This document shows, piece after piece, positions 1-64,000 of a DNA stretch of 64,000 nucleotides. How positions within the stretch are numbered: the stretch's first letter is position 1; every line of letters begins with the position of its first letter. The notes under the pieces were generated by a model. It was not told the origin of the DNA. It searched no databases and saw nothing but the letters and a program-made list of their open reading frames with translations. Location: the NCBI RefSeq assembly GCF_000027125.1, contig NC_017626.1, one strand, 5' to 3'. Source of the DNA: Escherichia coli 042 (lineage in GTDB: Bacteria > Pseudomonadota > Gammaproteobacteria > Enterobacterales > Enterobacteriaceae). A program made the translations under genes and the position numbers.

Positions 1-99
1 AAAGGACGGATTAAGATTTGCGTCGATTGCCACAGCGATCAGCGTACCAATCCGAACTTTAACCCGGCGTCTGTTCCGTTGCTTAAGGAGCAGCCATGA
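1..99 (+). CDS. nrfB: Pentaheme c-type cytochrome NrfB, C-terminal fragment (5' end lies upstream of window)
   Basis: Frame 1 is open from base 1 and encodes ...[10 protein letters not shown]... with a CXXCH heme-binding motif; stop TGA at 97-99 overlaps the nrfC ATG (ATGA). Position upstream of nrfC matches the nrf operon order. Confidence 0.8.
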
Positions 100-767
100 C
101 CTGGTCTCGTCGCCAGTTTCTCACCGGCGTCGGCGTGCTGGCAGCCGTCAGCGGCACCGCAGGACGCGTGGTGGCGAAAACGTTGAATATCAATGGGGTG
201 CGTTACGGCATGGTGCATGACGAGTCGTTATGCATCGGCTGTACCGCCTGTATGGATGCTTGTCGGGAAGTGAACAAGGTGCCGGAAGGTGCCTCGCGCC
301 TGACGATTATTCGTAGCGAGCCGCAGGGCGAATTTCCTGATGTGAAATATCGCTTCTTCCGTAAGTCTTGCCAGCACTGCGATCATGCGCCGTGCGTTGA
401 CGTCTGCCCGACCGGTGCGTCTTTTCGTGATGCCGCTAGCGGGATTGTCGATGTTAATCCGGATCTCTGCGTCGGTTGTCAGTACTGCATCGCCGCCTGT
501 CCGTACCGCGTGCGCTTTATCCATCCGGTCACGAAGACAGCGGACAAATGCGATTTCTGCCGTAAGACCAATTTGCAGGCCGGTAAGCTGCCCGCGTGCG
601 TTGAAGCTTGCCCGACGAAGGCGCTGACGTTTGGCAATCTGGACGATCCCAACAGTGAGATTTCGCAACTGCTGCGCCAGAAGCCCACTTACCGCTACAA
701 GCTGGCGCTGGGAACCAAACCGAAGCTGTACCGCGTACCGTTTAAATACGGGGAGGTGAGCCAATGA
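96..767 (+). CDS. nrfC: NrfC, 4Fe-4S ferredoxin-type subunit of formate-dependent nitrite reductase
   Basis: 223 aa ORF; N-terminal twin-arginine motif (RRQFLTG); multiple CxxCxxCxxxCP Fe-S cluster motifs; operon context. Confidence 0.95.
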
Positions 768-1720
768 CGCAGACTTCCGCATTTCATTTTGAATCGCTGG
801 TGTGGGACTGGCCGATTGCCATCTACCTGTTTTTGATTGGTATTTCTGCTGGTCTGGTGACGCTGGCCGTGCTGTTACGTCGCTTCTACCCGCAGGCGGG
901 CGGTGCAGACAGTACGTTGCTGCGCACCACGCTGATTGTCGGGCCTGGCGCGGTGATCCTCGGTCTGTTGATCCTCGTCTTCCACCTGACAAAGCCGTGG
1001 ACCTTCTGGAAGCTGATGTTCCACTACAGTTTTACCTCGGTGATGTCGATGGGGGTGATGCTGTTTCAGCTCTACATGGTGGTGCTGGTGCTATGGCTGG
1101 CGAAAATCTTTGAACATGATTTGCTTGCCCTGCAACAACGCTGGTTGCCGAAGCTGGGGATCGTACAAAAGGTTCTGAGCCTGCTAACGCCCGTTCATCG
1201 CGGACTGGAAACATTGATGCTGGTGCTGGCGGTAATGCTGGGGGCTTATACCGGCTTTCTGCTATCGGCGCTGAAATCGTATCCGTTCCTCAATAACCCG
1301 ATCCTGCCGGTGTTGTTCCTCTTCTCCGGCATCTCGTCCGGTGCGGCGGTGGCGCTGATCGCCATAGCGGTACGCCAACGCAGTAACCCGCATTCCACGG
1401 AAGCGCACTTTGTACACCGTATGGAGATCCCTGTGGTATGGGGCGAAATCTTCCTGCTGGTGGCGTTTTTTGTCGGACTGGCCCTGGGCGATGACGGTAA
1501 AGTGCGTGCGCTGGTGGCGGCATTGGGCGGCGGTTTCTGGACGTGGTGGTTCTGGCTTGGTGTCGCCGGGCTGGGGCTGATTGTGCCAATGTTGCTCAAA
1601 CCGTGGGTCAATCGCAGTTCCGGCATTCCTGCCGTGCTGGCGGCGTGTGGGGCCAGCCTGGTCGGCGTGTTGATGTTGCGATTTTTCATTCTCTACGCCG
1701 GGCAGTTAACGGTGGCGTAA
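764..1720 (+). CDS. nrfD: NrfD, integral membrane quinol-oxidising subunit
   Basis: 318 aa highly hydrophobic ORF; start overlaps nrfC stop (ATGA); operon context. Confidence 0.95.
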   Translation: MTQTSAFHFESLVWDWPIAIYLFLIGISAGLVTLAVLLRRFYPQAGGADSTLLRTTLIVGPGAVILGLLILVFHLTKPWTFWKLMFHYSFTSVMSMGVMLFQLYMVVLVLWLAKIFEHDLLALQQRWLPKLGIVQKVLSLLTPVHRGLETLMLVLAVMLGAYTGFLLSALKSYPFLNNPILPVLFLFSGISSGAAVALIAIAVRQRSNPHSTEAHFVHRMEIPVVWGEIFLLVAFFVGLALGDDGKVRALVAALGGGFWTWWFWLGVAGLGLIVPMLLKPWVNRSSGIPAVLAACGASLVGVLMLRFFILYAGQLTVA

Positions 1721-1775
1721 GCCAGAACAGAGGTGGTTTCTGGACGTATTCCTTCCTGAAGTCGGTTTTCTGGCG

Positions 1776-3458
1776 TTGTTGTTAAGTCTCGGGGTCAACG
1801 TGTTGACCCCGTTGACGGCCTTCGCGGGAGTGCGGTTGCGCTGGCCTGCCATGATGCGACTCACTTGCATCGGCATTCTGGCGCAGTTCGCGCTCCTGCT
1901 GCTCGCCTTTGGCGTACTGACGTATTGTTTTCTCATCAGCGATTTCTCGGTTATTTATGTCGCCCAACATAGCTACAGCCTGCTGTCGTGGGAACTCAAA
2001 CTGGCAGCGGTGTGGGGCGGTCATGAAGGTTCGCTGCTGCTTTGGGTGCTGCTGCTTTCCGCCTGGAGCGCGCTGTTTGCCTGGCATTATCGGCAGCAAA
2101 CCGATCCGCTATTTCCGCTGACGCTAGCCGTTTTATCTCTCATGCTCGCCGCACTGCTACTGTTTGTGGTGCTGTGGTCCGATCCCTTCGTGCGGATATT
2201 TCCACCAGCAATCGAAGGCCGCGATCTCAATCCGATGCTGCAACATCCCGGTCTTATCTTCCATCCGCCGCTGCTTTATCTCGGCTATGGCGGTTTGATG
2301 GTGGCGGCGAGCGTGGCGCTGGGGAGTTTACTGCGCGGCGAGTTTGATGGTGCCAGCGCCCGAATTTGCTGGCGCTGGGCACTACCTGGCTGGAGTGCAT
2401 TAACGGCGGGGATCATCCTCGGTTCCTGGTGGGCCTATTGCGAACTGGGCTGGGGCGGCTGGTGGTTCTGGGATCCGGTGGAAAACGCCTCTTTATTACC
2501 CTGGCTTTCTGCCACTGCGCTGCTGCACAGTTTATCCCTGACACGCCAGCGGGGGATTTTCCGCCACTGGTCGCTGTTGCTGGCGATAGTTACTCTGATG
2601 CTGTCGCTGCTGGGCACCTTAATTGTCCGTTCTGGCATTCTGGTTTCGGTTCATGCGTTCGCACTGGATAACGTCCGCGCCGTGCCGTTGTTCGGCCTGT
2701 TTGCACTGATTAGCCTTTCGTCTCTGGCTCTGTATGGCTGGCGAGCGCGGGACGGTGGCCCGGCGGTGCGTTTTTCGGGATTATCGCGGGAAATGTTAAT
2801 CCTCGCTACGCTGTTGCTGTTTTGCGCAGTGCTATTGATCGTGCTGGTGGGAACGCTTTATCCGATGATTTACGGCCTGCTGGGCTGGGGACGCCTCTCC
2901 GTTGGCGCGCCGTATTTTAACCGCGCGACGTTACCGTTTGGTCTGTTGATGCTGGTGGTGATTGTGCTGGCGACGTTTGTCTCTGGCAAACGCGTGCACC
3001 TTCCGGCGCTGGTAGCTCATGCGGGCGTGCTGTTATTTGCCGCAGGGATCGTGGTCTCCAGCGTCAGCCGTCAGGAGATCAGCCTGAATTTACAGCCGGG
3101 TCAGCAGGTGACGCTGGCAGGATACACCTTCCGTTTTGAGCGCCTCGATCTGCAAGCCAAAGGCAATTACACCAGCGAAAAAGCGATAGTGGCGCTGTTT
3201 GACCATCAGCAACGCATTGGTGAATTAACGCCGGAGCGGCGTTTTTACGAAGCACGTCGTCAGCAAATGATGGAGCCGTCAATTCGCTGGAATGGTATCC
3301 ATGACTGGTATGCGGTCATGGGCGAGAAAACCGGATCGGATCGTTACGCTTTTCGTTTGTATGTACAATGCGGTGTGCGCTGGATCTGGGGGGGAGGATT
3401 GTTGATGATTGCGGGCGCATTGTTAAGCGGATGGCGGGGGAGGAAGCGCGATGAATAA
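1776..3458 (+). CDS. nrfE: NrfE, CcmF-like cytochrome c heme lyase component
   Basis: 560 aa polytopic membrane ORF with CcmF-like tryptophan-rich region (WGGWWFWDPVENASLLPW); exact start codon uncertain. Confidence 0.9.
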   Translation: MLLSLGVNVLTPLTAFAGVRLRWPAMMRLTCIGILAQFALLLLAFGVLTYCFLISDFSVIYVAQHSYSLLSWELKLAAVWGGHEGSLLLWVLLLSAWSALFAWHYRQQTDPLFPLTLAVLSLMLAALLLFVVLWSDPFVRIFPPAIEGRDLNPMLQHPGLIFHPPLLYLGYGGLMVAASVALGSLLRGEFDGASARICWRWALPGWSALTAGIILGSWWAYCELGWGGWWFWDPVENASLLPWLSATALLHSLSLTRQRGIFRHWSLLLAIVTLMLSLLGTLIVRSGILVSVHAFALDNVRAVPLFGLFALISLSSLALYGWRARDGGPAVRFSGLSREMLILATLLLFCAVLLIVLVGTLYPMIYGLLGWGRLSVGAPYFNRATLPFGLLMLVVIVLATFVSGKRVHLPALVAHAGVLLFAAGIVVSSVSRQEISLNLQPGQQVTLAGYTFRFERLDLQAKGNYTSEKAIVALFDHQQRIGELTPERRFYEARRQQMMEPSIRWNGIHDWYAVMGEKTGSDRYAFRLYVQCGVRWIWGGGLLMIAGALLSGWRGRKRDE

Positions 3459-3834
3459 AGGGCTTCTCACGCTACTGCTGTTATTTACCTGTTTTGCGCG
3501 CGCTCAGGTTGTAGACACCTGGCAATTCGCTAATCCGCAACAACAGGAACAGGCGTTAAATATTGCCAGCCAGTTACGCTGCCCGCAGTGCCAGAATCAG
3601 AACTTACTGGAATCCAATGCGCCGGTGGCAGTCAGTATGCGCCATCAGGTTTACAGCATGGTGGAAGAGGGGAAAAGTGAAGTCGAAATAATTGGCTGGA
3701 TGACCGAACGCTACGGAGATTTTGTTCGCTATAACCCACCGTTAACCGGTCAGACTCTGGTGTTGTGGGCGCTGCCAGTGGTGTTGTTACTGCTGATGAT
3801 ACTGATCCTCTGGCGAGTGAGGGCGAAGCGATGA
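3451..3834 (+). CDS. nrfF: NrfF, CcmH-like thiol-disulfide heme lyase component
   Basis: 127 aa; signal peptide; LRCPQCQNQ redox motif typical of CcmH; overlaps nrfE end. Confidence 0.9.
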
Positions 3835-4427
3835 AACAGCCTCAAATACCGGTGAAAATGCTGACAACACTCACGATTTTGATGGTATTTCTCTGTGTCG
3901 GCAGTTATCTGTTAAGTCCAAAATGGCAGGCGGTACGTGCGGAGTATCAGCGTCAGCGCGATCCGCTACATCAGTTTGCCAGCCAGCAAACCCCGGAAGC
4001 GCAGCTTCAGGCATTGCAGGATAAAATCCGCGCTAATCCACAAAACAGCGAACAATGGGCGTTACTGGGCGAGTATTATCTGTGGCAAAACGATTACAGC
4101 AATTCGCTGCTGGCGTACCGTCAGGCGTTGCAACTACGTGGTGAGAACGCTGAACTGTATGCGGCGCTGGCGACGGTGCTTTATTACCAGGCCAGCCAGC
4201 ATATGACCGCCCAGACTCGCGCAATGATCGACAAAGCCCTCGCGCTGGACTCTAACGAAATCACCGCTCTGATGCTGCTGGCTTCCGATGCGTTTATGCA
4301 GGCGAATTACGCGCAAGCCATCGAACTATGGCAAAAAGTGATGGATCTCAACTCACCCCGGATCAACCGGACACAGCTGGTCGAGTCGATTAATATGGCG
4401 AAATTGTTGCAGCGGAGATCATATTAA
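3831..4427 (+). CDS. nrfG: NrfG, TPR-repeat heme lyase accessory protein
   Basis: ATG at 3831 overlaps nrfF stop (ATGA), giving 198 aa; the ORF track begins at an internal Met (3765) in the same frame; TPR-like repeats. Confidence 0.85.
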
Positions 4428-4768
4428 TCATCTGGTGATGAAGATTATGTTATTGAGCTGCATAAAAAATAATCGAATGAACATATGCCAAAAATAATCA
4501 CCAATCAGTATTATTGCAGATTAAACAAATAAAAATCTTTCCATAACAAATGGTTATTCATTAATCCTGCCATAAACTCGCGTTATTATGCATTAATGCA
4601 GCGAAAAGCTCTGTTGTTAAAGGGTTGCGCAACATACCGCGCAAATGATACTGATCATAAGCGTTAAAAAAATCTACAAACCAACGCAACACAATTCATG
4701 CCCTGGCAGTATGTCACGTTCTCGCGTTTCTGAACGGGGAACGGCGCTCCATTGAGGAAGTCATTCAT

Positions 4769-6082
4769 ATGAAAAATATAAAATTCAGCCTGGCCTGGCA
4801 GATTCTGTTTGCTATGGTGCTGGGCATTCTCCTGGGAAGCTACCTGCACTACCATAGCGACAGCCGCGACTGGCTGGTCGTCAATTTGCTCTCTCCGGCG
4901 GGTGATATCTTCATCCATCTGATCAAAATGATTGTTGTGCCGATTGTGATCTCCACGCTGGTGGTGGGTATCGCGGGTGTTGGTGATGCCAAACAGCTCG
5001 GGCGTATTGGCGCGAAAACCATTATTTACTTCGAGGTGATCACCACCGTCGCCATCATTTTGGGGATCACTCTGGCGAACGTCTTCCAGCCCGGTGCCGG
5101 GGTGGATATGTCGCAGCTGGCGACCGTCGATATCTCGAAATATCAGAGCACTACGGAAGCGGTACAAAGCAGTTCCCACGGCATTATGGGCACGATTTTG
5201 TCGCTGGTGCCGACGAACATTGTGGCGTCGATGGCGAAAGGCGAAATGCTGCCGATCATCTTCTTCTCGGTGCTGTTTGGTCTGGGGCTTTCCTCCCTGC
5301 CCGCGACGCATCGTGAACCGCTGGTGACCGTGTTCCGCTCCATCTCTGAAACCATGTTTAAAGTGACTCATATGGTGATGCGTTATGCGCCGGTGGGTGT
5401 GTTTGCGCTGATTGCGGTGACGGTGGCTAACTTTGGTTTCTCGTCTCTGTGGCCACTGGCGAAACTGGTGCTGCTGGTGCATTTCGCCATTCTGTTCTTC
5501 GCGCTGGTAGTGCTGGGAATTGTGGCGCGCCTGTGCGGGTTAAGCGTCTGGATCCTGATTCGTATTCTGAAAGATGAGCTGATTCTGGCGTACTCCACTG
5601 CCAGCTCTGAAAGCGTGCTGCCGCGAATTATTGAGAAGATGGAAGCCTACGGTGCACCGGCGTCGATCACCAGTTTCGTGGTGCCGACCGGTTACTCTTT
5701 TAACCTTGATGGTTCGACGCTGTATCAAAGTATTGCCGCTATTTTCATCGCTCAGCTGTATGGCATTGACCTGTCCATCTGGCAGGAAATCATTCTGGTA
5801 CTGACGCTGATGGTGACCTCGAAAGGGATTGCTGGAGTGCCGGGCGTGTCGTTTGTGGTGTTGCTGGCAACGCTGGGCAGCGTAGGGATCCCGCTGGAAG
5901 GTCTGGCGTTTATTGCCGGTGTTGACCGTATCCTCGACATGGCGCGTACTGCGCTGAACGTGGTGGGTAATGCGCTGGCGGTGCTGGTGATTGCCAAGTG
6001 GGAACACAAATTTGACCGTAAGAAAGCGCTGGCTTATGAGCGCGAAGTGCTGGGCAAATTTGATAAAACTGCGGATCAATAA
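4769..6082 (+). CDS. gltP: Glutamate/aspartate:proton symporter
   Basis: 437 aa polytopic membrane protein recognised as GltP (DAACS family); AGGA-containing RBS upstream. Confidence 0.95.
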   Translation: MKNIKFSLAWQILFAMVLGILLGSYLHYHSDSRDWLVVNLLSPAGDIFIHLIKMIVVPIVISTLVVGIAGVGDAKQLGRIGAKTIIYFEVITTVAIILGITLANVFQPGAGVDMSQLATVDISKYQSTTEAVQSSSHGIMGTILSLVPTNIVASMAKGEMLPIIFFSVLFGLGLSSLPATHREPLVTVFRSISETMFKVTHMVMRYAPVGVFALIAVTVANFGFSSLWPLAKLVLLVHFAILFFALVVLGIVARLCGLSVWILIRILKDELILAYSTASSESVLPRIIEKMEAYGAPASITSFVVPTGYSFNLDGSTLYQSIAAIFIAQLYGIDLSIWQEIILVLTLMVTSKGIAGVPGVSFVVLLATLGSVGIPLEGLAFIAGVDRILDMARTALNVVGNALAVLVIAKWEHKFDRKKALAYEREVLGKFDKTADQ

Positions 6083-6117
6083 TTGAAGATTGCCGGGGAT
6101 ATCCACCCGGCAATGTG

Positions 6118-6388
6118 TGGATGCCTGATGCGACGCTTGCCGCGTCTTATCAGGCCTACGCTAGACTGCGCAATAGCTTGATTTAGGGTGATTTTGTAGG
6201 TCGGATAAGGCGTTTACGCCGCATCCGACATCAATATCTGATGCGACGCTTACCGCGTCTTATCAGGCCTACGCCAGACTGCGCAATAGCCTGATTTAGC
6301 GTGATTTTGTAGGTCGGATAAGGCGTTTACGCCGCATCCGACATCAATGCCTGATGCGACGCTTGTCGCGTCTTATCAGGCCTACCTT
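6118..6388. repeat. REP/BIME cluster: about 2.3 tandem copies of a ~116-120 bp unit, each containing inverted REP palindromes
   Basis: Directly visible repetition of gatgcgacgcttgccgcgtcttatcaggcctac... and gtaggtcggataaggcgtttacgccgcatccgaca; REP consensus-like sequence between convergent gltP and yjcO. Confidence 0.85.
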
Positions 6389-7076
6389 AACCGTTGGTTA
6401 ATTTCTCAAACTCTTCACAACCGGTATCAAACCCTTCCATACAGCTCAGGTTCAGCCAGTGCAGCGCCTTTTGCTTGTTCTTCTCGATAAAACCTTCTTC
6501 ACCGTTTAAGAACATCATTCCCGCCCAGTACTCGGAATAACCGGTTCGGGAAATCGCAGAGCTGCGTTTGAAATACCAGGTTGCCTTGTCATCGTCGGCC
6601 TTAATGCCCACGCCGTTGGCGTAAATCAAACCAAGCAGCATTTGGGCATCGACGGCAGAGTCGTTCTCCAGATCTTCCGAAGCGTTTTCTAACAGCGAAA
6701 TCGCCTTTGGATAATCCGGTTTACCCGCTTGCGTATTTACCAGAATATGCGCCAGCGTTACTTCACCTTCTTTACTCCCCGCTTGCGCTGCTTTCTCTGC
6801 AAGAACTTTTGCTTGTGGATAGTCCAGACTGACCGGATTGGTGATTTTGATCTGCGCCAACAGCGCGCAGGCATCAGCATCACCGCTGTCGGCGGCTTTC
6901 TGTGCCCAATATTCGGCTTTGCTCAAATCGCCGGAGCTAAACCAGCTGTCGGCAAGAAAATATTGTGCGCGTCGGTCCCCGGCCTCTGCTGCCTTTAAAT
7001 ACTGGCTGCCAGGCTCGGAGTCGTTCGCGTGGGCAAAGAATGTCAAAAACAACATCAATGCGATAATTTTTTTCAT
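6387..7076 (-). CDS. yjcO: Sel1-repeat (TPR-like) periplasmic protein
   Basis: 229 aa with signal peptide (MKKIIALMLFLTFFAHA) and repeated Sel1-like motifs; position between gltP and fdhF. Confidence 0.85.
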   Translation of the reverse strand: MKKIIALMLFLTFFAHANDSEPGSQYLKAAEAGDRRAQYFLADSWFSSGDLSKAEYWAQKAADSGDADACALLAQIKITNPVSLDYPQAKVLAEKAAQAGSKEGEVTLAHILVNTQAGKPDYPKAISLLENASEDLENDSAVDAQMLLGLIYANGVGIKADDDKATWYFKRSSAISRTGYSEYWAGMMFLNGEEGFIEKNKQKALHWLNLSCMEGFDTGCEEFEKLTNG

Positions 7077-7169
7077 TTTGATAATACGATTGGGTAGGGA
7101 GTAACCAGTATAAAGAGTTCGAATGGATAAAAAAACAGCCTCCGGAAGGAGGCTGTAGAAAGGACTGTA

Positions 7170-9317
7170 TTACGCCAGTGCCGCTTCGCGCAGGCGAGTT
7201 TTCAACTTGTTGTACTCGTCAATCACGTACTGCTCGGCGGCGCGCTGATCGGCGATCGACTCGACGCGCACGGCGCAGTATTTGTATTCCGGCGTTTTCG
7301 TAATCGGGCTTAAGTTTTCGGTAACCAGCTCGTTACAGGCACCAATCCACCACTGGTAGGTCATATAAATCGCCCCTTTGTTCGGACGATCGCTGACCTG
7401 CGCACGGGTGATAATTTTGCCTTTACGCGAGTGCACCCAAACCAATGCCTCATCTTCAATACCCAGACGTTTGGCGTCTTCGGTATTGATTTGTGCGTAG
7501 CCAGGTTCATCAGCCAGCGCCGCCAGTGCCGCACAGTTACCGGTCATCGAACGGCAAGAGTAGTGACCAACTTCACGCACCGTTGACAGTACCATCGGAT
7601 ACTCGTCGGTGAGTTTGTCGATTGGCGCTACCCAGTCGCAGGTGAAGAACTGCGCCAGACCGTTCGGGGTATCAAACTTCTCTTTAAACAGATAAGAAGT
7701 CCCCTGATCGGCATCTGAAGTATCGCGGCAAGGCCACTGAATGAAGCCCAGTTCGCCCATTTTCTCGTAAGTCGCACCGTAGAAATCCGGGCACAGATGA
7801 CGCAACTCATCCCAGATCTCCTGGGTGTTGTTGTAGTGCATCGGATAACCCATACGAGTGGCAATTTCACTGATGATTTGCCAGTCCGTTTTCAGATCCC
7901 ATTTCGGTTCAACTGCTTTGAAGAAACGCTGGAAGCCACGGTCAGCCGCAGTAAACACGCCTTCATGCTCGCCCCACGACGTTGACGGTAAAATAACATC
8001 CGCCGCCGACGCGGTTTTGGTCATAAAGATGTCCTGAACGATAACCAGTTCCAGATCTTCAAAGGCTTTACGTACTGCCGACAGCTCCGCGTCAGTTTGC
8101 AGCGGATCTTCGCCCATAATGTACGCGGCACGCACTTCGCCATGCGCTGCGCGGTGCGGCAGCTCGCTGATGCGATAGCCGGTATGCGCTGGCAGGCTTT
8201 CCACGCCCCAGGCTTTGGCGAATTTCTCGCGGTTAGCCGGATCTTTCACGTACTGGTATCCCGGATACGTATCCGGCAGCGCGCCCATATCGCAGGCACC
8301 CTGCACGTTGTTCTGACCACGAACCGGGTTTACACCCGCATGCGGCTTACCGAGGTTACCGGTCAGCATCGCGAGGCTGGTCAGAGAACGCACGGTTTCC
8401 ACGCCCTGGTAGAACTGGGTTACACCCATGCCCCACAGGATGGCGGCGCTTTTCGCCTGGGCATACATCCGTGCCGCCTGACGAATCTCACTGGCGCTGA
8501 CGCCGGTGATATCTTCAACCGACTCCGGCGTGTAGCCTTCAACGATTTTACGATACTCTTCAAAGCCTTCTGTACGGGAAGCGACGAATGCTTTGTCGTA
8601 CAGATTTTCTTCAATAATGACATGGCCCATCGCATTCAACAGCGCGATGTTCGAGCCGTTTTTCAGTGCAATGTGGATGTCCGCAATGCGCGCGGTTTCA
8701 ATTTTGCGCGGATCGCAGACGATAATTTTCGCCCCGTTACGTTTAGCGTTAATTACGTGATTCGCCACGATTGGGTGGGAATCCGCCGGGTTGTACCCGA
8801 AAACGAACACTAAATCGGTATTATCAATTTCGTTAATAGCATTGCTCATTGCGCCATTACCGACCGATTGGTGCAGACCTGCAACCGATGGGCCGTGTCA
8901 GACACGAGCGCAGCAGTCAACGTTATTGGTACCAATAACGGCGCGCGCAAATTTTTGCATTACATAGTTGGTTTCGTTACCCGTACCACGCGAGGAGCCG
9001 GTCGTCTGGATGGCATCCGGACCGTACTTCTCTTTGATGGCGCTCAGGCGCTCGGCAACGTAATTCAGTGCCTCATCCCAGGAAACAGGTTCGAGTTTGC
9101 CGCCACGCTGGCGACGGATCATGGGGGTTTTCAGGCGCGGGGTCAGGATCTGGGTATCGTTAATGAAATCCCAGCCATAATAACCCTTCAGACACAGGGT
9201 ACCCTGGTTGGTTTTCCCCTGCGCTGCCTCCGCCCGGACGATTTTGCCGTTATCGACGACCAGGTTGATTTTGCAACCTGATGCGCAATAGGGGCAAACC
9301 GTGACGACTTTTTTCAT
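7170..9317 (-). CDS. fdhF: Formate dehydrogenase H (selenocysteine/molybdopterin enzyme); in-frame UGA at 8898-8900 decoded as Sec
   Basis: ORFs 8898..9317 and 7170..8849 are in the same frame, separated only by TGA (complement of tca at 8898-8900); together 715 codons; N-terminal Cys cluster (CPYCASGC). Confidence 0.95.
8850..8897 (-). other. SECIS mRNA stem-loop directing selenocysteine insertion at the fdhF UGA
   Basis: Immediately 3' of the UGA on the coding strand: CACGGCCCAUCGGUUGCAGGUCUGCACCAAUCGGUCGGUAAUGGCG, which I recognise as the fdhF SECIS hairpin. Confidence 0.85.
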
Positions 9318-9368
9318 CGGTCTCGCTCCAGTTAATCAAATCACGCATACGCGCTCTCGACTACAGTA

Positions 9369-9384
9369 TGCATCTTTTATGCCA
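9369..9384 (-). promoter_or_regulatory. Sigma-54 (-24/-12) promoter of fdhF
   Basis: Minus-strand sequence TGGCATAAAAGATGCA matches the TGGCAC-N5-TTGCA class with conserved GG and GC, about 55-70 bp upstream of the fdhF ATG. Confidence 0.8.
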
Positions 9385-9439
9385 CATTTTATTTGGGGTC
9401 ATTCCCTGATATTACGGGCACTATTTATTCAAAACTCTG

Positions 9440-9500
9440 ACGAAAAACAGGCTGTCGTCAGTTTTGACGTGACGAAACGAAATACCGCGTGACAGCCATC
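9440..9500 (-). promoter_or_regulatory. Putative FhlA upstream activating sequence for fdhF
   Basis: Cluster of repeated CGTCA/TGACG motifs (tttcgtcacgtcaaaactgacgacag) roughly 100 bp upstream of the sigma-54 promoter; exact site boundaries not resolved. Confidence 0.45.
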
Positions 9501-9514
9501 ACGCGGCAGACATT

Positions 9515-10981
9515 TTATTTTTTCTCGACGACGGGACTTGCCTGATACCCGCCGCCCAGCGATTTCATCAACTGAATGCTTTGGATCACCCGGCGGCTGT
9601 CCAGCATCAGTAATGACATCTCCTCGGCAAGCACTGGCAACCGGGCTTCGGTGGCCTGTAAGCGGCTGGTTAAGCCGCGTTGATAGGCGGCCTCGGCAGC
9701 GCGCTGGGTGAAGCGCGTGGCTTCCACGCGTTCAGCCTGCATCTCTCGCTCGTCGTTGAGCGTTTGCAGACGCGTGCCGTTGACGGCAACGTCGCGCACC
9801 GCATTCAGCACTGACTGGTTGTAACGTTCAATCATCATGTTGCTGGCGGCGCGAGTGCCTTCGAGATTGGCATTCAACCGTCCACCGTCAAACAGCGGCA
9901 ATTTCAGACCCGGGATAAAGTTGAACTGGCGACTGGTTTTTTTGAATAAGGTATCCAGGTGGATAGAATCCAGGCCGAAAAACGCTTTGATATCAAAGCT
10001 CGGATAGAACAGCGCCCGCGCGGAATCCACCTGATCTAATGACGCCTGAACATACCAGCGCATAGCTTGCAGATCCGGGCGTCTGGCGAGCAACTCATAA
10101 GAGAGTGTCGCCGGAATACCGGTCTGGACTCGTGGTAATGCCACCGGTTTGATCTCCGGCATATCGCTGGCTCCCGCGCCAATCAATGCGCGCAGAGATT
10201 CTCTCGTTTCGGTGATTTGCCCTTTGACGGCAGCAATTTGTTTATCGACCGCCAGAATCTGTGCCCGCGCGCCGTGGAAAGGCACTTGCGCTTCCAGACC
10301 GTGCGCCACTTTACTCTGGTGCGCTTTTACCGCGTAATCAATCACATCGCGAGTTTGTTCTAACAGATCGAGCATCTGATAGCTGGCCTGCATACTGTAA
10401 TAAAGCTGCGCTACGCCCGTGGTCAGCGATAGCTCTACTGCTGCGGTTTCTGCCAGCGCGGCATTATGCGCGCCAATGGCAGCGGCAACCGCTGAGCGAT
10501 GCACACCCCACAAATCGAGATCCAGTCCGGCAAACAAACCTACTGTGGCTTCCGTATAGTACGGCCCGTCCATACCCAGTGCTGGCGCATCCATCGCATA
10601 AGGGCTTAAAAAGCCGTTCGCCGAGACACGTTGGCGGTTGAGCATCCCTAACGCTGCGACCTGTAATTGTGAACCGGCATCTAACAAATCGGCCTGCGAC
10701 TGCGCTTTTTCTTCCCGCAGTTTCGCTTCGGCGAGGGTGTGTGAACCACTTAGCGTCCGTTGGATCAGCGCATCCAGCTGCGGGTCATTGAGTTGTTTCC
10801 ACCACTGCGCCTGCGGCCAGCCGGAGCTGGCAAGATGAATATCATCGGCCAGTTTGATTTGTTCCGGTTTGAGCTGTTGATGAGGTGCAGAATCCTTACG
10901 TACCAGGGCACAGCCGGAAATCAGCGTCGTGCTGCCGAGAATGCTGCACAACAGCAGACGTGAAAGTTGACGATTGATCAT
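9515..10981 (-). CDS. mdtP: Outer membrane factor (TolC-like) of the MdtNOP efflux system
   Basis: 488 aa with lipoprotein signal peptide (LISGCA); OMF family; overlaps mdtO. Confidence 0.9.
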   Translation of the reverse strand: MINRQLSRLLLCSILGSTTLISGCALVRKDSAPHQQLKPEQIKLADDIHLASSGWPQAQWWKQLNDPQLDALIQRTLSGSHTLAEAKLREEKAQSQADLLDAGSQLQVAALGMLNRQRVSANGFLSPYAMDAPALGMDGPYYTEATVGLFAGLDLDLWGVHRSAVAAAIGAHNAALAETAAVELSLTTGVAQLYYSMQASYQMLDLLEQTRDVIDYAVKAHQSKVAHGLEAQVPFHGARAQILAVDKQIAAVKGQITETRESLRALIGAGASDMPEIKPVALPRVQTGIPATLSYELLARRPDLQAMRWYVQASLDQVDSARALFYPSFDIKAFFGLDSIHLDTLFKKTSRQFNFIPGLKLPLFDGGRLNANLEGTRAASNMMIERYNQSVLNAVRDVAVNGTRLQTLNDEREMQAERVEATRFTQRAAEAAYQRGLTSRLQATEARLPVLAEEMSLLMLDSRRVIQSIQLMKSLGGGYQASPVVEKK

Positions 10982-13029
10982 TGCGTGGCTCCTTGTACCT
11001 GTTCCTTGGCGGGCGTTAATGCCGGGGCTGTCCAGTCTGGCAAGCGGGCGAAAAGCTGGCAGACGTGTTGTTCCTGTTTTAATAAGGTGGGCAGGATGGC
11101 CTGCGAGGCGGGTGTCTCTTCAAGCGTTATTTGAGGAGAACGGCTGAGTGCGGTTGCCAGACCGGCAGCGTATTTCTCAAGTGCGTCGGCAAACTGACCT
11201 GCTCTGTCCGGCTGTAGTGCGTTATCCAGCGCCTGCGCCGAGTTCCAGGTTGCATCCCAGGCGTGAAGAATATCGCGGCCCTGACGAATAACCGTTTGCG
11301 AACGTTCAATCAGTAGAGCGCGTTCTTCGCTGTCCAGTTGACGCTCCAGCGCCACGCGTTGGAACATCTCTTCACAGGCATTAAACGCCGCATGCAGACC
11401 TATACGAATTTGCAGATAAGTGCGCAGAGCCGTGACTTCCTGCTGGCGTGGGATCCGCATTACTTTACTCAACATACCCAGCGCGCCAGCCAGTTTTTGC
11501 GGCAGTGTGCGCGCTTCACTTTCAGGCCAGACAAAGGTGTAAATCACCGCGGACACCACGGTACCAATGATGATACCCAGGGCGCGATCGCGAATTTCCA
11601 CCAGGTCGTACACTGGGCCAAAAACGTTTTCGAGCGTGGCGAGCGCGAAGGTGACCACCATCTGTGTGCCGATATAAGAAGAGCGTTCAGAGCTGGTGGC
11701 AATCCATGCGCCCAACAGGAAAATCGGTGCCAGCACAAACAGCAATTCGACAATATTGTCCAGCCAGGGCATGACCAGTAACGTGAATAACAGCGCCAGA
11801 ATTGCACCGAAGAAGGCACCGCCAAAACGCAGCGCCATTTTCTGATACGACGAACCAACATTCGGGTTAGCGACGATCACGCAGGTCAGCATACAGGTGT
11901 GAATGCCTTCCCAGTCCACGCCGCTGTAGAAGGTGTAACAGATCAAACAGGCGAGCAGCGTTTTTACCGCGTAGCGCATATAGTCTGGATTGGTAAAAGC
12001 GTCGGCGACCATTGATGGCGGTTTGGTGGCGGGCGTTGGCGGCGTATTCGGGTCCATCTGACCCAGTTGTAACAACGTCTGGCAGATATTCTCCAGGTTA
12101 CATTCCCGTGCCGCCATCGCTTCACTTTCAGTGATCCGCCAGTCGCTTTGCCAGCACTGACCTTCGGCAATGGCATGCTGCAGTTTGTTGATTTCTGAGG
12201 CTAATTTTTGCCGAAATTCAATAATTGCCTGAGAATCAGCAAAAGAGGTGGGATCGTAGCGATTCAGCGTCGAGTAAATGTAGGTTACCGTAGCCACACA
12301 GCTTTGCCACCATGCGCTCTGAGTTCGCCAGTTGGCATCGTCCGCGAGGCAAAAGACATTGAGTTTTTGCAGCGCCAGCGCCTCTCTTTCAATCCGCGTT
12401 TCGGGTAGCGGTGTGAGGCTGTCCGTCAGGTGGCTAATGGCATCATCAAGCCGATCATTAAGCGCCTGATGCATCTGCGTGATAGCGCGGCTGGGAAACC
12501 ACAGCACGCCGATTAACGTCATCAATAACGTCGGATAGAGGCCAACAACGATACACCACAGGGTTAAGCGCACGACCACTTCCGGATAGTCGAGCATGGC
12601 GGGGAAGGTTTGCCCGTAAATAGCGACAATGGCGACGGCGAAAAAGACCAGCCCCAACCGATGGGTGCGCATCAAAAACATACAGCCCATCAGGATCGGC
12701 CCGGCGATGATCAATCGGATCAACGGTTCGCCGTATGACCATTTGTAGATCAAAAACAGGCTGCCGATCTCCAGCATCGTGGCGACCACAAACAAGATCG
12801 CGACAAATTTGGTGTAAAACGCGTTCGACTGAATACCGTAAAACAGTACTGCCAGTGATAACGCCACAAAAGGGATCTCAAAAGTCATTGAGATCAGAAT
12901 CACCAGCAGGCAGCCTACCCAGAGTTGCATAGTCTGCGGCACGCGGCCTGGTCGCCGCTCGCTTAACTCTTCATGAAAGAACGCCAGCAGCCTGACCACC
13001 GGTAATGGCAGGGAGTTGAGCGCGCTCAT
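10978..13029 (-). CDS. mdtO: FUSC-family inner membrane efflux component
   Basis: 683 aa with two hydrophobic domains separated by a soluble region; recognised as YjcQ/MdtO. Confidence 0.9.
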   Translation of the reverse strand: MSALNSLPLPVVRLLAFFHEELSERRPGRVPQTMQLWVGCLLVILISMTFEIPFVALSLAVLFYGIQSNAFYTKFVAILFVVATMLEIGSLFLIYKWSYGEPLIRLIIAGPILMGCMFLMRTHRLGLVFFAVAIVAIYGQTFPAMLDYPEVVVRLTLWCIVVGLYPTLLMTLIGVLWFPSRAITQMHQALNDRLDDAISHLTDSLTPLPETRIEREALALQKLNVFCLADDANWRTQSAWWQSCVATVTYIYSTLNRYDPTSFADSQAIIEFRQKLASEINKLQHAIAEGQCWQSDWRITESEAMAARECNLENICQTLLQLGQMDPNTPPTPATKPPSMVADAFTNPDYMRYAVKTLLACLICYTFYSGVDWEGIHTCMLTCVIVANPNVGSSYQKMALRFGGAFFGAILALLFTLLVMPWLDNIVELLFVLAPIFLLGAWIATSSERSSYIGTQMVVTFALATLENVFGPVYDLVEIRDRALGIIIGTVVSAVIYTFVWPESEARTLPQKLAGALGMLSKVMRIPRQQEVTALRTYLQIRIGLHAAFNACEEMFQRVALERQLDSEERALLIERSQTVIRQGRDILHAWDATWNSAQALDNALQPDRAGQFADALEKYAAGLATALSRSPQITLEETPASQAILPTLLKQEQHVCQLFARLPDWTAPALTPAKEQVQGATQ

Positions 13030-14060
13030 TATTGTGGCTCAAGATTAGCGACTGCCGAAGCGCCGATGCGGAACATTTCCGGGTCAGGTTTATCAACCAT
13101 GATTTTGACCGGAAAACGCTGGGCAACGCGGACCCAGTTAATAGAACGAGACACTTTCGGCAGGCCGCCCAGCACCAGGCCGCCGTCATCCGGTAGCACG
13201 CCGTAGCCAATCGAATCCACTTTACCCTCGAAGGTTTTGCCGCTGTCGCTCATCAGGCGAATCGTTGCGGGTGTACCTGAGCGAATATTTTTCAGATCGG
13301 TTTCGCGGAAGTTGGCGATCACGTACCAGTGACGAGTGTCGATTAGGGTAAAAATTGGGCGCATGGCAGAAGCAAATTGCCCGACGGAGGTTTTGAGGGA
13401 AATGACCCGGCCATCAAACGGCGCGCGAACGGTCGCCATTTCCAGATGCAGTTTGGTCAACGCAATATCCGCTTCCACTGCCGCACGCTGGGCAACTAAT
13501 GCATCCACGCCGCTGACGGCGCTGGCGGCTGACTGCGCCTGCAACAATACGGCATTAAGATCGGCTTCTGCGGCGCGCTGCGCGGTTCTCGCGCGGTCAA
13601 CATCTTCCGCTGAGACGAAACCTTCTTTCAGTAATGGCTCGGTGCGGCGTAATGTATCACTGGCCTGTTTCGCGGCGGCACGGGCTTTTTCTACCGTGGC
13701 ATTAACCGAGTCGGCACCAAACTGTTGTGCGTCAACGCTACGCTGGGTGAGCATAATTTGCTTATCCAGCGCCGCGAGGGAGGCTTCGGCTTTCGCCAGA
13801 TTGGCTTCGTACGGGCGCGGGTCGATGCGGAACAGCAAATCGCCCTGTTTCACCGCCTGGTTGTCGGTGACCGCCAGTTCTACAATGCGACCGCTGACTT
13901 CCGGCACCACATCAATGGTATCTGCTGACGCGTAAGCGTCATTAGTTGATGGCGCACTGTCTACGCGCCAGATAACGAAAACAAGGGCAACCAGCGCCAA
14001 CGCAACCACTAACAGAGCAGGGAATTTACTGCGAGGAGCTTTTTTCGGCGTACTTTCCAT
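13029..14060 (-). CDS. mdtN: HlyD-family membrane fusion protein
   Basis: 343 aa; N-terminal membrane anchor followed by coiled-coil region; 1-nt overlap with mdtO start. Confidence 0.9.
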   Translation of the reverse strand: MESTPKKAPRSKFPALLVVALALVALVFVIWRVDSAPSTNDAYASADTIDVVPEVSGRIVELAVTDNQAVKQGDLLFRIDPRPYEANLAKAEASLAALDKQIMLTQRSVDAQQFGADSVNATVEKARAAAKQASDTLRRTEPLLKEGFVSAEDVDRARTAQRAAEADLNAVLLQAQSAASAVSGVDALVAQRAAVEADIALTKLHLEMATVRAPFDGRVISLKTSVGQFASAMRPIFTLIDTRHWYVIANFRETDLKNIRSGTPATIRLMSDSGKTFEGKVDSIGYGVLPDDGGLVLGGLPKVSRSINWVRVAQRFPVKIMVDKPDPEMFRIGASAVANLEPQ

Positions 14061-14078
14061 GAGCGCGTCTCAAATAGA

Positions 14079-14354
14079 TTAGAAAAATGCCAGCCAGAAC
14101 AGCATGGCGTAGAGAGCAAAAAGGGCGGTATAAATAATTCCGACAAATGCCAGATTGATATTTGCCCGCTGAATAATTCGCCTCGTGATGAGCGTCAAAA
14201 TAAGGCTGGCAATGGCGCAGAAAAACCAGCTGGGATAATAAGCGCCGATCACCGGGATTGCCGGAGATAATGAGCATCCCGAAACCATGAAGACGGGAAT
14301 TATCCAGACTGTTTTTTTGAGTTGCATCGCCATGCGAGAGAGAACTGTTGGCAT
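14079..14354 (-). CDS. ytcA: Small lipoprotein YtcA
   Basis: Start chosen at MPTVLSRMAMQLKK... (91 aa) within the 107-aa track ORF; lipobox (MVSGC); 18 bp upstream of mdtN. Confidence 0.75.
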   Translation of the reverse strand: MPTVLSRMAMQLKKTVWIIPVFMVSGCSLSPAIPVIGAYYPSWFFCAIASLILTLITRRIIQRANINLAFVGIIYTALFALYAMLFWLAFF

Positions 14355-14526
14355 ATTAAATACATCCTGTCTGCTGCGAACAATATCTGTAGTGAATATC
14401 AATATCCATTGAAGGCGTCAGTATGGCTATTTTCTCGATGAATAAAAATAGCTTTATTCAGCCACCGCATTCATAACTTATATATTTTATGTATTAATTT
14501 GTTGTATGTATTTTTAAAATAAATGC

Positions 14527-14552
14527 TTTTGGGGGCTTAAGCGCCCCCAAAA
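14527..14552 (-). terminator. GC-rich hairpin, likely intrinsic terminator after yjcS
   Basis: Inverted repeat ttttgggggcttaagcgcccccaaaa flanked by A/T runs, 11 bp past the yjcS stop. Confidence 0.6.
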
Positions 14553-14562
14553 GTGAGTGGCA

Positions 14563-16548
14563 TTAATTTGGGGTTACGATATTCACCCACAAATCGAAAT
14601 TATCCAGACAGGCAATAATTTCTTCCAGTTTCGCGCCATTGCCAATAATTTTGGCTTTCTTCGCTTTTACCAGATCCGCCATTTTGGCTTGTGCGGTCAG
14701 CACGGCGTGAAGATCTTCACGGCTGATGTAGAAAGAGGCGTTGGCTTCAGGTTGCAGCGTTTTACGGTAGTTAAGCACGCTATCGTTCAGCGTCAGGTTG
14801 AGGTTATCGCCGTTGCTCATATTGAAGTTCAGGCTGATATTCTTACCTGCGGCTTTCGCGCTATCGAGGCGAACGGCCATAAAGTCGAATAGCATTTCGA
14901 CCGACATTCCGCGAAGGGTGTCCGGGAAACCGGTGGAGCTGTGGCTGAACTTATGTACCCCTTCGCGCAGCTCTTTCGCGCCGGTCAGGTAGAAACCGCG
15001 CCAGGTGGCGGACTCGGCCTGATAGCCCAGCTGTTCAAAGTTATTCGCTTGCAGATTCTTCGCGACCTGGTCACCAGGGTTGGCGGCAATCACCTGTTTC
15101 AGCAGTTCTGCCGACCAGCGGTAATCACCTTGCTTGTTCGCTTCTTGCGCCAGGTTGATGACACGGGCAGAACCGCCCAGCGCCTGCACGTAACGTTTAC
15201 CCATCTCCACCTGACCATACGGATGCAGGTTAGCCGGGTTACCGTCGTAATAGCCAAGATAGAAGTTATACACCGCGCGGGCGTTGTGGCTGACAGAACC
15301 GTAATAGCCGCGGCTGGCCCAGTTATTGGCAAGCGCAGGCGGCAGCTTAATCATGTCGCCGATTTCATTCATGGTGTAGCCCTGGTTTGCCAGGTGCAGG
15401 GTCTGGTCGTGAATGTACTTGATGGTATCGCGATATTTACCAATATAATCATTGATATGCTTATTGCCCCAGACCGGCCAGGTGTGCGGCATAAACAGTA
15501 CTTCCGCGTCATTACCCCACATATCCAGCGTTTCGTTCAGATACTCGGTCCACTTGCTGGTGTCGCGGGTTTTCGCGCCGCGCAGAGTGTAGAAGTTGTG
15601 CAGGGTATGCGTGGCGTTCTCGGCGGTACACAGGGCTTTCAGAGCCGGAATATAGAAGTGCATTTCGGCTGGCGCTTCGCTACCCGGAGTCATCAGGAAG
15701 TCAAATTCCAGGCCGTCGATAATCATCTTCTCGCCAGTTCTGACGATAGTTTTAGTCGGTGCAATAATGCTCGGGTCGCCCGTTGCCAGCGTCACGCCCA
15801 GGCCGTTGCCCACGTTGCCTTGCGCGTTGTGCGGCAGTAACAGACCGTAAGAGTAGAGCGCACGGCGGCTCATGATGTTACCCGCCAGCACGTTTTCGCT
15901 GATGGCTTCGTCCATAAAGCCTGCCGGAGCGATCACCTGCACTTTGCCGGATTTAACATCCGCTTCAGAGATAATGCCTTTCACACCGCCATAATGGTCG
16001 GCGTGGCTGTGGGTGTAAATCACAGCAACAATCGGTTTTTGCGGACGATGCTGGAAGTAAAGGTCAAGTGCGGCTTTTGCGGCAGGCGGCGTCACCAGCG
16101 GGTCGATAACAATAATGCCTTTTTCGCCTTCTACAAATGTAACGTTAGAGATATCTTGGCCGCGCACCTGATACATTTTATCGGTGACTTTGAACAGGCC
16201 AGAAATACCGTTGATTTGCGACTGACGCCACAGGCTGGGGTTTACGGTTTCCGGCGCAGCGGCATTAATATCAAATTTGTAATCGTCTGCGCGGTAGTAA
16301 ACTTTACCGTTCGCATCACGCAGAATACCTTCATCCAGCAGCGGGGCGATAAATCCACGCTGGGCATCGTCAAAATCTTGACGATCGCTAAACGGTAATG
16401 ATTTGGCGTAATTCTGATTAATCTGTTGGGTATATTGAGTGGCGGCTTTCGCTTCCTCTTTCGCGTTAGCGGTATTTACCATCATGCCGCTGGCGGCAGT
16501 TAACGCAATAACAATCCTGCTCAAACGGAATAACCGAGAGTTATTCAT
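14563..16548 (-). CDS. yjcS: Alkyl/aryl sulfatase, metallo-beta-lactamase fold
   Basis: Signal peptide; HSHADH zinc-binding motif ([11 protein letters not shown]); start taken at the second in-frame Met region (MNNSRLF...); track ORF is 665 aa. Confidence 0.9.
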
Positions 16549-16800
16549 ATAAATCTCCATTTATCATTTATGTCGTAAATATGTAGTCCATGCAAAATAC
16601 GTCATTTGAAGCTGGCGTTATCATAATTGGGAATTTGCGACTTTAATAAGTGGAAGTGTGAGCGGAGCGAGCCATTTTATTAGGCATTTGTGCTGAAGAG
16701 GGAAAAGTACGCGAATTTATTATCTCTGTAAATAATATGAGGTATTTTATATATTTATTATATATATTGTACTTCGGCAAATACTGAGCACAATTAATCA

Positions 16801-17118
16801 ATGCAACCGGTGTTTCTTTTTAAAAAACGTACCGGAGCAATGGGCGGTCATGTCGCTGGCACCGCAGGATTCTGTGTTGCTGTGCCAACCTTTTATTCAT
16901 GGTCAATGAGTGAGGGGATTGATAAAGAAACCAGGTCGTCAGAGCGCACTGATTATCCGCATTACGCCAGTGACGTTGCACTGGCTTTTGGTTCACGAGT
17001 GGTTGGCCTCGAACTGGCAAAAATGATTGTGGATGCGTGGCTGGGCGCGCAGTACGAATGCGGTCGTCATCAACAACGCGTGGAGGCGATTACGGCAATA
17101 GAGCAGCGGAAAAATTGA
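16801..17118 (+). pseudogene. rpiB: Degenerate remnant of ribose-5-phosphate isomerase B (rpiB) with internal deletion and non-homologous 5' part
   Basis: 105 aa ORF contains SSERTDYPHYAS...VALA joined directly to FGSRVVGLELAKMIVDAWLGAQYE.GRHQQRVEAITAIEQR, which I recall as RpiB residues about 36-53 and 107-149; the catalytic middle is absent. Confidence 0.6.
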
Positions 17119-17186
17119 GATTCATCCACTACTTGCATGGATGAGTAATGACTAATATGGATAGAGTTTCTTTTTGAGGTTGGCTA

Positions 17187-17516
17187 ATGAAACGCTTTCC
17201 GCTATTTCTTTTATTCACCCTGCTCACGCTGTCCACCGTTCCGGCCCAGGCCGATATTATCGACGACACCATTGGCAATATTCAGCAGGCGATTAACGAT
17301 GCTTATAACCCTGACCGTGGGCGAGACTATGAAGATTCGCGCGACGACAGCTGGCAGCGTGAAGTGAACGACGATCGGCGCAGACAATATGACGATCGCC
17401 GCCGCCAGTTTGAAGATCGCCGCAGGCAGCTGGACGATCGCCAGCGCCAGCTTGATCAGGAGCGTCGGCAACTGGAGGATGAAGAGCGGAGAATGGAAGA
17501 TGAGTATGGGCGGTGA
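17187..17516 (+). CDS. yjdP: Secreted charged-repeat protein YjdP
   Basis: 109 aa; signal peptide (MKRFPLFLLFTLLTLSTVPAQA); tandem DDRRRQ-type repeats; GAGG RBS upstream. Confidence 0.8.
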   Translation: MKRFPLFLLFTLLTLSTVPAQADIIDDTIGNIQQAINDAYNPDRGRDYEDSRDDSWQREVNDDRRRQYDDRRRQFEDRRRQLDDRQRQLDQERRQLEDEERRMEDEYGR

Positions 17517-17550
17517 TGTTGAGTCTAGAGCAGGCATCGCCCCTCACCCA

Positions 17551-18321
17551 TCACTCCACCCCAATCTCCACCCCAATCTCCATCCCATCAAACCCCGCCT
17601 CAAACCCCGACGGCAGTGCGTTTTCCATCAGCCACGCATCAAACTGGTGGCTGATATGGGTCAGAATCACCCGTGGCGAGCGGATAACCTGATTCAGCGC
17701 AAGCACGGTATTTAAATCACAGTGATTACGCGGTGCATCCTCGCGCGGCGGGTGGCTGCAATCAATCACCATTACCTGTGGCTGATTATTGCGTAAAAAT
17801 TTCAGCGTTTTTTCCGGCAGGCCTGCGGTGTCAGACAGCCACGCCACCCGGCTATGTGCCGTTTCCAGTAAATAGCCGAAAGTGAGTTTCGAATGATTGA
17901 GCGGCAGCGGCGTGACCTGTAATCCCTGCAAATCAAACACTACAAACGGTTCCACCGTGTGGCTGAAATCAAGCAGGCCCGGATGTTTAAACAGATCGTC
18001 GCAGCCCTGTTCATCCGGCGGGCCGTAGACCGGGATCGAATCGCCCACGCCCCAGCGCAGCGGAAACAGCCCCTGCACGTGATCCATATGGTAGTGCGTC
18101 AGCAAAAACTGCTGGAACGATCCGGGCGACCAGCGATCGGCGAGATCGTGCAGCCCGGCGTCGATCAGGGTGATCGCGTCGTTAAACTTCACGACGCCGC
18201 TGCATGGCTGGCGGCGATACTGTGGTGAGCGCCGCGCTCTGACGCAGGCCGCGCACTCGCAGCCCCATGCCGGAACGCCCTGTGCGCCGCCGGTGCCGGT
18301 GAGCGTGAGGGTCAGACTCAT
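17551..18321 (-). CDS. phnP: PhnP, phosphoribosyl 1,2-cyclic phosphate phosphodiesterase
   Basis: 256 aa metallo-beta-lactamase fold (HYHMDH); last gene of the phn operon; C-terminus carries a 12-bp tandem duplication. Confidence 0.9.
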
Positions 18322-18322
18322 G

Positions 18323-18757
18323 TTACAGCGCCTTGGTGAAGCGGAAGTGACTCTGCTCGTAGCCTTCTCGCAGATAGAAACGGTGCGCGTCGTGGCGCTT
18401 CACGTTGGTCGAAAGCTCAGTCATTTCGGCCCCGGCCTGGCGGGCTTCTTCTTCTGCCCACGCCAGCAACTTGCTACCGACGTTCAGGCCGCGCGCCTGC
18501 GGCATCACCACCAACTCCTGAATTTCGCCGATCCAGTTGACATGATGCAGATGAAACTGCAAATGCAGGCCGATCATGCCGACAACTTCGCCATCCAGTA
18601 GCGCCAGATGGTAGCGCATGTTTGGGTCGCGCAGGTTGGCGTTAAAGCCCACGCGAAACGCGTGGTGGTCAAACTCCGCCTGTTTTAGCTCACAAATCAG
18701 CGCGTAAACTGCGTCGGTGTCGTACTGCGTAGCCGGGCGAAGCTCACAAGCAGGCAT
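18323..18757 (-). CDS. phnO: PhnO, aminoalkylphosphonate N-acetyltransferase
   Basis: 144 aa GNAT-fold protein; operon position. Confidence 0.9.
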
Positions 18758-19301
18758 GGTGTTTCTCCTTCTGATGAATCAGCGTCAGCAGCTTGTCGAC
18801 CGACTGGCGCAGGCTGCCGTCATTATTGAGCGTAAGACAATCCTGAGGAGTATAGCGGGCAGCGCGTGCCAGTCGGGCGTTAATTTCACTGGCATTTTCA
18901 CGACCACGGTTTTCGAGGCGCTGGCGCAGGATCTCCGGCGAAACCTGTAAACAAACGGGCAGCAGCGCCGATTGATAGCGCGCCCGCGCCTGCGGCAGAT
19001 GGGCGCGTGAGCCGTTGACCATCACGTCAAATCCAGCGTGCAGCCAGAGGTCAATCTCGACGCCGATGCCATAATACAGGCCGTTGGCGTGCCAGCTTAA
19101 GGCCAGAAGGTTCTGCCCCGCGCGGGTAAAAAACTCCTGCTCGCTCAGGGCGATATGGTTTTCACTTCCGGCGCTGGCGGCGCGCGTGATGTAGCGATGC
19201 GCTACCAGTAGCTGAGTTTGTTCCCGCTGGCGAAGTTCCGTCAACAGACTGTCTTTTCCGGAGCCAGAGGCCCCCATTAACCAAATCAGTTTTCCCGTCA
19301 T
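18744..19301 (-). CDS. phnN: PhnN, ribose 1,5-bisphosphate phosphokinase
   Basis: 185 aa with P-loop (GASGSGKDS); overlaps phnO and phnM. Confidence 0.9.
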
Positions 19302-20437
19302 CAGAACACCCTTTTACCCTGACGCCAGACGTGGTCGATATGAATGTGGTTGCCCTTGCGATGCGCCAGCACCAGGTCGGCGCGTTTGCCCTCGCCAATC
19401 ACCCCGCGATCCTGAAGATTAAGCGCCTGCGCCGGATTTTTAGTCACCAGCTTCACCGCCTGCGGCAGCGTAAAGCGGTTGCTCTCGTCATCGGCGACGC
19501 GAAATGCCGCATCGAGCAGGCTGGCGGGGTAGTAGTCGGAAGAGAGGATATCCAGCAGGCCAAGCTGCGCCAGTTCACTGGCCGCCACGTTGCCGGAGTG
19601 CGAACCGCCGCGCACGATATTCGGCGCGCCCATCAGCACGTTCATGCCATGCTTGCGCGAGGCTTCTGCCGCTTCGAACGTGGTGGGAAATTCGGCGATC
19701 ACGCTGCCAAGCTGGTGGGATTCGGCAACGTGCGCGTGCGTGGCGTCATCGTGGCTGGCGAGGGCAATGTGTCGCGCGCGGCACATTGCGGCGATGGTTT
19801 CGCGATTTGGCTGCGACCAGCGTGCGGCGAGCGCCAATTGCTCTTCTTCGTACTGCTGCATCTGCGCATCGGTGAGGGAATATTTGCCCTGATAATATTC
19901 GCGATACTTCTCGCGATTGGCGAACTGGCGCTGGCCTGGCGAGTGGTCCATCAGCGATACCAGCGTCACCGGTTCGCGCTGCACCAGTTTTTCAAACAGC
20001 GGCAACGTGGTGTGGTGCGGCAGTTCGCAGCGCAGGTGCAGGCGGTGCTCGGCGCGGTTGACGCCGCGTTTCTGCGTCTCTTCGATGGCGTTGATCATCT
20101 TCTCCAGATTCTCCAGCCGATCGCCGCCGTCGCGCACATCACCAATCGCCACGGCGTCCAGTACGGTGGTGATGCCGCTTGCCACCATCAGCGCGTCGTG
20201 GCTGCTCATCGCCGAATGGGCGGGCCAGTCGACTTTCGGGCGCGGGGTGAAGAATTTATCGAGGTTGTCGGTATGCAGCTCAATCAGGCCGGGTAGTAGC
20301 CAGCCACCTTCGCCGTCCATCGCTTCCGGCTGGCGGCTCTGGCTTTCGGCAAAGGCGCGAATTTCGCCATCCTGTACTTCCAGTGAACCGTGCACCACTT
20401 CGTTTTCCAGCACCAGTTTGACGTTATTGATAATCAT
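19301..20437 (-). CDS. phnM: PhnM, RPnTP diphosphatase (amidohydrolase fold)
   Basis: 378 aa; operon position; overlapping stop/start with neighbours. Confidence 0.9.
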
Positions 20438-21114
20438 GAAGAGGCTCCCATCGGGTGCAGGCGGTCGGCGACGTCATTGCGTACGGCTTCGTCATGGAAG
20501 ATACCGACGATGGCTGCGCCACGGGCTTTAGCTTCGAGAATCAGTTCCACCACCGCGGCGCTGTTTTTGGCGTCCAGCGAGGCGGTAGGTTCGTCGAGCA
20601 GCAGAATGGGGTAGTCGACGATAAAGCCACGGGCGATGTTGACGCGCTGCTGTTCGCCGCCGGAGAAGGTCGATGGTGCAAGGTGCCACAGGCGTTCAGG
20701 CACGTTCAGGCGCGTCAGTAATCGGGCGGCTTTAGCGGCGCAGGCTTCACGCGGTACGCCGGTATCGAGCAGAGGCTGCATCACCACTTCCAGTGCCGAA
20801 ATACGCGGGATGACGCGCAGAAACTGGCTCACCCAGCCGATGGTGGTTTTGCGGATCTCCACCACTTTGCGGGCTGGCGCGGTGACCAGGTCTACCCATT
20901 CCTCACCGTGTTTGATCTGGATTTGCCCTTCGTCGGGCAGATAGTTGGCGTACAGCGAGCGCAGCAGGGTTGATTTTCCGCTGCCGGAGTGGCCGTGAAG
21001 CACCACGCATTCGCCTGCGTTGACGGTGAGCGAGGCACGTTGTAAGACGGGCAGGCGCACGCCGTTTTGCTGGTGCAGGATGAAGGTTTTACTGACGTTT
21101 TGTACGTTAATCAT
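20434..21114 (-). CDS. phnL: PhnL, ATP-binding component of C-P lyase complex
   Basis: Start chosen at [11 protein letters not shown] (226 aa) inside the 240-aa track ORF; Walker [10 protein letters not shown]. Confidence 0.9.
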
Positions 21115-21157
21115 TTTTCGCCTCGTGGTTCGCATATTGGGGATCGGCGCGCGCATT

Positions 21158-21207
21158 GCCCCTCACCCTAGCCCTCTCCCCTCTGGGGAGAGGGCCGGGG
21201 TGAGGGG
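21158..21207. repeat. GC-rich imperfect palindromic element (boxC-like) between phnL and phnK
   Basis: cccctcaccctagccctctcccctctggggagagggccggggtgagggg forms nested inverted repeats; a related sequence recurs at 26472-26558. Confidence 0.7.
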
Positions 21208-21230
21208 ACCAGCGCGCACGGTGTTGCAAC

Positions 21231-21989
21231 TCAATTCTGCAAAACCGATGACACCAGCAGCTGGGTATACGGATGATGCGGGTCGTCGAGCACGCGGTCG
21301 GTTAACCCACTCTCCACTACTTGCCCCTGCTTCATCACCAGCAAACGGTCCGCCAGCAGGCGGGCGACGCCAAGATCGTGGGTAACAATCACTACCGCCA
21401 GGTTCAGCTCCACCACCAGGCCGCGCAGCAGGTCGAGCAGGCGCGCCTGCACCGACACATCCAGCCCGCCGGTTGGTTCGTCCATAAACACCAGCTTCGG
21501 ATGCGTCACCAGGTTGCGGGCAATCTGCAAACGCTGCTGCATGCCGCCGGAAAAGGTGGTTGGCAGGTCGTCGATCCGGTTAGCGGGAATCTCGACCTCT
21601 TCCAGCCACTTCTGCGCGGTGGCGCGAATATCGCCGTAATGACGCGCCCCGGTCGCCATCAGCCGCTCGCCGATATTGCCGCCTGCCGACACCTGGCGGC
21701 GCAGGCCGTCGAGCGGATGCTGATGCACCACGCCCCATTCGGTGCGCAGCAGGCGACGGCGATCGGCCTCGCTCATGCCATAGAGGGAACGGTTTTCATA
21801 GTGAATCTCCCCTTGCTGCGGCGTCAGACGCGCGGAAATTGATTTCAGCAGCGTGGTCTTCCCGGAGCCGGACTCCCCGACGATGCCCAGCACTTCCCCC
21901 GGCCATAAATCAAAAGAGACATCGCTAAAGCCTTTGCCCGGCGCGTAAAGGTGGGTCAGGTTATTGACCGAAAGTAAAGGTTGATTCAT
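21231..21989 (-). CDS. phnK: PhnK, ATP-binding component of C-P lyase complex
   Basis: Start chosen at MNQPLLSVNNL (252 aa); Walker A GESGSGKTT; ABC signature. Confidence 0.9.
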   Translation of the reverse strand: MNQPLLSVNNLTHLYAPGKGFSDVSFDLWPGEVLGIVGESGSGKTTLLKSISARLTPQQGEIHYENRSLYGMSEADRRRLLRTEWGVVHQHPLDGLRRQVSAGGNIGERLMATGARHYGDIRATAQKWLEEVEIPANRIDDLPTTFSGGMQQRLQIARNLVTHPKLVFMDEPTGGLDVSVQARLLDLLRGLVVELNLAVVIVTHDLGVARLLADRLLVMKQGQVVESGLTDRVLDDPHHPYTQLLVSSVLQN

Positions 21990-22831
21990 TGGTTTTTTGC
22001 CTCGCTCTGTTGGCGGCAATAATCGGTATCGGAGCAGACAAACATGCGGTTTCCGGCGTCATCCAGCACCACTTCGTCGAGATAGCTGTGGGTCGATCCG
22101 CAGATGGCGCATGGCTCATCCCACTGCTGAACGGTGAACGGGTGATCGTCGAAATCGAGGCTTTCCACGCGGGTAAACGGCGGCACCGCATAGATGCGCT
22201 TCTCGCGTCCTGCGCCGAACAGCTGCAGGGCGGGCATCATGTTCATTTTCGGATTATCGAATTTTGGGATCGGCGATGGGTCCATGACGTAGCGCCCGTT
22301 CACCTTCACCGGATAGGCATAAGTGGTGGCGATATGACCGAAGCGGGCGATATCTTCATACAGTTTCACCTGCATCACGCCGTACTCCTCCAGCGCGTGC
22401 ATAGTGCGGGTTTCCGTTTCGCGCGGCTCGATAAAGCGCAGCGGTTCCGGGATCGGTACCTGGAAAATAATGATCTGATCTTCGGTCAGCGACGTTTCGG
22501 GGATGCGGTGGCGGGTCTGGATAAGCGTCGCATCGTCCGTACGTTCAGTGGTGTTTACCCCGGTCACGCGCTTAAAGAAGTTGCGAATTGATACGGCGTT
22601 GGTGGTGTCATCCGCACCCTGGTCAATCACCTTCAACACGTCGCTTTCGCCAATCACGCTGGCGGTAAGCTGGATACCACCAGTTCCCCAGCCGTACGGC
22701 ATCGGCATCTCGCGCCCGCCAAACGGCACCTGATAACCGGGGATCGCCACCGCTTTTAAGATGGCGCGGCGGATCATGCGTTTGGTCTGCTCGTCGAGGT
22801 AGGCAAAGTTGTAGCCGCTCAGATTAGCCAT
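21986..22831 (-). CDS. phnJ: PhnJ, C-P lyase catalytic subunit (radical SAM-like, Cys cluster)
   Basis: Start chosen at MANLSGYNFAYLDEQ (281 aa); C-terminal CxxCGSxxxYLDE cysteine motif. Confidence 0.9.
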   Translation of the reverse strand: MANLSGYNFAYLDEQTKRMIRRAILKAVAIPGYQVPFGGREMPMPYGWGTGGIQLTASVIGESDVLKVIDQGADDTTNAVSIRNFFKRVTGVNTTERTDDATLIQTRHRIPETSLTEDQIIIFQVPIPEPLRFIEPRETETRTMHALEEYGVMQVKLYEDIARFGHIATTYAYPVKVNGRYVMDPSPIPKFDNPKMNMMPALQLFGAGREKRIYAVPPFTRVESLDFDDHPFTVQQWDEPCAICGSTHSYLDEVVLDDAGNRMFVCSDTDYCRQQSEAKNQ

Positions 22832-23888
22832 GGTTCTGCTCCTGTTGCAGACGTTTGAGTAGCTCCAGTTCGGCCTGGAAATCGACGTAGTGCGGGAGTT
22901 TAAGGTGCGAGACAAAGCCTGCGGCTTCGACGTTGTCGGCATGCGCCAGCACGAACTCTTCATCCTGCGCCGGGCCTGTCGCGTGCTCGCCGTACTCCGG
23001 GGCTTGTAGAGCGCGGTCAACCAGCGCCATCGCCATCGCTTTGCGCTCGCTCATGCCGAACACCAGCCCGTAGCCGCGCGTGAAGTGCGGCGGCTCATCC
23101 GGCGGGTCGATAAAACCGTTGACCATTTCACATTCGGTCATCAGCAGTTCGCCGACGTTCACCGCAAATCCCAGCTCTTCCGGCACAATCGACACGTCGA
23201 TATAGCCGCTGCGGATTTCGCCTGCGAACGGATGATTGCGTCCGTAACCACGCTGGGTGGAGTAGGCCAGCGCCAGCAAATAGCCTTCGTCGCCGCGCAT
23301 TAATTGTTGCAGGCGGGAGGAGCGTGAGCAGGGGTAAACCGGCGGCGTGCGGGTGATGTCATCCGGCTGTGCGCCGCTATCCTCCTCAAACTTCGCCAGC
23401 CCCTGACGCGCCAGCAGGCTGAAAACGTGCGGCGACGGCTGTTGTGCGCTGTCGGCGGTGGTCAGCGTCGGCGCTTCGCCGTTTGCCAGCAGGGTGAAAT
23501 CGAGCAGGCGATGGGTGTAGTCGTAGGTTGGGCCAAGCAGCTGGCCGCCGGGAATATCTTTATAAACCGCTGAAATACGCCGTTCGAGACGCATCTCCGT
23601 GGTGTCGAGCGGCTCGCTTACCGCGAGCTTAGCCAGCGTGGTGCGGTAAGCGCGTAGCAGGAAAATCGCTTCGACGTTATCGCCGCTGGCCTGTTTCAGC
23701 GCCAGCGCCGCCAGTTCGCGGTCGGCAATGCCGCCTTCGGTCATCACGCGATCTACTGCAAGATTAAGCTGCTGTTCAATCTGGGCGACGCTCAGTTCAG
23801 GCAAATCGGTATTGCCCCGGCGTCGGCTCTCTTGCAGGGCGTGGGCGGCGTCGATCGCCTTCTCGCCCCCTTTCACGGCAACGTACAT
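22824..23888 (-). CDS. phnI: PhnI, C-P lyase core component (nucleosidase)
   Basis: Start chosen at [12 protein letters not shown] (354 aa) inside the 394-aa track ORF. Confidence 0.9.
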   Translation of the reverse strand: MYVAVKGGEKAIDAAHALQESRRRGNTDLPELSVAQIEQQLNLAVDRVMTEGGIADRELAALALKQASGDNVEAIFLLRAYRTTLAKLAVSEPLDTTEMRLERRISAVYKDIPGGQLLGPTYDYTHRLLDFTLLANGEAPTLTTADSAQQPSPHVFSLLARQGLAKFEEDSGAQPDDITRTPPVYPCSRSSRLQQLMRGDEGYLLALAYSTQRGYGRNHPFAGEIRSGYIDVSIVPEELGFAVNVGELLMTECEMVNGFIDPPDEPPHFTRGYGLVFGMSERKAMAMALVDRALQAPEYGEHATGPAQDEEFVLAHADNVEAAGFVSHLKLPHYVDFQAELELLKRLQQEQNHG

Positions 23889-24472
23889 CAGCACACCTCC
23901 ACATGAGTGGTTCGCGGGATAGCCAGCAGCCGCTCGCCGCAGGTCAGGATCAGGTCGATGCCGAGCGGGAACGGGTGCGGGCGCTCGGTAAGTTCGTGCA
24001 GAATGCACTCCGGCAGCTGCGGGGCGATCATTCGTTCTTCGGCAATACCCGCGCCAGTAAGGCGCAGCATGCGCCCGCCGCTCAGGCTGACGACCTGTAA
24101 AATCAGCGTCGCGCCCGCTTCTGGCGCAACAGCGGTGCCGCTGGAAAGGGCGTTAAGCTGTTCGCTGGAAATCGCCTCATCCGTTACCGCGAAGGTCGCC
24201 TGTTCCGGCTGGCTGACCAGCGGCGCGTTGGTATGAAAACGCAGGCTCTGGCTGACGATATCGTTACTTAATGGCGCAGAAAGCCACACCGGCGTGTCGT
24301 TATCGGCCAGCGTCAGCAGCACGCTGGTGGTGGCGATATTCAGTGGCTGCCAGCCGCGCTTGAGCTGATGCAGGGCGACAATCACGCCCGGCTCGCTCAT
24401 GGCCTTTAACAGGCGACGAAAACTGTGCTGGGCATCCTGCACGGGAAGCATAAAAGCGGTTTCCAGGGTCAT
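23888..24472 (-). CDS. phnH: PhnH, C-P lyase core component
   Basis: 194 aa; operon position with overlapping junctions. Confidence 0.9.
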
Positions 24473-24921
24473 GCGTTATCTCCGCGAACCATCGTAAAGA
24501 AGTCGACCCGGCTGGCGTTCACTTCGGCCTGGCGTGCGGCAATGCGTGCCATACGGTCAGCGTCCAGCGGGGCAATAAGGGTTTCTGATAAGTTTTGAAA
24601 ATGGCGGGTTTGCTGCATCAGCGCGTCAATCAGCGCGCAGCGTTCGGCGTGCTGTTTGTCGCGCCCCAGCACCCAGCTGTAGCCGAGCGTGCCGTCAGTC
24701 AGGCGTACGGTGGCGCGGGTGAGCGTGGCGTCGCCAGCAAAAAAGCGTTCGCCGGTGCCACCCATCCGCGCCTGAATCTGCACCAGGCCGGTTTCAGCGG
24801 CGCGGATTACTTCATAGTCGGCAGTGATGTTCAGCGCCTTCAGGCGGGCTGCCAGTTCAGCCGGTTGGCTGTGTGCCAGTACGGACATCCAGTGCTGGCG
24901 GGTCGCGGTATCTGCGTGCAT
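24469..24921 (-). CDS. phnG: PhnG, C-P lyase core component
   Basis: 150 aa; operon position. Confidence 0.9.
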
Positions 24922-25647
24922 TCAGTGCTCCATAGTGAATTCAATCATGTCGGCGCGCGTCAGGCTGACGGAGTACTCCGCCGGGCTGCTTTCACCGTCA
25001 CGGTGGTTAAGGGTGCGCACGCACAGCAGCGGCGACATATTCGGGATTTCAAGACGCTGGCACTCTTTGGCCTGGGCGCGGCGGGCGCTGATCCGCGTCT
25101 GGCTGCGGCGCAGCGCAATCCCCGTTTGCTCGCGCAGAAAATCGTGCAGCGAGCCGCTGTCGAAGCGTTGCAGCGTCGGCCAGAGGGTGAGGTCCGCAAA
25201 GTAGTGGTCGATTAAACAGAGCGCGACGCCGTTGACCCGGCGCAGGGTGCGCAGGTGGATAACGTTCTCGCCCTCGGTTATCCCCAGCGCGTCAGCGACG
25301 TGACCGGAGGCCGGGCGCAGCACCGACAGCAGTTTTTCGCTGGTGGGATGGCTGCCCTGATCCAGCAGGTTCTGGCTAAAACGCGCCTGGGCGTTGAGCG
25401 GGTAATCGAACGGGCGCATCAGTACCAGCACGCCGACGCCCTGACGGCGCTGTACCCAGCCTTTTTCCACCAGTTGGTCGATGGCGCGGCGCAGGGTGTG
25501 GCGGTTCACCTCAAAGCGCGCCGCCAGTTGCTGCTCGGCGGGAAGATAGTCGCCGCAGCGGTAGTGTTGACGAAGCTCCTGCTCAAGTTTTGCGGCTATC
25601 TCCTGATAGCGTGTTGGGTAGCTGGTCGGATGTGTAGACAAGTGCAT
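24922..25647 (-). CDS. phnF: PhnF, GntR-family transcriptional repressor of the phn operon
   Basis: 241 aa from MHLSTHPTSY...; GntR-type N-terminal HTH and UTRA-like C-terminal domain. Confidence 0.9.
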   Translation of the reverse strand: MHLSTHPTSYPTRYQEIAAKLEQELRQHYRCGDYLPAEQQLAARFEVNRHTLRRAIDQLVEKGWVQRRQGVGVLVLMRPFDYPLNAQARFSQNLLDQGSHPTSEKLLSVLRPASGHVADALGITEGENVIHLRTLRRVNGVALCLIDHYFADLTLWPTLQRFDSGSLHDFLREQTGIALRRSQTRISARRAQAKECQRLEIPNMSPLLCVRTLNHRDGESSPAEYSVSLTRADMIEFTMEH

Positions 25648-25667
25648 AGATATCAATGCCTCGCTTA

Positions 25668-26447
25668 TCAGATAAAGTGCTTACGCAACCGTTGAGAGAG
25701 GAAATCCAGCAGGCTGACCGTGACGATAATCAGCACCATCAGGGCGCAGGTTTGCTGGAACTGGAAACCGCGAATCGCTTCCCACAGCGTGACGCCGATC
25801 CCGCCCGCGCCGACCATGCCAACAACGGTGGCCGAACGGACGTTGGATTCGAAGCGATAGAGGGAGTAGGAGATCAGCAGCGGCATCACCTGCGGCAGCA
25901 CGCCGTAGAGGATCTCTTCGAGCTTGTTGGCACCGGTGGCGCGAATACCTTCCACCGGGCCGGGTTCAATTGCTTCTACCGCTTCGGAAAGCAGTTTGGA
26001 GAGCACGCCGGTGGTGTGGATAAACAGCGCCAGCACGCCAGCGAACGGGCCAAGGCCGACGGCGACCACGAACAGCATGGCGAAGACCATTTCGTTAATG
26101 GCGCGGCAGGCGTCCATCAGGCGGCGTACGGGCTGGTAAACCCACCACGGCACCAGGTTTTCGGCGCTCATCAGACCGAAGGGGATGGAGAGAACCACCG
26201 CCAGCGCGGTGCCCCAGACGGCGATTTGCAGCGTGACGGCCATTTCGGTGAGGTAATCCTGCCACTGGCTGAAATCGGGCGGGAAGAAGTCGGCGGCGAA
26301 GGTTGCCATGTTGCCGCCGTCTTTAATCAGCGTGAGCGGGGCCATTTCCGCGCCCTGCCACGAGACGACCAGCACGGCGAGAACAATGGCCCAGCTCAGA
26401 AGCGAGAACCAGCTGCGCTTGGGTGGGGCGATGGTGATGGTTTGCAT
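25668..26447 (-). CDS. phnE: PhnE, phosphonate ABC transporter permease (uninterrupted reading frame)
   Basis: Continuous 259-aa polytopic membrane ORF; no frameshift within the gene. Confidence 0.85.
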
Positions 26448-26471
26448 GTTTGGCTCCGTTTAATGTTTTCT

Positions 26472-26558
26472 CCCTCTCCCTGTGGGAGAGGGCCGGGGTG
26501 AGGGCATCAGCGTGCGCATTTTCCCCTCATCCTAACCCTCTCCCTCAAGGGAGAGGGG
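26472..26558. repeat. Two GC-rich palindromic elements (boxC-like) between phnE and phnD
   Basis: ccctctccctgtgggagagggccggggtgagggc and cccctcatcctaaccctctccctcaagggagagggg; same family as 21158-21207. Confidence 0.7.
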
Positions 26559-26572
26559 ACCGATCGAGCACA

Positions 26573-27589
26573 TTACTGCACCGCTTTACTCACCGAACTC
26601 ATCGCGCTTAACGCGTTGTTCAGGCGGTCCAGGTCATCCAGTTGCGCCTGAATGGCGCTGGTTTTTGCCAGCTTGTCCTGCTCATTCAGCCCTTTATTAC
26701 CTTTTACGCCCTGCATCTCTTTAAACAGTGCGAGTTGGCGAATCGGCACCAGTTGCAGGTCGCTGGAGGCGCGGAACGGGGCCCATCCCAGGCGCTCCAG
26801 CACCGCTTTCTCTTCCGGCGTTTTGCCGTAGTTCATAAAGAAGTCGTAGATCTTGTCTTTGGTGGTTTCGGACAGATTTTTGCGCCAGACGATCGGATCG
26901 CCTGGGATCAGCGGCGATTTCCAGATCACCTTCAGTTCTTTGAGCTTCTCCGGTGCGGAGGTTTTCAGCTTGTCGAGGTTTTCGGTGTTGTTGGTCGCCA
27001 CATCCACCTGTTTGTTGGCGACGGCCAGCGCGTTGGTTTCATGCCCGGCGTTGACGGTGCGCTTGAAGTCGCTGGCGGAGATATTGTTTTTGGCGAAGAC
27101 GTAGTAGCCGGGGACGAGGAAGCCAGAGGTGGAGTTAGGATCGCCATTGCCGAAGGTGAGATCTTTACGCTTCGCCAGCAGATCATTCAGGTTGTTGATC
27201 GGACTGTCTTTGTTGACGATCAACACGCTCCAGTAACCCGGCGATCCATCCGCCGCGACCGTCTGGGCGAAGACCTGACCGTTGGCGCGATCCACCGCTT
27301 CCATCGCCGACAGATTGCCGTACCAGGCGATATCCACTTTATTGAAGCGCATCCCCTGGATAATGCCCGCGTAGTCCGGGGCAAAGAAGGCGTTGACCTT
27401 TACGCCCAGCTTCTTCTCCATATCCTGTAAGAACGGAGTCCATTGCGGTTTCAGGTTTTGCTGTGATTCCGTTGAAATAATGCCGAAATTCAGCGCCTTT
27501 TCCTGCTCTTCGGCGTGCGCCGGGCTTAACAGGGTGCTGAGGCTGAACATGCTGGTGAAGGCCAGCGAGGCAATTATCTTAGCATTCAT
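26573..27589 (-). CDS. phnD: PhnD, periplasmic phosphonate-binding protein
   Basis: 338 aa with signal peptide; operon position. Confidence 0.9.
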   Translation of the reverse strand: MNAKIIASLAFTSMFSLSTLLSPAHAEEQEKALNFGIISTESQQNLKPQWTPFLQDMEKKLGVKVNAFFAPDYAGIIQGMRFNKVDIAWYGNLSAMEAVDRANGQVFAQTVAADGSPGYWSVLIVNKDSPINNLNDLLAKRKDLTFGNGDPNSTSGFLVPGYYVFAKNNISASDFKRTVNAGHETNALAVANKQVDVATNNTENLDKLKTSAPEKLKELKVIWKSPLIPGDPIVWRKNLSETTKDKIYDFFMNYGKTPEEKAVLERLGWAPFRASSDLQLVPIRQLALFKEMQGVKGNKGLNEQDKLAKTSAIQAQLDDLDRLNNALSAMSSVSKAVQ

Positions 27590-27613
27590 TCGTTTTCCTC
27601 AATGATGGGGATG

Positions 27614-28402
27614 TCAGGCAGCTTTCGCGTTTTCTTCGACGCGGTTGATGCTGCGGTAGAGATGGTCAAAACGTTCGTTATCAAACTGTTGGCTGCTGCC
27701 GTCGTAGAAGACGTGCCCCTGGCGCAGGGCGACGATGCGTTCGCAGTAGCGCAGGGCGTAATCCACCTGATGCAGCGTGACGACCACGGTAATGCCGTCG
27801 TTCTGGTTAATGTCGCGCAGGGTGTCCATCACGATGCGCGCCGATTCCGGGTCCAGCGAGGCGATGGGTTCGTCCGCCAGAATCACCTTCGCCTGCTGCA
27901 TCAGCGCGCGGGCAATCGCCACACGCTGCTGCTGTCCGCCGGAGAGGGTGGAAACTCGCTGATGGGCAAAGTGCACCATGCCAACGCGGGTCAGCGCCTG
28001 TAACGCGCGCTGTTTCTGCTCGCGGGTGAAGTAGCTAAAACAGGTGCGCCAGAATGGCGTGCTGCCGAGCGCGCCAATCAGCACGTTCTCCAGTACGCTC
28101 AGGCGATTCACCAGGTTGAATTGTTGGAAGATGTAGCCGGTATTGGCGCGGCTTTTGCGGATATCGCGGGCCAGGCGGCCTTCGCGCTGGACTGTGCGGC
28201 CCAGCAGCTCGATATGGCTACCGGCAGATTTATCGCCGGTAATCAAACCGCTTAAGTGACGTAAAAGGGTGGATTTGCCGGAACCCGACGGCCCAAGCAG
28301 AGCCACCATTTCACCGTGATGAATGTTCAGATCAACCGCGTGCAGCGCCTGATGCTGATTGAAGGTTTTGGCGAGCTTCTCGACACGGATAATCGTTTGC
28401 AT
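27614..28402 (-). CDS. phnC: PhnC, phosphonate ABC transporter ATPase
   Basis: 262 aa; Walker [10 protein letters not shown]; ABC signature LSGGQQQR. Confidence 0.9.
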
Positions 28403-28440
28403 GATGCAGCCTCCCTAAAAAAGTGGCTCCATCGTGGCGG

Positions 28441-28479
28441 ATTATTGTGACGATTTGGTTAATTAAAAGTGACTAACAG
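28441..28479 (-). promoter_or_regulatory. Pho box (PhoB binding repeats) of the phnC promoter
   Basis: Minus strand reads CTGTTAGTCACTTTTAATTAACCAAATCGTCACAATAAT, with direct repeats resembling the CTGTCAT-N4 Pho box consensus, about 40-75 bp upstream of the phnC ATG. Confidence 0.6.
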
Positions 28480-28534
28480 ATGAAGAGTTAACGGGAATTC
28501 GATGACAGTGCGGGAGGGCGGGCCTCCCGGCGGA

Positions 28535-28978
28535 TTATTGCGTTGGTTGTTGTTTGACGACATTAATCATCCACGGTACGCCAAATTTATCGGTGACTTT
28601 GCCGAAGCCATGCGCCCAGAAAGTTTCCTGCCAGGCCATTTCGATTTTTCCGTTGGCGGCAAGATTGTCAAACCAGCGTTTCCCTTCTTCGACCTGTTGC
28701 GAATCGAGCACTAACGTAAAGCCGGAGTAGCTGGCTTTTCCTGACGGTATAGCATCGCTCATCATGATATCGCTTCCGGCAATGCGCACATTGGCGTGGG
28801 CGATGGCGGTATCGGGAAATTGCATTCCGGAAGGGCAGTTCTCGGCGCTGTCCTGCGCTGATTTTGGCATTTCGCCGAAGCTGATTTTATAGATCAGTTC
28901 AGCGCCCAACGTACGTTGATAATAAGCAATTGCGTCGGCACAGTTACCGGCAAAAGAGAGGTAGGGACTTAACGGCAT
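28535..28978 (-). CDS. yjdN: Glyoxalase/bleomycin-resistance fold protein (PhnB)
   Basis: 147 aa; recognised as YjdN/PhnB. Confidence 0.85.
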   Translation of the reverse strand: MPLSPYLSFAGNCADAIAYYQRTLGAELIYKISFGEMPKSAQDSAENCPSGMQFPDTAIAHANVRIAGSDIMMSDAIPSGKASYSGFTLVLDSQQVEEGKRWFDNLAANGKIEMAWQETFWAHGFGKVTDKFGVPWMINVVKQQPTQ

Positions 28979-29137
28979 GATGGTGACCTCAGTTAAGAGA
29001 AGCCAGTTAAGTGTAGTTCGAAATTTATACAGATGAGAGGGAAGCCTGATAAGACGCGGTCAGCGTCGCATCAGGCAGTCGGCATCGTTGCCGGATGCGG
29101 CGCGAGCGCCTTATCCGGCTTACCGATCACAATACAA

Positions 29138-29473
29138 TCAGTTCTTTTTCACAAACTCAGATTTCAGTTTCATCGGACCAAAACCGTCGATTTTGCAATC
29201 GATGTTATGGTCGCCTTCAACCAGGCGGATGTTTTTCACTTTGGTGCCAATTTTCAGCATCGAAGAGCTACCTTTCACCTTCAGATCTTTAATGATGGTA
29301 ACGCTGTCGCCGTCAGCCAGCAGATTGCCGTTAGCATCTTTAACGATCAGCTCGTCGCTTTCCTGTGCAGGTTCTGCGTCGTTCCATTCGTAGGCACATT
29401 CCGGGCAGATGTACATGCCGTTATCTTCGTAGGTGTATTCGGAGTTGCATTTTGGGCAGTGTGGTAATGACAT
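29138..29473 (-). CDS. yjdM: Zinc-ribbon protein YjdM (PhnA)
   Basis: Start chosen at [26 protein letters not shown] (111 aa) with two CxxC pairs; the 160-aa track ORF extends upstream without support. Confidence 0.85.
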
Positions 29474-29874
29474 GTGGATTTCCTCAAAAGTCAGCAGGGC
29501 AAAAGCGCCAAAAAACGGCAGATTGCCGAAAAAGGCCGCAATTATACACAAAATCCCTGAGTTTGTCGGGGGTACTGCTGATTTTAGACGACGATCGTTT
29601 TCATTTGAAAGGAAACGCAAAAAGAAAATAATCTTTTTGCCTCCATTTATTATTTAAGATAAGGTTAATGCTCTACTTGTTCTTTTTTTAATTCAAATGA
29701 TATTTTTATCTTTCTGACGTTTTAAACGTATCGGAAGACGTTATTTATTCTAATAAAAAACAACACGCTAAATATAAAATTATTTCTTGCAGTAATTATA
29801 AAAGCCGAAAACAGAACTCAAAAACAATCTGGCTAAATAAAAGTAACAAAATTTGCTTTAAGGAAGAATTTTCT

Positions 29875-32103
29875 ATGTACACACAGACCCTGTATGAGTT
29901 AAGTCAGGAGGCTGAACGCCTGTTACAGCTTTCTCGCCAACAGTTGCAGTTACTGGAAAAAATGCCTCTCTCTGTCCCCGGAGACGATGCGCCACAACTG
30001 GCTTTACCCTGGAGTCAGCCCAATATCGCCGAACGTCACGCGATGCTGAATAATGAGTTGCGTAAAATTTCCCGACTGGAAATGGTGCTGGCGATTGTCG
30101 GTACCATGAAAGCAGGGAAATCAACCACCATTAATGCCATTGTTGGTACGGAGGTTTTGCCTAATCGTAATCGCCCAATGACTGCGCTGCCGACGCTTAT
30201 TCGCCATACGCCCGGGCAAAAGGAACCGGTACTGCATTTTTCACATGTCGCGCCAATCGATTGTTTAATTCAAAAATTACAACAGCGCCTGCGTGATTGC
30301 GATATTAAGCATCTGACCGATGTGCTGGAAATAGATAAAGATATGCGTGCGCTTATGCAGCGGATCGAAAATGGCGTCGCTTTCGAAAAATATTATCTGG
30401 GTGCCCAGCCTATTTTTCATTGTCTGAAAAGTTTGAATGATTTGGTGCGACTGGCGAAGGCGCTGGACGTCGATTTTCCTTTTTCTGCTTACGCCGCCAT
30501 TGAGCATATTCCCGTGATTGAAGTGGAGTTTGTCCATCTGGCGGGGCTGGAGAGTTATCCCGGTCAGTTGACGTTACTGGATACCCCTGGGCCAAATGAA
30601 GCCGGGCAACCGCATCTGCAAAAAATGCTTAACCAGCAGCTGGCACGCGCCTCGGCGGTACTGGCGGTGCTGGATTATACGCAACTGAAATCGATCTCCG
30701 ATGAAGAGGTCCGTGAGGCGATTTTGGCGGTGGGGCAATCGGTGCCGCTGTATGTGCTGGTCAATAAGTTCGATCAACAGGATCGTAACAGTGACGACGC
30801 CGACCAGGTGCGGGCACTGATTTCCGGGACGCTGATGAAAGGCTGTATTACGCCACAGCAGATATTTCCGGTGTCGTCGATGTGGGGCTACCTGGCGAAT
30901 CGGGCGCGCAATGAGTTAGCCAACAACGGTAAGTTACCACCGCCAGAGCAACAACGCTGGGTGGAAGATTTTGCCCATGCCGCGCTCGGCAGGCGCTGGC
31001 GTCATGCCGATCTGGCGGACCTCGAACATATTCGTCATGCTGCCGATCAGTTGTGGGAAGATTCGCTGTTCGCCCAGCCAATTCAGGCGTTGCTTCATGC
31101 CGCTTACGCTAACGCCTCGTTGTATGCTCTGCGATCTGCCGCGCATAAACTGTTGAATTACGCGCAGCAGGCGCGGGAATACCTGGATTTTCGTGCGCAC
31201 GGGTTAAACGTCGCTTGTGAACAATTGCGGCAAAATATCCATCAGATCGAAGAAAGTTTGCAGCTATTGCAACTCAATCAGGCGCAGGTGAGCGGCGAGA
31301 TTAAACATGAAATCGAGCTGGCCCTGACCTCCGCCAACCACTTTCTGCGTCAACAGCAAGATGCGCTGAATGCGCAGTTAGCCGCCTGGTTTCAGGATGA
31401 TTCGGAGCCGTTAAGCGAGATTCGTACCCGCTGTGAGACACTGTTACAGACGGCGCAGAACACCATCAGTCGCGACTTTACGCTGCGTTTTGCCGAGCTG
31501 GAATCCACTCTTTGCCGGGTGTTAACCGATGTTATTCGCCCCATTGAGCAACAAATCAAAATGGAATTGAGCGAGTCAGGGTTTCGTCCTGGGTTTCATT
31601 TTCCTGTTTTTCACGGCGTAGTTCCCCACTTCAACACTCGCCAGCTGTTCAGTGAAGTCATTTCGCGCCAGGACGCAATGGACGAGCAGAGCACGCGTTT
31701 AGGCGTTGTGCGTGAGACTTTTTCGCGCTGGTTGAATCAGCCCGACTGGGGACGGGGAAATGAGAAATCCCCGATAGAGACGGTTGATTACAGTGCGTTG
31801 CAACGAGCATTAAGCGCAGAAGTCGATCTTTATTGCCAACAAATGGCTAAAGTTCTGGCAGAGCAGGTCGATGAATCTGTTACGGCAGGCATGAATACTT
31901 TTTTCGCTGAGTTCGCTTCATGTTTGACGGAATTACAGACGCGTTTACGCGAAAGCCTGGCTCTGCGTCAACAAAATGAATCGGTGGTCAGGCTGATGCA
32001 GCAGCAATTGCAGCAGACTGTGATGACTCACGGCTGGATTTACACCGACGCCCAGCTGTTACGCGATGATATTCAAACACTTTTCACGGCAGAACGATAT
32101 TGA
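29875..32103 (+). CDS. crfC: Dynamin-like GTPase CrfC (YjdA)
   Basis: 742 aa with GTPase P-loop (GTMKAGKST) and long coiled-coil regions; GGAAG RBS upstream. Confidence 0.85.
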   Translation: MYTQTLYELSQEAERLLQLSRQQLQLLEKMPLSVPGDDAPQLALPWSQPNIAERHAMLNNELRKISRLEMVLAIVGTMKAGKSTTINAIVGTEVLPNRNRPMTALPTLIRHTPGQKEPVLHFSHVAPIDCLIQKLQQRLRDCDIKHLTDVLEIDKDMRALMQRIENGVAFEKYYLGAQPIFHCLKSLNDLVRLAKALDVDFPFSAYAAIEHIPVIEVEFVHLAGLESYPGQLTLLDTPGPNEAGQPHLQKMLNQQLARASAVLAVLDYTQLKSISDEEVREAILAVGQSVPLYVLVNKFDQQDRNSDDADQVRALISGTLMKGCITPQQIFPVSSMWGYLANRARNELANNGKLPPPEQQRWVEDFAHAALGRRWRHADLADLEHIRHAADQLWEDSLFAQPIQALLHAAYANASLYALRSAAHKLLNYAQQAREYLDFRAHGLNVACEQLRQNIHQIEESLQLLQLNQAQVSGEIKHEIELALTSANHFLRQQQDALNAQLAAWFQDDSEPLSEIRTRCETLLQTAQNTISRDFTLRFAELESTLCRVLTDVIRPIEQQIKMELSESGFRPGFHFPVFHGVVPHFNTRQLFSEVISRQDAMDEQSTRLGVVRETFSRWLNQPDWGRGNEKSPIETVDYSALQRALSAEVDLYCQQMAKVLAEQVDESVTAGMNTFFAEFASCLTELQTRLRESLALRQQNESVVRLMQQQLQQTVMTHGWIYTDAQLLRDDIQTLFTAERY

Positions 32104-32978
32104 CCAAGACGTTACTTGACGGCCCCGGTCGCGTGCTGGAGTCGGTTTATTCCCGCTTTTTAGTGGATTTGGCGCAGGGCGATGATGCCCGCCTTCCACA
32201 AGCCCATCAGCAGCAGTTTCGTGAACGACTGATGCAGGAACTTCTTGCGCGCGTGCAGCTTCAGGCATGGACGAACGGCGGCATGTTAAATGCGCCGCTT
32301 AGCCTGCGTCTGACATTGGTGGAAAAACTGGCGTCGATGCTGGATCCCGGTCATCTGGCGCTGACGCAGATCGCGCAGCATCTGGCGCTGCTGCAAAAAA
32401 TGGATCACCGCCAGCACTCTGCTTTCCCGGAGCTCCCCCAGCAAATTGCCGCCTTGTATGAGTGGTTTTCAGCCCGTTGTCGCTGGAAGGAAAAGGCGTT
32501 AACGCAACGAGGCCTACTGGTGCAGGCAGGTGAACAGAGCGAGCAAATTTTTACCCGCTGGCGTGCTGGGGCGTATAACGCCTGGTCGTTGCCTGGGCGC
32601 TGTTTTATCGTTCTGGAGGAGTTACGCTGGGGGGCATTTGGCGATGCCTGCCGTCTGGGAAACCCGCAAGCGGTGGCGTTGTTGCTGGGTGATTTGCGCG
32701 AGAAAGCGACACAACATCTGGCAGAGAGTATCAATGCGGCACCGACCACGCGTCACTATTACCATCAGTGGTTTGCCTCTTCGACCGTTCCGACGGGCGG
32801 GGAGCATGCTGATTTTTTAAGTTGGCTGGGAAAGTGGACCACGGCAGATAAACAACCCGTTTGCTGGTCAGTGACCCAACGTTGGCAAACTGTCGCGCTG
32901 GGGATGCCACGACTCTGTTCAGCGCAGCGTTTGGTGGGGGCAATGGTCGAGGAAATCTTCTCTGTAAATTTGGCGTAA
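32100..32978 (+). CDS. yjcZ: YjcZ, partner protein of CrfC
   Basis: 292 aa; start overlaps crfC stop (ATATTGA). Confidence 0.8.
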   Translation: MTKTLLDGPGRVLESVYSRFLVDLAQGDDARLPQAHQQQFRERLMQELLARVQLQAWTNGGMLNAPLSLRLTLVEKLASMLDPGHLALTQIAQHLALLQKMDHRQHSAFPELPQQIAALYEWFSARCRWKEKALTQRGLLVQAGEQSEQIFTRWRAGAYNAWSLPGRCFIVLEELRWGAFGDACRLGNPQAVALLLGDLREKATQHLAESINAAPTTRHYYHQWFASSTVPTGGEHADFLSWLGKWTTADKQPVCWSVTQRWQTVALGMPRLCSAQRLVGAMVEEIFSVNLA

Positions 32979-33241
32979 ATAATCAGTTACATCAATGAGT
33001 CCTAAACGAAATCCATATGTGAAGTTGATCACAAATTTAAACACTGGTAGGGTAAAAAGGTCATTAACTGCCCAATTCAGGCGTCAACTGGTTTGATTGT
33101 ACATTCCTTAACCGGAGGGTGTAAGCAAACCCGCTACGCTTGTTACAGAGATTGCATCCTGCAATTCCCGCTCCCCTTTTGCGGCCGTCGCGCTGATTTT
33201 TCTGGCGTTTGCGGAAATGGGCCAACTCTGCGAGGAAAGCT

Positions 33242-34744
33242 ATGCTGAAAAGGAAAAAAGTAAAACCAATTACCCTTCGTGATGTCACCATTATTGATGA
33301 CGGTAAACTGCGTAAAGCCATTACCGCAGCATCACTGGGTAATGCAATGGAATGGTTTGATTTTGGTGTTTATGGTTTTGTTGCTTACGCATTAGGTAAA
33401 GTTTTTTTCCCGGGGGCTGACCCCAGCGTGCAGATGGTTGCTGCACTTGCCACTTTCTCCGTTCCCTTTCTGATTCGACCGCTTGGCGGACTCTTCTTTG
33501 GTATGTTGGGCGATAAATATGGTCGCCAGAAGATCCTCGCTATCACTATTGTGATTATGTCGATCAGTACGTTCTGTATTGGCTTAATACCGTCCTACGA
33601 CACGATTGGTATTTGGGCACCGATTCTGCTGTTGATCTGTAAGATGGCACAAGGTTTCTCGGTCGGCGGTGAATATACCGGGGCGTCGATATTTGTTGCG
33701 GAATACTCCCCTGACCGTAAACGTGGATTTATGGGCAGCTGGCTGGACTTCGGTTCTATTGCCGGGTTTGTGCTGGGTGCGGGCGTGGTGGTGTTAATTT
33801 CGACCATTGTCGGCGAAGCGAACTTCCTCGACTGGGGCTGGCGTATTCCGTTCTTTATTGCTCTGCCGTTAGGGATTATCGGGCTTTACCTGCGCCATGC
33901 GCTGGAAGAGACCCCGGCGTTCCAGCAGCATGTTGATAAACTGGAGCAGGGCGACCGCGAAGGTTTGCAGGATGGCCCGAAAGTCTCGTTTAAAGAGATT
34001 GCCACCAAACACTGGCGCAGCCTGTTGACATGTATTGGTCTGGTAATTGCCACCAACGTGACTTACTACATGTTGCTGACCTATATGCCGAGTTATTTGT
34101 CGCATAACCTGCATTACTCCGAAGACCACGGGGTGCTGATTATTATCGCCATTATGATCGGTATGCTGTTTGTCCAGCCGGTGATGGGCTTGCTGAGTGA
34201 CCGTTTTGGCCGTCGTCCGTTTGTGCTGCTTGGTAGTGTTGCACTGTTTGTGTTGGCGATCCCGGCGTTTATTCTGATTAACAGTAACGTCATCGGCCTG
34301 ATTTTTGCCGGGTTACTGATGCTGGCGGTGATCCTTAACTGCTTTACGGGCGTTATGGCTTCTACCTTGCCAGCGATGTTCCCGACGCATATCCGATACA
34401 GCGCGCTGGCGGCGGCATTTAATATTTCGGTGCTGGTTGCCGGTCTGACGCCAACACTGGCGGCCTGGCTGGTCGAAAGCTCGCAGAATCTGATGATGCC
34501 TGCCTATTACCTGATGGTAGTGGCGGTGGTTGGTTTAATCACCGGCGTAACCATGAAAGAGACGGCAAATCGTCCGTTGAAAGGTGCGACACCGGCGGCG
34601 TCAGATATACAGGAAGCGAAGGAAATTCTCGTCGAGCATTACGATAATATCGAGCAGAAAATCGATGATATTGACCACGAGATTGCCGATTTGCAGGCGA
34701 AACGTACTCGCCTGGTGCAGCAACATCCGCGAATTGATGAATAA
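33242..34744 (+). CDS. proP: ProP, osmosensing proline/glycine betaine:proton symporter (MFS)
   Basis: Start chosen at MLKRKKVKPITLRDV (500 aa); 12-TM MFS with C-terminal coiled-coil (DIDHEIADLQAKRTRL). Confidence 0.95.
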   Translation: MLKRKKVKPITLRDVTIIDDGKLRKAITAASLGNAMEWFDFGVYGFVAYALGKVFFPGADPSVQMVAALATFSVPFLIRPLGGLFFGMLGDKYGRQKILAITIVIMSISTFCIGLIPSYDTIGIWAPILLLICKMAQGFSVGGEYTGASIFVAEYSPDRKRGFMGSWLDFGSIAGFVLGAGVVVLISTIVGEANFLDWGWRIPFFIALPLGIIGLYLRHALEETPAFQQHVDKLEQGDREGLQDGPKVSFKEIATKHWRSLLTCIGLVIATNVTYYMLLTYMPSYLSHNLHYSEDHGVLIIIAIMIGMLFVQPVMGLLSDRFGRRPFVLLGSVALFVLAIPAFILINSNVIGLIFAGLLMLAVILNCFTGVMASTLPAMFPTHIRYSALAAAFNISVLVAGLTPTLAAWLVESSQNLMMPAYYLMVVAVVGLITGVTMKETANRPLKGATPAASDIQEAKEILVEHYDNIEQKIDDIDHEIADLQAKRTRLVQQHPRIDE

Positions 34745-34794
34745 GCTGAAACGGATGGCCTGATGTGACGCTGTCTTATCAGGCCAATTGAAGT

Positions 34795-34811
34795 CTTAAG
34801 GTTCACTTAAT
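34795..34811 (+). promoter_or_regulatory. PmrA (BasR) box upstream of pmrR
   Basis: CTTAAGGTTCACTTAAT is a hexamer direct repeat with 5-bp spacer, matching the PmrA box pattern CTTAAT-N5-CTTAAT, about 45 bp upstream of the pmrR ATG. Confidence 0.7.
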
Positions 34812-34855
34812 CTCTGACGCGCATACTCTCCTCCAGGTTAACGGAGGAGAGTGCA

Positions 34856-34945
34856 ATGAAAAACCGTGTTTATGAAAGTTTAACTACCGTGTTCAGCGTG
34901 CTGGTGGTCAGCAGCTTTCTTTATATCTGGTTTGCCACGTACTGA
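34856..34945 (+). CDS. pmrR: PmrR, 29-aa membrane peptide (LpxT inhibitor)
   Basis: ATG at 34856 preceded by GGAGGA; encodes MKNRVYESLTTVFSVLVVSSFLYIWFATY; below the ORF-track size cutoff; its 3' end overlaps the convergent basS 3' end. Confidence 0.8.
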   Translation: MKNRVYESLTTVFSVLVVSSFLYIWFATY

Positions 34946-36012
34946 TCTTTCTTCAGCCGTACCCAGGCCCGCGTGCCGGAAGTCTCTTGCCGGTTTTGCA
35001 GGAAAAACTGCCCGTGATGCAACTGTGTAATGCGGCTGACAATACTTAACCCCAGACCAATCCCGCCATAACGGCTGTCCATACGTACAAACGCTTTACT
35101 CAACTCCCCGCATTTACTCTCATCAATACCCGGTCCTTCATCTTCAACGGCCATGACCGCTCCGCCATCTTCTTGCAGCTTAATCATAATGTTGCTGCCT
35201 TGCGGGCTGTAACGATGGGCGTTTTCTACCAGGTTTCGCAATAACATCCGCAGCAGGGTTGCATCACCTTGAACGGTGATGTCGGCGGCGCTCTCTGGCA
35301 ATAGCAGGGTTTGCTGTCGCTGGTCGAGCATGGTACTGAGTTCGTCATACGAGGGGAGAATGACATCTTCCAGCAGTTTTACATGTTGATAATTACCGGA
35401 AGAAAATGACTGTCCGGCACGCGCCAGTTGCAGCAGCTGGGAGACACTCTCCATCATCTGATCAAGCCGTGCCACTAACGGTGCTACATCAATGTGATGC
35501 GTTTTCGCCAGCAGTTCCAGATGCAAACGCACCCCCGCCAGTGGCGTTCGCAGTTCGTGCGCGACGTCAGCGGTAAACAACCTTTCGTTATCCAGCGTGC
35601 TGGTCAGGCGACTGACCAGATCGTTCAACGCCGAAACCACCGCTTCGATTTCGAGGGTGGCGCTGTGAATGGCAATAGGCGTTAAGTTGTCGGCGGTGCG
35701 CGCTTCCAGCTCTTTTTGCAGCTCCGCCAGCGGCCGGGTGATGCGGCGTACCGCCTGATAGCAGATAAATAGCGTCAGGCTGACCATAAAGACGCCGGGG
35801 ACGATCAGGCTGGCGACCGCCTCGCGGATCTCACGCATGATGTGGCGATCGTTGTTGCGATTGTCGCGTAGCGCCTGCTCAAACAGCTGAATCTGCTCGG
35901 TACTTTCATGCCATAGCCAGAAGACGCTGATCAGCTCAAACACCAACAAAATGGCCCCAATGGTCAATATCAGCCGTTGGCGCAGCGATATTGGTCGGCG
36001 CAGAAAACGCAT
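34921..36012 (-). CDS. basS: BasS (PmrB) sensor histidine kinase
   Basis: HisKA and HATPase motifs (HELRTPL, GIGLGLSIV); start uncertain between 36012 and 36021. Confidence 0.9.
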   Translation of the reverse strand: MRFLRRPISLRQRLILTIGAILLVFELISVFWLWHESTEQIQLFEQALRDNRNNDRHIMREIREAVASLIVPGVFMVSLTLFICYQAVRRITRPLAELQKELEARTADNLTPIAIHSATLEIEAVVSALNDLVSRLTSTLDNERLFTADVAHELRTPLAGVRLHLELLAKTHHIDVAPLVARLDQMMESVSQLLQLARAGQSFSSGNYQHVKLLEDVILPSYDELSTMLDQRQQTLLLPESAADITVQGDATLLRMLLRNLVENAHRYSPQGSNIMIKLQEDGGAVMAVEDEGPGIDESKCGELSKAFVRMDSRYGGIGLGLSIVSRITQLHHGQFFLQNRQETSGTRAWVRLKKDQYVANQI

Positions 36013-36021
36013 CAGATTCAA

Positions 36022-36690
36022 TTAGTTTTCCTCATTCGCGACCAGCATATAGCCAAATCCGCGCACGGTGCGGATACGGGCTTTGCCCACTTTGTCGCGC
36101 AGATTGTGGATATGCACTTCCAGGGTGTTGGTCGAGGGTTCATTGTCCCAGTTATAGATGTCGTTGTAGAGAATTTCCCGATGCACCGGGCTGCCTGCTT
36201 TAAGCATCAGGCGCGACAGCAGAGCATATTCTTTGGGCGTCAGAATCAGTTCTTCTCCGCTCATCCATACCTGGCGGCGACCCATATTCAGCGTCAGATT
36301 GCCAACAATCAGCTCACTTTCGCCCTGATTATTATGGCGTCGTAGCAGGGCGCGGATACGGGCGTGTAACTCTTCCAGCGCAAAAGGCTTCACCAGATAG
36401 TCATCGGCACCGACATCCAGCCCGGCGATTTTGTCGGTCAGCGTATCGCGAGCGGTGAGGATCAGTACCGGCAGGGTGTATTTTTTCTGCCGGATACGGG
36501 CGAGAAAATGCAGTCCATCTTCGTCGGGTAACCCTAAATCCAGTACCACCAGGCTGTAATGACCGGCCTCAAGGCTTTGTTCCGCCATCCGCGCGGTTGT
36601 CACGCCATCGCACGCGTAGCCTTCGGTTTGCGCCGCCAGAATCAATCCCTGCAATAACAGCGTATCGTCTTCAACAATCAGAATTTTCAT
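36022..36690 (-). CDS. basR: BasR (PmrA) OmpR-family response regulator
   Basis: 222 aa with receiver domain (MKILIVEDD) and winged-helix output domain. Confidence 0.95.
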
Positions 36691-38330
36691 TCACTCACTC
36701 TCCTGCAAGTTTGCAGAATATCATCCGCAGCCTGGTAATACTTCGTCTCAACGCCAGTTAATCCCAATAGCGTGGAGAATAAATTATCTTGTGAATAGTG
36801 TTGCGTTTGCGCCTGTTTTTGCAGGCAGTTCTGGTCAACCTGATACCGTTTTTGATAATCCTCCGACAGCCACAGCAGCATCGGCACCTGTTTTTGGCTA
36901 TCCGGGGCGATGGCATAAGGCAGACCGTGCAGATAGATGCCATTTTCACCTAACGACTCACCGTGGTCAGAAAGATAAACCAGGCTGGTGGTGAATTTAT
37001 CCTGATGTTCTTTCAGCAGATTAATCGCTTTATCAACAATATAGTCGACGTAAACCAGCGTGTTGTCGTAAGTGTTCACCAGTTGCTCTTTGGTACAGGT
37101 CTGGATCTCGTTAGTGTCGCAGGTTGGGGTAAATTTCCTGAACTGCGGCGGATAGCGGTTGTAATAGGTCGGACCGTGGCTGCCGATGGTGTGTAAGACA
37201 ATCACGCCATCACCCTGCAGGTTATTGATGTACTCTTCCAGCCCGTGGAACAGCACTTCGTCATAGCATTCGCCGTTGATGCACTGACCAGGCAGATTCA
37301 GCGCGGTGACGTTCTGGTGAGGCACGCGGTCGCAGGCACCTTTACAGCCGCCATCGTTGTCATTCCACAGCACGTTGATGCCCGCTCGCTGAATGATATC
37401 CAGCACGCCTTCCTGGTGCTGTGCCAGCTCTTCTTTGTAGTGCTCACGCGGCATATCCGAGAACATGCACGGTACTGAAACTGCCGTTGCCGTGCCGCAA
37501 GATGCGGTATTAGGGAAATAGACCACGTTATCTTTTGCCAGCCGCGGGTTAGTTTCACGCGGATAGCCATTGAGGGAGAAGTTCTCCGCCCGCGAGGTTT
37601 CGCCGACAATCAGGATGGTCAAATTTTTACGTTTCTCTTTCTGCATTAATGGGTTGCGGTGCGCGTCTTCACCAATTCGCACCAGCGGCAGATTTGCCAG
37701 TCGCTGATGGGAGTACCATGACCAGCTGGCAACAATGCTGTTAGAGGGGCTTAAGGATTTCACCAGCTCTTTGTTGTTGCGGAACAATGAGGCGTAGTCT
37801 TTATAAAACAGTGCGGCGACCAGCAAAATCAGCAGTACAGACACCAGAATATTGGCTCCACGGAAAAGAACACTGCGCAGGCGCGAGGTGGCAGGTTTGA
37901 TTTTAATCCAGCAGGCAATCAGCGCAGCAAGCACGCCGCTGAATCCCAGCGTTAATAACATTTGCGGCGTCATCAACGCATAACTTTCTGCCGGAGTGGT
38001 ATCAATAATATTGGCAATCATCGAGCGGTCGATGACGATGCCGTAAGTCATTATGAAATATTGTGCAGCCGCGCCGACCAGAATAAACAGGCAGGCCAGC
38101 GGTCGATTAAGCCATAAGAAAGAGCTTAGTGTCAGGACAATATTAATCACGCTGAAGGCGACGACTGGCATCGACAAGAAAACCAGTACGTTATGCAGCG
38201 AGTCCAGCGGCAGCGCCTGCAACACCTGTTTAAAAAAGGCAATATTCAGGCAGATAGAGATATAAAAAGCGGCCAACAATAGCCAGGCGAGTAAATTCAA
38301 AGAGGGTCTTTTTAGTAGGCGCTTCAACAT
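36687..38330 (-). CDS. eptA: EptA (PmrC), lipid A phosphoethanolamine transferase
   Basis: Start chosen at [14 protein letters not shown] (547 aa); N-terminal TM domain plus sulfatase-like periplasmic domain; overlaps basR start. Confidence 0.9.
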
Positions 38331-38376
38331 CACGGTGTTTCCATCGAACAAAGTGCGCATATGCTCGCAAAGCAAA

Positions 38377-38393
38377 ATTAAGCCAACCTTAAG
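38377..38393 (-). promoter_or_regulatory. PmrA (BasR) box of the eptA-basRS promoter
   Basis: Minus strand reads CTTAAGGTTGGCTTAAT (hexamer repeat, 5-bp spacer), about 45 bp upstream of the eptA ATG and embedded in a perfect 14-bp inverted repeat. Confidence 0.65.
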
Positions 38394-38433
38394 TTCTTAA
38401 GGTTGGCTTTTATGTTTGCTGGATTAAGGGGAA

Positions 38434-39771
38434 TTAATCTTTGCTTATTGGTGCATCTAAGGGATACGGGTTTTTATGCAGCCGGTTGTAATTCAGCGCA
38501 TACATGGCGGTGATGACCATCAGGGTGACAAATGACCACATAACCTCTTTCGCCCCGGACCCCACCACGGCCCAGATGCAGTAGAGGAAGGCAATGGTAG
38601 TAACTGCCAGATATACCGGGCGTGCTTTACCAAAGTGGCCGTGGCCGAGCAGCAGTAACGCCGCACAGGTGTAAAGATATGGCACCAGTGTAAAGATGAC
38701 CGAGACGGAAGAAACCAGACCGAACTCTTTGGTCGCGTTTGGTGAAATGCTGCTGAGCTGGAAGATGGTCATCAAAATACCGACGATAATCAGCCCCGCC
38801 ACTGGCGTACCCGCTTTATTAACACGGGCAAAAATCGGTGGGAACAGTCCGTCATCGGCAGCGGCTTTCGCCGTTTGACCCGCCAGCAACGTCCAGCCGC
38901 CCAGTGAACCTAAGCAACCCGCAGCTGCGCAGAAGGAAACAATGGCCCCGGCGGTGTCACCCAACGCCATCCGTGCGGCATCACCGAATGGCGAGGCAGA
39001 AACGCGCAGTGCGGCATTAGGGATCATCCCCATAATCGCGGTGGTGGAGAGTACATAGCAAACGGCGGCAATCAATACCCCACCAATGGTGGCGATAGGG
39101 ACGTTGCGTTTCGGGTTTTTCACCACACCTGCGGCAACGGAGGCACTTTCCACACCGATGAACGACCACAGCGTAACGTTAAGGGTACTTTGAATTGCAC
39201 CGAAGGTGCCCAGGCCGCTGACGTTCCATGCCGCCATATAGGTTTCACCACGGAACCAGAACCAGCCAAATACGGCAATCCCGACGATGGGGATCAGCGC
39301 CAGCACGGTGGCAACGGCCTGCACGCGGGTGATCATTTTCGGACCGACAATATTCAGCAGGACGAAGATCCACAGCACCACGACGCAGGTGATGGTTAAT
39401 ACCAATGGATCTTTCAGAATCGGGAAGAAGTAACTTAAATAACCTACGCCAATGACCACCATGGCGATATTGCCGATCCAGCAGGCCAGCCAGTAGAGGA
39501 CGTTGGTTTGATAACCGAGAAACGGCCCAAAGCAGCGACGGGCGTAAGCGTAAGAACCACCAGGACTTGGGTCGAGGAACGACATTTTGGCGTATACCAT
39601 CGAGAGCCCCAGCGCACCGATAATCGTCACCAACCATCCATAAATGGCAATCCCGCCAGTGGAGGCCAGGTTTGCAGGTAACAGAAAAACACCTGACCCC
39701 ATAATATTCCCCGACACCATCAGGGTGACGGGGATTAAGCCCACTTTGTGAGCATCAGCATCCGAAGACAT
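38434..39771 (-). CDS. adiC: AdiC, arginine:agmatine antiporter
   Basis: 445 aa APC-family transporter; context with adiY and adiA. Confidence 0.95.
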
Positions 39772-39907
39772 AATTAAACTCCTGCGAAGGCGAGCTTCGT
39801 GACAATAAATTACGTCATATCATACGCCTGCATTCGATAGTTGAATTATTATCGACCGGGTTATCGCTGATGCCGTTATTAATATAGCTCTTCGTTAAGG
39901 TTAAAAA

Positions 39908-40669
39908 TCAGGCGACAGTGCGTTCTCTGTGCTGACTAACATAATGCAGAGGCGTCATACCGTAGAAGTCTTTAAAGACAGAAATAAAGTACGACGTACT
40001 GTTGTAGCCGCAGGATTGTGATACCTGAGAGATATTTTTACCGTCCATCATTAATTCATTGACGGCATAACGCATGCGGCAGGTGGTGATTATTTGGCTA
40101 TAACTGGTGTTTTCGCTTTTCAGCTTTTTCTTTAACAGACTCGGGCTAAGACATAAACAACCGGCTACCATACTAAGATTCCAGTCTTTGTGGATATCGC
40201 TTTCAATAATTTGATAAACGCTGTCACTTACACAATTACGTAACATATACATCATTAATGAAAGGAATTTTTTACTGTCGAGAAAACGGGATAGCACAGT
40301 GAATAATAATGCACGTGTTCGTTCCTTTTCTGACTCAGTTTCAGCGGGCATCATGCTATGTTGCGCGGCAACGCGAAAGACGTCTGGCGTCAGGCATGGC
40401 AGGGTGAGGATGGGCGTAGCGCTACGTTGCCATACTGGTATTTGCGAGAGATCTTTATTCAGAAACCGGAGGTAATCTTTGATGATGTCGTGACTAATAT
40501 GAGCAACCAAAGTGTTATTAAGAGAGGAGACGTCGATAATATTATTTTCACAATTTAATAACGCCATATGGTTAGCTTTAAGGCTAATAGGTTCTTTCCC
40601 ATTCACCCTTATCCAGACATCTTTTTCAGTCAATAAAACAATACAAGGTTGGTCGCTGCAAATCCTCAT
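39908..40669 (-). CDS. adiY: AdiY, AraC-family activator of the adi system
   Basis: 253 aa with C-terminal AraC-type HTH. Confidence 0.9.
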   Translation of the reverse strand: MRICSDQPCIVLLTEKDVWIRVNGKEPISLKANHMALLNCENNIIDVSSLNNTLVAHISHDIIKDYLRFLNKDLSQIPVWQRSATPILTLPCLTPDVFRVAAQHSMMPAETESEKERTRALLFTVLSRFLDSKKFLSLMMYMLRNCVSDSVYQIIESDIHKDWNLSMVAGCLCLSPSLLKKKLKSENTSYSQIITTCRMRYAVNELMMDGKNISQVSQSCGYNSTSYFISVFKDFYGMTPLHYVSQHRERTVA

Positions 40670-41004
40670 ACATGTACTCCTGAGTGCGAATAAAAGACCA
40701 GTTCTCGCTAAAGCGAAGCGATACCGGGAAATGGTTATATAATTGTATGATGAATATAAACATGCATAAAAATAACGAGTTTTACTAATATTACAAATTT
40801 TTATAGTAATTTCTCATGTACATATTTTTTTACAGGCTAAAAAAAGGATAAATAACAGGCAAAAAAAAGCGCGGGGTGGGACCGCGCAAAAAGCATGACA
40901 TTTTTTGTTTGCAGCAATTTTTATGAAAACGTTGCCATACTTAAAAGGCCTCAAGCCAGGCGGCGTAATGTTATTTAACAATTACGCCTTCAGCGGAATA
41001 GTGG

Positions 41005-43272
41005 TTACGCTTTCACACACATAACGTGGTAAATACCGTCAATAATTTCTGTCCCTTCTGTTTCGTGTTCAAATCCAGGGAAATGATGGTCCCAGGATTG
41101 CAGCGAGCGTAAATAACTTACTTGCGGACTGTTTTTATCGCCGAAGTTTTCACCAGACAGCAGCATCGGGATTCCTGGCGGATACGGGATAACTGAGTTT
41201 GCCGCGATGCGTCCTGGCAGATTTTCAATGGATACCAGTTCGACATTGTTGTCGACAATCGCGTTGTACGCTTCACGCGGGGTGATTTCCGCCACCGGCA
41301 GGCCGGAATAGGCTTCGTTCAACCGTGCGCCAGGGTTGTTTTCTTTCAGCCAGGCAAACATGGTGTCACCCAGATCGTGAATCCCCATGTTCGCGTAAGT
41401 GTCAGGATATTGTTCAACAAGTTCCGGCATCACCTGCGCCAGCGGTGTGTTGGCGTCATAGTGGCGTTTGAAGGAGCAAAGGGTGTTAACCAGAGTCCCC
41501 CATTTCCCACGGGTTATGCCCATAGAGAACAGGAACATGATTTGGAAGTCAGTGGTGCGGGTAGGCACAATGCCGTGGCGACCAAGCCAGGCAGTGACCA
41601 GCGCCGCCGGAACACCGGTTTCTTCCAGTTCACCATCTTCACCCATTCCCGGAGCAAGGATGCTGACTTTAATCGGGTCGAGCATACTCCAGTTATCCGG
41701 AATATCTTTGAAGCCGTGCCAGCTTTCGCCCGGATGCATGACCCAGCAGTCCTGAACGGTGGTCAGCAGTTTGGTTGGTGCGTCAGCAAAGTCATAGGTT
41801 TTGCCGGTTTGTGGGTCGGTGACGACTTCTTTGTTCCACGGTTTGAAGAACCAGCTACCGTCAGCGGTGAACTCTTTATACAGCCGCGCCATCGCCTGAC
41901 GGAAATCAACCGCTTCGTCGATCACTTCCTGGGTCAGTGACAGGCCGCTGTTGCCGTCCATCATCGACACTGCCACGTCGTTGGATGCACAGATGGCATA
42001 CAGCGGGGAGGTGGTGGCATGCATCATGTAGGCCTGGTTGAAGCGGGAGAAGTTAATCGCCCCACGACCTTCACGTACATGAATATAAGAGGCCTGTGAC
42101 AGTGCATTCAGTAGTTTGTGGGTGGAGTGGGTGGCGAAAACGGTAGGACCGTTGTGATCGCCAGGTTCGCCGCGCATGGCATAGTGATCGGCATAGATCG
42201 GGTTGAAACGTGCATAGCCGTACCAGGCTTCGTCAAAGTGCAGACGATCGGAGGTTTTTTCCAGCAGATCCTGCGCTTCTTTAGCGTTATAACACACGCC
42301 GTCATAGGTACAGTTGGTCACTACGCAGTAAGACGGTTTTTGCCCGGCTTTGTCTTTAGTCAGCGGGCTTTCACTGATTTTCTTCTGCAAGGTTTCAGGT
42401 TGCATTTCCTGCGGATAGATTGGCCCGATAATGCCGTAGCGGTTGCGGCTTGGCACCATGTAGACCGGTTTCGCGCCCGTCAGCATCAAGCCTTGTTCGA
42501 TGGATTTATGGCAGTTACGGTCAACGACCACGACATCGTTATCGGTCATGCAAGCCTGCATGATGGTGCGGTTAGAGCCGGAAGTACCGACGACTACCGA
42601 CCAGGAGCGATCGGCACCAAATACGCGTGCGGCATATTTTTCGCTTTCGCCAAATGCGCCAGTATGGTCAAGCAAAGAACCGAGGGAAGTTCGTTCGATG
42701 CCCATGTCGGTGCGGAACAGATTTTCACCATAGAAGTCATGGTAGAAACGTCCGGCGGGTGTTTTGGTAAAACCAACGCCACCCTGGTGGCCTGGCGCTG
42801 CCCAGGAATATTCATGGATGTCGCTATATTTCATCAGCGCGCTGAACAGTGGCGGCAACAGTTGCTGGCGGTAGCGGGTCATCGCGGCAACGGCGCGTCC
42901 GGCGATAAAGTCGGCGGTATCTTCCAGAATCCAGGCGAATTCATCGACAAGCTCCAGCAGATCCCGGTCCATTGCGGCGAGGGCTTTTTCCCGATCGCCC
43001 AACAGGAAGACCGGCACGTTTTGTTGGCGCTCATGAAGCTTACCGATCAATTGTCTGACGTTTTGATGTTCGTCCGGATGTTCCATTTGATAGCTGAACA
43101 TCAGGCAGTCAATGGCTTCGTTTGAAGAGAGAATGGCAAAACCATCATCAAAGGAGGTGGATTTAATCACGGTAACATTTTGCTGGCTTAAAGCATCTGC
43201 CAGACGCTCAACGGCGTTACCGACCCAGGTGTCTTGATGGAGAAACTCGCTTTCAACAATTAATACTTTCAT
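41005..43272 (-). CDS. adiA: AdiA, biodegradative (acid-inducible) arginine decarboxylase
   Basis: 755 aa from MKVLIVESEF...; PLP-fold decarboxylase with conserved STHKLL lysine motif. Confidence 0.95.
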   Translation of the reverse strand: MKVLIVESEFLHQDTWVGNAVERLADALSQQNVTVIKSTSFDDGFAILSSNEAIDCLMFSYQMEHPDEHQNVRQLIGKLHERQQNVPVFLLGDREKALAAMDRDLLELVDEFAWILEDTADFIAGRAVAAMTRYRQQLLPPLFSALMKYSDIHEYSWAAPGHQGGVGFTKTPAGRFYHDFYGENLFRTDMGIERTSLGSLLDHTGAFGESEKYAARVFGADRSWSVVVGTSGSNRTIMQACMTDNDVVVVDRNCHKSIEQGLMLTGAKPVYMVPSRNRYGIIGPIYPQEMQPETLQKKISESPLTKDKAGQKPSYCVVTNCTYDGVCYNAKEAQDLLEKTSDRLHFDEAWYGYARFNPIYADHYAMRGEPGDHNGPTVFATHSTHKLLNALSQASYIHVREGRGAINFSRFNQAYMMHATTSPLYAICASNDVAVSMMDGNSGLSLTQEVIDEAVDFRQAMARLYKEFTADGSWFFKPWNKEVVTDPQTGKTYDFADAPTKLLTTVQDCWVMHPGESWHGFKDIPDNWSMLDPIKVSILAPGMGEDGELEETGVPAALVTAWLGRHGIVPTRTTDFQIMFLFSMGITRGKWGTLVNTLCSFKRHYDANTPLAQVMPELVEQYPDTYANMGIHDLGDTMFAWLKENNPGARLNEAYSGLPVAEITPREAYNAIVDNNVELVSIENLPGRIAANSVIPYPPGIPMLLSGENFGDKNSPQVSYLRSLQSWDHHFPGFEHETEGTEIIDGIYHVMCVKA

Positions 43273-43470
43273 CATTGCTTACCCGGTTATGAAGGAATCT
43301 TCGTTGCGGGCAAGTATCTTCCGGCCTTTTCGGGCTGTAAAGCGCGTGAAAAACAAACATTTTTGAAATATTTGTTTTTATAAACAATATGTTATGTGAT
43401 TATTTTAAATTATTTTCACTGCTTATTATCGACGGCTAAACTATTTTTTTGGCTGATACTGATATCGTCT

Positions 43471-44379
43471 TTAGCCGGGAAACGTCTGGCGGCGCTGTTG
43501 GCTAAGTTTGCGGTATTGTTGCGGCGACATGCCGACATATTTGCCGAACGTGCTGTAAAAACGACTACTTGAACGAAAGCCTGCCGTCAGGGCAATATCG
43601 AGAATACTTTTATCGGTATCGCTCAGTAACGCGCGAACGTGGTTGATGCGCATCGCGGTTATGTACTGTTTCATCGTCAATTGCATGACCCGCTGGAATA
43701 TCCCCATTGCATAGTTGGCGTTAAGTTTGACGTGCTCAGCCACATCGTTGATGGTCAGCGCCTGATCATAGTTTTCGGCAATAAAGCCCAGCATCTGGCT
43801 AACATAAAATTGCGCATGGCGCGAGACGCTGTTTTTGTGTGTGCGCGAGGTTTTATTGACCAGAATCGGTTCCCAGCCAGAGAGGCTAAATCGCTTGAGC
43901 ATCAGGCCAATTTCATCAATGGCGAGCTGGCGAATTTGCTCGTTCGGACTGTTCAATTCCTGCTGCCAGCGGCGCACTTCAAACGGGCTAAGTTGCTGTG
44001 TGGCCAGTGATTTGATCACCATGCCGTGAGTGACGTGGTTAATCAGGTCTTTATCCAGCGGCCAGGAGAGAAACAGATGCATCGGCAGATTAAAAATCGC
44101 CATGCTCTGACAGGTTCCTGTATCTGTTAGTTGGTGCGGTGTACAGGCCCAGAACAGCGTGATATGACCCTGATTGATATTCACTTTTTCATTGTTGATC
44201 AGGTATTCCACATCGCCATCGAAAGGCACATTCACTTCGACCTGGCCATGCCAGTGGCTGGTGGGCATGATATGCGGTGCGCGAAACTCAATCTCCATCC
44301 GCTGGTATTCCGAATACAGCGACAGCGGGCTGCGGGTCTGTTTTTCGTCGCTGCTGCACATAAACGTATCTGTATTCAT
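43471..44379 (-). CDS. melR: MelR, AraC-family melibiose operon activator
   Basis: 302 aa with C-terminal AraC-type HTH; divergent from melA. Confidence 0.9.
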   Translation of the reverse strand: MNTDTFMCSSDEKQTRSPLSLYSEYQRMEIEFRAPHIMPTSHWHGQVEVNVPFDGDVEYLINNEKVNINQGHITLFWACTPHQLTDTGTCQSMAIFNLPMHLFLSWPLDKDLINHVTHGMVIKSLATQQLSPFEVRRWQQELNSPNEQIRQLAIDEIGLMLKRFSLSGWEPILVNKTSRTHKNSVSRHAQFYVSQMLGFIAENYDQALTINDVAEHVKLNANYAMGIFQRVMQLTMKQYITAMRINHVRALLSDTDKSILDIALTAGFRSSSRFYSTFGKYVGMSPQQYRKLSQQRRQTFPG

Positions 44380-44531
44380 GGATGGCTCTCTTTCCTGGAA
44401 TATCAGAATTATGGCAGGAGTGAGGGAGGATGACTGCGAGTGGGAGCACGGTTTTCACCCTCTTCCCACAGCGGCGAGGGGAGCGTCCGAGCATCATGAG
44501 GCCGAAAACTCTGCTTTTCAGGTAACTTATT

Positions 44532-44581
44532 CCCATAAACTCAGATTTATTGATGCTTCACGTAGGATCTGAGTTTATGGG
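44532..44581 (+). promoter_or_regulatory. MelR operator sites of the melA promoter (inverted pair)
   Basis: cccataaactcagat (44532-44546) and its inverted copy atctgagtttatggg (44567-44581), 20 bp apart, about 80-130 bp upstream of the melA ATG. Confidence 0.7.
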
Positions 44582-44661
44582 AATGCTCAACCTGGAAGCC
44601 GGAGGTTTTCTGCAGATTCGCCTGCCATGATGAAGTTATTCAAGCAAGCCAGGAGATCTGC

Positions 44662-46017
44662 ATGATGTCTGCACCCAAAATTACATTTATCGGCGCTGGT
44701 TCGACGATTTTCGTTAAAAATATTCTTGGTGATGTGTTCCATCGCGAGGCGCTGAAAACGGCGCATATTGCCCTGATGGACATTGATCCCACCCGCCTGG
44801 AAGAGTCGCATATTGTGGTGCGCAAGCTGATGGATTCAGCAGGGGCCAGCGGCAAAATCACCTGCCACACCCAACAGAAAGAAGCCTTACAGGATGCCGA
44901 TTTTGTCGTGGTGGCATTTCAGATTGGCGGTTATGAACCTTGCACGGTGACTGATTTCGAGGTCTGTAAGCGGCATGGTCTGGAACAAACCATTGCCGAT
45001 ACGTTGGGGCCGGGCGGTATTATGCGCGCGCTACGTACCATTCCGCATCTGTGGCAAATTTGCGAGGACATGACGGAAGTCTGCCCCGATGCCACCATGC
45101 TCAACTACGTTAACCCAATGGCGATGAATACCTGGGCGATGTATGCCCGCTATCCGCATATCAAACAGGTAGGGCTGTGCCATTCGGTGCAGGGAACGGC
45201 GGAAGAGCTGGCGCGTGACCTCAATATCGACCCGGCTACGCTGCGTTACCGTTGCGCAGGTATCAACCATATGGCGTTTTACCTGGAACTGGAGCGCAAA
45301 ACCGCCGACGGCAGTTACGTGAATCTCTACCCGGAACTGCTGGCGGCTTATGAAGCAGGGCAGGCACCGAAGCCGAATATTCATGGCAATACTCGCTGCC
45401 AGAATATTGTGCGCTATGAAATGTTCAAAAAGCTGGGCTACTTCGTCACGGAATCGTCAGAACATTTTGCTGAGTACACACCGTGGTTTATTAAGCCAGG
45501 TCGTGAGGATTTGATTGAGCGTTATAAAGTACCGCTGGATGAGTACCCGAAACGCTGCGTCGAGCAGCTGGCGAACTGGCATAAAGAGCTGGAGGAGTAT
45601 AAAAACGCCTCCCGGATTGATATTAAACCGTCACGGGAATATGCCAGCACAATCATGAACGCTATCTGGACTGGCGAGCCGAGTGTGATTTACGGCAACG
45701 TCCGTAACGATGTTTTGATTGATAACCTGCCACAAGGATGTTGCGTGGAAGTAGCCTGTCTGGTTGATGCTAATGGCATTCAGCCGACCAAAGTCGGTAC
45801 GCTACCTTCGCATCTGGCCGCTCTGATGCAAACCAACATCAACGTACAGACGCTGCTGACCGAAGCCATTCTTACGGAAAATCGCGACCGTGTTTACCAC
45901 GCCGCGATGATGGACCCGCATACTGCCGCCGTGCTGGGCATTGACGAAATATATGCTCTTGTTGACGACCTGATTGCTGCCCACGGCGACTGGCTGCCAG
46001 GCTGGTTGCACCGCTAA
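44662..46017 (+). CDS. melA: MelA, alpha-galactosidase (GH4, NAD/Mn-dependent)
   Basis: 451 aa; N-terminal Rossmann motif (KITFIGAGSTIF); GGAG RBS. Confidence 0.95.
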   Translation: MMSAPKITFIGAGSTIFVKNILGDVFHREALKTAHIALMDIDPTRLEESHIVVRKLMDSAGASGKITCHTQQKEALQDADFVVVAFQIGGYEPCTVTDFEVCKRHGLEQTIADTLGPGGIMRALRTIPHLWQICEDMTEVCPDATMLNYVNPMAMNTWAMYARYPHIKQVGLCHSVQGTAEELARDLNIDPATLRYRCAGINHMAFYLELERKTADGSYVNLYPELLAAYEAGQAPKPNIHGNTRCQNIVRYEMFKKLGYFVTESSEHFAEYTPWFIKPGREDLIERYKVPLDEYPKRCVEQLANWHKELEEYKNASRIDIKPSREYASTIMNAIWTGEPSVIYGNVRNDVLIDNLPQGCCVEVACLVDANGIQPTKVGTLPSHLAALMQTNINVQTLLTEAILTENRDRVYHAAMMDPHTAAVLGIDEIYALVDDLIAAHGDWLPGWLHR

Positions 46018-46664
46018 GGGGTTATCGCTTCCGGCGCTCTGGTTATCAAGCCAAAGCGCCGTAGCTGGCGGCAATGCAAGCGAGCGAGGAATATCACCGT
46101 CGTTAATGCGCCAAGCAGCGCGCAGAACATATCGGATTGCGTGTCCCACTGGTCGCCCTGGGTGCCGAGAAAATCATCCGCTCCCTGACCCATTGCCAGC
46201 GCCGCCCACCACTCGATTAATTCATACATCGCGCTTATCGCCAGCGCCACGCAACAGACCAGAAACGCCACCATTTTACGTCCGCGAACGTACATCCCGC
46301 GCACAAGGATCTCACGTGCCACCAGTGCAGGCACCAGCCCCTGGAAAAAATGCCCCAGCTTGTCATACGGATTACGGCTCAACCCCAGCCATTCCTGCAC
46401 CTCAAAACCAACGGGGACTTTCGCGTAGGTGTATTGTCCGCCGACCATCAGGATGATGGCGTGAAAGAAAATGAGCGTATAGAGCAGCGGCGTTAACGGA
46501 TAACGTCTGGCGGTGGCAAGCAGTAGCGGCACGACAATAATCACCGGTGTCACTTCCATCAGCCAGGTGAGTTTGTCATGGGCCGAAATGCCGGTATAAA
46601 TCAGGATTAACGTTAGCGCCAGTGCGCCGGTGTTAAGAATTAACGGCTTGAGTGTGCGGGTCAT
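46014..46664 (-). CDS. yjdF: YjdF, inner membrane protein (C-terminus probably altered)
   Basis: 216 aa hydrophobic ORF; its stop (complement of 46014-46016) overlaps the melA stop codon by 2 nt. Confidence 0.8.
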   Translation of the reverse strand: MTRTLKPLILNTGALALTLILIYTGISAHDKLTWLMEVTPVIIVVPLLLATARRYPLTPLLYTLIFFHAIILMVGGQYTYAKVPVGFEVQEWLGLSRNPYDKLGHFFQGLVPALVAREILVRGMYVRGRKMVAFLVCCVALAISAMYELIEWWAALAMGQGADDFLGTQGDQWDTQSDMFCALLGALTTVIFLARLHCRQLRRFGLITRAPEAITP

Positions 46665-46786
46665 GGTGAGTTCGCAAGTCAGGGAAAATACTGACTATTC
46701 ACCAGCAAGCGTGAAATTACAATCGTAAAAGAGGTGGCCCAGGGGGATCACCTGGCAGCATGCTGCCAGGCGCTGGGCCGAAGAGG

Positions 46787-48433
46787 TTACTTAGTGCAGT
46801 TCGCGCACTGTTTGTTGACGATTTGCTGGAAGAAGTCGTTACCTTTGTCATCGACCAGGATAAACGCCGGGAAATCTTCTACTTCGATTTTCCAGATAGC
46901 TTCCATACCCAGCTCTGGATAAGCGACGCATTCCAGATGCTTGATGCTCTGCTGCGCCAGTACCGCCGCCGGACCGCCGATGCTACCGAGGTAGAAGCCG
47001 CCGTGTTTATGACACGCGTCGGTAACCTGCTGACTGCGGTTACCTTTCGCCAGCATGATCATGCTGCCGCCGTGGGATTGCAGCAGATCCACGTAGGAGT
47101 CCATACGACCTGCGGTAGTTGGGCCAAGTGAACCTGATGGATAACCGGCAGGGGTTTTCGCCGGACCCGCGTAGTAGATCGGGTGATCTTTGATGTACTG
47201 CGGAAGTTCTTTACCGGCGTCAATCAGCTCTTTCAGCTTGGCGTGTGCAATATCTCGACCCACAATAATGGTGCCGGTGAGCGACAAACGAGTGGAAACC
47301 GGATATTGCGAAAGCTGGGCGAGGATCTCTTTCATCGGGCGGTTAAGGTCGACCTTCACCGCTTCGCCTTCACCGGCCTGACGCAGTTCTTGTGGAATGT
47401 ACTGGCCTGGATTGTGTTCCAGTTTTTCGATCCAGATACCTTCGCGGTTGATTTTCGCTTTAATGTTACGGTCAGCGGAGCAGGAGACGCCCATGCCTAC
47501 CGGGCAGGATGCGCCGTGACGTGGCAGACGGATAACGCGAATGTCGTGCGCGAAGTATTTACCGCCAAACTGCGCGCCAAGACCGAGTTTCTGGGCCTCT
47601 TCCAGCAGTTCCTGTTCCAGCTGGACATCGCGGAACGCCTGACCATGTTCGTTCCCTTCCGTCGGCAGCTCATCATAATAGTGAGCGCTTGCTAACTTGA
47701 CGGTTTTCAGGTTGGTTTCCGCAGACGTACCGCCAATCACAAACGCGATATGGTACGGCGGGCAGGCTGCCGTACCGAGGGTACGCATTTTCTCAACGAG
47801 GAAGTTTTTCAGTTTGCCGGGAGTCAGCAGAGCTTTGGTTTCCTGGTAGAGATAGGTTTTGTTGGCAGAGCCGCCGCCTTTAGCGACACAGAGGAATTTG
47901 TACTCATCGCCATCTACCGCGTACAGGTCGATTTGCGCAGGCAGGTTAGTGCCGGTGTTGACCTCTTTGTACATGTCCAGCGCCGCATTCTGTGAATAGC
48001 GCAGGTTATCTTCGATATAGGTGTTATAGACGCCTTTCGACAGCGCTTCTTCATCACCGCCGCCGGTCCACACGCGCTGACCTTTTTTACCGACGATGAT
48101 CGCGGTGCCGGTGTCCTGGCAGGTCGGCAGCACGCCTTTGGCGGCGATTTCGGAGTTTCTTAAGAATTGCAGCGCCACGTACTTGTCGTTTTCGCTGGCT
48201 TCTGGATCTTGAAGAATAGCCGCGACCTGTTTCTGGTGTGCCGGGCGGAGCATGAAAGAAGCGTCGTGAAAGGCTTGCTGCGCCAGCAGAGTCAGGGCTT
48301 CTGGTTCCACTTTCAGGATGGTTTCACCGTCGAAGTCGGCAACGCTAACGTAATCGGAAGTGAGTAGATAGTATTCGGTATTGTCTTTCCCCATCGGGAA
48401 AGGTGCCTGGTAGATAAAGGGTTTGTTTGACAT
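46787..48433 (-). CDS. fumB: FumB, class I (Fe-S) anaerobic fumarate hydratase
   Basis: 548 aa; class I fumarase; immediately downstream of dcuB. Confidence 0.95.
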
Positions 48434-48510
48434 AGCTTCCAGCCTGTAACTCTGTATTTGTTATTCGAAAATGGCGTGCCGCGTAGTGACGGGCGGCACG
48501 CAAAGTGCAT

Positions 48511-49851
48511 TTATAAGAACCCGTACATCGCGGCGAAGATCCAGCCGAAGACGCACGATACGCTCACACCAATCAACCCCGGCAGAATAAAGCTGTGGTT
48601 AATGACGAAGCGACCGATGTGGGTGGTGCCGGAACGGTCAAACTGAATCGCTGCCAGATCGCTCGGATAAGTCGGCAGGATGTAATAACCGTAGCAAGCC
48701 GGTGCTGAAGCCACGATGTATGCCGGATCAACGCCGATCGCCAGCGCGACCGGAACAATCGCCGCCAGCGCCGCAGCCTGAGAGTTTACAAACTTGGAAA
48801 CCAGCAGCAGAACAATGGCATAGGCCCACGGATACTCTTTCACCATTTCGCCCAGTACGCCCTGAATTTCAGACATATGTGCACCGAACATGGTTTCTGC
48901 CATCCATGCGATACCGTACACCGCCACGATGGCGATCATACCGGAACGGAAGACTTCGTTTTTTGAGATAGACGCGGGATTGGTTTTGGTCAGGATAATA
49001 ATCAGCGCCCCGGTCAGCAGCATAAACATCTGAATAACCAGTACCATCGACAGCGGTTTGCCACCGAAGGATGGACGCAGGTCCGAATCAGCACCAAGAA
49101 GGGCGACTACAGCGATTGCCCCGAGGAAAATCCACATTGCCAGCCAGTTGCTTTTCGGCAGTTTTTTATCCAGCAGCGTCGCGGTATCACCGTAAACATA
49201 CTCACGGTTTTCCGGTACGGAGATGAATTTCTGGAACTCTTCGTCTTTATCCAGATCTTTACCGCGGAACCAGCTGAAGATACCGATCGCCAGGATACCG
49301 ATTAACGTCGATGGAATGGTGATTGCCAGCAGGTCGAGGAACTCAAGATGGCGACCATCAAAGGTGACATTACCCAGCATCGCAACCAGAGACACGACTG
49401 CAACCGACACCGGACTGGCGATAATCCCCATCTGTGCACCAATAGAACTTGCCGCCATCGGACGTTCCGGACGGATATTGTTCTTAATAGCAACGTCGTA
49501 GATGATCGGCAGAATGGTGTAAACCACATGACCCGTACCGCAAAGAATGGTCAGCGTACAGGTCACAAACGGCGCGACAATTGAGACATATTTCGGGTTA
49601 CGGCGCAGCAGCTTCTCGGCAATTTGCAGCATGACATCAAGACCGCCCGAAGCTTGCAAGGTCGCCGATGCCGCCACCACCGCAATGATAACCAGCATGA
49701 CATCAACCGGTGGTTTACCTGGCTGAAGGTGGAAGACGAAGACCAGAATGACCAGACCGATACCGCCTAATAAACCCAGCGCGATACCACCCTTTCTGGC
49801 ACCATAAAACAGACATATCAGTATTATGATAAGTTGGATAGTAAATAACAT
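48511..49851 (-). CDS. dcuB: DcuB, anaerobic C4-dicarboxylate antiporter
   Basis: 446 aa polytopic membrane protein; context with dcuSR and fumB. Confidence 0.95.
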
Positions 49852-50421
49852 GTGTGAACCCTCGCGATAATCCTATTTAAATTTTTGCTGAATAGATCAC
49901 AGTCACGTTCTGTTTTGTATGAACTGTTTTCAGAGCCTGACTAAATATCCGTTTGGTCGTTACCGGCTTGAGCAAATACCTCACAGTGAATATTGGCTGA
50001 TTAAAGCAGCGGCAAATTTATGCACTGTGATAAGCGGCTTTTTCAGAGAGAAAGACTCTCTGGCGATGGGTTTATAGTTTGTACAACGCAGATGTTAATG
50101 TTTTGTTTGCTTCTATCTTATTGATATTTATCGGTCTGTTTTTTGTTCTCAGGGCAGATGTCATTAGGTTTATAGATTAATCTGATCTACCCATTTGTGG
50201 GTAAAAATACACATAATGCGGGTGACATAATAGTTAATTAACTTTTGTTAGCGTTTTGAAATTAAAAACACCGTTCATCTGAAGAGATATTAATTTTTAA
50301 CGATGATGGAGGGATAATTATATTTGATCTGGCACAAGTTTTACTGATGAAGAATGTAACTTGTGCCAGGAATATTTTGCATTACAGTAATAATTATTAC
50401 TTACAGATAACCAGCGATCCG

Positions 50422-51141
50422 TTATTGGCAATATTGTTTCAGCAGTGAGTAGTGTTCTGCCTGAATTCGGTAACGGTAAACCGGACGCCCCGTTACGCCA
50501 TAATGGATACTGGTGAACAAGATGTGGCAGTTGACCAGCCAGATGAGGTATTTACGGCAGGAAACACGTGAGATGTTAACCTCGTTGGCCAGCTCGTCGG
50601 TTGAAAACTCATAGTCCTGATGCGCGTCAATCCACTGGCACAGCGTGCGTAACGTCTGCGGCGTTAAGCCTTTTGGCAAGCGACGAGGATCCTGTTCGTT
50701 GGAGCTGCTGCCGTGGATTAGCTGATCAAGCTCGGCCTGGTCATAATACTGATGTTTTTCCAGCGCCATTTTCTTTTGCCGCCAGCCGGTGAGCGCCTCT
50801 TCAAAGCGGGAAGCCTGGAAGGGTTTGATCAGGTAATCCACGACACCGTAATGCAGCGAATCTTTAATGGTTGCCGCATCGGCTGCGGAGGAGATGACAA
50901 TCACATCACTTTTGCAACGCGCGTTATGCAGGACAGGCAGTAAATCGAGCCCGTTCTCTTTTTGCATATAGATATCGAGCAATATCAGGTCGATAGGCGT
51001 ATCGCTATCGAAGATAATCTCTTTGGCTTTCTCCAGCGTCGAGGCTGTTCCACAGCATTGAAAGCCCGGGATTTGTGCCACGTATCGGCGATTCAGCTCC
51101 GCGACCATTGCGTCGTCATCGATAATTAATACATTGATCAT
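50422..51141 (-). CDS. dcuR: DcuR, response regulator for C4-dicarboxylate metabolism
   Basis: 239 aa with receiver domain (MINVLIIDDD) and C-terminal HTH; overlaps dcuS stop. Confidence 0.95.
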   Translation of the reverse strand: MINVLIIDDDAMVAELNRRYVAQIPGFQCCGTASTLEKAKEIIFDSDTPIDLILLDIYMQKENGLDLLPVLHNARCKSDVIVISSAADAATIKDSLHYGVVDYLIKPFQASRFEEALTGWRQKKMALEKHQYYDQAELDQLIHGSSSNEQDPRRLPKGLTPQTLRTLCQWIDAHQDYEFSTDELANEVNISRVSCRKYLIWLVNCHILFTSIHYGVTGRPVYRYRIQAEHYSLLKQYCQ

Positions 51142-52769
51142 CTGTTCGACCTCTCCCCGTCCCAGGGTATCTGGACAAAAAATTGTGTGAAAATCCCGGG
51201 TTCCGATTCCACGGCGATGCTGCCGCCGAGATTTTCTACCTGTTGTTTGACAAGTGCTAAACCGACGCCTCGCTCGCTTCCTTTTGTCGAGACACCTTTG
51301 TCAAAAATGTGATCGATTTTGTCGGGTGCGATCCCCGGTCCATCATCGTTAACTTCACAGTGCAGCCAGCCGTGACGGTAGTGCAATGTTACGCTAATTT
51401 CGCCACCGGGTTCCGGCCCTAATGCTTCCAGCGCGTTTTCTATCAGATTTCCCAACGTGGTAATCAGCGTCGCGACCTGGTCTTCACTGCCGCTGTCTGG
51501 CAGCTGGCTTTCACTGTTTAAAATCAGCGTATGGCCTAAATCGGTCGCGCGGTTAATCTTGCTGATTAAAAAACCAGCGATAACCGGAGATTTGATCTTA
51601 CCCAGCAGAGAGCCAATCTCTTCCTGATAGTTATTGGCTGTTTTGAGAATGTAATCTTCCAACTGCTTATAACTCTTCAGATGCAATAATCCGAGAATCA
51701 CATGCAATTTATTCATAAATTCGTGGGACCGTTCACGAAGTGCGTCAGCATAGTTGACCAGACCGTCGAGTCGTTGCATCAGTTTACGTACTTCAGTTTT
51801 GTCCCTGAAGGTTGAAATGGCACCGATGATAACGCCATTACTGCGCACCGGAACGGTGTTGATCAGTAATAGCCGGTCTTTAATCGTAATCTCTTCGTCG
51901 CGGCGCGGGGTACCGTCGCGTAACACTTCCGAGACATCTACCACCTGTGACCACGAGTGGCTTAGCGTCGACAGTTTCTCATCGTCCTGCGACTTACGGT
52001 AATTCAGCAATTCTTGTGCGGCATCGTTGATCAGCGTGACCTCGCCGCGATCGTCCACGGCAACGACGCCTTCTTTGATAGACTGCAACATGGCCTGGCG
52101 TTGCTCAAACAGCGTGGAGATTTCGTAGGGTTCCAGGCCGAAAAGGATTTTTTTCAGTACTTTAACCAGAATGCAGGTGCCAATCAGTCCGACCAGCATG
52201 CCAAATAATACTGACCAGATAATGCTCCAGCGACTGTCATTGATCTGTTGGGTCACGCGGCTTAACTCAAGGCCGATCGCCACCACGCCAATTTGTTTAT
52301 GATTTTCATCGTAGATGGGGGTAAATACGCGTAAAGCCTGCGCCAGAAAACCGCGATTGATAGCGACATTTTCTTCGCCATTCAGCGCTTTAAGGATGTC
52401 ATCACCTTTAAATGGCTGACCAATACGCTGGGCTTCAGGATGCGAGTAGCGAAGACTTTGCATATCGGTAACGACAATAAACAGCAGATCGTTGCGTTTG
52501 CGTACGGCTTCCGCGATGGCCTGGATGCCGCTCTCCTGCGGTTTTTTCTGCAAGCCCTGACGGATTTCCGGCGAGTCGGCGAGAGTACGCGCCACTGCCA
52601 GTGCCTTGTTGGCTAGCCCGTCTCGCGTCATATCACTGATTTGCGAGAAGTAAATCAGATGCACCACCAATAGCACCGAGAACAGTACCGCGCTGACCAT
52701 TAAGATCACAGTGGTACTCAATTTCATCGGACGTTTGCGTAACATGCGGTAGGGCAATGAATGTCTCAT
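51138..52769 (-). CDS. dcuS: DcuS, C4-dicarboxylate sensor histidine kinase
   Basis: 543 aa with two TM segments, periplasmic sensor and PAS domains, and kinase core. Confidence 0.95.
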   Translation of the reverse strand: MRHSLPYRMLRKRPMKLSTTVILMVSAVLFSVLLVVHLIYFSQISDMTRDGLANKALAVARTLADSPEIRQGLQKKPQESGIQAIAEAVRKRNDLLFIVVTDMQSLRYSHPEAQRIGQPFKGDDILKALNGEENVAINRGFLAQALRVFTPIYDENHKQIGVVAIGLELSRVTQQINDSRWSIIWSVLFGMLVGLIGTCILVKVLKKILFGLEPYEISTLFEQRQAMLQSIKEGVVAVDDRGEVTLINDAAQELLNYRKSQDDEKLSTLSHSWSQVVDVSEVLRDGTPRRDEEITIKDRLLLINTVPVRSNGVIIGAISTFRDKTEVRKLMQRLDGLVNYADALRERSHEFMNKLHVILGLLHLKSYKQLEDYILKTANNYQEEIGSLLGKIKSPVIAGFLISKINRATDLGHTLILNSESQLPDSGSEDQVATLITTLGNLIENALEALGPEPGGEISVTLHYRHGWLHCEVNDDGPGIAPDKIDHIFDKGVSTKGSERGVGLALVKQQVENLGGSIAVESEPGIFTQFFVQIPWDGERSNR

Positions 52770-52949
52770 CAGCTTCCTTGTGTGACAAATTTCTTAAGCA
52801 TTATCTCTGATGAGGCGGGTAATTCAAAGGGAGTAAGAATGATTGGCTATATAGGGGAAGAGACTCTGGCAACGGAAACTGCCAGTGCTGTATGAAGATT
52901 CCAGGGCTATGCTTATAGTGAAAACCATACTGATGAGAGAGGGAAGGTC

Positions 52950-53180
52950 ATGGATCAGGCGCTACTGGACGGGGGTTATCGCTGTTATACCGGCGAAAAG
53001 ATCGATGTCTATTTCAATACTGCGATATGTCAGCATTCTGGCAATTGCGTACGTGGCAACGGCAAGTTATTTAATCTCAAACGAAAGCCGTGGATCATGC
53101 CGGATGAAGTCGACGTTGCCACTGTGGTTAAAGTGATTGATACGTGCCCGAGCGGCGCGCTGAAATACCGTCATAAATAA
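52950..53180 (+). CDS. yjdI: YjdI, small cysteine-rich protein
   Basis: 76 aa with Cys pairs (CYTGEK...CQHSGNC...CPSG); GAGGG RBS. Confidence 0.8.
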
Positions 53181-53191
53181 GCGAGGGTAAA

Positions 53192-53464
53192 ATGGAAATA
53201 CGCGAAGGCCACAATAAATTTTACATTAATGACGAACAGGGCAAGCAAATCGCTGAAATTGTCTTTGTGCCGACCGGAGAGAATTTAGCGATTATCGAAC
53301 ATACCGATGTCGATGAAAGCCTGAAAGGGCAAGGGATTGGTAAACAGCTGGTTGCGAAAGTCGTGGAAAAAATGCGTCGGGAAAAACGAAAAATTATCCC
53401 ACTATGCCCATTTGCGAAACACGAATTTGATAAAACGCGTGAGTATGATGATATTCGAAGTTGA
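53192..53464 (+). CDS. yjdJ: YjdJ, small GNAT-like acetyltransferase
   Basis: 90 aa; Q/R-x-x-G-x-G/A-like motif (GQGIGKQL); 11 bp after yjdI. Confidence 0.8.
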
Positions 53465-53692
53465 TGGGAGAGTACAGAGTCACGATATTTTTCTTGCTCT
53501 CCGCGGTGTGATGCAGGAGAGTATCTGAAGGGTAGGGGGATGCACAAAGAATGGTCAGAGAGAGCGTTTTTTTGTCCCAAGTCATCCCCTTTACTGAGCA
53601 AAAAAAAAAGAATATCTCCTATATGAAAATCATCGATCGGGGTTAATAAGTTTTGCGTCCCCAGAGCGTTCAATATTGATAGGAGTCATATT

Positions 53693-53989
53693 ATGGAAGG
53701 TAAAAACAAGTTCAATACTTATGTTGTTTCTTTTGATTATCCATCATCTTATTCCTCAGTGTTCTTAAGGTTAAGATCATTGATGTATGATATGAATTTC
53801 TCCTCTATCGTGGCTGATGAATATGGGATACCACGACAATTGAATGAAAACTCCTTCGCAATAACGACATCGTTAGCCGCAAGTGAAATCGAAGATTTAA
53901 TCAGGCTTAAATGCTTAGACTTACCGGATATTGACTTTGACCTCAACATTATGACAGTTGATGATTATTTCCGTCAGTTTTACAAGTAG
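53693..53989 (+). CDS. ghoS: GhoS (YjdK), type V antitoxin endoribonuclease
   Basis: 98 aa ORF directly upstream of the 57-codon ghoT ORF; recognised as YjdK. Confidence 0.8.
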   Translation: MEGKNKFNTYVVSFDYPSSYSSVFLRLRSLMYDMNFSSIVADEYGIPRQLNENSFAITTSLAASEIEDLIRLKCLDLPDIDFDLNIMTVDDYFRQFYK

Positions 53990-54016
53990 CCAGGAAGGAT
54001 AAGAAGAACATAAAAA

Positions 54017-54190
54017 ATGGCACTATTCTCTAAAATATTAATTTTTTATGTGATTGGTGTGAACATATCCTTTGTCATTATCTGGTTTATCTCACATGAG
54101 AAAACACATATTCGTTTACTTAGTGCATTCCTGGTCGGAATAACCTGGCCAATGAGTCTGCCTGTGGCATTACTTTTTTCTCTCTTTTAG
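54017..54190 (+). CDS. ghoT: GhoT (YjdO), small membrane-lytic toxin
   Basis: 57 aa hydrophobic ORF MALFSKILIFYVIGVNISFVIIWFISHEKTHIRLLSAFLVGITWPMSLPVALLFSLF; below the ORF-track size cutoff; 27 bp after ghoS. Confidence 0.8.
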   Translation: MALFSKILIFYVIGVNISFVIIWFISHEKTHIRLLSAFLVGITWPMSLPVALLFSLF

Positions 54191-54308
54191 GAGCTGTAGT
54201 TGAGTGGACCCGCTGGTTATCTTGAAACGAAGCGTCTCTCCTCATAACTGGATTTGCGGAACGACGAACGAAGCAGTCGCCTGACTGCTTCGTTCATTTA
54301 AGTGAAAT

Positions 54309-55826
54309 TTATTTCTGTGGGCGCATCGCCGGGAAGAGAATAACGTCGCGAATAGTATGGCTGTTAGTAAACAGCATAATCATTCGGTCGATACCAATAC
54401 CCAGACCAGCGGTTGGCGGCAGACCATATTCCAGCGCAGTCACGTAATCTTCGTCATAGAACATGGCTTCGTCGTCACCTGCAGCTTTAGCGTTAACCTG
54501 TTCCTGGAAACGTTCAGCCTGATCTTCTGCGTCGTTTAATTCGCTAAAACCATTACCGATTTCACGACCACCGATGAAGAATTCAAATCGGTCGGTGATT
54601 TCCGGGTTAACATCATTACGGCGCGCCAGCGGAGACACTTCTGCCGGATATTCCGTAATAAAGGTTGGCTGAATCAGATGTGCTTCTGCCACTTCATCAA
54701 AGATCTCCGTAACAATACGTCCCAGACCCCAGCTTTTCTCTACCGTAATTCCGATAGATTCAGCTAATGCTTTAGCAGCATCAAAATTATCCAGGTCGGC
54801 CATATCGGTTTCTGGACGATATTTTTTGATTGCTTCGCGCATGGTGAGTTTTTCAAACGGTTTGCCGAAATCAAACACATGCTCGCCATAAGTGACTTTA
54901 GTGGTACCAAGAACCTCTTGTGCCAGGGTGCGGAACAGGGACTCCGTCAGTTCAATCAAATCGTGGTAATCCGCATACGCCATGTAGAGTTCCATCATTG
55001 TGAACTCAGGATTATGGCGAACAGAAATACCTTCATTACGGAAGTTACGGTTGATTTCGAATACCCGTTCAAAACCGCCTACAACCAGACGTTTCAGATA
55101 CAGCTCTGGCGCGATACGCAGGTACATATCTAAATCCAGAGCGTTATGATGGGTAATAAACGGGCGAGCAGATGCCCCACCTGGAATTACCTGCATCATC
55201 GGGGTTTCTACTTCCATAAAGCCGCGCGCGACCATGAACTGACGGATAGCGGCCAGAATTTTTGAACGGACAACAAACGTTTGACGGGATTTATCGTTAG
55301 CGATGAGGTCCAGATAACGTTGACGATAACGGACTTCCTGATCCTGCAGACCATGGAATTTATCTGGTAAAGGACGTAGTGCTTTAGTCAGCAGGCGCAG
55401 CTCAGTACAGTGAATGGAAAGCTCACCCGTTTGCGTCTTAAACAGCGTACCGCGGGCACCGATAATGTCACCCAGATCCCATTTTTTAAACTGATCGTTA
55501 TAAACACCTTCTGGCAGGCTATCTCTTGCAACGTACAGTTGAATACGGCCACCGACATCCTGCAACGTTACAAAGGAGGCTTTCCCCATGATACGACGGG
55601 TCATCATTCGGCCAGCAACCGAGACTTCAATGTTTAAGGATTCCAGTTCCTGGTTATCCTTCGCATCAAACTCTTCGTGCAACTGGTCAGAGGTATGGTC
55701 GCGGCGAAAATCATTGGGAAACGCCACACCTTGCTGACGTAGTGCCGCCAGTTTTTCGCGGCGATTTCTCAGTTCATCGTTAAAATCAATAGCCTCATTG
55801 GCTCCCCGTGTTTCTCGTTCAGACAT
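54309..55826 (-). CDS. lysU: LysU, inducible lysyl-tRNA synthetase
   Basis: Start chosen at [11 protein letters not shown] (505 aa); class II aaRS motifs; adjacent to dtpC and cadA, which distinguishes it from lysS. Confidence 0.9.
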
Positions 55827-56062
55827 TTTGGTTCCTCTAAATCCAGCTTTCAATTTAGCGTAGATAAAGAGACAGATCGGTACACTGTATTATCTGCCTC
55901 GACTATTAATAACTCAGTTTATCTTATCGAAACTAACGCTTACCTCAAGTTGATATCACTAATAAATAACCATAAAAATGGTTTAAATGACTTATTAATC
56001 TCGATTTGCTAGTGTGATAAACTGAAAGTTAATTTATTCATAACCAATTGTTTTTACGACAG

Positions 56063-57520
56063 TTAATCGTTGCTCTCCTGTATCATATTCGTCGGCGTGC
56101 TAAACAGAAAACGGGTAGCAAAGGCCAATACCACGATGATCGCGACACAAGCCAACGTCCACTCTCCCATCTGAGAAAAGAATCGCTGGTAAGCGGCAAT
56201 TGCCATACCGCTAATTTGCGACTCTGTCGTCTGCTGTGCCACGACGCCTGCCAGCCAGTTGGCGACCGCGCCTGTTGCCAGCATATAAATACCGGTTAAT
56301 ACGCCAGACATTTTCAGACGCGTGATTTGCGCAATCGCCACCGGGTCAATAAAGAGTTCAGCAAAGCCCATTAGCGCCAGCCCGGATACCATCACGCCCA
56401 TTGACGCTTGACCGCCAGCCGCTGCATGTCGGGCATCAAATGCCAGCAACATAAAGCCACAAGCCATCAGCAGTAAGCCAAAGGCAAACTTCAGCCAGAC
56501 GCGCAATGCTGAATTGCCGCGGCTTTCTGGCGACGCCAGCCAGGCCAGAACAACCCCAGCGAGCATCACCGCAATGGCATTCACCGACTGGAATAGTGCT
56601 GTAGGTACTTCAATATTGAATGCCTGACGATTCACAAAGCGATCGATAAACAAGCTGATGGTACTGCCGCCCTGTTGTGCCAGTACCCAGAACAACGTCC
56701 CGACAAACATCAACAATACAATTTGCCAAAGAGCACGGCGGTGTTCGGGGAATTTGATCATCATGCGGGCAATGATTTGTGCTGCAATGAGGCAAACGAT
56801 CGCCAGCAAATATCCGGACCAGTCGTTCTCCAGCAGCAGGGTAAAAAATACTGGGGCTAAACAGAGCATCACCACTAACCAGCTCCATACTGGTAAGGCA
56901 AATTTGACGCTAGTGAGCGCTTTCTTATCCATACTACGCGTGGACTGGAAATGACGATGACCGCTTAAGAAAATCAACAAACCGATAAACATGCCGCCAC
57001 CCGCAAGGGCAAAGCCAACATGCCATCCATACCACTGAGCAGCCAGGCCGCAGGCGATGGGGGCGGCGATAGAACCGATATTGCCTGCAGCATACAGCAG
57101 CGAAAAACCGCCATCACGTCGATGATCGTTCTCGTCGTAGAGCTCGCCAAGCAAACAGCTGATGTTTGATTTGAATAAACCGTAGCCACAAATAATGATT
57201 GCCAGCGCCAGATACAGGCTAAAGGTTGAATTTGTATCAATGCCCAGCACTACATGGCCAAGGGTCATTAACAGCGCGCCGGCAATCACTGCAGTGCGGT
57301 TGCCGAGCAGGCGGTCGGCAAGCCAGCCGCCGAGAATAGGGGTAACGTAAACCAGAGAAGCATATGCGCTGAACAGGCTGATGGCATGGTTATCATCAAA
57401 ACCAAGCTGATGGGTGAGATAGAGAATGAGTAAGGCACGCATGCCGTAAAAACTGAAGTACTCCCAGATTTGGATCGCCACGATATAGTATATCGCGCGC
57501 GGCTGTGAGGGTGTTTTCAT
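56063..57520 (-). CDS. dtpC: DtpC (YjdL), POT-family di/tripeptide permease
   Basis: 485 aa POT/PTR2 transporter. Confidence 0.9.
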
Positions 57521-57578
57521 GTGTTCTCCTTATGAGCAAAAAAGGGAAGTGGCAAGCCACTTCCCTTGTACGAGCTAA

Positions 57579-59726
57579 TTATTTTTTGCTTTCTTCTTTC
57601 AATACCTTAACGGTATAGCGGCCATCAGCCTGACGGTATGCACCGTGAATATCGGTTTCAAAGCCCGGATAGTGAGCGCCGATTTCACACAGCATCTGCA
57701 GGAACTCCAGAACCGGACGGCTTTCTTCGGTGATCATTTCACCCGGCATTACCAGAGGAACTCCCGGCGGATACGGAAGGATCATATTGGCGTTAATACG
57801 ACCGACCATTTCGTCGAGGTAAACTTCTTCGGTCATACCGTGCAGCTCTTTCTGGAACGCAGCATACGGAGTCATTACCATTGTCGGCAGCACTTCAAAT
57901 GCGCGATACATCAGATCCGGCAGATTGTGGTGAACAATCAGTTTGTGGATATTCTGAGCCAGTTCCTGAATACGCATGTTTTCATAGAATTCAGGATCTT
58001 CACGATACAGAGACGGCAGCATGTTTTTCACACGCAGGTTCAGATCGAACGCACGTTTGAAGTCAGTCAGAGCACGCAGCAGGCTCAGTGCTTTGGTCTT
58101 ATCGATACCGATGCTGAACAGGAACAGCAGGTTATACGGACCGGTTTTCTCAACAACGATGCCATGTTCGTCGAGGTATTTCGCCACGATGCTGGCCGGA
58201 ATACCGAAGTCGCTCATGGTGCCGTCTTTTTCCATCCCCGGAGTCAGCAGGGTGACTTTGATCGGGTCAAGATACATGTGCTCGTTATCGATGTTTTTGA
58301 AGCCGTGCCAGGTGCTGTCAGAACGCAGCGGCCAGCATTCAGTCGTATCGATATGATCCGGCTGCCATACATCAAAGAACCAGCCATCAGATTCCGTTCT
58401 CAGGCGTTTGATCTCTTTACGGAATTTGATCGCACGTTCAATGGAACCGTTGATCAGACGCTTACCAGCATTACCTTTCATCATCGCCGCAGCGGTTTCA
58501 GTGGACGCCACGATACCGTAGTGCGGAGAAGTGGTGGTGTGCATCATGTAGGCTTCGTTAAAGGTTTCTTCGTTTACGTCACCTTTAACGTGGATCATGG
58601 AAGCCTGAGAGAATGCCGCCAGCAGTTTGTGAGTGGACTGGGTTTCGTAAATCACTTTCCCTTCTACACGGCCACCGCTCATACCGCATTTACCTTCGTA
58701 AATCGGTGAGAAGTTGGTGTAAGGCACCCACGCGGAGTCAAAGTGGATGGATTTGACATCCAGTGTTTTCTTGATGAAGTCGGTGTTGTACAGCAGACCA
58801 TCATAGGTAGAGTTAGTAATTACAGCATGTACCGGCCAGGTTGCGTTTGGTGTTTCTTTCACGCGCTTAGCAATGGTAGCGTGCTGGAATTCACTCTGTG
58901 GGATACCACCAAGAATACCGTAAGCGTTACGGGTCGGGCGGAAATAGATTGGCGTAACATCGCTCATCATCATCAGGTGGGTCAGCGATTTGTGGCAGTT
59001 ACGGTCAATCAGAATGGTGCTGCCTGCCGGAGCTGAGTACATACCAACAATTTTGTTCGCAGTGGAAGTACCGTTGGTCACCATGTAGCTGCGGTCTGCG
59101 TTAAAGACGCGAGCAATATACTGTTCTGCTTCTTTGTGTGGACCACTGTGATCCAGCAGAGAACCCAGTTCAGATACTGAAATGGAAATATCAGATTTCA
59201 TGGTGTTCGGACCAAAGAAATCATAGAACAGGCTACCTACCGGGCTTTTCTGGAATGCAGTACCGCCCATGTGACCAGGAGTACAGAAAGTATATTTACC
59301 TTCACGAACATATTTAAACAATGCTTTGGTCAGCGGAGGCAGAATAGTGTTGATATATTCGTCAGTGGTCTGCTTGATCTTGTTAGCAATATCTTCAGCA
59401 GCACCCAGCGCATATTCAAAGAAGCTAATCTGTAAACGCAGGTCATTCAGGCTTACATCGAGAGTGGAATACGTATTAGCGAACGCGTACAACGGCAGGT
59501 TCTCGTTCATTTTGCTAATTTCTTCGCACAGCTCGAGATTATATTTATCCCAGTCAAAAATAACGCCGCACAGACGCGCATTGTTTTCGATCAGTTTTAA
59601 TAAGTCGTCACGGTCGTTCGGGTAAACAATCTGGAAGTTCAGACGTTCAAGCGCGCGATGAAGTTCACGGATGGGTTCTTCTTTAAAATAAACCCCCATG
59701 TGATTCAATATTGCAATAACGTTCAT
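57579..59726 (-). CDS. cadA: CadA, inducible lysine decarboxylase
   Basis: Start chosen at MNVIAILNHMGVYFKEEPIRELH (715 aa); PLP lysine motif STHKLL. Confidence 0.95.
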   Translation of the reverse strand: MNVIAILNHMGVYFKEEPIRELHRALERLNFQIVYPNDRDDLLKLIENNARLCGVIFDWDKYNLELCEEISKMNENLPLYAFANTYSTLDVSLNDLRLQISFFEYALGAAEDIANKIKQTTDEYINTILPPLTKALFKYVREGKYTFCTPGHMGGTAFQKSPVGSLFYDFFGPNTMKSDISISVSELGSLLDHSGPHKEAEQYIARVFNADRSYMVTNGTSTANKIVGMYSAPAGSTILIDRNCHKSLTHLMMMSDVTPIYFRPTRNAYGILGGIPQSEFQHATIAKRVKETPNATWPVHAVITNSTYDGLLYNTDFIKKTLDVKSIHFDSAWVPYTNFSPIYEGKCGMSGGRVEGKVIYETQSTHKLLAAFSQASMIHVKGDVNEETFNEAYMMHTTTSPHYGIVASTETAAAMMKGNAGKRLINGSIERAIKFRKEIKRLRTESDGWFFDVWQPDHIDTTECWPLRSDSTWHGFKNIDNEHMYLDPIKVTLLTPGMEKDGTMSDFGIPASIVAKYLDEHGIVVEKTGPYNLLFLFSIGIDKTKALSLLRALTDFKRAFDLNLRVKNMLPSLYREDPEFYENMRIQELAQNIHKLIVHHNLPDLMYRAFEVLPTMVMTPYAAFQKELHGMTEEVYLDEMVGRINANMILPYPPGVPLVMPGEMITEESRPVLEFLQMLCEIGAHYPGFETDIHGAYRQADGRYTVKVLKEESKK

Positions 59727-59805
59727 AGTCATATCTCCAGGTAAAAAAGGCCCCTCCCAACACATGGGACAAAATGAAAGGAGGAGCCTCGGAAAATACT
59801 TTTAA

Positions 59806-61140
59806 TTAATGTGCGTTAGACGCGGTGTGGTTATCCATTGAGTGGCTCTGGCGCTCGTGCATTTTGCGAGCGTAGAACATCAGAATAATCAGGCTGACGA
59901 TGAAGGTACCTGCCAGCTCGAAGGAGCTTGCGCCCATCAGCGCGATGAAGCAGAACACGCAACCCAGTACAGAGCAGATCAGGCTGACAAAGTTGCGGAT
60001 GTTAACGCCTTCAAAACGAATCAGGTCAACGCAAGAGTAGAAGTACGGCAGCATAGTCAGCAGTACTGCGATACCGGTCAGTTCACCGAACAGGTCAGAT
60101 GCTTTACCACCGGCAGAGTTCATCAGAGTGATGAGGATCATCAGGGCAGTCATTTTCACTGCAGCCAGCAGCAGACCTTTTTTCGGAATACCGTTGCTGT
60201 CGACTTCACCATAAACTTTCGGGAAGTTACCGTCGTTAGCGGCACGTACACCTGCCTGGCCTACCAACATCATCCAGGAGCCCAGAGAAGTCAGGCACGC
60301 AAAGGCGGTGAATGCAGAAACCAGCGGCGCAGCCCAGTTACCGAGGATAGTTGAAGCACTGATTGCAAACGGAGCACCGGAAGCTGCCATTACAGAAGAC
60401 GGATACATACCGGAAAGCACCTGAGTCGCAGCGATATAAACAATACCTGCTAAACCAGTACCCAGCATGGTTGCCAGCGGAACGGTACGTTTCGGGTTTT
60501 TAACCATACCAGTACTTACTGCTGCGGATTCAACACCCACGAAGGCCCACAGGCAGAGCAGAATACTTTTAATGATCGCATGACCATCAGTGGTATCCGC
60601 AGTATTCCAGTTAGCTGCATAAGTTGCAGCATCAAACCAATGCCAGCCAACAATAGCAGTCATCACCACAGGAATAAGAACCAGCACCAGACCAATAGTG
60701 GTTAAACGGCTTACCCAGGTACCGCCGAGCATATTTACAAAGGTAAATACCCAGACGATAGCAATACAGGCGATACCCGCCGGAACAGGATCATTTAATA
60801 CTGGGAAGAAGGTGGAAAGATAAGATACAGCGGTAATACCAATCGCCAGGTTACCAATCCAGTTAGCATGGTAATAAAGAACACCTGTCTGAAAACCAAA
60901 TGCAGGGGAAATTTCTCCGGCATAAGCAATTGGGCCACCTTGTTGCGGGTTTTTTGTTGCCAGTCGGGCATATACATACGCCAGCGACATTGCACCAATA
61001 ATAGAGATAATCCAACCCCAGATAGCAATACCACCGATACTTGCTAGGTTCGCAGGTAATAATGCAATACCGCTCCCCATCATATTACCGGCAACCACAC
61101 CGGTACAGGCAAATAGCCCGATCTTCTTGGCAGAACTCAT
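59806..61140 (-). CDS. cadB: CadB, lysine:cadaverine antiporter
   Basis: 444 aa APC-family transporter upstream of cadA. Confidence 0.95.
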   Translation of the reverse strand: MSSAKKIGLFACTGVVAGNMMGSGIALLPANLASIGGIAIWGWIISIIGAMSLAYVYARLATKNPQQGGPIAYAGEISPAFGFQTGVLYYHANWIGNLAIGITAVSYLSTFFPVLNDPVPAGIACIAIVWVFTFVNMLGGTWVSRLTTIGLVLVLIPVVMTAIVGWHWFDAATYAANWNTADTTDGHAIIKSILLCLWAFVGVESAAVSTGMVKNPKRTVPLATMLGTGLAGIVYIAATQVLSGMYPSSVMAASGAPFAISASTILGNWAAPLVSAFTAFACLTSLGSWMMLVGQAGVRAANDGNFPKVYGEVDSNGIPKKGLLLAAVKMTALMILITLMNSAGGKASDLFGELTGIAVLLTMLPYFYSCVDLIRFEGVNIRNFVSLICSVLGCVFCFIALMGASSFELAGTFIVSLIILMFYARKMHERQSHSMDNHTASNAH

Positions 61141-61505
61141 GCTCTTCTCCTAATTTCATTTTTGAATTTGGAGTCCGGGTCATGATGTATAACTATTTCC
61201 TGACCAGACCAAACTGGCGCTAAGAATACTCACGAAAAAAGGATTAATCCTAAAGATTAGGTGAAATAACACAAAAGTTTCTGTAAGTGAGAACTTGAGG
61301 TTTTTTATTAACACATCAGGATCGCAAGTTGATATCATGAAAAGATAAACATTCAATGTTTACAATGGATTGCGGGACATTTTCTGGTTAAATTTATGTA
61401 ATAAAAATTATGCGGCAAATAAATTGCCGCAACATATTATACCAACAGAAACATACAAAAACTCAACAATAAATATTGCCGAGCATAAATCAACCCGGGA
61501 GTTAC
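61141..61505 (-). promoter_or_regulatory. AT-rich cadBA promoter/operator region (CadC and H-NS target)
   Basis: 365-bp AT-rich intergenic region between cadC stop and cadB start; individual sites not resolved. Confidence 0.55.
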
Positions 61506-63044
61506 TTATTCTGAAGCGAGAAATTTGTCGAGATAAGGTACAACATAAGGAACAGAAGTCTGGAATATACCATTTTCAATCCAGTAAAGGGTGTTTGCCC
61601 CTGGGCGTAAATTAAAGGCGGTGAGATATGCATCAGCTGCTTCCCGGTTCATCCCCTTCATTTCATAAACCTTGCCAAGCAACACATAATTTAGCCAGGA
61701 CATTTCAAGATCAATGCCAGTATTTATCGCCTGGTAAGACTCATCTGTTTTACCTTTTACCAGAGCACTGACCGCTTTTATTTGATATATAATGGACAGG
61801 TTATTCAATTCCGGTAGTGTAACAATGTTATCTATTTCTGTGTTCAGTGCTGCTAATTGTTTTTCATCTAAAGGATGTTGAGAATGGCGCACGATATCAA
61901 CTAATGCTTTTTCTGCTCTCGCGTAGGTAAATTCTGGGGATGATTGAACAATCTCACCTAATAATTCACTGGCACGGTTCAATGATTTATCATCGCCATG
62001 CAGTAAATAATCATGTGCCTGATAAAAATTAGTTAATAACGCACCACGATGAGGCAAAATTTGCTGGAGCATCTCCTGCATTCGTTGTGGCCACGGTTGG
62101 TTTAACGCTTTTGATAAACTCTGGAGTAAATCATTTTGAATCGCCAGCTGATTACCGTTAGTGATGACATAACGTTTATCCAGCATGGTTGAACCATCTG
62201 CATTGTCTACCAATTTTACCGACATAAAGCATTGTTGAGCACGGTATTGGCGCTGATTAACAAACGCAATAGATAATGTTTTACCGGAACTGCTCGGTTC
62301 ATCAATGTTGTAGTTGATTTTGTCATGCACCATAAAGGTGGAGAAGGTGTTAAGTGATGTCGCCACCAAATCACCCACGCCTATCGCGTAAGAGAGCTGA
62401 TACGGGGAACTCCAGCTGTTACAACTTTTATTTACCATATTAATGTCAATATCGCGTGGATTGAGCAAAATACGCGATTTGCTCATCGGAAGACGTGTAT
62501 CAAGACTTGAAAACGCTACCAGTGCTACACAGATACCTAACGACAACAGGAAAAAAAACCATACCCAAAAGGTAGTGAATCGTTTGCTTTTAACTGGGGA
62601 TTGTTCAGGTGGCGTTGCGGTGTTTTGAATGTTAAGACTGTGGGAGGGAGAATCTGTGTCAGGAACCGCCTCTGGTATAGGGGGAGGCGAAGATAGCATT
62701 ATTTCCTCTCCCTCTTCTTCGCTGTACCAGATAACCGGCACCATTAATTTATAGCCGCGCTTTGGTACAGTAGCGATATAGACAGGACTATCTTCATCAT
62801 TATCTTTTAATGACTTACGTAGTTCTGAGATACTCTGCGTCACAACGTGATTGGTGACAATACTTCTCTTCCAGACATTATCGATAAGTTCATCCCTGCT
62901 AAGTACTTCGCCACTGTGTTGAGCAAAGAAAACCAGAAGATCGATTAATCTCGGCTCAAGGGTAAGTTGACGCCCATTGCGGCTAATTTGGTTTATGGAC
63001 GGAGTAACAAGCCATTCGCCAACGCGAACTACAGGTTGTTGCAT
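61506..63044 (-). CDS. cadC: CadC, membrane-integrated ToxR-like activator of cadBA
   Basis: 512 aa; N-terminal winged-helix DNA-binding domain, single TM segment, periplasmic sensor domain. Confidence 0.95.
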   Translation of the reverse strand: MQQPVVRVGEWLVTPSINQISRNGRQLTLEPRLIDLLVFFAQHSGEVLSRDELIDNVWKRSIVTNHVVTQSISELRKSLKDNDEDSPVYIATVPKRGYKLMVPVIWYSEEEGEEIMLSSPPPIPEAVPDTDSPSHSLNIQNTATPPEQSPVKSKRFTTFWVWFFFLLSLGICVALVAFSSLDTRLPMSKSRILLNPRDIDINMVNKSCNSWSSPYQLSYAIGVGDLVATSLNTFSTFMVHDKINYNIDEPSSSGKTLSIAFVNQRQYRAQQCFMSVKLVDNADGSTMLDKRYVITNGNQLAIQNDLLQSLSKALNQPWPQRMQEMLQQILPHRGALLTNFYQAHDYLLHGDDKSLNRASELLGEIVQSSPEFTYARAEKALVDIVRHSQHPLDEKQLAALNTEIDNIVTLPELNNLSIIYQIKAVSALVKGKTDESYQAINTGIDLEMSWLNYVLLGKVYEMKGMNREAADAYLTAFNLRPGANTLYWIENGIFQTSVPYVVPYLDKFLASE

Positions 63045-63625
63045 AATAGAAACTCATTCGAAAAGGGAATGATGCAATGATAATTGCCACAACCTATTTT
63101 TACCATCTATAGATGGGTTTATTTACATATTATTGGTGAATGCAAGACGTTATTTTTACCAGACATAAACTTCTTGATCACATAGTATTGAGAAAGGATT
63201 TTACTGAGAACCAGAAGTAATATTCCTTACCATCAAAATTCATCATCTTTGCCAAAGAAAAATGTTCAGAAAATAATCCATGGAAAATTGTCCGGAGCGC
63301 TTACTATTTTAATGGATTGTTAGTCTTTGCATGAGCAAGCGGACTGATACATTTCTCTTTGTTCTCATTCAGAAAATCTCATCAGTCGGCGTTCAGACCG
63401 GTGTTGTGCTTTATGGATGCGTTACGCTCCTGATGACGTCATTTGACATTCAACAGCATCACGGGGTCGCACGACATTTCACGTCAGTCAGCGCTATAGC
63501 TCAGGAACAAATTTTCCCGAATTGGGATATACCCGCAAAATGCTGGTGTTGTGGGGAGAATTTGGTTGAGTTCGGTAGAAATGATTTTTAGGCAGAACGC
63601 TTAAATTGTGGCGTCCTGAAACGAA

Positions 63626-63651
63626 AAACGGACCTCCGTGGAGGTCCGTTT
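63626..63651 (-). terminator. Intrinsic terminator downstream of the tRNA-Phe (pheU) site
   Basis: 11-bp stem aaacggacctc/gaggtccgttt with 4-nt loop, followed on the minus strand by a U-rich tract (tttcgtttc). Confidence 0.65.
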
Positions 63652-63660
63652 ATATGAATT

Positions 63661-63682
63661 TGGTGCCGGACTCGGAATCGAA
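63661..63682 (-). other. pheU: Truncated 3' end of tRNA-Phe (pheU) without the rest of the gene: probable att-site direct repeat
   Basis: tggtgccggactcggaatcgaa is the reverse complement of the tRNA-Phe 3' end (..TTCGATTCCGAGTCCGG-CACCA) with one C missing; sequence beyond 63682 does not continue the tRNA. Confidence 0.7.
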
Positions 63683-64000
63683 AATTTCTTTTATCATATT
63701 GATATTAATATAATTTATTTGGTTTGATTAAAAATGTACCCTCAATTATACCCGCAGTCCCTTTTGATATCGAAAGGGAATCACACTCGGGATCAGGCTG
63801 AGAGCACAGAAGGAAAGTACCTGGCTATTATATCGTTAATTCTGTCAATCAGTTCCAGCCTTTTGAAAGTGATGTGTGCAGATCCCTTCTTAAAGTATTT
63901 AATGATGAACATCTCGTCTTCATAGCGCTCTTTACCCTGAACGGACTGGATGTGACCATCCAGACGAATAGTGATGTTTTCCCGGTTGTCGGGGATCGGT
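63683..64000. mobile_element. Distal end of a probable genomic island integrated at the tRNA-Phe att site (continues beyond window)
   Basis: Abrupt change to AT-rich sequence immediately after the tRNA 3'-end fragment; contains the 3' end of a minus-strand ORF. Confidence 0.5.
63793..63999 (-). CDS. C-terminal 68 codons of a hypothetical island protein (start beyond window end)
   Basis: Open minus-strand frame from the window edge to a TGA (complement of 63793-63795): ...ENITIRLDGHIQSVQGKERYEDEMFIIKYFKKGSAHITFKRLELIDRINDIIARYFPSVLSA; no identity assigned. Confidence 0.45.
   Translation of the reverse strand, partial: PIPDNRENITIRLDGHIQSVQGKERYEDEMFIIKYFKKGSAHITFKRLELIDRINDIIARYFPSVLSA

Follow-up and report, generated by a model that had tools for sequence, protein, structure and literature searches.

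The mel locus in the window, which here means the whole 64-kb stretch of Escherichia coli 042 DNA that was analyzed, lacks melB and very probably represents an old and widespread "B2-type" allele that arose by a single deletion early in the genus Escherichia. In this allele, melA would form a MelR-controlled unit of its own, whose substrate likely enters the cell through LacY. An identical junction between melA and yjdF was found in about a quarter of complete E. coli genomes, in the type strain of the species and, in homologous form, in three other Escherichia species, and the genes retained at the locus have remained under strong purifying selection.

Structure of the melA/yjdF junction

The features of the locus are listed in Table 1. 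When aligned with K-12 MG1655, the window matches at 98.6% from 44001 to 46017, up to the last base of the melA stop codon, and the match resumes at yjdF codon 209 (46038-47000, 97.7%). Absent between these two homologous blocks are 1,665 bp of K-12 DNA, namely the 102-nt melA-melB spacer with its hairpin, melB itself, the 138-nt spacer between melB and yjdF, which contains a REP element, and the stop codon of yjdF. The filler standing in their place reads GGGGTTATCGCTTCCGGCGC. According to the ORF map, melA and yjdF overlap by 4 nt and no intergenic DNA remains between them. Having lost its own stop codon, the yjdF frame continues to the melA stop, so that YjdF has 216 residues instead of 209: the K-12 protein ends in ...GLITG and the window protein in ...GLITRAPEAITP (i.e., ...GLIT-RAPEAITP), each followed by the stop codon.

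Table 1. Features of the mel locus and its junction, in window coordinates
Feature	Position	Strand	Description and basis
melR	43471-44379	-	AraC-family activator of the mel promoter; ORF, intact, 302 aa
melR-melA divergent control region	44380-44661		MelR operators and melA promoter
melA	44662-46017	+	ORF, 451 aa; stop TAA at 46015-46017
yjdF	46014-46664	-	ORF, 651 nt, 216 aa; stop TAG, the reverse complement of 46014-46016
Altered YjdF C-terminus	46017-46040	-	G209R followed by seven residues, APEAITP
Junction filler	46018-46037		20 nt in place of 1,665 bp of K-12 DNA; alignment to K-12
Stem-loop directly after the melA stop	46032-46061	+	Filler CCGGCGCTCTGG pairs with yjdF coding sequence CCAAAGCGCCG; no T-run follows
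fumB	46787-48433	-	Conserved right-hand neighbor; ORF, context

The K-12 locus resembles that of the window in MelR, in the control region and in its neighbors adiA and fumB. It differs in having the hairpin spacer, melB (473 aa), the REP spacer and the shorter YjdF. The melAB operon of K-12 is a two-gene unit under MelR control; in the window, only melA follows the promoter region. No MelB-like coding sequence was found in the 64 kb when K-12 MelB was used as a tblastn query (best E = 0.37), and the K-12 DNA replaced at the junction finds matches within the window only in REP copies. These copies lie at 6191-6234, 6304-6347 and 29089-29118 and are ~86% identical to the REP of the K-12 melB-yjdF spacer.

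The structural part of the original prediction is thus upheld. Its claims that melB is absent between melA and yjdF, and that the two stop codons overlap with nothing between the genes, agree with the K-12 alignment, the ORF coordinates and the tblastn search of the 64 kb. YjdF had been read as 216 codons against about 209, which suggested deletion of its native 3' end, and the native stop is indeed gone. The view that melA, melR and the MelR operators are intact is likewise borne out by a full-length melA ORF with complete GH4 domains, by identity of MelR to its K-12 counterpart and by near identity of the control region.

The melB-less allele is common in E. coli

A 1.3-kb query spanning the junction was found contiguous in 1,263 of 5,426 complete RefSeq E. 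coli genomes. K-12 melB has a match in 4,136 of the same genomes, leaving 1,290 without any match. Since the number of genomes without melB is essentially equal to the number of junction carriers, melB has not been relocated in these strains. Nine carriers were fetched (NT1F34, AVS0756, Ecol_AZ153, GABEEC10, 2013C-4282, APEC O2:K1:H4, O139:H1 W13-16, GF43 and the type strain), and all nine are annotated with the same layout of melR, melA and a 651-nt yjdF overlapping melA. Beyond the fact that our view of this genome is limited to 64 kb, nothing speaks for a melB residing elsewhere or for a junction produced by assembly collapse, and with so many complete genomes free of melB and the junction recurring in finished, independently assembled chromosomes, either explanation is vanishingly improbable.

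The E. coli type strain, ATCC 11775 (= DSM 30083T), carries the same junction (NZ_CP033092.2, 4391763-4394956) and belongs to phylogroup B2 (PMC4334874). Its locus is like that of the window in melR, melA, the 651-nt yjdF, the 4-nt overlap and the junction, with the same filler, GGGGT(A/T)ATCGCTTCCGGCGCTCT, and the same RAPEAITP tail. The bases immediately to the right of the junction differ, being GGTGATT in the B2 type and GGTTATC, the K-12 type, in the window. In the same type-strain locus, alsC, which encodes the permease of a D-allose ABC transporter, carries an annotated internal stop (locus positions 5596-6576). Touchon et al. (2009; PMC2617782) counted melB among the genes that B2 strains, without exception, specifically lack, and Touchon et al. 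(2020; PMC7314097) reported a negative association of phylogroup B2 with the melibiose pathway. The absence of melB in B2 is therefore already published, and the allele of the window is a known, common and ordinary one. It also occurs in strains that are not B2-like, e.g., NT1F34 and O139:H1.

These counts bear on how the junction is to be framed. The original prediction had implicitly treated the loss as a strain-level event measured against K-12 as wild type, and this framing is contradicted by the recurrence of the identical junction in so many complete genomes, in the type strain, and beyond E. coli in three further species of the genus. It had also allowed for the RAPEAITP tail and the overlap being standard in other genomes that keep melB elsewhere; the tail and overlap are indeed standard, and the relocated melB is not found in any of the 1,290 genomes. 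A private, recent deletion in the window strain from a K-12-like ancestor would fit the presence of melB in K-12 and the clean replacement at the junction. It is nevertheless extremely improbable, given that the junction is shared so widely and extends to three other species at species-level divergence.

The flanks of the junction were compared among haplotypes. The window melA is 1.25% from K-12 versus 2.2-2.9% from B2, and the window flanks resemble A, B1 and E haplotypes more closely than B2 ones. The window contains no phylotyping marker. Between melB-less and melB-bearing haplotypes, no variable site separates the two groups in the last 400 nt of melA or the first 400 nt of yjdF. Thus, the flanks have been shuffled by recombination as far as the breakpoints themselves, and for the same reason trees built from the flanks can neither give the age of the allele within E. 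coli nor reveal its route of acquisition here. The best complete RefSeq E. coli matches to the window reach 98.9-99.1% over stretches of 17-24 kb, and the best-matching strain varies by segment, so that the window appears to come from an E. coli lineage that has seldom been sampled. Farther along the window, cadC, cadB and cadA are intact (~57579-63044), so its source is not a Shigella.

Age and polarity of the deletion

Loci from other species were collected by scanning species-representative genomes with MelA. The resulting list left out E. albertii, E. fergusonii, E. marmotae and E. ruysiae, and it also left out the E. coli type strain, which has melA, so that absence from the list is uninformative. 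A homologous junction with a 216-aa YjdF was found in E. whittamii Sa2BVA5, "E. coli" SCPM-O-B-8794 and Escherichia sp. E1V33, of which SCPM-O-B-8794 is, judged by its divergence, another species. These three loci have 91.8-93.4% nucleotide identity to the window over 11 kb. Their fillers differ from that of the window at 2-3 of 23 positions, and the between-species differences in the codons of the YjdF tail are synonymous except for one I-to-T change in Escherichia sp. E1V33. Judging from flank dS of 0.2-0.45, the deletion predates the divergence of E. coli from the cryptic-clade species.

In Citrobacter and Kluyvera, the gene order is melA-melB-yjdF(-fumB), and YjdF has 205-210 residues ending in approximately GLITG, GLITVN or LIAG. 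Because these genera keep it, the arrangement that includes melB and a ~209-aa YjdF is the ancestral one at the genus level, and the deletion is derived. Two Kluyvera loci, those of K. ascorbata and Kluyvera genomosp. 3, have yjdF frames that end early (183 and 180 aa) in unrelated tails, as if frameshifted.

The melB gene has also been lost in five Citrobacter species representatives, including C. youngae CCUG 30791 (loci L010, L019, L024, L026 and L066; ~6353-6425 in each locus). As in the window, these loci of the Citrobacter freundii complex retain melA, followed directly by convergent yjdF and fumB. Unlike in the window, melA is followed by ~55-65 nt with a REP-like hairpin, and YjdF is the native 210-aa form with its own stop and no overlap. 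The different junction indicates that the loss in Citrobacter is an independent event.

The Escherichia sp. E1V33 locus is a mosaic relative to the window, at 6.3% in melR, 5.3% in melA, 3.9% in yjdF and 3.0% in fumB, which suggests recombination between species on the fumB side.

The origin of the allele can be outlined as follows. One deletion of ~1.65 kb would have occurred early in Escherichia, once this genus had separated from the Citrobacter, Kluyvera and Salmonella lineages and before E. coli parted from the cryptic-clade species. It would have taken both spacers, melB and the yjdF stop codon, leaving a yjdF frame 7 codons longer that ends on a stop overlapping the melA stop. The allele would since have been inherited and moved between backgrounds by homologous recombination, becoming essentially fixed in phylogroup B2 and sporadic elsewhere.

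Filler and stem-loop at the junction

A homologous filler was observed in B2 strains of E. coli, in the type strain, and in E. whittamii, locus L004 and Escherichia sp. E1V33 (L081). A fuzzy search allowing at most 6 errors found no source for it in the DNA that it replaces, as represented by K-12, MOD1-EC7003 and two Citrobacter loci. Derivation of the filler from the K-12 melA-melB hairpin was considered and is unproven; the sole likeness is the 9-mer TTCCGGCGC, which equals the right arm of that hairpin. This 9-mer is not significant against the whole 1,665 nt (1,277 of 2,000 shuffles score as well) and is marginal against the 102-nt spacer alone (207 of 5,000 shuffles).

Together with the adjoining yjdF coding sequence, the filler forms the stem-loop listed in Table 1. 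The minimum free energy is -51.1 kcal/mol for a 101-nt context (z = -3.3). Across 8 melB-less sequences representing 4 species, none of the 11 core pairs varies, hence no covariation is seen. Since the pairs are invariant and the 3' arm is at the same time under constraint as part of the yjdF reading frame, no functional claim is made for the structure, and a role as the melA 3' end or as a stabilizer is something we infer only. A pattern scan found no terminator at the melA/yjdF junction. Given that neither a spacer nor a canonical terminator lies between the genes, induced melA transcription would probably read antisense into yjdF.

The retained genes are under functional constraint

The MelR protein of the window is identical to that of K-12, and the melR-melA control region is nearly identical; conservation of the operator-like blocks ATTCCCATAAACTCAGAT / GATCTGAGTTT..GGGAAT extends to the type strain and E. 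whittamii. MelA is identical to the K-12 protein at 448 of 451 residues (99.3%), the changes being E77Q, K315N and G351V, and has the GH4 domains at full length (Pfam PF02056 Glyco_hydro_4, E = 1.1e-81; PF11975 Glyco_hydro_4C, E = 5.6e-58). By these domain matches, melA of the window is a GH4 alpha-galactosidase gene, the sole gene left of the former melAB operon. YjdF matches Pfam PF09997 DUF2238 over residues 42-182 (E = 1.5e-58, model positions 1-140 of 140), so that its altered tail (residues 209-216) falls outside the domain. Going by this match, the yjdF product is a DUF2238 inner-membrane protein in a 216-aa form.

Among melB-less lineages, at dS up to 0.45, dN/dS is 0.014-0.028 for melA and 0.013-0.039 for melR; for yjdF it is 0.04-0.10 across species. 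All three genes have been kept by strong purifying selection throughout the melB-less history. Both melA and melR are intact in all nine melB-less E. coli loci fetched and in all three loci of other Escherichia, and 5,399 of 5,426 complete E. coli genomes have melA. In strain SC516, ISApl1 lies inside melA. The yjdF region (window 46041-46664 and its homologues) is a diversity hot spot in E. coli, up to 5.8% nucleotide difference from K-12 versus ~2% for melA and fumB; notwithstanding this diversity, purifying selection still acts on the gene.

Melibiose use without melB

The type strain ATCC 11775 / DSM 30083T is melibiose-positive on API 20E, on OmniLog and on M9 with melibiose, and it is also lactose-positive and raffinose-positive (PMC4334874). 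Strains with the melB-less allele can therefore still use melibiose, as shown for the type strain. LacY transports melibiose too, and a transport-null host, DW2, is obtained only when melB and lacZY are both deleted (PMC6091025). Because LacY carries melibiose and the melB-less type strain is positive for both lactose and melibiose, uptake in carriers of the allele is most likely through LacY. The lac region lies outside the window. DW2, the host used for MelB transport assays, is like the window in being melA+ and melB-, which indicates that melA can stand alone, and its phenotype shows that entry of melibiose without melB depends on another permease (PMC6091025). Unlike natural carriers, DW2 is without lacY and takes up no melibiose, whereas the type strain is lactose-positive. 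With the raffinose-positive phenotype in mind, growth of the type strain on melibiose could be explained by a raf-type permease instead of LacY. The classical figure for melibiose-positive E. coli is 75% (quoted in PMC11546641).

These phenotypes also bear on whether the mel locus is a decaying remnant, with melA and melR drifting toward pseudogenes after loss of the transporter. The frequent inactivation of melB in E. coli suggests relaxed selection on melibiose use in some niches, as such decay would have it. Decay is nonetheless very improbable in view of the low dN/dS of both genes over substantial synonymous divergence, their intactness in every melB-less locus fetched, the near-universal presence of melA and the growth of the type strain on melibiose. 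Furthermore, a 2026 preprint reports that melA transposon mutants are less fit in the mouse gut; of the four strains in its panel three are B2, and the affected strain is unnamed. The locus is better described as a single-gene melA unit that would still be controlled by MelR.

Proposed repeated loss and re-spread of melB

The melB copies that exist resemble one another unusually closely. Identity to K-12 of at least 99% was found for melB in 4,127 of 4,136 genomes, compared with 2,926 of 5,399 for melA and 2,919 of 5,425 for fumB. Among seven melB-bearing loci, mean pairwise dS is 0.022 for melB (maximum 0.036), 0.074 for melA and 0.093 for fumB; melB is thus 2-4 times less diverse at synonymous sites than its flanks, where dS reaches 0.16. 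In Escherichia sp. MOD1-EC7003, melB is 0.49% from K-12 and the flanks are 3.3-4.0% away, and the tract of low divergence coincides with the melB segment that the deletion removes. Strain MEC2025-PR has a B2-type MelA protein together with melB. The melB-yjdF spacer and yjdF 3' end of this strain form a divergent patch, with 19 and 16 mismatches per 200 nt against K-12 (alignment ~2900-3100), and this patch is in no other sampled sequence or outgroup.

Inactivation of melB is also frequent. In three of the seven sampled melB-bearing genomes, ETEC H10407, PK8241 and 2014C-3011, melB is broken by IS1414, IS1A or an internal stop. The lesions seen in melB-bearing E. coli comprise two copies of IS1414, IS1A, an internal stop (in a strain that also has a yjdF frameshift), ISEc35 and IS1B. 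Any match to melB was found in 4,136 genomes and a match of at least 80% in one place in 4,060, so that 76 genomes have only a partial or split melB. The low synonymous diversity of melB relative to its flanks and its frequent disruption by insertion sequences suggest, from comparison of these sequences, that melB has been repeatedly lost and recently re-spread by recombination.

A tentative extension of this idea is that the melB-less state is resident or ancestral within E. coli, and that K-12-like melB derives from one recently reintroduced or swept allele that spread through the melA and yjdF flanks. The uniformity of melB compared with melA and fumB, its low dS, the K-12-like melB between distant flanks in MOD1-EC7003, the pairing of a B2-type MelA with melB in MEC2025-PR and the melB-less junction common to three other species all point this way. 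The codon-level analysis, however, covers only seven melB-bearing loci, and between K-12 and O157:H7 melB has diverged as much as melA (dS 0.024 and 0.026). The same pattern would follow from a sweep within a melB-bearing allele of long residence, no donor lineage has been identified, and outgroup synteny makes the melB-bearing state ancestral at the genus level. It may be, although we consider it somewhat unlikely, that lacking melB has been the resident condition of E. coli and its sister species over the long term, and that melB coalesced recently, recombines into melB-less backgrounds, including that of another Escherichia species, and is repeatedly knocked out by IS elements, by stop codons and, in Citrobacter, by a separate deletion. 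If this were true, the Na+/melibiose symporter would be under fluctuating or antagonistic selection, with melA kept because LacY can supply its substrate.

Implications for the mel locus

Nothing here is surprising to the population genomics of E. coli, and only three points are modestly new: several species carry the junction, melA and melR stay strongly constrained where melB is missing, and melB copies coalesce at shallow depth. For annotation, K-12 should not be taken as the wild type for the mel locus; a 216-aa YjdF and overlapping stop codons are a normal allele and not a lesion. A missing melB is no predictor of a melibiose-negative phenotype, as the melB-less type strain grows on melibiose. 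The mel locus is best regarded as a presence/absence polymorphism with a deletion allele common to several Escherichia species, in which the transporter appears to have been repeatedly lost and re-spread, and the enzyme and its regulator are under strong constraint.

Follow-up and report, generated by a model that had tools for sequence, protein, structure and literature searches.

The dcuB promoter depends on FNR and DcuR, and its FNR site has already been published. In the ChIP-seq study by Myers et al. 2013 (PMC3688515), dcuB-fumB is listed as directly FNR-activated (Category 1) with a peak centre at 4,347,259 and a site at −132.5 (Table 1 of that study), the site, scored with an FNR weight matrix, is given for dcuB as a 14-mer at 4347240 (U00096.2) with a ChIP peak (Table S6), and the peak is present in all of their FNR datasets (Table S5). 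A second described system concerns the ends of messages rather than their promoters: the steady-state 3' ends of Rho-dependent E. coli transcripts were found to be stable stem-loops without a U tract, which protect against PNPase and RNase II and are accompanied by a mild enrichment of C over G downstream (Dar and Sorek 2018).

Here, we analyzed a 64,000-nt stretch of DNA from E. coli 042 (NC_017626.1), referred to as the window, in which an inverted repeat with a long spacer lies between dcuR and dcuB (Table 1). One half of this repeat is the published dcuB FNR site, and the other half, a lineage-specific addition, probably shapes the 3' end of the dcuSR message. In our estimate, chances are about even that the known FNR operator also supplies the 3' arm of a stem-loop without U tract at the 3' end of the dcuSR mRNA, of the type protecting Rho-dependent transcripts.

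Table 1. Features of the dcuSR-dcuB-fumB region (window coordinates).
Feature	Sequence	Position	Strand	Remarks
fumB		46787-48433	−	ORF list and annotated E. coli homologues
dcuB		48511-49851	−	homology to annotated E. coli records
dcuB −10 and transcription start block	TATGTGTATTTTTACCCA	50198-50215	−	invariant in Escherichia, conserved across genera
Conserved block 4	GTGTGTATTTTTA			−10 region
Conserved block 3, AT-rich invariant, 47 nt	GTTTTTAATTTCAAAACGCTAACAAAAGTTAATTAACTATTATGTCA	50223-50269	none	about −25 to −71; conserved across genera
C-rich, G-poor stretch 3' of the hairpin (dcuR sense)		50282-50328	−	possible Rho-utilisation region, by analogy with Dar and Sorek 2018
FNR binding site	TTGATCTGGCACAA	50324-50337	none	−132.5 from dcuB start; Myers et al. 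2013 (PMC3688515)
Conserved block 2	AAnTTGTGCCAGATCAAATAT			FNR box and flank; contains the left arm
Left arm	CTGGCACAAGTT	50329-50340	none	3' arm of the hairpin on the dcuR-sense (−) strand
Spacer/loop, 17 nt		50341-50357		stem-proximal bases conserved in Escherichia, centre variable
Right arm	AACTTGTGCCAG	50358-50369	none	5' arm of the hairpin, dcuR sense
Predicted stem-loop		50329-50369	−	12-bp stem; 53 nt past the dcuR stop; no U tract
Conserved block 1, AT-rich	GTTATnTnnnnGTAACAATTATTAnAATAATGAAAAAT	50376-50415 (as block ~50376-50415)	none	just past the dcuR stop; four genera; loci L013-L033, ~2218-2300
dcuR		50422-51141	−	homology to annotated E. coli records; the hairpin would fall in its 3' UTR
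dcuS		51138-52769	−	ORF list and annotated E. coli homologues

The inverted repeat and its genomic context

The two arms were re-found exactly as the preliminary description had given them, i.e., with perfect complementarity over 12 bp and 17 nt in between. We compared the window with its first-order Markov shuffles, counting perfect inverted repeats with arms of 12 bp or more and 3-30 nt between them. The shuffles gave an expectation of 0.12 per 64 kb, with any such repeat present in 9.5% of them, and on this ground the repeat is not a chance feature; the window holds four loci of this kind. A dispersed repeat (REP or MITE-like) could be ruled out, as 5,414 of 5,426 complete E. coli genomes have the 55-nt segment with the repeat at a single place. 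Within the window, no other close copies of the 12-mer were found beyond chance. Across ~5,400 complete E. coli genomes, the dcuR-dcuB intergenic region shares 97-99% identity with that of the window.

Inverted repeats were also seen elsewhere in the window. The melR-melA intergenic region contains a perfect 17-bp repeat with a 20-bp spacer (44530-44583; TTCCCATAAACTCAGAT / ATCTGAGTTTATGGGAA), the arms of which we take to be the paired MelR binding sites of the melAB promoter. Two perfect 12-13-bp inverted repeats with 4-6-nt loops (38380-38409 and 54266-54295) sit just 3' of the − strand ORFs 38434-39771 and 54309-55853 and look like ordinary terminator hairpins. Between 46017 and 46790, no full-length melB follows the melA-like ORF (44662-46017); the melA-fumB interval comprises a 160-aa ORF (45974-46456) and, before fumB, a 216-aa − strand ORF (46014-46664). 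Relative to the MG1655 gene order, melB appears to be deleted or truncated.

Homology to annotated records upheld the described placement of the repeat just 3' of dcuR and 5' of dcuB. With the FNR box at −132.5, the dcuB start lies near 50198, in agreement with an anaerobic sigma70 ChIP peak (4.34712e6, U00096.2) that maps to ~50204, and the dcuB leader extends over ~347 nt from this inferred start. The repeat corresponds to −131 to −171 and thus precedes the promoter instead of lying in the dcuB leader, to which it had been attributed. Any RNA hairpin would therefore be possible only in read-through dcuSR transcripts, i.e., in the dcuR 3' UTR.

The promoter is marked independently by changes selected in the gut. 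During mouse-gut colonisation by E. coli, IS2 insertions and an A-to-T change were recurrently selected, and the insertions at −338 and −359 from the dcuB ATG raise anaerobic dcuB expression (Lourenco et al. 2016). These mutations map to 50189-50210 of the window (MG1655 U00096.2 4347105-4347126), at the inferred −10/start block, which the two insertions bracket; lying at the promoter/start, −338 to −359 from the ATG, they do not mark the repeat. An ArcA site derived from ChIP data for dcuB (ATGTTAATGTTTTGTTTGCTGTTATCTTATTGA in MG1655; Park et al. 2013) falls within the dcuB leader at 50092-50124 (about +74 to +106), where the window differs from MG1655 by two bases (..GCTTCTATC..). ArcA was consequently discarded as a candidate for the repeat, since its published site coincides neither with the repeat nor with the conserved block upstream of it. 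In E. coli strain S7 (NZ_CP107128.1, ~307410-307709), the intergenic region matches in one piece only over the 300 bp next to dcuR, equal to window ~50122-50421; the match is found at two places in the record, with the phage gene gpFI annotated beneath. This points to a junction with a prophage or a rearrangement near 50122, within the dcuB leader.

The FNR site and the conservation of the two arms

The published dcuB FNR 14-mer occurs once in the window and coincides with 50324-50337, so the proposed comparison with mapped FNR sites returned a direct overlap with the left arm: 9 of the 12 bp (50329-50337) are shared, and the box reaches 5 bp further left. The ChIP-seq peak centre at 4,347,259 maps to ~50343, within the repeat. 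In MG1655 NC_000913.3, the 14-mer starts at 4349217, i.e., 4347240 + 1977. We take 1977 to be the number of nucleotides by which the two MG1655 versions differ in length, as the match of the sequences confirms here. Based on the published data and the coordinate mapping, the FNR box is occupied in vivo under anaerobiosis and the adjacent operon is FNR-dependent. With respect to the consensus TTGAT-N4-ATCAA, the box (TTGAT-CTGG-CACAA) fits 8 of 10 positions, and the right arm with its flank (TTGTG-CCAG-GAATA) only about 4 of 10. Of the two arms, only the left one thus takes part in the FNR site, and the operator is not formed by the whole repeat. The preliminary description had considered a dimeric protein-binding site, which holds true in that an FNR site overlaps the repeat; however, this site is the 14-bp box TTGAT-N4-CACAA and not the 12-N17-12 arrangement.

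To place the arms in a wider context, a DcuR scan with one genome per species yielded 80 loci, and dcuB follows dcuR in 27 of these. The comparison set comprised the 26 loci with an FNR box, belonging to four genera; Intestinirhabdus has no box and was left out. Four blocks are conserved in Escherichia, Citrobacter, Salmonella, and Trabulsiella (Table 1), and the pattern TTGnGnnAGATCAA at the FNR box is kept across genera. The FNR box is old and is conserved across Enterobacteriaceae keeping the dcuSR-dcuB arrangement. DcuR is reportedly bound at a site 27 bp upstream of a new dcuB +1, and on this basis, the DcuR footprint probably falls in the 47-nt AT-rich block. The right arm is limited to Escherichia species, plus 10 of 12 bp in C. 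koseri; among the 26 loci, it is absent from the C. freundii group, C. amalonaticus, Salmonella diarizonae, and Trabulsiella. Conservation across the family, proposed earlier as a check on the repeat, was therefore confirmed for the left arm in its role as FNR box in four genera, but not for the right arm beyond Escherichia and the partial match in C. koseri.

Within Escherichia, we aligned 8 lineages (E. coli, E. albertii, E. whittamii, and unnamed species) with intergenic identities to the window of 85-98%. Invariant positions made up 72% of the columns, yet only 12.9% of 12-nt windows were wholly invariant. The right arm together with four loop bases (ACAT) forms a 16-nt invariant run (50369-50354) in all 8 lineages and ranks fourth in the region; the longer runs are the DcuR block (47 nt), the FNR box plus its flank (26 nt), and the −10/start block (18 nt). 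Nearly all lineages differ in the three bases bordering the right arm on its outer side and in the loop centre. Likewise, seven sampled E. coli variants of the 55-mer carry changes in the loop centre or the outer flanks and never in the arms. Among complete E. coli records, the MG1655-type 55-mer is present exactly in 3,361, the O157 type in 295, and the window type in 238.

Two independent IS1 insertions were observed inside the 17-nt spacer (window 50341-50357), one in E. coli 14EC007 (L007, 2530-3300) and one in EP91B (L088, 2536-3305), with the differing target duplications CGATGAACA and AAGGATGT. In both strains, the right arm stays with dcuR on one side of the insertion, and the FNR box with dcuB on the other.

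A predicted RNA hairpin in the dcuSR 3' UTR

In the sense of dcuR, the repeat starts 53 nt past the stop codon. The predicted stem includes 6 G-C pairs among its 12 bp and can be lengthened by UAC/GUA (3 bp, 14 pairs in total) if a 2-nt bulge is allowed, the loop then being 11 nt long. For the dcuR-sense 41-mer, the minimum free energy amounts to −17.1 kcal/mol, and in context the fold is more stable than shuffles (z = −3.2). It is retained in all Escherichia (−18.6 to −22.9 kcal/mol, 74-nt context), and per-locus folds of the other genera in the same context gave nothing comparable at that place. Across the alignment, 98.3% of cells pair, vs. 10-43% in slid controls.

The natural variants bear on the strand in which the fold matters. 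Three one-sided arm changes were identified, namely in O157 (right/5' arm) and in E. albertii/14EC007 and C. koseri (left/3' arm or flank), and all three produce a G-U pair on the dcuR-sense RNA and an A-C mismatch on the + strand. The corresponding energies are −15.1 kcal/mol in dcuR sense vs. −12.1 kcal/mol on the other strand for the O157 variant, and −18.0 vs. −11.9 kcal/mol for the E. albertii variant. The change from the widespread AAT to AAC in E. coli replaces a G-U pair by G-C. Since other genera commonly have T at this position, the C of E. coli is apparently the derived state. Double-sided compensatory changes were not found in any of the 12 pairs, and covariation is nil. None would be expected if one arm is locked by FNR binding. 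In most strains, the + strand folds equally well, and the four invariant loop bases beside the right arm are not accounted for by pairing with the FNR box. A curated structured-RNA family was considered and rejected: an Rfam scan with E up to 10 returned only spurious eukaryotic or plastid matches, none at the repeat, and covariation does not support the helix. Of the structured RNA element initially suspected in the dcuB leader, a plausible hairpin stands, but in the dcuSR transcript. At least in 14EC007 and EP91B, this hairpin is dispensable, given the IS1 element inside its loop.

Genera without the repeat were predicted, by per-sequence folds, to form a different stable hairpin a few nt upstream, which encloses the conserved AT-rich block. 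In these per-sequence folds, the closing clamp differs by clade yet stays complementary: GGGAUU/AAUCCC in ten C. freundii-group genomes, where a U-rich run with a terminator-like look follows, CCUGGG/ACCAGG (−22 to −24 kcal/mol), AACCUU/AAGGUU, and AGCGUU/AACGCU in S. diarizonae. Escherichia lacks the clamp. RNAalifold did not recover the clamp helix on the non-Escherichia loci, which we attribute to misalignment of the clamp columns by MAFFT. The clade-specific complementary clamps indicate that a hairpin after dcuR seems to be maintained while its sequence turns over, and this other-genera hairpin is the strongest indirect argument for the Escherichia repeat acting as a dcuSR RNA hairpin. 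As to the AT-rich block itself, it includes a 16-bp palindrome (AGTAATAATTATTACT, 50385-50400); outside Escherichia it is predicted to form the core of the clamp-closed hairpin, with a GC clamp covarying between clades, and in the C. freundii group the block hairpin with its U-rich run resembles a long intrinsic terminator. The block may act as the core of an RNA hairpin, as a protein site, or as both.

These features can be combined into the following model. Along the Escherichia lineage, the stretch 17 nt ahead of the FNR box (dcuR sense) would have turned into its exact inverted copy, and transcripts leaving dcuR would fold into a stem-loop of approximately −17 kcal/mol, 53 nt past the stop. 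Because the ATCAAATAT half of the FNR site occupies the 3' flank of the stem and holds it fixed, there is no U tract, and for lack of a U tract the hairpin is unlikely to terminate transcription alone. Instead, Rho or a roadblock might halt RNA polymerase downstream in the C-rich, G-poor stretch, and bound FNR possibly aids the Rho-dependent ending of dcuSR transcription as such a roadblock. The C/G ratio there is about 3 (60-nt windows, 50361-50282, − strand), a mild value obtained for one AU-rich locus with no background distribution. Subsequently, 3'-to-5' exonucleases would trim the transcript back to the hairpin, which may set and stabilise the dcuSR mRNA 3' end and limit read-through into the dcuB control region. 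By analogy with the described Rho-dependent transcripts, we infer that an ending by Rho combined with protection by the hairpin could generate the mature dcuSR 3' end. In the Term-seq and SMRT-Cappable-seq supplements searched, no entry for a dcuR RNA 3' end was found.

A more far-reaching version, which we regard as improbable, would have the dcuB FNR operator double-coded, the DNA binding FNR and the RNA serving as 3' arm, with the FNR roadblock and the nascent hairpin together ending dcuSR transcription shortly before the dcuB promoter. If this were true, insulation between the sensor operon and its target gene would be oxygen-dependent, and the hairpin of the other genera would represent the ancestral, FNR-independent solution.

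Alternative explanations and comparison with known systems

Both arms could instead be DNA half-sites for a protein, or for two protomers, other than or besides FNR, comparable to the MelR sites in the melR-melA region. The arms and the four loop bases are sequence-invariant in Escherichia without covariation, the repeat lies within a dense control region bound by FNR, and long-spacer inverted repeats do occur in control regions, 44530-44583 being an example. Several observations make this reading rather unlikely, however. Citrobacter, Salmonella, and Trabulsiella keep the FNR box, the DcuR block, and the −10 region but lack the right arm; with its flank this arm matches only ~4 of 10 FNR positions and offers no CRP-like partner half-site; the arm centres are 29 bp apart, ~2.8 helical turns, and hence not on one face; and the motif has no other copies in the window, the 55-nt segment being present once per E. 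coli genome. In addition, the natural arm variants are exactly those which RNA pairing tolerates on one strand. We also weighed a right arm without any function. Quasi-palindrome correction occurs as a mutational process, and a templated strand switch in the Escherichia ancestor may have perfected a quasi-palindrome that was then kept by chance or by repeated correction. Weak resemblances at the same place in related genera (e.g., AAGGTTAAGGTTAC and AAGCGTAAGGTTAC), the few substitutions by which Escherichia and C. koseri differ, all raising complementarity, the lack of covariation, the toleration of IS1 elements splitting the repeat, and the lack of a recorded transcript end would all fit. 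It is nevertheless difficult to reconcile with a 16-nt invariant run where just 12.9% of 12-nt windows are invariant and where the direct flanks have diverged in nearly every lineage, or with sampled E. coli variants that change outside the arms in 7 of 7 cases. Moreover, the other genera keep a different hairpin with covarying clamps, which argues that the hairpin here is selected. We therefore consider a functionless arm unlikely.

An intrinsic terminator, either of dcuSR on the − strand or of an antisense transcript on the + strand (stem then GAATATTTTG), is highly improbable. The stem is stable, a short U run follows it by 3-5 nt on the + strand and is kept in Escherichia within a conserved GCAAAA block, and the counterpart hairpin upstream in the C. 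freundii group carries a U-rich tail. On the other hand, a terminator scan was negative at the repeat for both strands, the loop of 17 nt (11 nt with the bulge) exceeds the usual 3-8 nt, and the − strand continues with the 3' flank AUCAAAUAUAAU and the tail AUCAAAUAUAAUUAUCCC, without a U tract. On the + strand, the variants give A-C mismatches, and neither a gene nor a conserved promoter leads into the repeat; the single promoter-like match (50297-50324) is at chance level in a stretch varying between Escherichia species. The preliminary description had already judged the repeat not to be a canonical intrinsic terminator, and the loop length, the missing U tract, and the negative scan bear this out. 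The model of an FNR operator doubling as the 3' arm of a dcuSR 3'-end stem-loop thus remains the explanation to which we give the most weight.

Further candidates were tried and dismissed. A sigma54 promoter is contradicted by the −12 element, which reads ACAT (−) or TTAC (+) and not TTGC, although TGGCAC is contained in each arm. For CRP, the TGTGC motif lacks a TCACA-like partner at 6-bp spacing in either arm. As for NarL, the heptamer TACCCCT, which borders the right arm on its outer side in MG1655, lacks conservation even among Escherichia, and another one in the loop, TACTGAT, matches at 6 of 7 positions and was given little weight. The + strand promoter-like match was set aside, being at chance level in a variable stretch, and translation of six frames over the repeat yielded no short ORF that we would take as a gene.

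For annotation, the value of this analysis is that the repeat is best annotated neither as a new palindromic operator nor as an RNA element of the dcuB leader. What is new is that a transcription-factor box has been extended into a predicted, lineage-specific hairpin of a 3' UTR, a modest, unsurprising, and mostly explained feature. If the proposed role of the hairpin is true, one sequence would be constrained both as DNA, as a site of the downstream gene, and as RNA, as a stem-loop of the upstream operon, and the locus would illustrate how 3'-UTR hairpins turn over between genera of enterobacteria. In neither respect would the understanding of the DcuSR-FNR-dcuB circuit change.

Compared to known systems, the relation to the dcuB-fumB FNR operator is the closest: 50324-50337 is the published site letter for letter, under a ChIP-seq peak. 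Set against the consensus of the CRP/FNR family, its ATCAA half is perfect and conserved across genera, whereas the CACAA/TTGTG half is degenerate. Only the left arm belongs to this operator, and the 12-N17-12 arrangement does not correspond to it. The position is atypical as well, since −132.5 is far from the usual activating positions (about −41.5 or −61.5) of typical class II (−41.5) or class I sites. Intrinsic terminators resemble the repeat in their place after the last gene of an operon and in the 12-bp stem with 6 G-C pairs, but the repeat differs by its 17-nt loop, the lack of a U tract, and the failed consensus scan. With paired inverted transcription-factor sites, as for MelR at melAB, it shares perfect arms ~20 bp apart upstream of a promoter; its second arm, however, is not conserved where the regulators are, and its variants fit RNA pairing. 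To our knowledge, there is no candidate protein for the repeat as a paired inverted site. The Rho-dependent 3' stem-loops (Dar and Sorek 2018) are alike in forming a stable stem-loop soon after the stop codon without a U tract; their mild excess of C over G just downstream may have a counterpart in the C/G ratio seen here at one locus with no background distribution. The predicted dcuSR hairpin differs from them in its 17-nt loop, which is longer than typical, and in its 3' arm, which is simultaneously the transcription-factor site of the next gene.

Follow-up and report, generated by a model that had tools for sequence, protein, structure and literature searches.

GhoT/GhoS is the founding and well-characterised type V toxin–antitoxin system. 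Its closest described version for the present comparison is that of Escherichia coli K-12 (b4559/b4128), which was reportedly described by Wang et al. (2012, Nat Chem Biol 8:855). The hallmark of the type, the cleavage of ghoT mRNA by the antitoxin GhoS, has been demonstrated experimentally with K-12 sequences identical to those found here (PMC4344625, PMC4010927, PMC3874152). E. coli also has an orphan paralogue of GhoT, OrtT (YdcX), which belongs to the same family (PF10753) and resembles GhoT in its length of 57 aa and in its layout of two transmembrane (TM) helices (PMC4344625). Its gene is located elsewhere, in the order patD-yncL-ortT-ydcY, without an adjacent ghoS; moreover, OrtT is not neutralised by GhoS, and the ortT mRNA has two GCU sites (PMC4344625). 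On the antitoxin side, GhoS was described as Cas2-homologous, with Cas2 as its structural homolog and with R28 among five catalytic residues that are conserved (PMC4010927), whereas there is no CRISPR context at ghoST and GhoS serves as an antitoxin against a specific mRNA. GhoT is also comparable with the type I toxins TisB, Hok and Ldr, which are likewise small hydrophobic peptides of the inner membrane dissipating the proton motive force and ATP (PMC3874152). In contrast to these toxins, whose antitoxins are antisense RNAs, GhoT is counteracted by a protein, an RNase whose gene precedes ghoT in the shared operon.

The window, a stretch of 64,000 nt from E. coli 042 (contig NC_017626.1), contains a locus that is almost certainly the chromosomal ghoS–ghoT (yjdK–yjdO) type V toxin–antitoxin operon of E. 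coli. Both proteins, the gene order, the 27-nt spacer and the flanking genes are the same as in K-12, and the asymmetry in GCU sites and the downstream hairpin (see below) are also shared. The differences from K-12 are neutral only, and the sequence holds nothing that speaks against this reading.

The ghoS and ghoT genes of strain 042

Gene and protein identity, key residues, architecture, genomic context and the GCU asymmetry were observed directly in the window. A listing of open reading frames (ORFs) down to 30 aa returned both frames described in the earlier note, each on the plus strand and with an ATG start: one of 98 codons at 53693-53989 and one of 57 codons at 54017-54190, separated by the 27-nt gap that had been claimed (53990-54016). 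The lack of the second frame in the ORF track, pointed out in the same note, is consistent with its length, since 57 aa falls under the tool's default cutoff of 60 aa. An in-frame TAA at 54011-54013 precedes the ATG of the shorter frame, so that 54017 is the earliest possible start of ghoT.

The upstream gene had been named yjdK and equated with ghoS, and this holds. Its product of 98 aa matches the Pfam family GhoS (PF11080, E=6.1e-41) over profile positions 6-93 of 94 and is identical in 98/98 residues both to b4128 of E. coli K-12 MG1655 and to PDB 2LLZ (deposition title 'Uncharacterized protein yjdK'). The DNA differs from b4128 at 4 of 297 nt, all four differences being synonymous. Residues 24 to 31 read F24 L25 R26 L27 R28 S29 L30 M31. 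All three positions discussed for GhoS in the literature, L25, R28 and M31, are therefore kept, and R28 was called the most important for the endoribonuclease activity (PMC4010927). The gene is preceded by a Shine–Dalgarno (SD) element AGGAG on the plus strand at 53681-53685, with an anti-SD duplex of -6.8 kcal/mol and a canonical spacing of 7 nt before the ATG.

The downstream gene, ghoT (yjdO), encodes a protein of 57 aa matching PF10753 (Toxin_GhoT_OrtT, E=8.9e-26) over the complete profile (positions 1-55 of 55). The earlier note had named two findings that would speak against its reading of this frame as GhoT, a lack of homology and a disabling mutation. Homology was found over 57/57 residues and 174/174 nt of b4559 with zero differences, and there is no disabling mutation, because the nucleotide sequence is identical to the K-12 gene throughout. 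The interpretation of the two frames as a ghoS–ghoT pair is thus supported, with the position of the ribosome-binding site (see below) as the sole inaccurate detail. RefSeq names the products in E. coli strain A10 and other sampled E. coli 'type V toxin-antitoxin system endoribonuclease antitoxin GhoS' and 'toxin GhoT'. The search of NCBIfam gave no match to GhoS or GhoT at E<=0.01, which is attributed to library coverage, the Pfam matches and the identity to K-12 being conclusive.

The two TM helices expected for the toxin were also recovered at the level of prediction. Two hydrophobic segments lie on either side of the polar stretch SHEKTHIR (residues 26-33), the overall GRAVY is 1.5, and the maximal Kyte–Doolittle means in a 15-residue window are 2.57 for the N-terminal segment and 1.72 for the C-terminal one. 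An AlphaFold2 single-sequence model has helices at residues 2-28 and 30-56 (mean pLDDT 80.6), in agreement with the two-TM prediction published for the GhoT/OrtT family (PMC4344625). GhoT of this locus is accordingly predicted to be small and hydrophobic, with two helices across the membrane. Residue F38 is present. Its exchange for arginine (F38R) was reportedly found by Wang et al. (2012) to abolish the toxicity of GhoT. The possibility that the toxin in the window is OrtT was rejected: the protein is 63% identical to OrtT over 57/57 residues as opposed to 100% to GhoT, its gene starts 27 nt past ghoS, and it adjoins lysU.

As stated in the earlier note, the surroundings are otherwise metabolic, with dcuB, dcuR, dcuS, yjdI and yjdJ upstream and lysU, dtpC and cadA downstream. 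The order dcuB-dcuR-dcuS / yjdI-yjdJ-ghoS-ghoT / lysU-dtpC-cadA is common to K-12 and A10. For lysU, the mechanical ORF at 54309-55853 uses a TTG start and has 514 aa, compared to 505 aa in RefSeq (54309-55826). PGAP calls this gene lysS in most genomes, while the synteny with K-12 identifies it as the lysU copy.

Conservation, mechanism and native role of the pair

In the 844 nt between the yjdJ stop and the lysU stop, 19 differences from K-12 were counted, of which 11 fall in the 228-nt upstream intergenic region (including a poly-A length difference, A10 vs A8), four in ghoS, none in ghoT and four in the 118-nt 3' region. Such a distribution is in keeping with purifying selection on both ghoS and ghoT. 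The latter gene is unvarying across the seven E. coli sequences compared. In the sampled genomes, a single amino-acid change was seen across both proteins, N35S in GhoS (WP_001317561.1) of E. coli D10, a dog isolate (192-488 of the locus extract). A region of 821 nt is 100% identical to that of strain A10, obtained from wood-wren faeces in Mexico. Of 5426 complete E. coli genomes, 5264 carry at least 80% of this region, nearly always as a single copy with 95-99% identity, and 88 gave no match whatever.

In E. coli KFu022 (NZ_CP091677.1), isolated from river water, ghoS-ghoT-lysU-dtpC-cad are missing, and an IS1A directly after yjdJ is followed by an integrase fragment, tRNA-Phe, dicD and dsbD (5074-6520 of the locus extract). 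The arrangement suggests that the entire block, cad genes included, was lost in an IS1-associated deletion. In E. coli E2863 (808-819 onward in the locus extract) and UTAK-8, the lysU gene beside ghoT is recorded as a pseudogene, an incomplete 'amino acid--tRNA ligase-related protein'; ghoST is intact in these bovine- and veal-derived strains.

A mobile or plasmid-borne ghoST module was sought in a plasmid database, and no evidence for one was obtained there. All nine records with GhoS are large non-mobilizable Escherichia records with lengths between 94 kb and 4.9 Mb, and three have the size of a chromosome. In comparison, toxins of the GhoT/OrtT family are encoded on 78 large plasmids of Pantoea (about 56% identity) and on a few plasmids of Salmonella, Klebsiella and Proteus. 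Since GhoS homologues are restricted to the Escherichia records of this database, most plasmid-borne members of the GhoT/OrtT family appear to be orphans, like OrtT.

As to the function of the type V pair, co-transcription of ghoS and ghoT is said to have been demonstrated directly in the primary ghoST work (Wang et al.). The terminator scan returned no terminator-like site between the two genes, nor elsewhere in the scanned region, which is compatible with one operon; the literature, too, refers to a ghoST operon or transcript (PMC11783221). For the cleavage by the enzyme, the damage to the membrane and the cascade from MqsR, the account follows published work on identical K-12 sequences (PMC4344625, PMC4010927, PMC4905990, PMC3874152, PMC11783221). 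According to this work, the two genes would be transcribed together with the antitoxin gene first, and GhoS, a small Cas2-like sequence-specific endoribonuclease, would cut the ghoT part of the transcript, whereby little GhoT would be made. Once synthesized, GhoT is expected to insert in the inner membrane and damage it, lowering the proton motive force and ATP and probably leading to 'ghost' cells and a raised antibiotic tolerance. In stressed cells, the ghoS part would be degraded and the ghoT part spared by MqsR, a type II toxin with RNase activity specific for 5'-GCU; cleavage of ghoS with its three GCU sites would enrich ghoT, which has none, and the balance may thus shift to the toxin.

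Indeed, three GCT trinucleotides (5'-GCU, MqsR-type sites) were counted on the plus strand of ghoS, starting at 53813, 53905 and 53913 (span 53813-53915), and zero in both the spacer and ghoT. The same asymmetry at the same positions was found in 7/7 E. coli sequences. Zero GCT in ghoT alone is not significant, as about 11% of mononucleotide shuffles likewise contain none. The asymmetry, which has been published (PMC4344625, PMC4905990, PMC3874152), is consistent with the MqsR–GhoST model and is not an independent proof of it; the basis of the cascade is likewise given in PMC11783221.

A further question is whether the pair works as a toxin–antitoxin module at native expression levels. The designation might mainly reflect an overexpression phenotype, with GhoT as a low-abundance membrane protein and GhoS as a broader RNase tuning about 20 transcripts, among them those of purine and pyrimidine genes, and with no native killing or dormancy module acting in stress or persistence. 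Several observations lean that way: overproduced GhoS leads to the degradation of about 20 other transcripts (PMC4010927), the data on GhoT toxicity come from plasmid overexpression (strain table of PMC4344625), and the weak and distant SD element of ghoT suggests a low native translation. The pair is, moreover, a near-universal, vertically inherited core locus in a metabolic neighbourhood and does not lie on a mobile element. The roles of chromosomal toxin–antitoxin systems including MqsRA are contested in one source (PMC6918082), the main text of which makes no mention of ghoS or ghoT and offers no direct challenge to GhoST. Against this reading, RNA-seq revealed an imbalance between ghoT and ghoS transcripts when (p)ppGpp was high and mqsR induced, in line with the cascade (PMC11783221), and the GCU asymmetry is conserved (7/7). 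Overall, a phenotype mainly of overexpression is a plausible caveat but is considered rather unlikely, and the type V toxin–antitoxin operon is preferred.

Translation signals of ghoT and the non-coding DNA

The spacer between ghoS and ghoT (53990-54016, plus strand) has 27 nt, is rich in purines and particularly in A, and is the same in 6/7 genomes, with a 1-nt difference in the seventh. The ribosome-binding site had been placed near 54005-54012, and this could not be upheld, as no pairing of the stretch AGAACATA with the anti-SD falls below -2.5 kcal/mol. The sole SD-like element for ghoT is AGGAAGGA inside the spacer at 53992-53999, with -6.5 kcal/mol, located 17 nt upstream of the ATG. In the anti-SD scan, ghoT is thus a gene without a canonically spaced SD, which is a caveat to the type V operon as the best explanation of the locus.

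The start codon of ghoT is overlapped by a perfect A/U-rich inverted repeat of 11 nt on the plus strand, with arms at 54008-54018 and 54041-54051 (span 54008-54051). In isolation, it folds at -6.0 kcal/mol, and when the region is shuffled by dinucleotides, any perfect 11-nt inverted repeat within 120 nt arises in only 2.8% of cases. In the 121-nt context, the hairpin is missing from both the minimum free energy (MFE) and the centroid structure, and this segment folds no better than its shuffles (z=+1.05). The repeat might form a weak hairpin that occludes translation. By-eye reading of the ortT initiation region gave no obvious equivalent.

These features bear on the possibility that ghoT is additionally or mainly under a type I-like control, by an antisense sRNA or by a cis structure of the mRNA occluding the start, and not by GhoS cleavage alone. 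The inverted repeat over the AUG, with its low frequency in shuffles, would be in line with such control, as would two overlapping promoter-like sites on the minus strand inside ghoT (54063-54034) and the similar size and target of GhoT and the type I toxins (PMC3874152). However, the promoter-like sites of the scanned region are at chance level (5 found vs 3.0 +/- 1.6 expected), the Rfam search returned no family within 53400-54400, and the hairpin does not appear in the predicted fold of its context. A type I-like regulation of ghoT is considered very improbable, and cleavage by GhoS is kept as the mode of control.

Beyond GhoS cleavage, a non-canonical initiation region of ghoT, combining the SD-like AGGAAGGA 17 nt upstream, an A-rich leader and the potentially start-occluding 11-nt repeat, might add a translational brake in cis; separately, the length of the poly-A tract upstream of ghoS could give lineages differing set-points of GhoST. 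Both suggestions are speculative and on the whole unlikely, and no description of a cis translational brake on ghoT was found in the literature surveyed. The tract in question (53600-53609) has ten A in the window (A10) and eight in K-12 (A8). Among the seven E. coli sequences, A10 occurs in three and A8 in four, with no intermediates.

The tract lies in the yjdJ–ghoS intergenic region of 228 nt (53465-53692, plus strand), which is presumed to hold the ghoST promoter. A sigma-70 consensus scan gave no promoter-like site within 53465-53692. On the other side of the pair, between the convergent ghoT and lysU, a perfect GC-rich hairpin of 13 bp with a 4-nt loop is located at 54266-54295 in 7/7 genomes compared. 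It has a clean T-run on neither strand, and for this reason it was missed by the terminator scan; it is likely a shared terminator or a stabiliser of the 3' ends.

Elsewhere in the window, matches to Rfam at gathering level, all of them away from ghoST, were obtained for the sRNA STnc630 (181 bits), for three naRNA4/CssrE elements and for one SECIS_2 selenocysteine insertion element, the coordinates listed being 34787-34952, 29043-29120, 6199-6269, 6312-6382 and 8851-8905.

A 57-codon gene below the ORF cutoff

The reading of the 57-codon frame as a chance ORF or a decayed pseudogene, for which its shortness below the usual ORF cutoffs, its AT-rich composition (41% T) and its lack of a canonically spaced SD might speak, is refuted by the Pfam match across the full-length profile, by the 100% identity to an experimentally characterised K-12 gene with zero substitutions although the flanking DNA varies, and by the paralogy with OrtT over all 57 residues.

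The locus is already known and is an intact, routine copy from the core genome that offers nothing new. Its scientific weight is little, the protein sequences being identical to the reference. The value is rather one of annotation: a genuine functional gene of 57 codons beneath a 60-aa ORF cutoff was recovered by reading the sequence alone, and ghoT can serve as a useful positive control for the detection of small ORFs. Minor curiosities that remain are the far-spaced SD element of ghoT, the inverted repeat over its start codon and the A8/A10 dimorphism of the poly-A tract.

Follow-up and report, generated by a model that had tools for sequence, protein, structure and literature searches.

The window, by which we mean the whole 64,000-nucleotide stretch of DNA analysed here, ends beyond cadC, at the site where E. 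coli K-12 carries the tRNA-Phe gene pheU. cadC (61506-63044, minus strand), the conserved chromosomal gene flanking this site, is intact and encodes 512 amino acids; its collinear counterpart carries the cadC annotation in K-12, EC556, BEC1-S17-ESBL-09 (hereafter BEC1-S17) and CFT073. Beyond cadC, and likewise on the minus strand, lie the equivalent of the K-12 pseudogene yjdQ (63307-63497), about 160 bp of DNA that holds a rho-independent terminator (63498-63660), a 22-nt copy of the tRNA-Phe 3′ end (63661-63682), an AT-rich non-coding segment (63683-63792), and the 3′ end of a gene that runs past the last base of the window (63793-64000). In K-12 MG1655, the order is cadC, yjdQ, pheU and dicD (yjdC), contiguous and with no island.

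A fragment of tRNA-Phe at the break with K-12

The fragment that marks the junction (TGGTGCCGGACTCGGAATCGAA, 63661-63682, minus strand) corresponds, in reverse complement, to the 3′ end of tRNA-Phe, except that its CCC run is one C short. On the tRNA strand, its 22 nt align with tRNA-Phe nucleotides 54-76 (TTCGATTCCGAGTCC-GGCACCA), one G of the GGG run being absent. The 22-mer has a single match in the window and none in 100 shuffles. The initial annotation had reported this match with its missing C, as well as the lack of an intact pheU, and our searches bear it out on both points: the full 76-nt tRNA-Phe was not found in the window, even with three mismatches allowed, and ARAGORN detected no tRNA in the 64 kb.

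Aligned with K-12 MG1655, the window is collinear from cadC through yjdQ and the terminator to position 63682, where the alignment breaks exactly. The break point corresponds to tRNA nucleotide 54, the 23rd nucleotide counted from the tRNA 3′ end. Beyond it, K-12 continues into the body of the tRNA and then dicD (yjdC), and the window continues into unrelated DNA with total divergence; collinearity with yjdC/dicD, which the initial annotation had named as evidence against an island, fails past 63682. Nor does the fragment run on into a full tRNA, whether here or in the approximately 1,074 complete genomes that have the identical junction.

These counts come from a search of 5,426 complete E. 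coli genomes. The unoccupied K-12 arrangement was present in 3,687 of them (1.7-kb query, at least 80% coverage in one place), and the junction was present in about 1,074, or about a fifth (97-nt query covering terminator, core and arm). The junction together with the end of the adjoining gene (601-bp segment, at least 80% of its length) was found in 745 complete genomes, where the annotation at the matching place reads ‘DUF4942 domain-containing protein’.

A core one C short is the usual imperfect attR in publications on pheU and pheV islands, and is neither an error nor peculiar to the window genome. When we searched with a synthetic 97-nt junction query in which CCC was restored, the CCC was kept in only 7 of the best 60 of the 1,074 junctions (two perfect matches and five more with the 97-nt span); the other genomes among the matches listed, such as CFT073 and EC556, carry the deletion in a 96-nt form. 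The same one-base deletion was found at the pheV attR of APEC O1, the genome used for the pheV comparison. In the literature, the string TTCGATTCCGAGTCCGG-CACCA is tabulated as the GI-pheV attR in APEC O1, S88, ED1a, H10407, 55989 and others (PMC11537424), and the 22-bp repeat at pheU and pheV has been described as shifted relative to K-12, a ‘frame shift’ (Saile et al. 2018, PMC6174562).

The deletion thus occurs at two tRNA-Phe loci, always beside a homologous island-side arm of ~105 bp, and the tRNA at attL is intact. Compared with that intact tRNA, the core has a one-base deletion, so the attR and attL cores are not identical. Judging from these comparisons, the deletion most likely travels with the element and belongs to its attP, and strand exchange would therefore take place 3′ of the GGG run. 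Counting against this, at least 7 genomes combine this island arm with a perfect CCC repeat.

The island side and complete islands in relatives

The segment between the core and the stop codon of the adjoining gene (63683-63792, minus strand), which we call the island-side (P) arm, is AT-rich and non-coding, and is kept between pheU and pheV islands. The initial annotation had also remarked on AT-rich DNA past the fragment, and the GC content is indeed 25% in 63650-63749, compared with 39-49% within the adjoining gene and ~40% in cadC, with only 318 bp of the island visible. About 105 bp beside the core are homologous between the window, the pheU attR of CFT073 and BEC1-S17, and the pheV attR of APEC O1, and the homology to APEC O1 holds even though the adjoining gene there differs. 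Such conservation between pheU and pheV islands is compatible with a role of the arm in integrase binding. A promoter-like site (63745-63773, minus strand; TCGATA, 17-nt spacer, TATAAT; 10/12 matches) lies just downstream of the stop codon and reads outward over the attR core toward the terminator-bearing DNA and cadC; such sites are no commoner in this region than in shuffles.

The gene that runs off the window (63793-64000, minus strand; 68 codons and a stop codon at 63793-63795) was present as the initial annotation had described, but it need not be called unidentified. Its 68 visible residues are 100% identical to the C-terminus of a 281-residue protein of EC556 (WP_001280493.1), which matches the Pfam family DUF4942 (PF13708) over residues 87-275 with E = 5.5e-66; an NCBIfam scan returned no family for either the 68-residue peptide or the full-length protein. 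The gene is Z1226-like, and Z1226, a ‘putative restriction methylase’, has been placed near the 3′ terminus of pheU, pheV and selC insertions (Saile et al. 2018, PMC6174562). In every relative examined, the same block ends at the repeat: DUF932, antirestriction, RadC/JAB, DUF987, YeeU/CbeA antitoxin, CbtA toxin, DUF5983, DUF957 and DUF4942. The window holds only the last 68 codons of DUF4942, and the remainder of this yee (CbtA/CbeA toxin-antitoxin) module is seen in the relatives, from which we conclude that the ORF is, by homology, the gene that closes the conserved yee/CbtA-CbeA module of P4-integrase (CP4-like) islands. A 63-aa plus-strand ORF (63734-63925) antisense to DUF4942 is unannotated in every relative examined and was rejected as spurious.

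The islands of relatives show what may be expected at the far end. EC556 has, in order, intact pheU, an integrase gene, ~21.5 kb of island, DUF4942, the core, the terminator, the yjdQ remnant and cadC; the 421-aa tyrosine integrase starts 198 bp downstream of pheU, and the cargo includes Ag43. BEC1-S17 ends in the same way, with a full-length integrase beside intact pheU, and has ~54.5 kb between the two ends, with microcin H47, phosphoethanolamine transferase and TerB/helicase genes and a second integrase remnant. Thus, the initial reading of this junction as the attR end of an island holds, since junction-sharing genomes have an intact pheU at the far end with a P4-type tyrosine integrase about 200 bp on. 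CFT073, compared at its cadC-side end, has DUF4942, core, terminator, integrase remnant and cadC as in the window; its island, PAI-CFT073-pheU, carries pap, ireA and pgt and was published as 52 kb (4919569-4971387; PMC7545054). In NRZ106056, the island exceeds 50 kb and carries cit, acnB and lsr as well as dynamin/RdcB/patatin genes. The ends of the islands are therefore kept among relatives and the cargo is not: BEC1-S17 and NRZ106056 are identical to the window over its last 3-5 kb of chromosome, yet their cargo differs considerably. An identical flank is therefore no guide to cargo, and what lies past position 64000 is not predictable from the junction.

Several further observations were made in these genomes. 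In NRZ106056, genes for a dynamin-family protein, an RdcB-family protein and a patatin-like phospholipase lie beside the yee module (35947-40300 of retrieved segment L010), and the cit, acnB and lsr operons lie further in, with a group II intron. The second integrase remnant of BEC1-S17 (40348-40533 of segment L007) is ~4.4 kb inside the pheU island, after the phosphoethanolamine transferase and outer-membrane protein genes, and hints at tandem accretion of islands there too. The terminal module has been hit repeatedly: IS21 interrupts both cbtA of NRZ106056 and the CFT073 DUF4942 gene, and in EC556 the DUF5983 gene is truncated.

The chromosome on the cadC side also varies. Three EC556-type pig isolates, whose island end is the closest to that of the window (99.8%), have a cadC split by IS1 (17330-19645 of EC556 segment L001), unlike the intact cadC of the window. 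The window lacks melB (melibiose permease): melA (44662-46017) abuts yjdF (46014-46664), with the junction at 46014-46038, a yjdF ORF of 216 rather than 209 aa, and ~1,665 bp of BEC1-S17 absent between the two genes. EC556 has the melB deletion as well. Between 52000 and 64000, the backbone is a mosaic, with 0 mismatches to BEC1-S17 from ~58.5 kb to 63,709 and 1-2% divergence upstream of ~58 kb; there are also 0 mismatches to NRZ106056 from 60.4 kb to 63,710. In a megablast of the last 20 kb against complete genomes, none exceeded 99.0% identity.

The junction shares most of its parts with islands described before. PAI-CFT073-pheU (PAI II CFT073) of uropathogenic E. coli occupies the same site between dicD/yjdC and cadC, and has the same attR core including the one-base deletion, the same island-side arm and the same terminator/yjdQ flank. 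DUF4942 is likewise its terminal gene, with the yee module adjoining, and its published coordinates start at the DUF4942 gene remnant (PMC7545054). CFT073 differs from the window by ~2% in the compared stretch, an IS21-family element interrupts its DUF4942 gene, and its cargo is not to be assumed for the window genome. The GI-pheV family, with intP4 integrases and a ‘23-bp imperfect attR’ (PLoS Genet 2024, PMC11537424), has an attR string identical to the window, a homologous island-side arm, and the same integrase-proximal arm and terminator after the intact tRNA; the integrase type is reported to be common to pheV and pheU islands (PMC7686366). GI-pheV differs in occupying the other tRNA-Phe locus, with another chromosomal flank; this flank supplies a terminator of its own and lacks a fossil arm, and homology with the element therefore ends at CCA. 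Finally, pheU and pheV insertions in LEE-negative STEC have a 22-bp direct repeat shifted by one base relative to K-12, Z1226 and a YeeP-YeeV module, as in the window, but in other strains and with other cargo, and a fossil integrase on the cadC side is absent from that paper's discussion (Saile et al. 2018, PMC6174562).

An older integrase remnant and arm on the cadC side

On the cadC side of the core, a hairpin at 63626-63651 (minus strand) has a stem of 11-12 bp followed by a T-run, and the folded segment has a minimum free energy of −23.3 kcal/mol (z = −2.8). The initial annotation had correctly placed a tRNA terminator hairpin here; we add that the terminator belongs not to the native chromosome but to the arm of an older island. 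The ~160 bp that contain it (63498-63660, minus strand) are homologous to the sequence found after intact pheU in EC556 and BEC1-S17 and after intact pheV in APEC O1. BLAST of this DNA against modern attL arms, that is, the intergenic regions between pheU or pheV and the integrase gene, gave 91-94% identity over 156 bp including the core. We therefore refer to it as a fossil integrase-proximal (P′) arm.

Next to this arm is what remains of a P4-type integrase gene (63307-63497, minus strand), recovered when the end of the window was searched by tblastn with the integrase of the EC556 island. Matches cover residues 1-10, 359-391 and 397-420, with a combined E = 1e-10: the first at 63468-63497, the second at 63380-63463 with an internal stop, and the third at 63307-63378 in another frame. 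The first 10 codons, with ATG changed to ATA, are thus joined to the last ~62 codons, which are frameshifted, and ~350 middle codons are deleted. The three-piece pattern is identical in K-12, where the annotation here is yjdQ, and PGAP labels it ‘integrase, frameshifted, incomplete’. An 86-aa plus-strand ORF (63331-63591) antisense to this remnant, unannotated in every relative examined, was rejected as spurious.

By these homologies, the terminator and ~350 bp of cadC flank (63307-63660) do not belong to the native chromosome but go back to an older P4-type island, whose attL arm and deleted integrase gene, yjdQ, they preserve as fossils. This older layer is present in all E. coli including K-12, and the K-12-type ‘empty’ site is itself a fossil attL. 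Because the layer left by an earlier P4-type island lies on the cadC side, the pheU site has been used at least twice. The duplication has a practical consequence: short queries for the ‘empty’ site were misleading because the fossil arm duplicates the arm of modern islands. We discarded a count made with a 376-bp K-12 query (5,054 ‘full’ matches), which was confounded by modern islands, in which the intact tRNA is likewise followed by this terminator arm.

Since the fossil flank is homologous to the modern attL arm, the imperfect direct repeats on either side of the island extend over ~156 bp in two complete relatives, well beyond the 22 bp of the core. At this length, the repeats could support RecA-dependent deletion or gene conversion. 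When the attL arm of BEC1-S17 (35876-36240 of segment L007) was compared with the window (63500-63682), lineage-specific SNPs were in common with the attR fossil for ~100 bp from the core, after which the arm was of the island type. Such a switch is the pattern expected from a crossover or gene conversion within the ~156-bp repeat, and with few genomes compared it suggests such an event only as a lead.

Searches for other signals in this region were negative. An Rfam scan of 63000-64000 at E ≤ 1 found no RNA family over the tRNA fragment or the arms, and a match to a eukaryotic lncRNA was dismissed as chance (16 bits against a gathering score of 50 bits). A search for short repeats in the arms returned only short two-copy families, indistinguishable from chance, and we claim no integrase arm sites.

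Integration into pheU and alternative histories

The K-12 cryptic P4-like prophages CP4-6, CP4-44 and CP4-57, and P4 at leuX, use a tyrosine integrase that acts on the 3′ end of a tRNA gene, and the element re-supplies that end. The K-12 CP4 elements carry yee-type toxin-antitoxin modules, and the CP4 prophages and P4 use different tRNA targets from the pheU island. In contrast with these elements, the islands of the relatives (EC556, BEC1-S17, CFT073 and NRZ106056) have no annotated phage replication, structural or lysis protein, and we regard them as islands, not as demonstrable prophages.

We are highly confident that, in its last 340 bases, the window shows the attR junction at the distal end of an island of the CP4/P4-integrase family lying in the 3′ end of pheU. 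The attR anatomy is seen in the window, and the complete island architecture is seen in the relatives; from these, the window genome would be expected to have the same attL. By the mechanism established for the P4/CP4 family, which we extend to the window genome, a circular form of the island would recombine through its tyrosine integrase, its attP core pairing with the identical last ~23 nt of pheU. An intact tRNA completed by island DNA, followed by the island terminator and integrase gene, would then stand at the far end (attL) past the window, and the displaced copy of the core would stay at attR. The present island would in this way have re-entered the tRNA and pushed the older fossil attL to its distal side.

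Alternatives that deny an island fare poorly. An assembly or windowing artefact, a simple deletion of pheU or an IS event has in its favor only that the window stops 318 bp past the fragment, and is so improbable that we set it aside. Non-tRNA sequence runs for those 318 bp within the window, the identical junction recurs in ~1,074 independently assembled complete genomes, the break coincides with the canonical repeat boundary known from publications on pheU and pheV islands, and the adjoining DNA is a known island module. With the exact break in the K-12 alignment and the ~1,074 genomes that share the junction, we rejected both the artefact and the simple-deletion readings. We also give little credence to a decayed boundary, in which attR and the yee module persist while loss or rearrangement has affected the integrase, attL or a large part of the island, leaving an immobile remnant past the window. 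tRNA-Phe islands are often eroded (recognisable repeats were present in only 27/41 pheV islands; PMC11537424), the terminal module of relatives has suffered the IS insertions and truncation noted above for NRZ106056 cbtA, CFT073 DUF4942 and EC556 DUF5983, and an imperfect core may lower excision. Yet EC556 and BEC1-S17, the two relatives examined at the far end, keep a full-length integrase beside intact pheU, and the 68 visible DUF4942 codons are intact and identical to full-length genes.

A more serious alternative, which we consider possible though somewhat unlikely, accepts the island boundary but not site-specific integration in this lineage. The island end could have been imported with its flanking chromosome by homologous recombination, or it could have arisen by a RecA-dependent crossover in the ~156-bp fossil arm. 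The mosaic backbone is consistent with import, as the window is identical to BEC1-S17 up to 63,709 and to NRZ106056 up to 63,710 and is 1-2% different from BEC1-S17 upstream of ~58 kb; so is the occurrence of the same junction, with its deletion, in over 1,000 genomes whose cargo varies widely. A crossover could likewise account for the BEC1-S17 attL arm, with fossil-arm SNPs for ~100 bp from the core and island-type sequence thereafter. However, mosaicism of the backbone is usual in E. coli and is no specific sign of island transfer, and the three or four genomes compared are too few to place breakpoints. Moreover, import would change only the history of the junction and not its identity.

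Returning to integration at pheU, we can also imagine a bolder picture, to which we attach a low probability, in which the site is a layered hotspot. Here, the ‘native’ pheU terminator of all E. coli would be island-derived, the ~156-bp repeats rather than the 22-nt core would drive island gain, loss and conversion by RecA, and the deleted core would mark the element heritably and place strand exchange within the final ~5 nt of the tRNA. Separately, and as part of the same improbable picture, the unseen island body in an under-sampled lineage could carry undescribed cargo.

The pheU boundary is real but already known, in that the core repeat, its one-base deletion and the terminal gene have all been published. 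What we add is the identity of the ORF, the population figures, and an explicit fossil attL layer with long flanking repeats. For the window genome, the junction means that accessory DNA is present at pheU, a main E. coli hotspot for virulence and fitness islands (pap, LEE, aerobactin, microcins), and annotators of this genome should examine the DNA beyond cadC. Because the K-12-type ‘empty’ site is, by its homologies, a fossil attL, present pheU islands sit between long imperfect repeats, which bears both on the stability of these islands and on how their boundaries are called.
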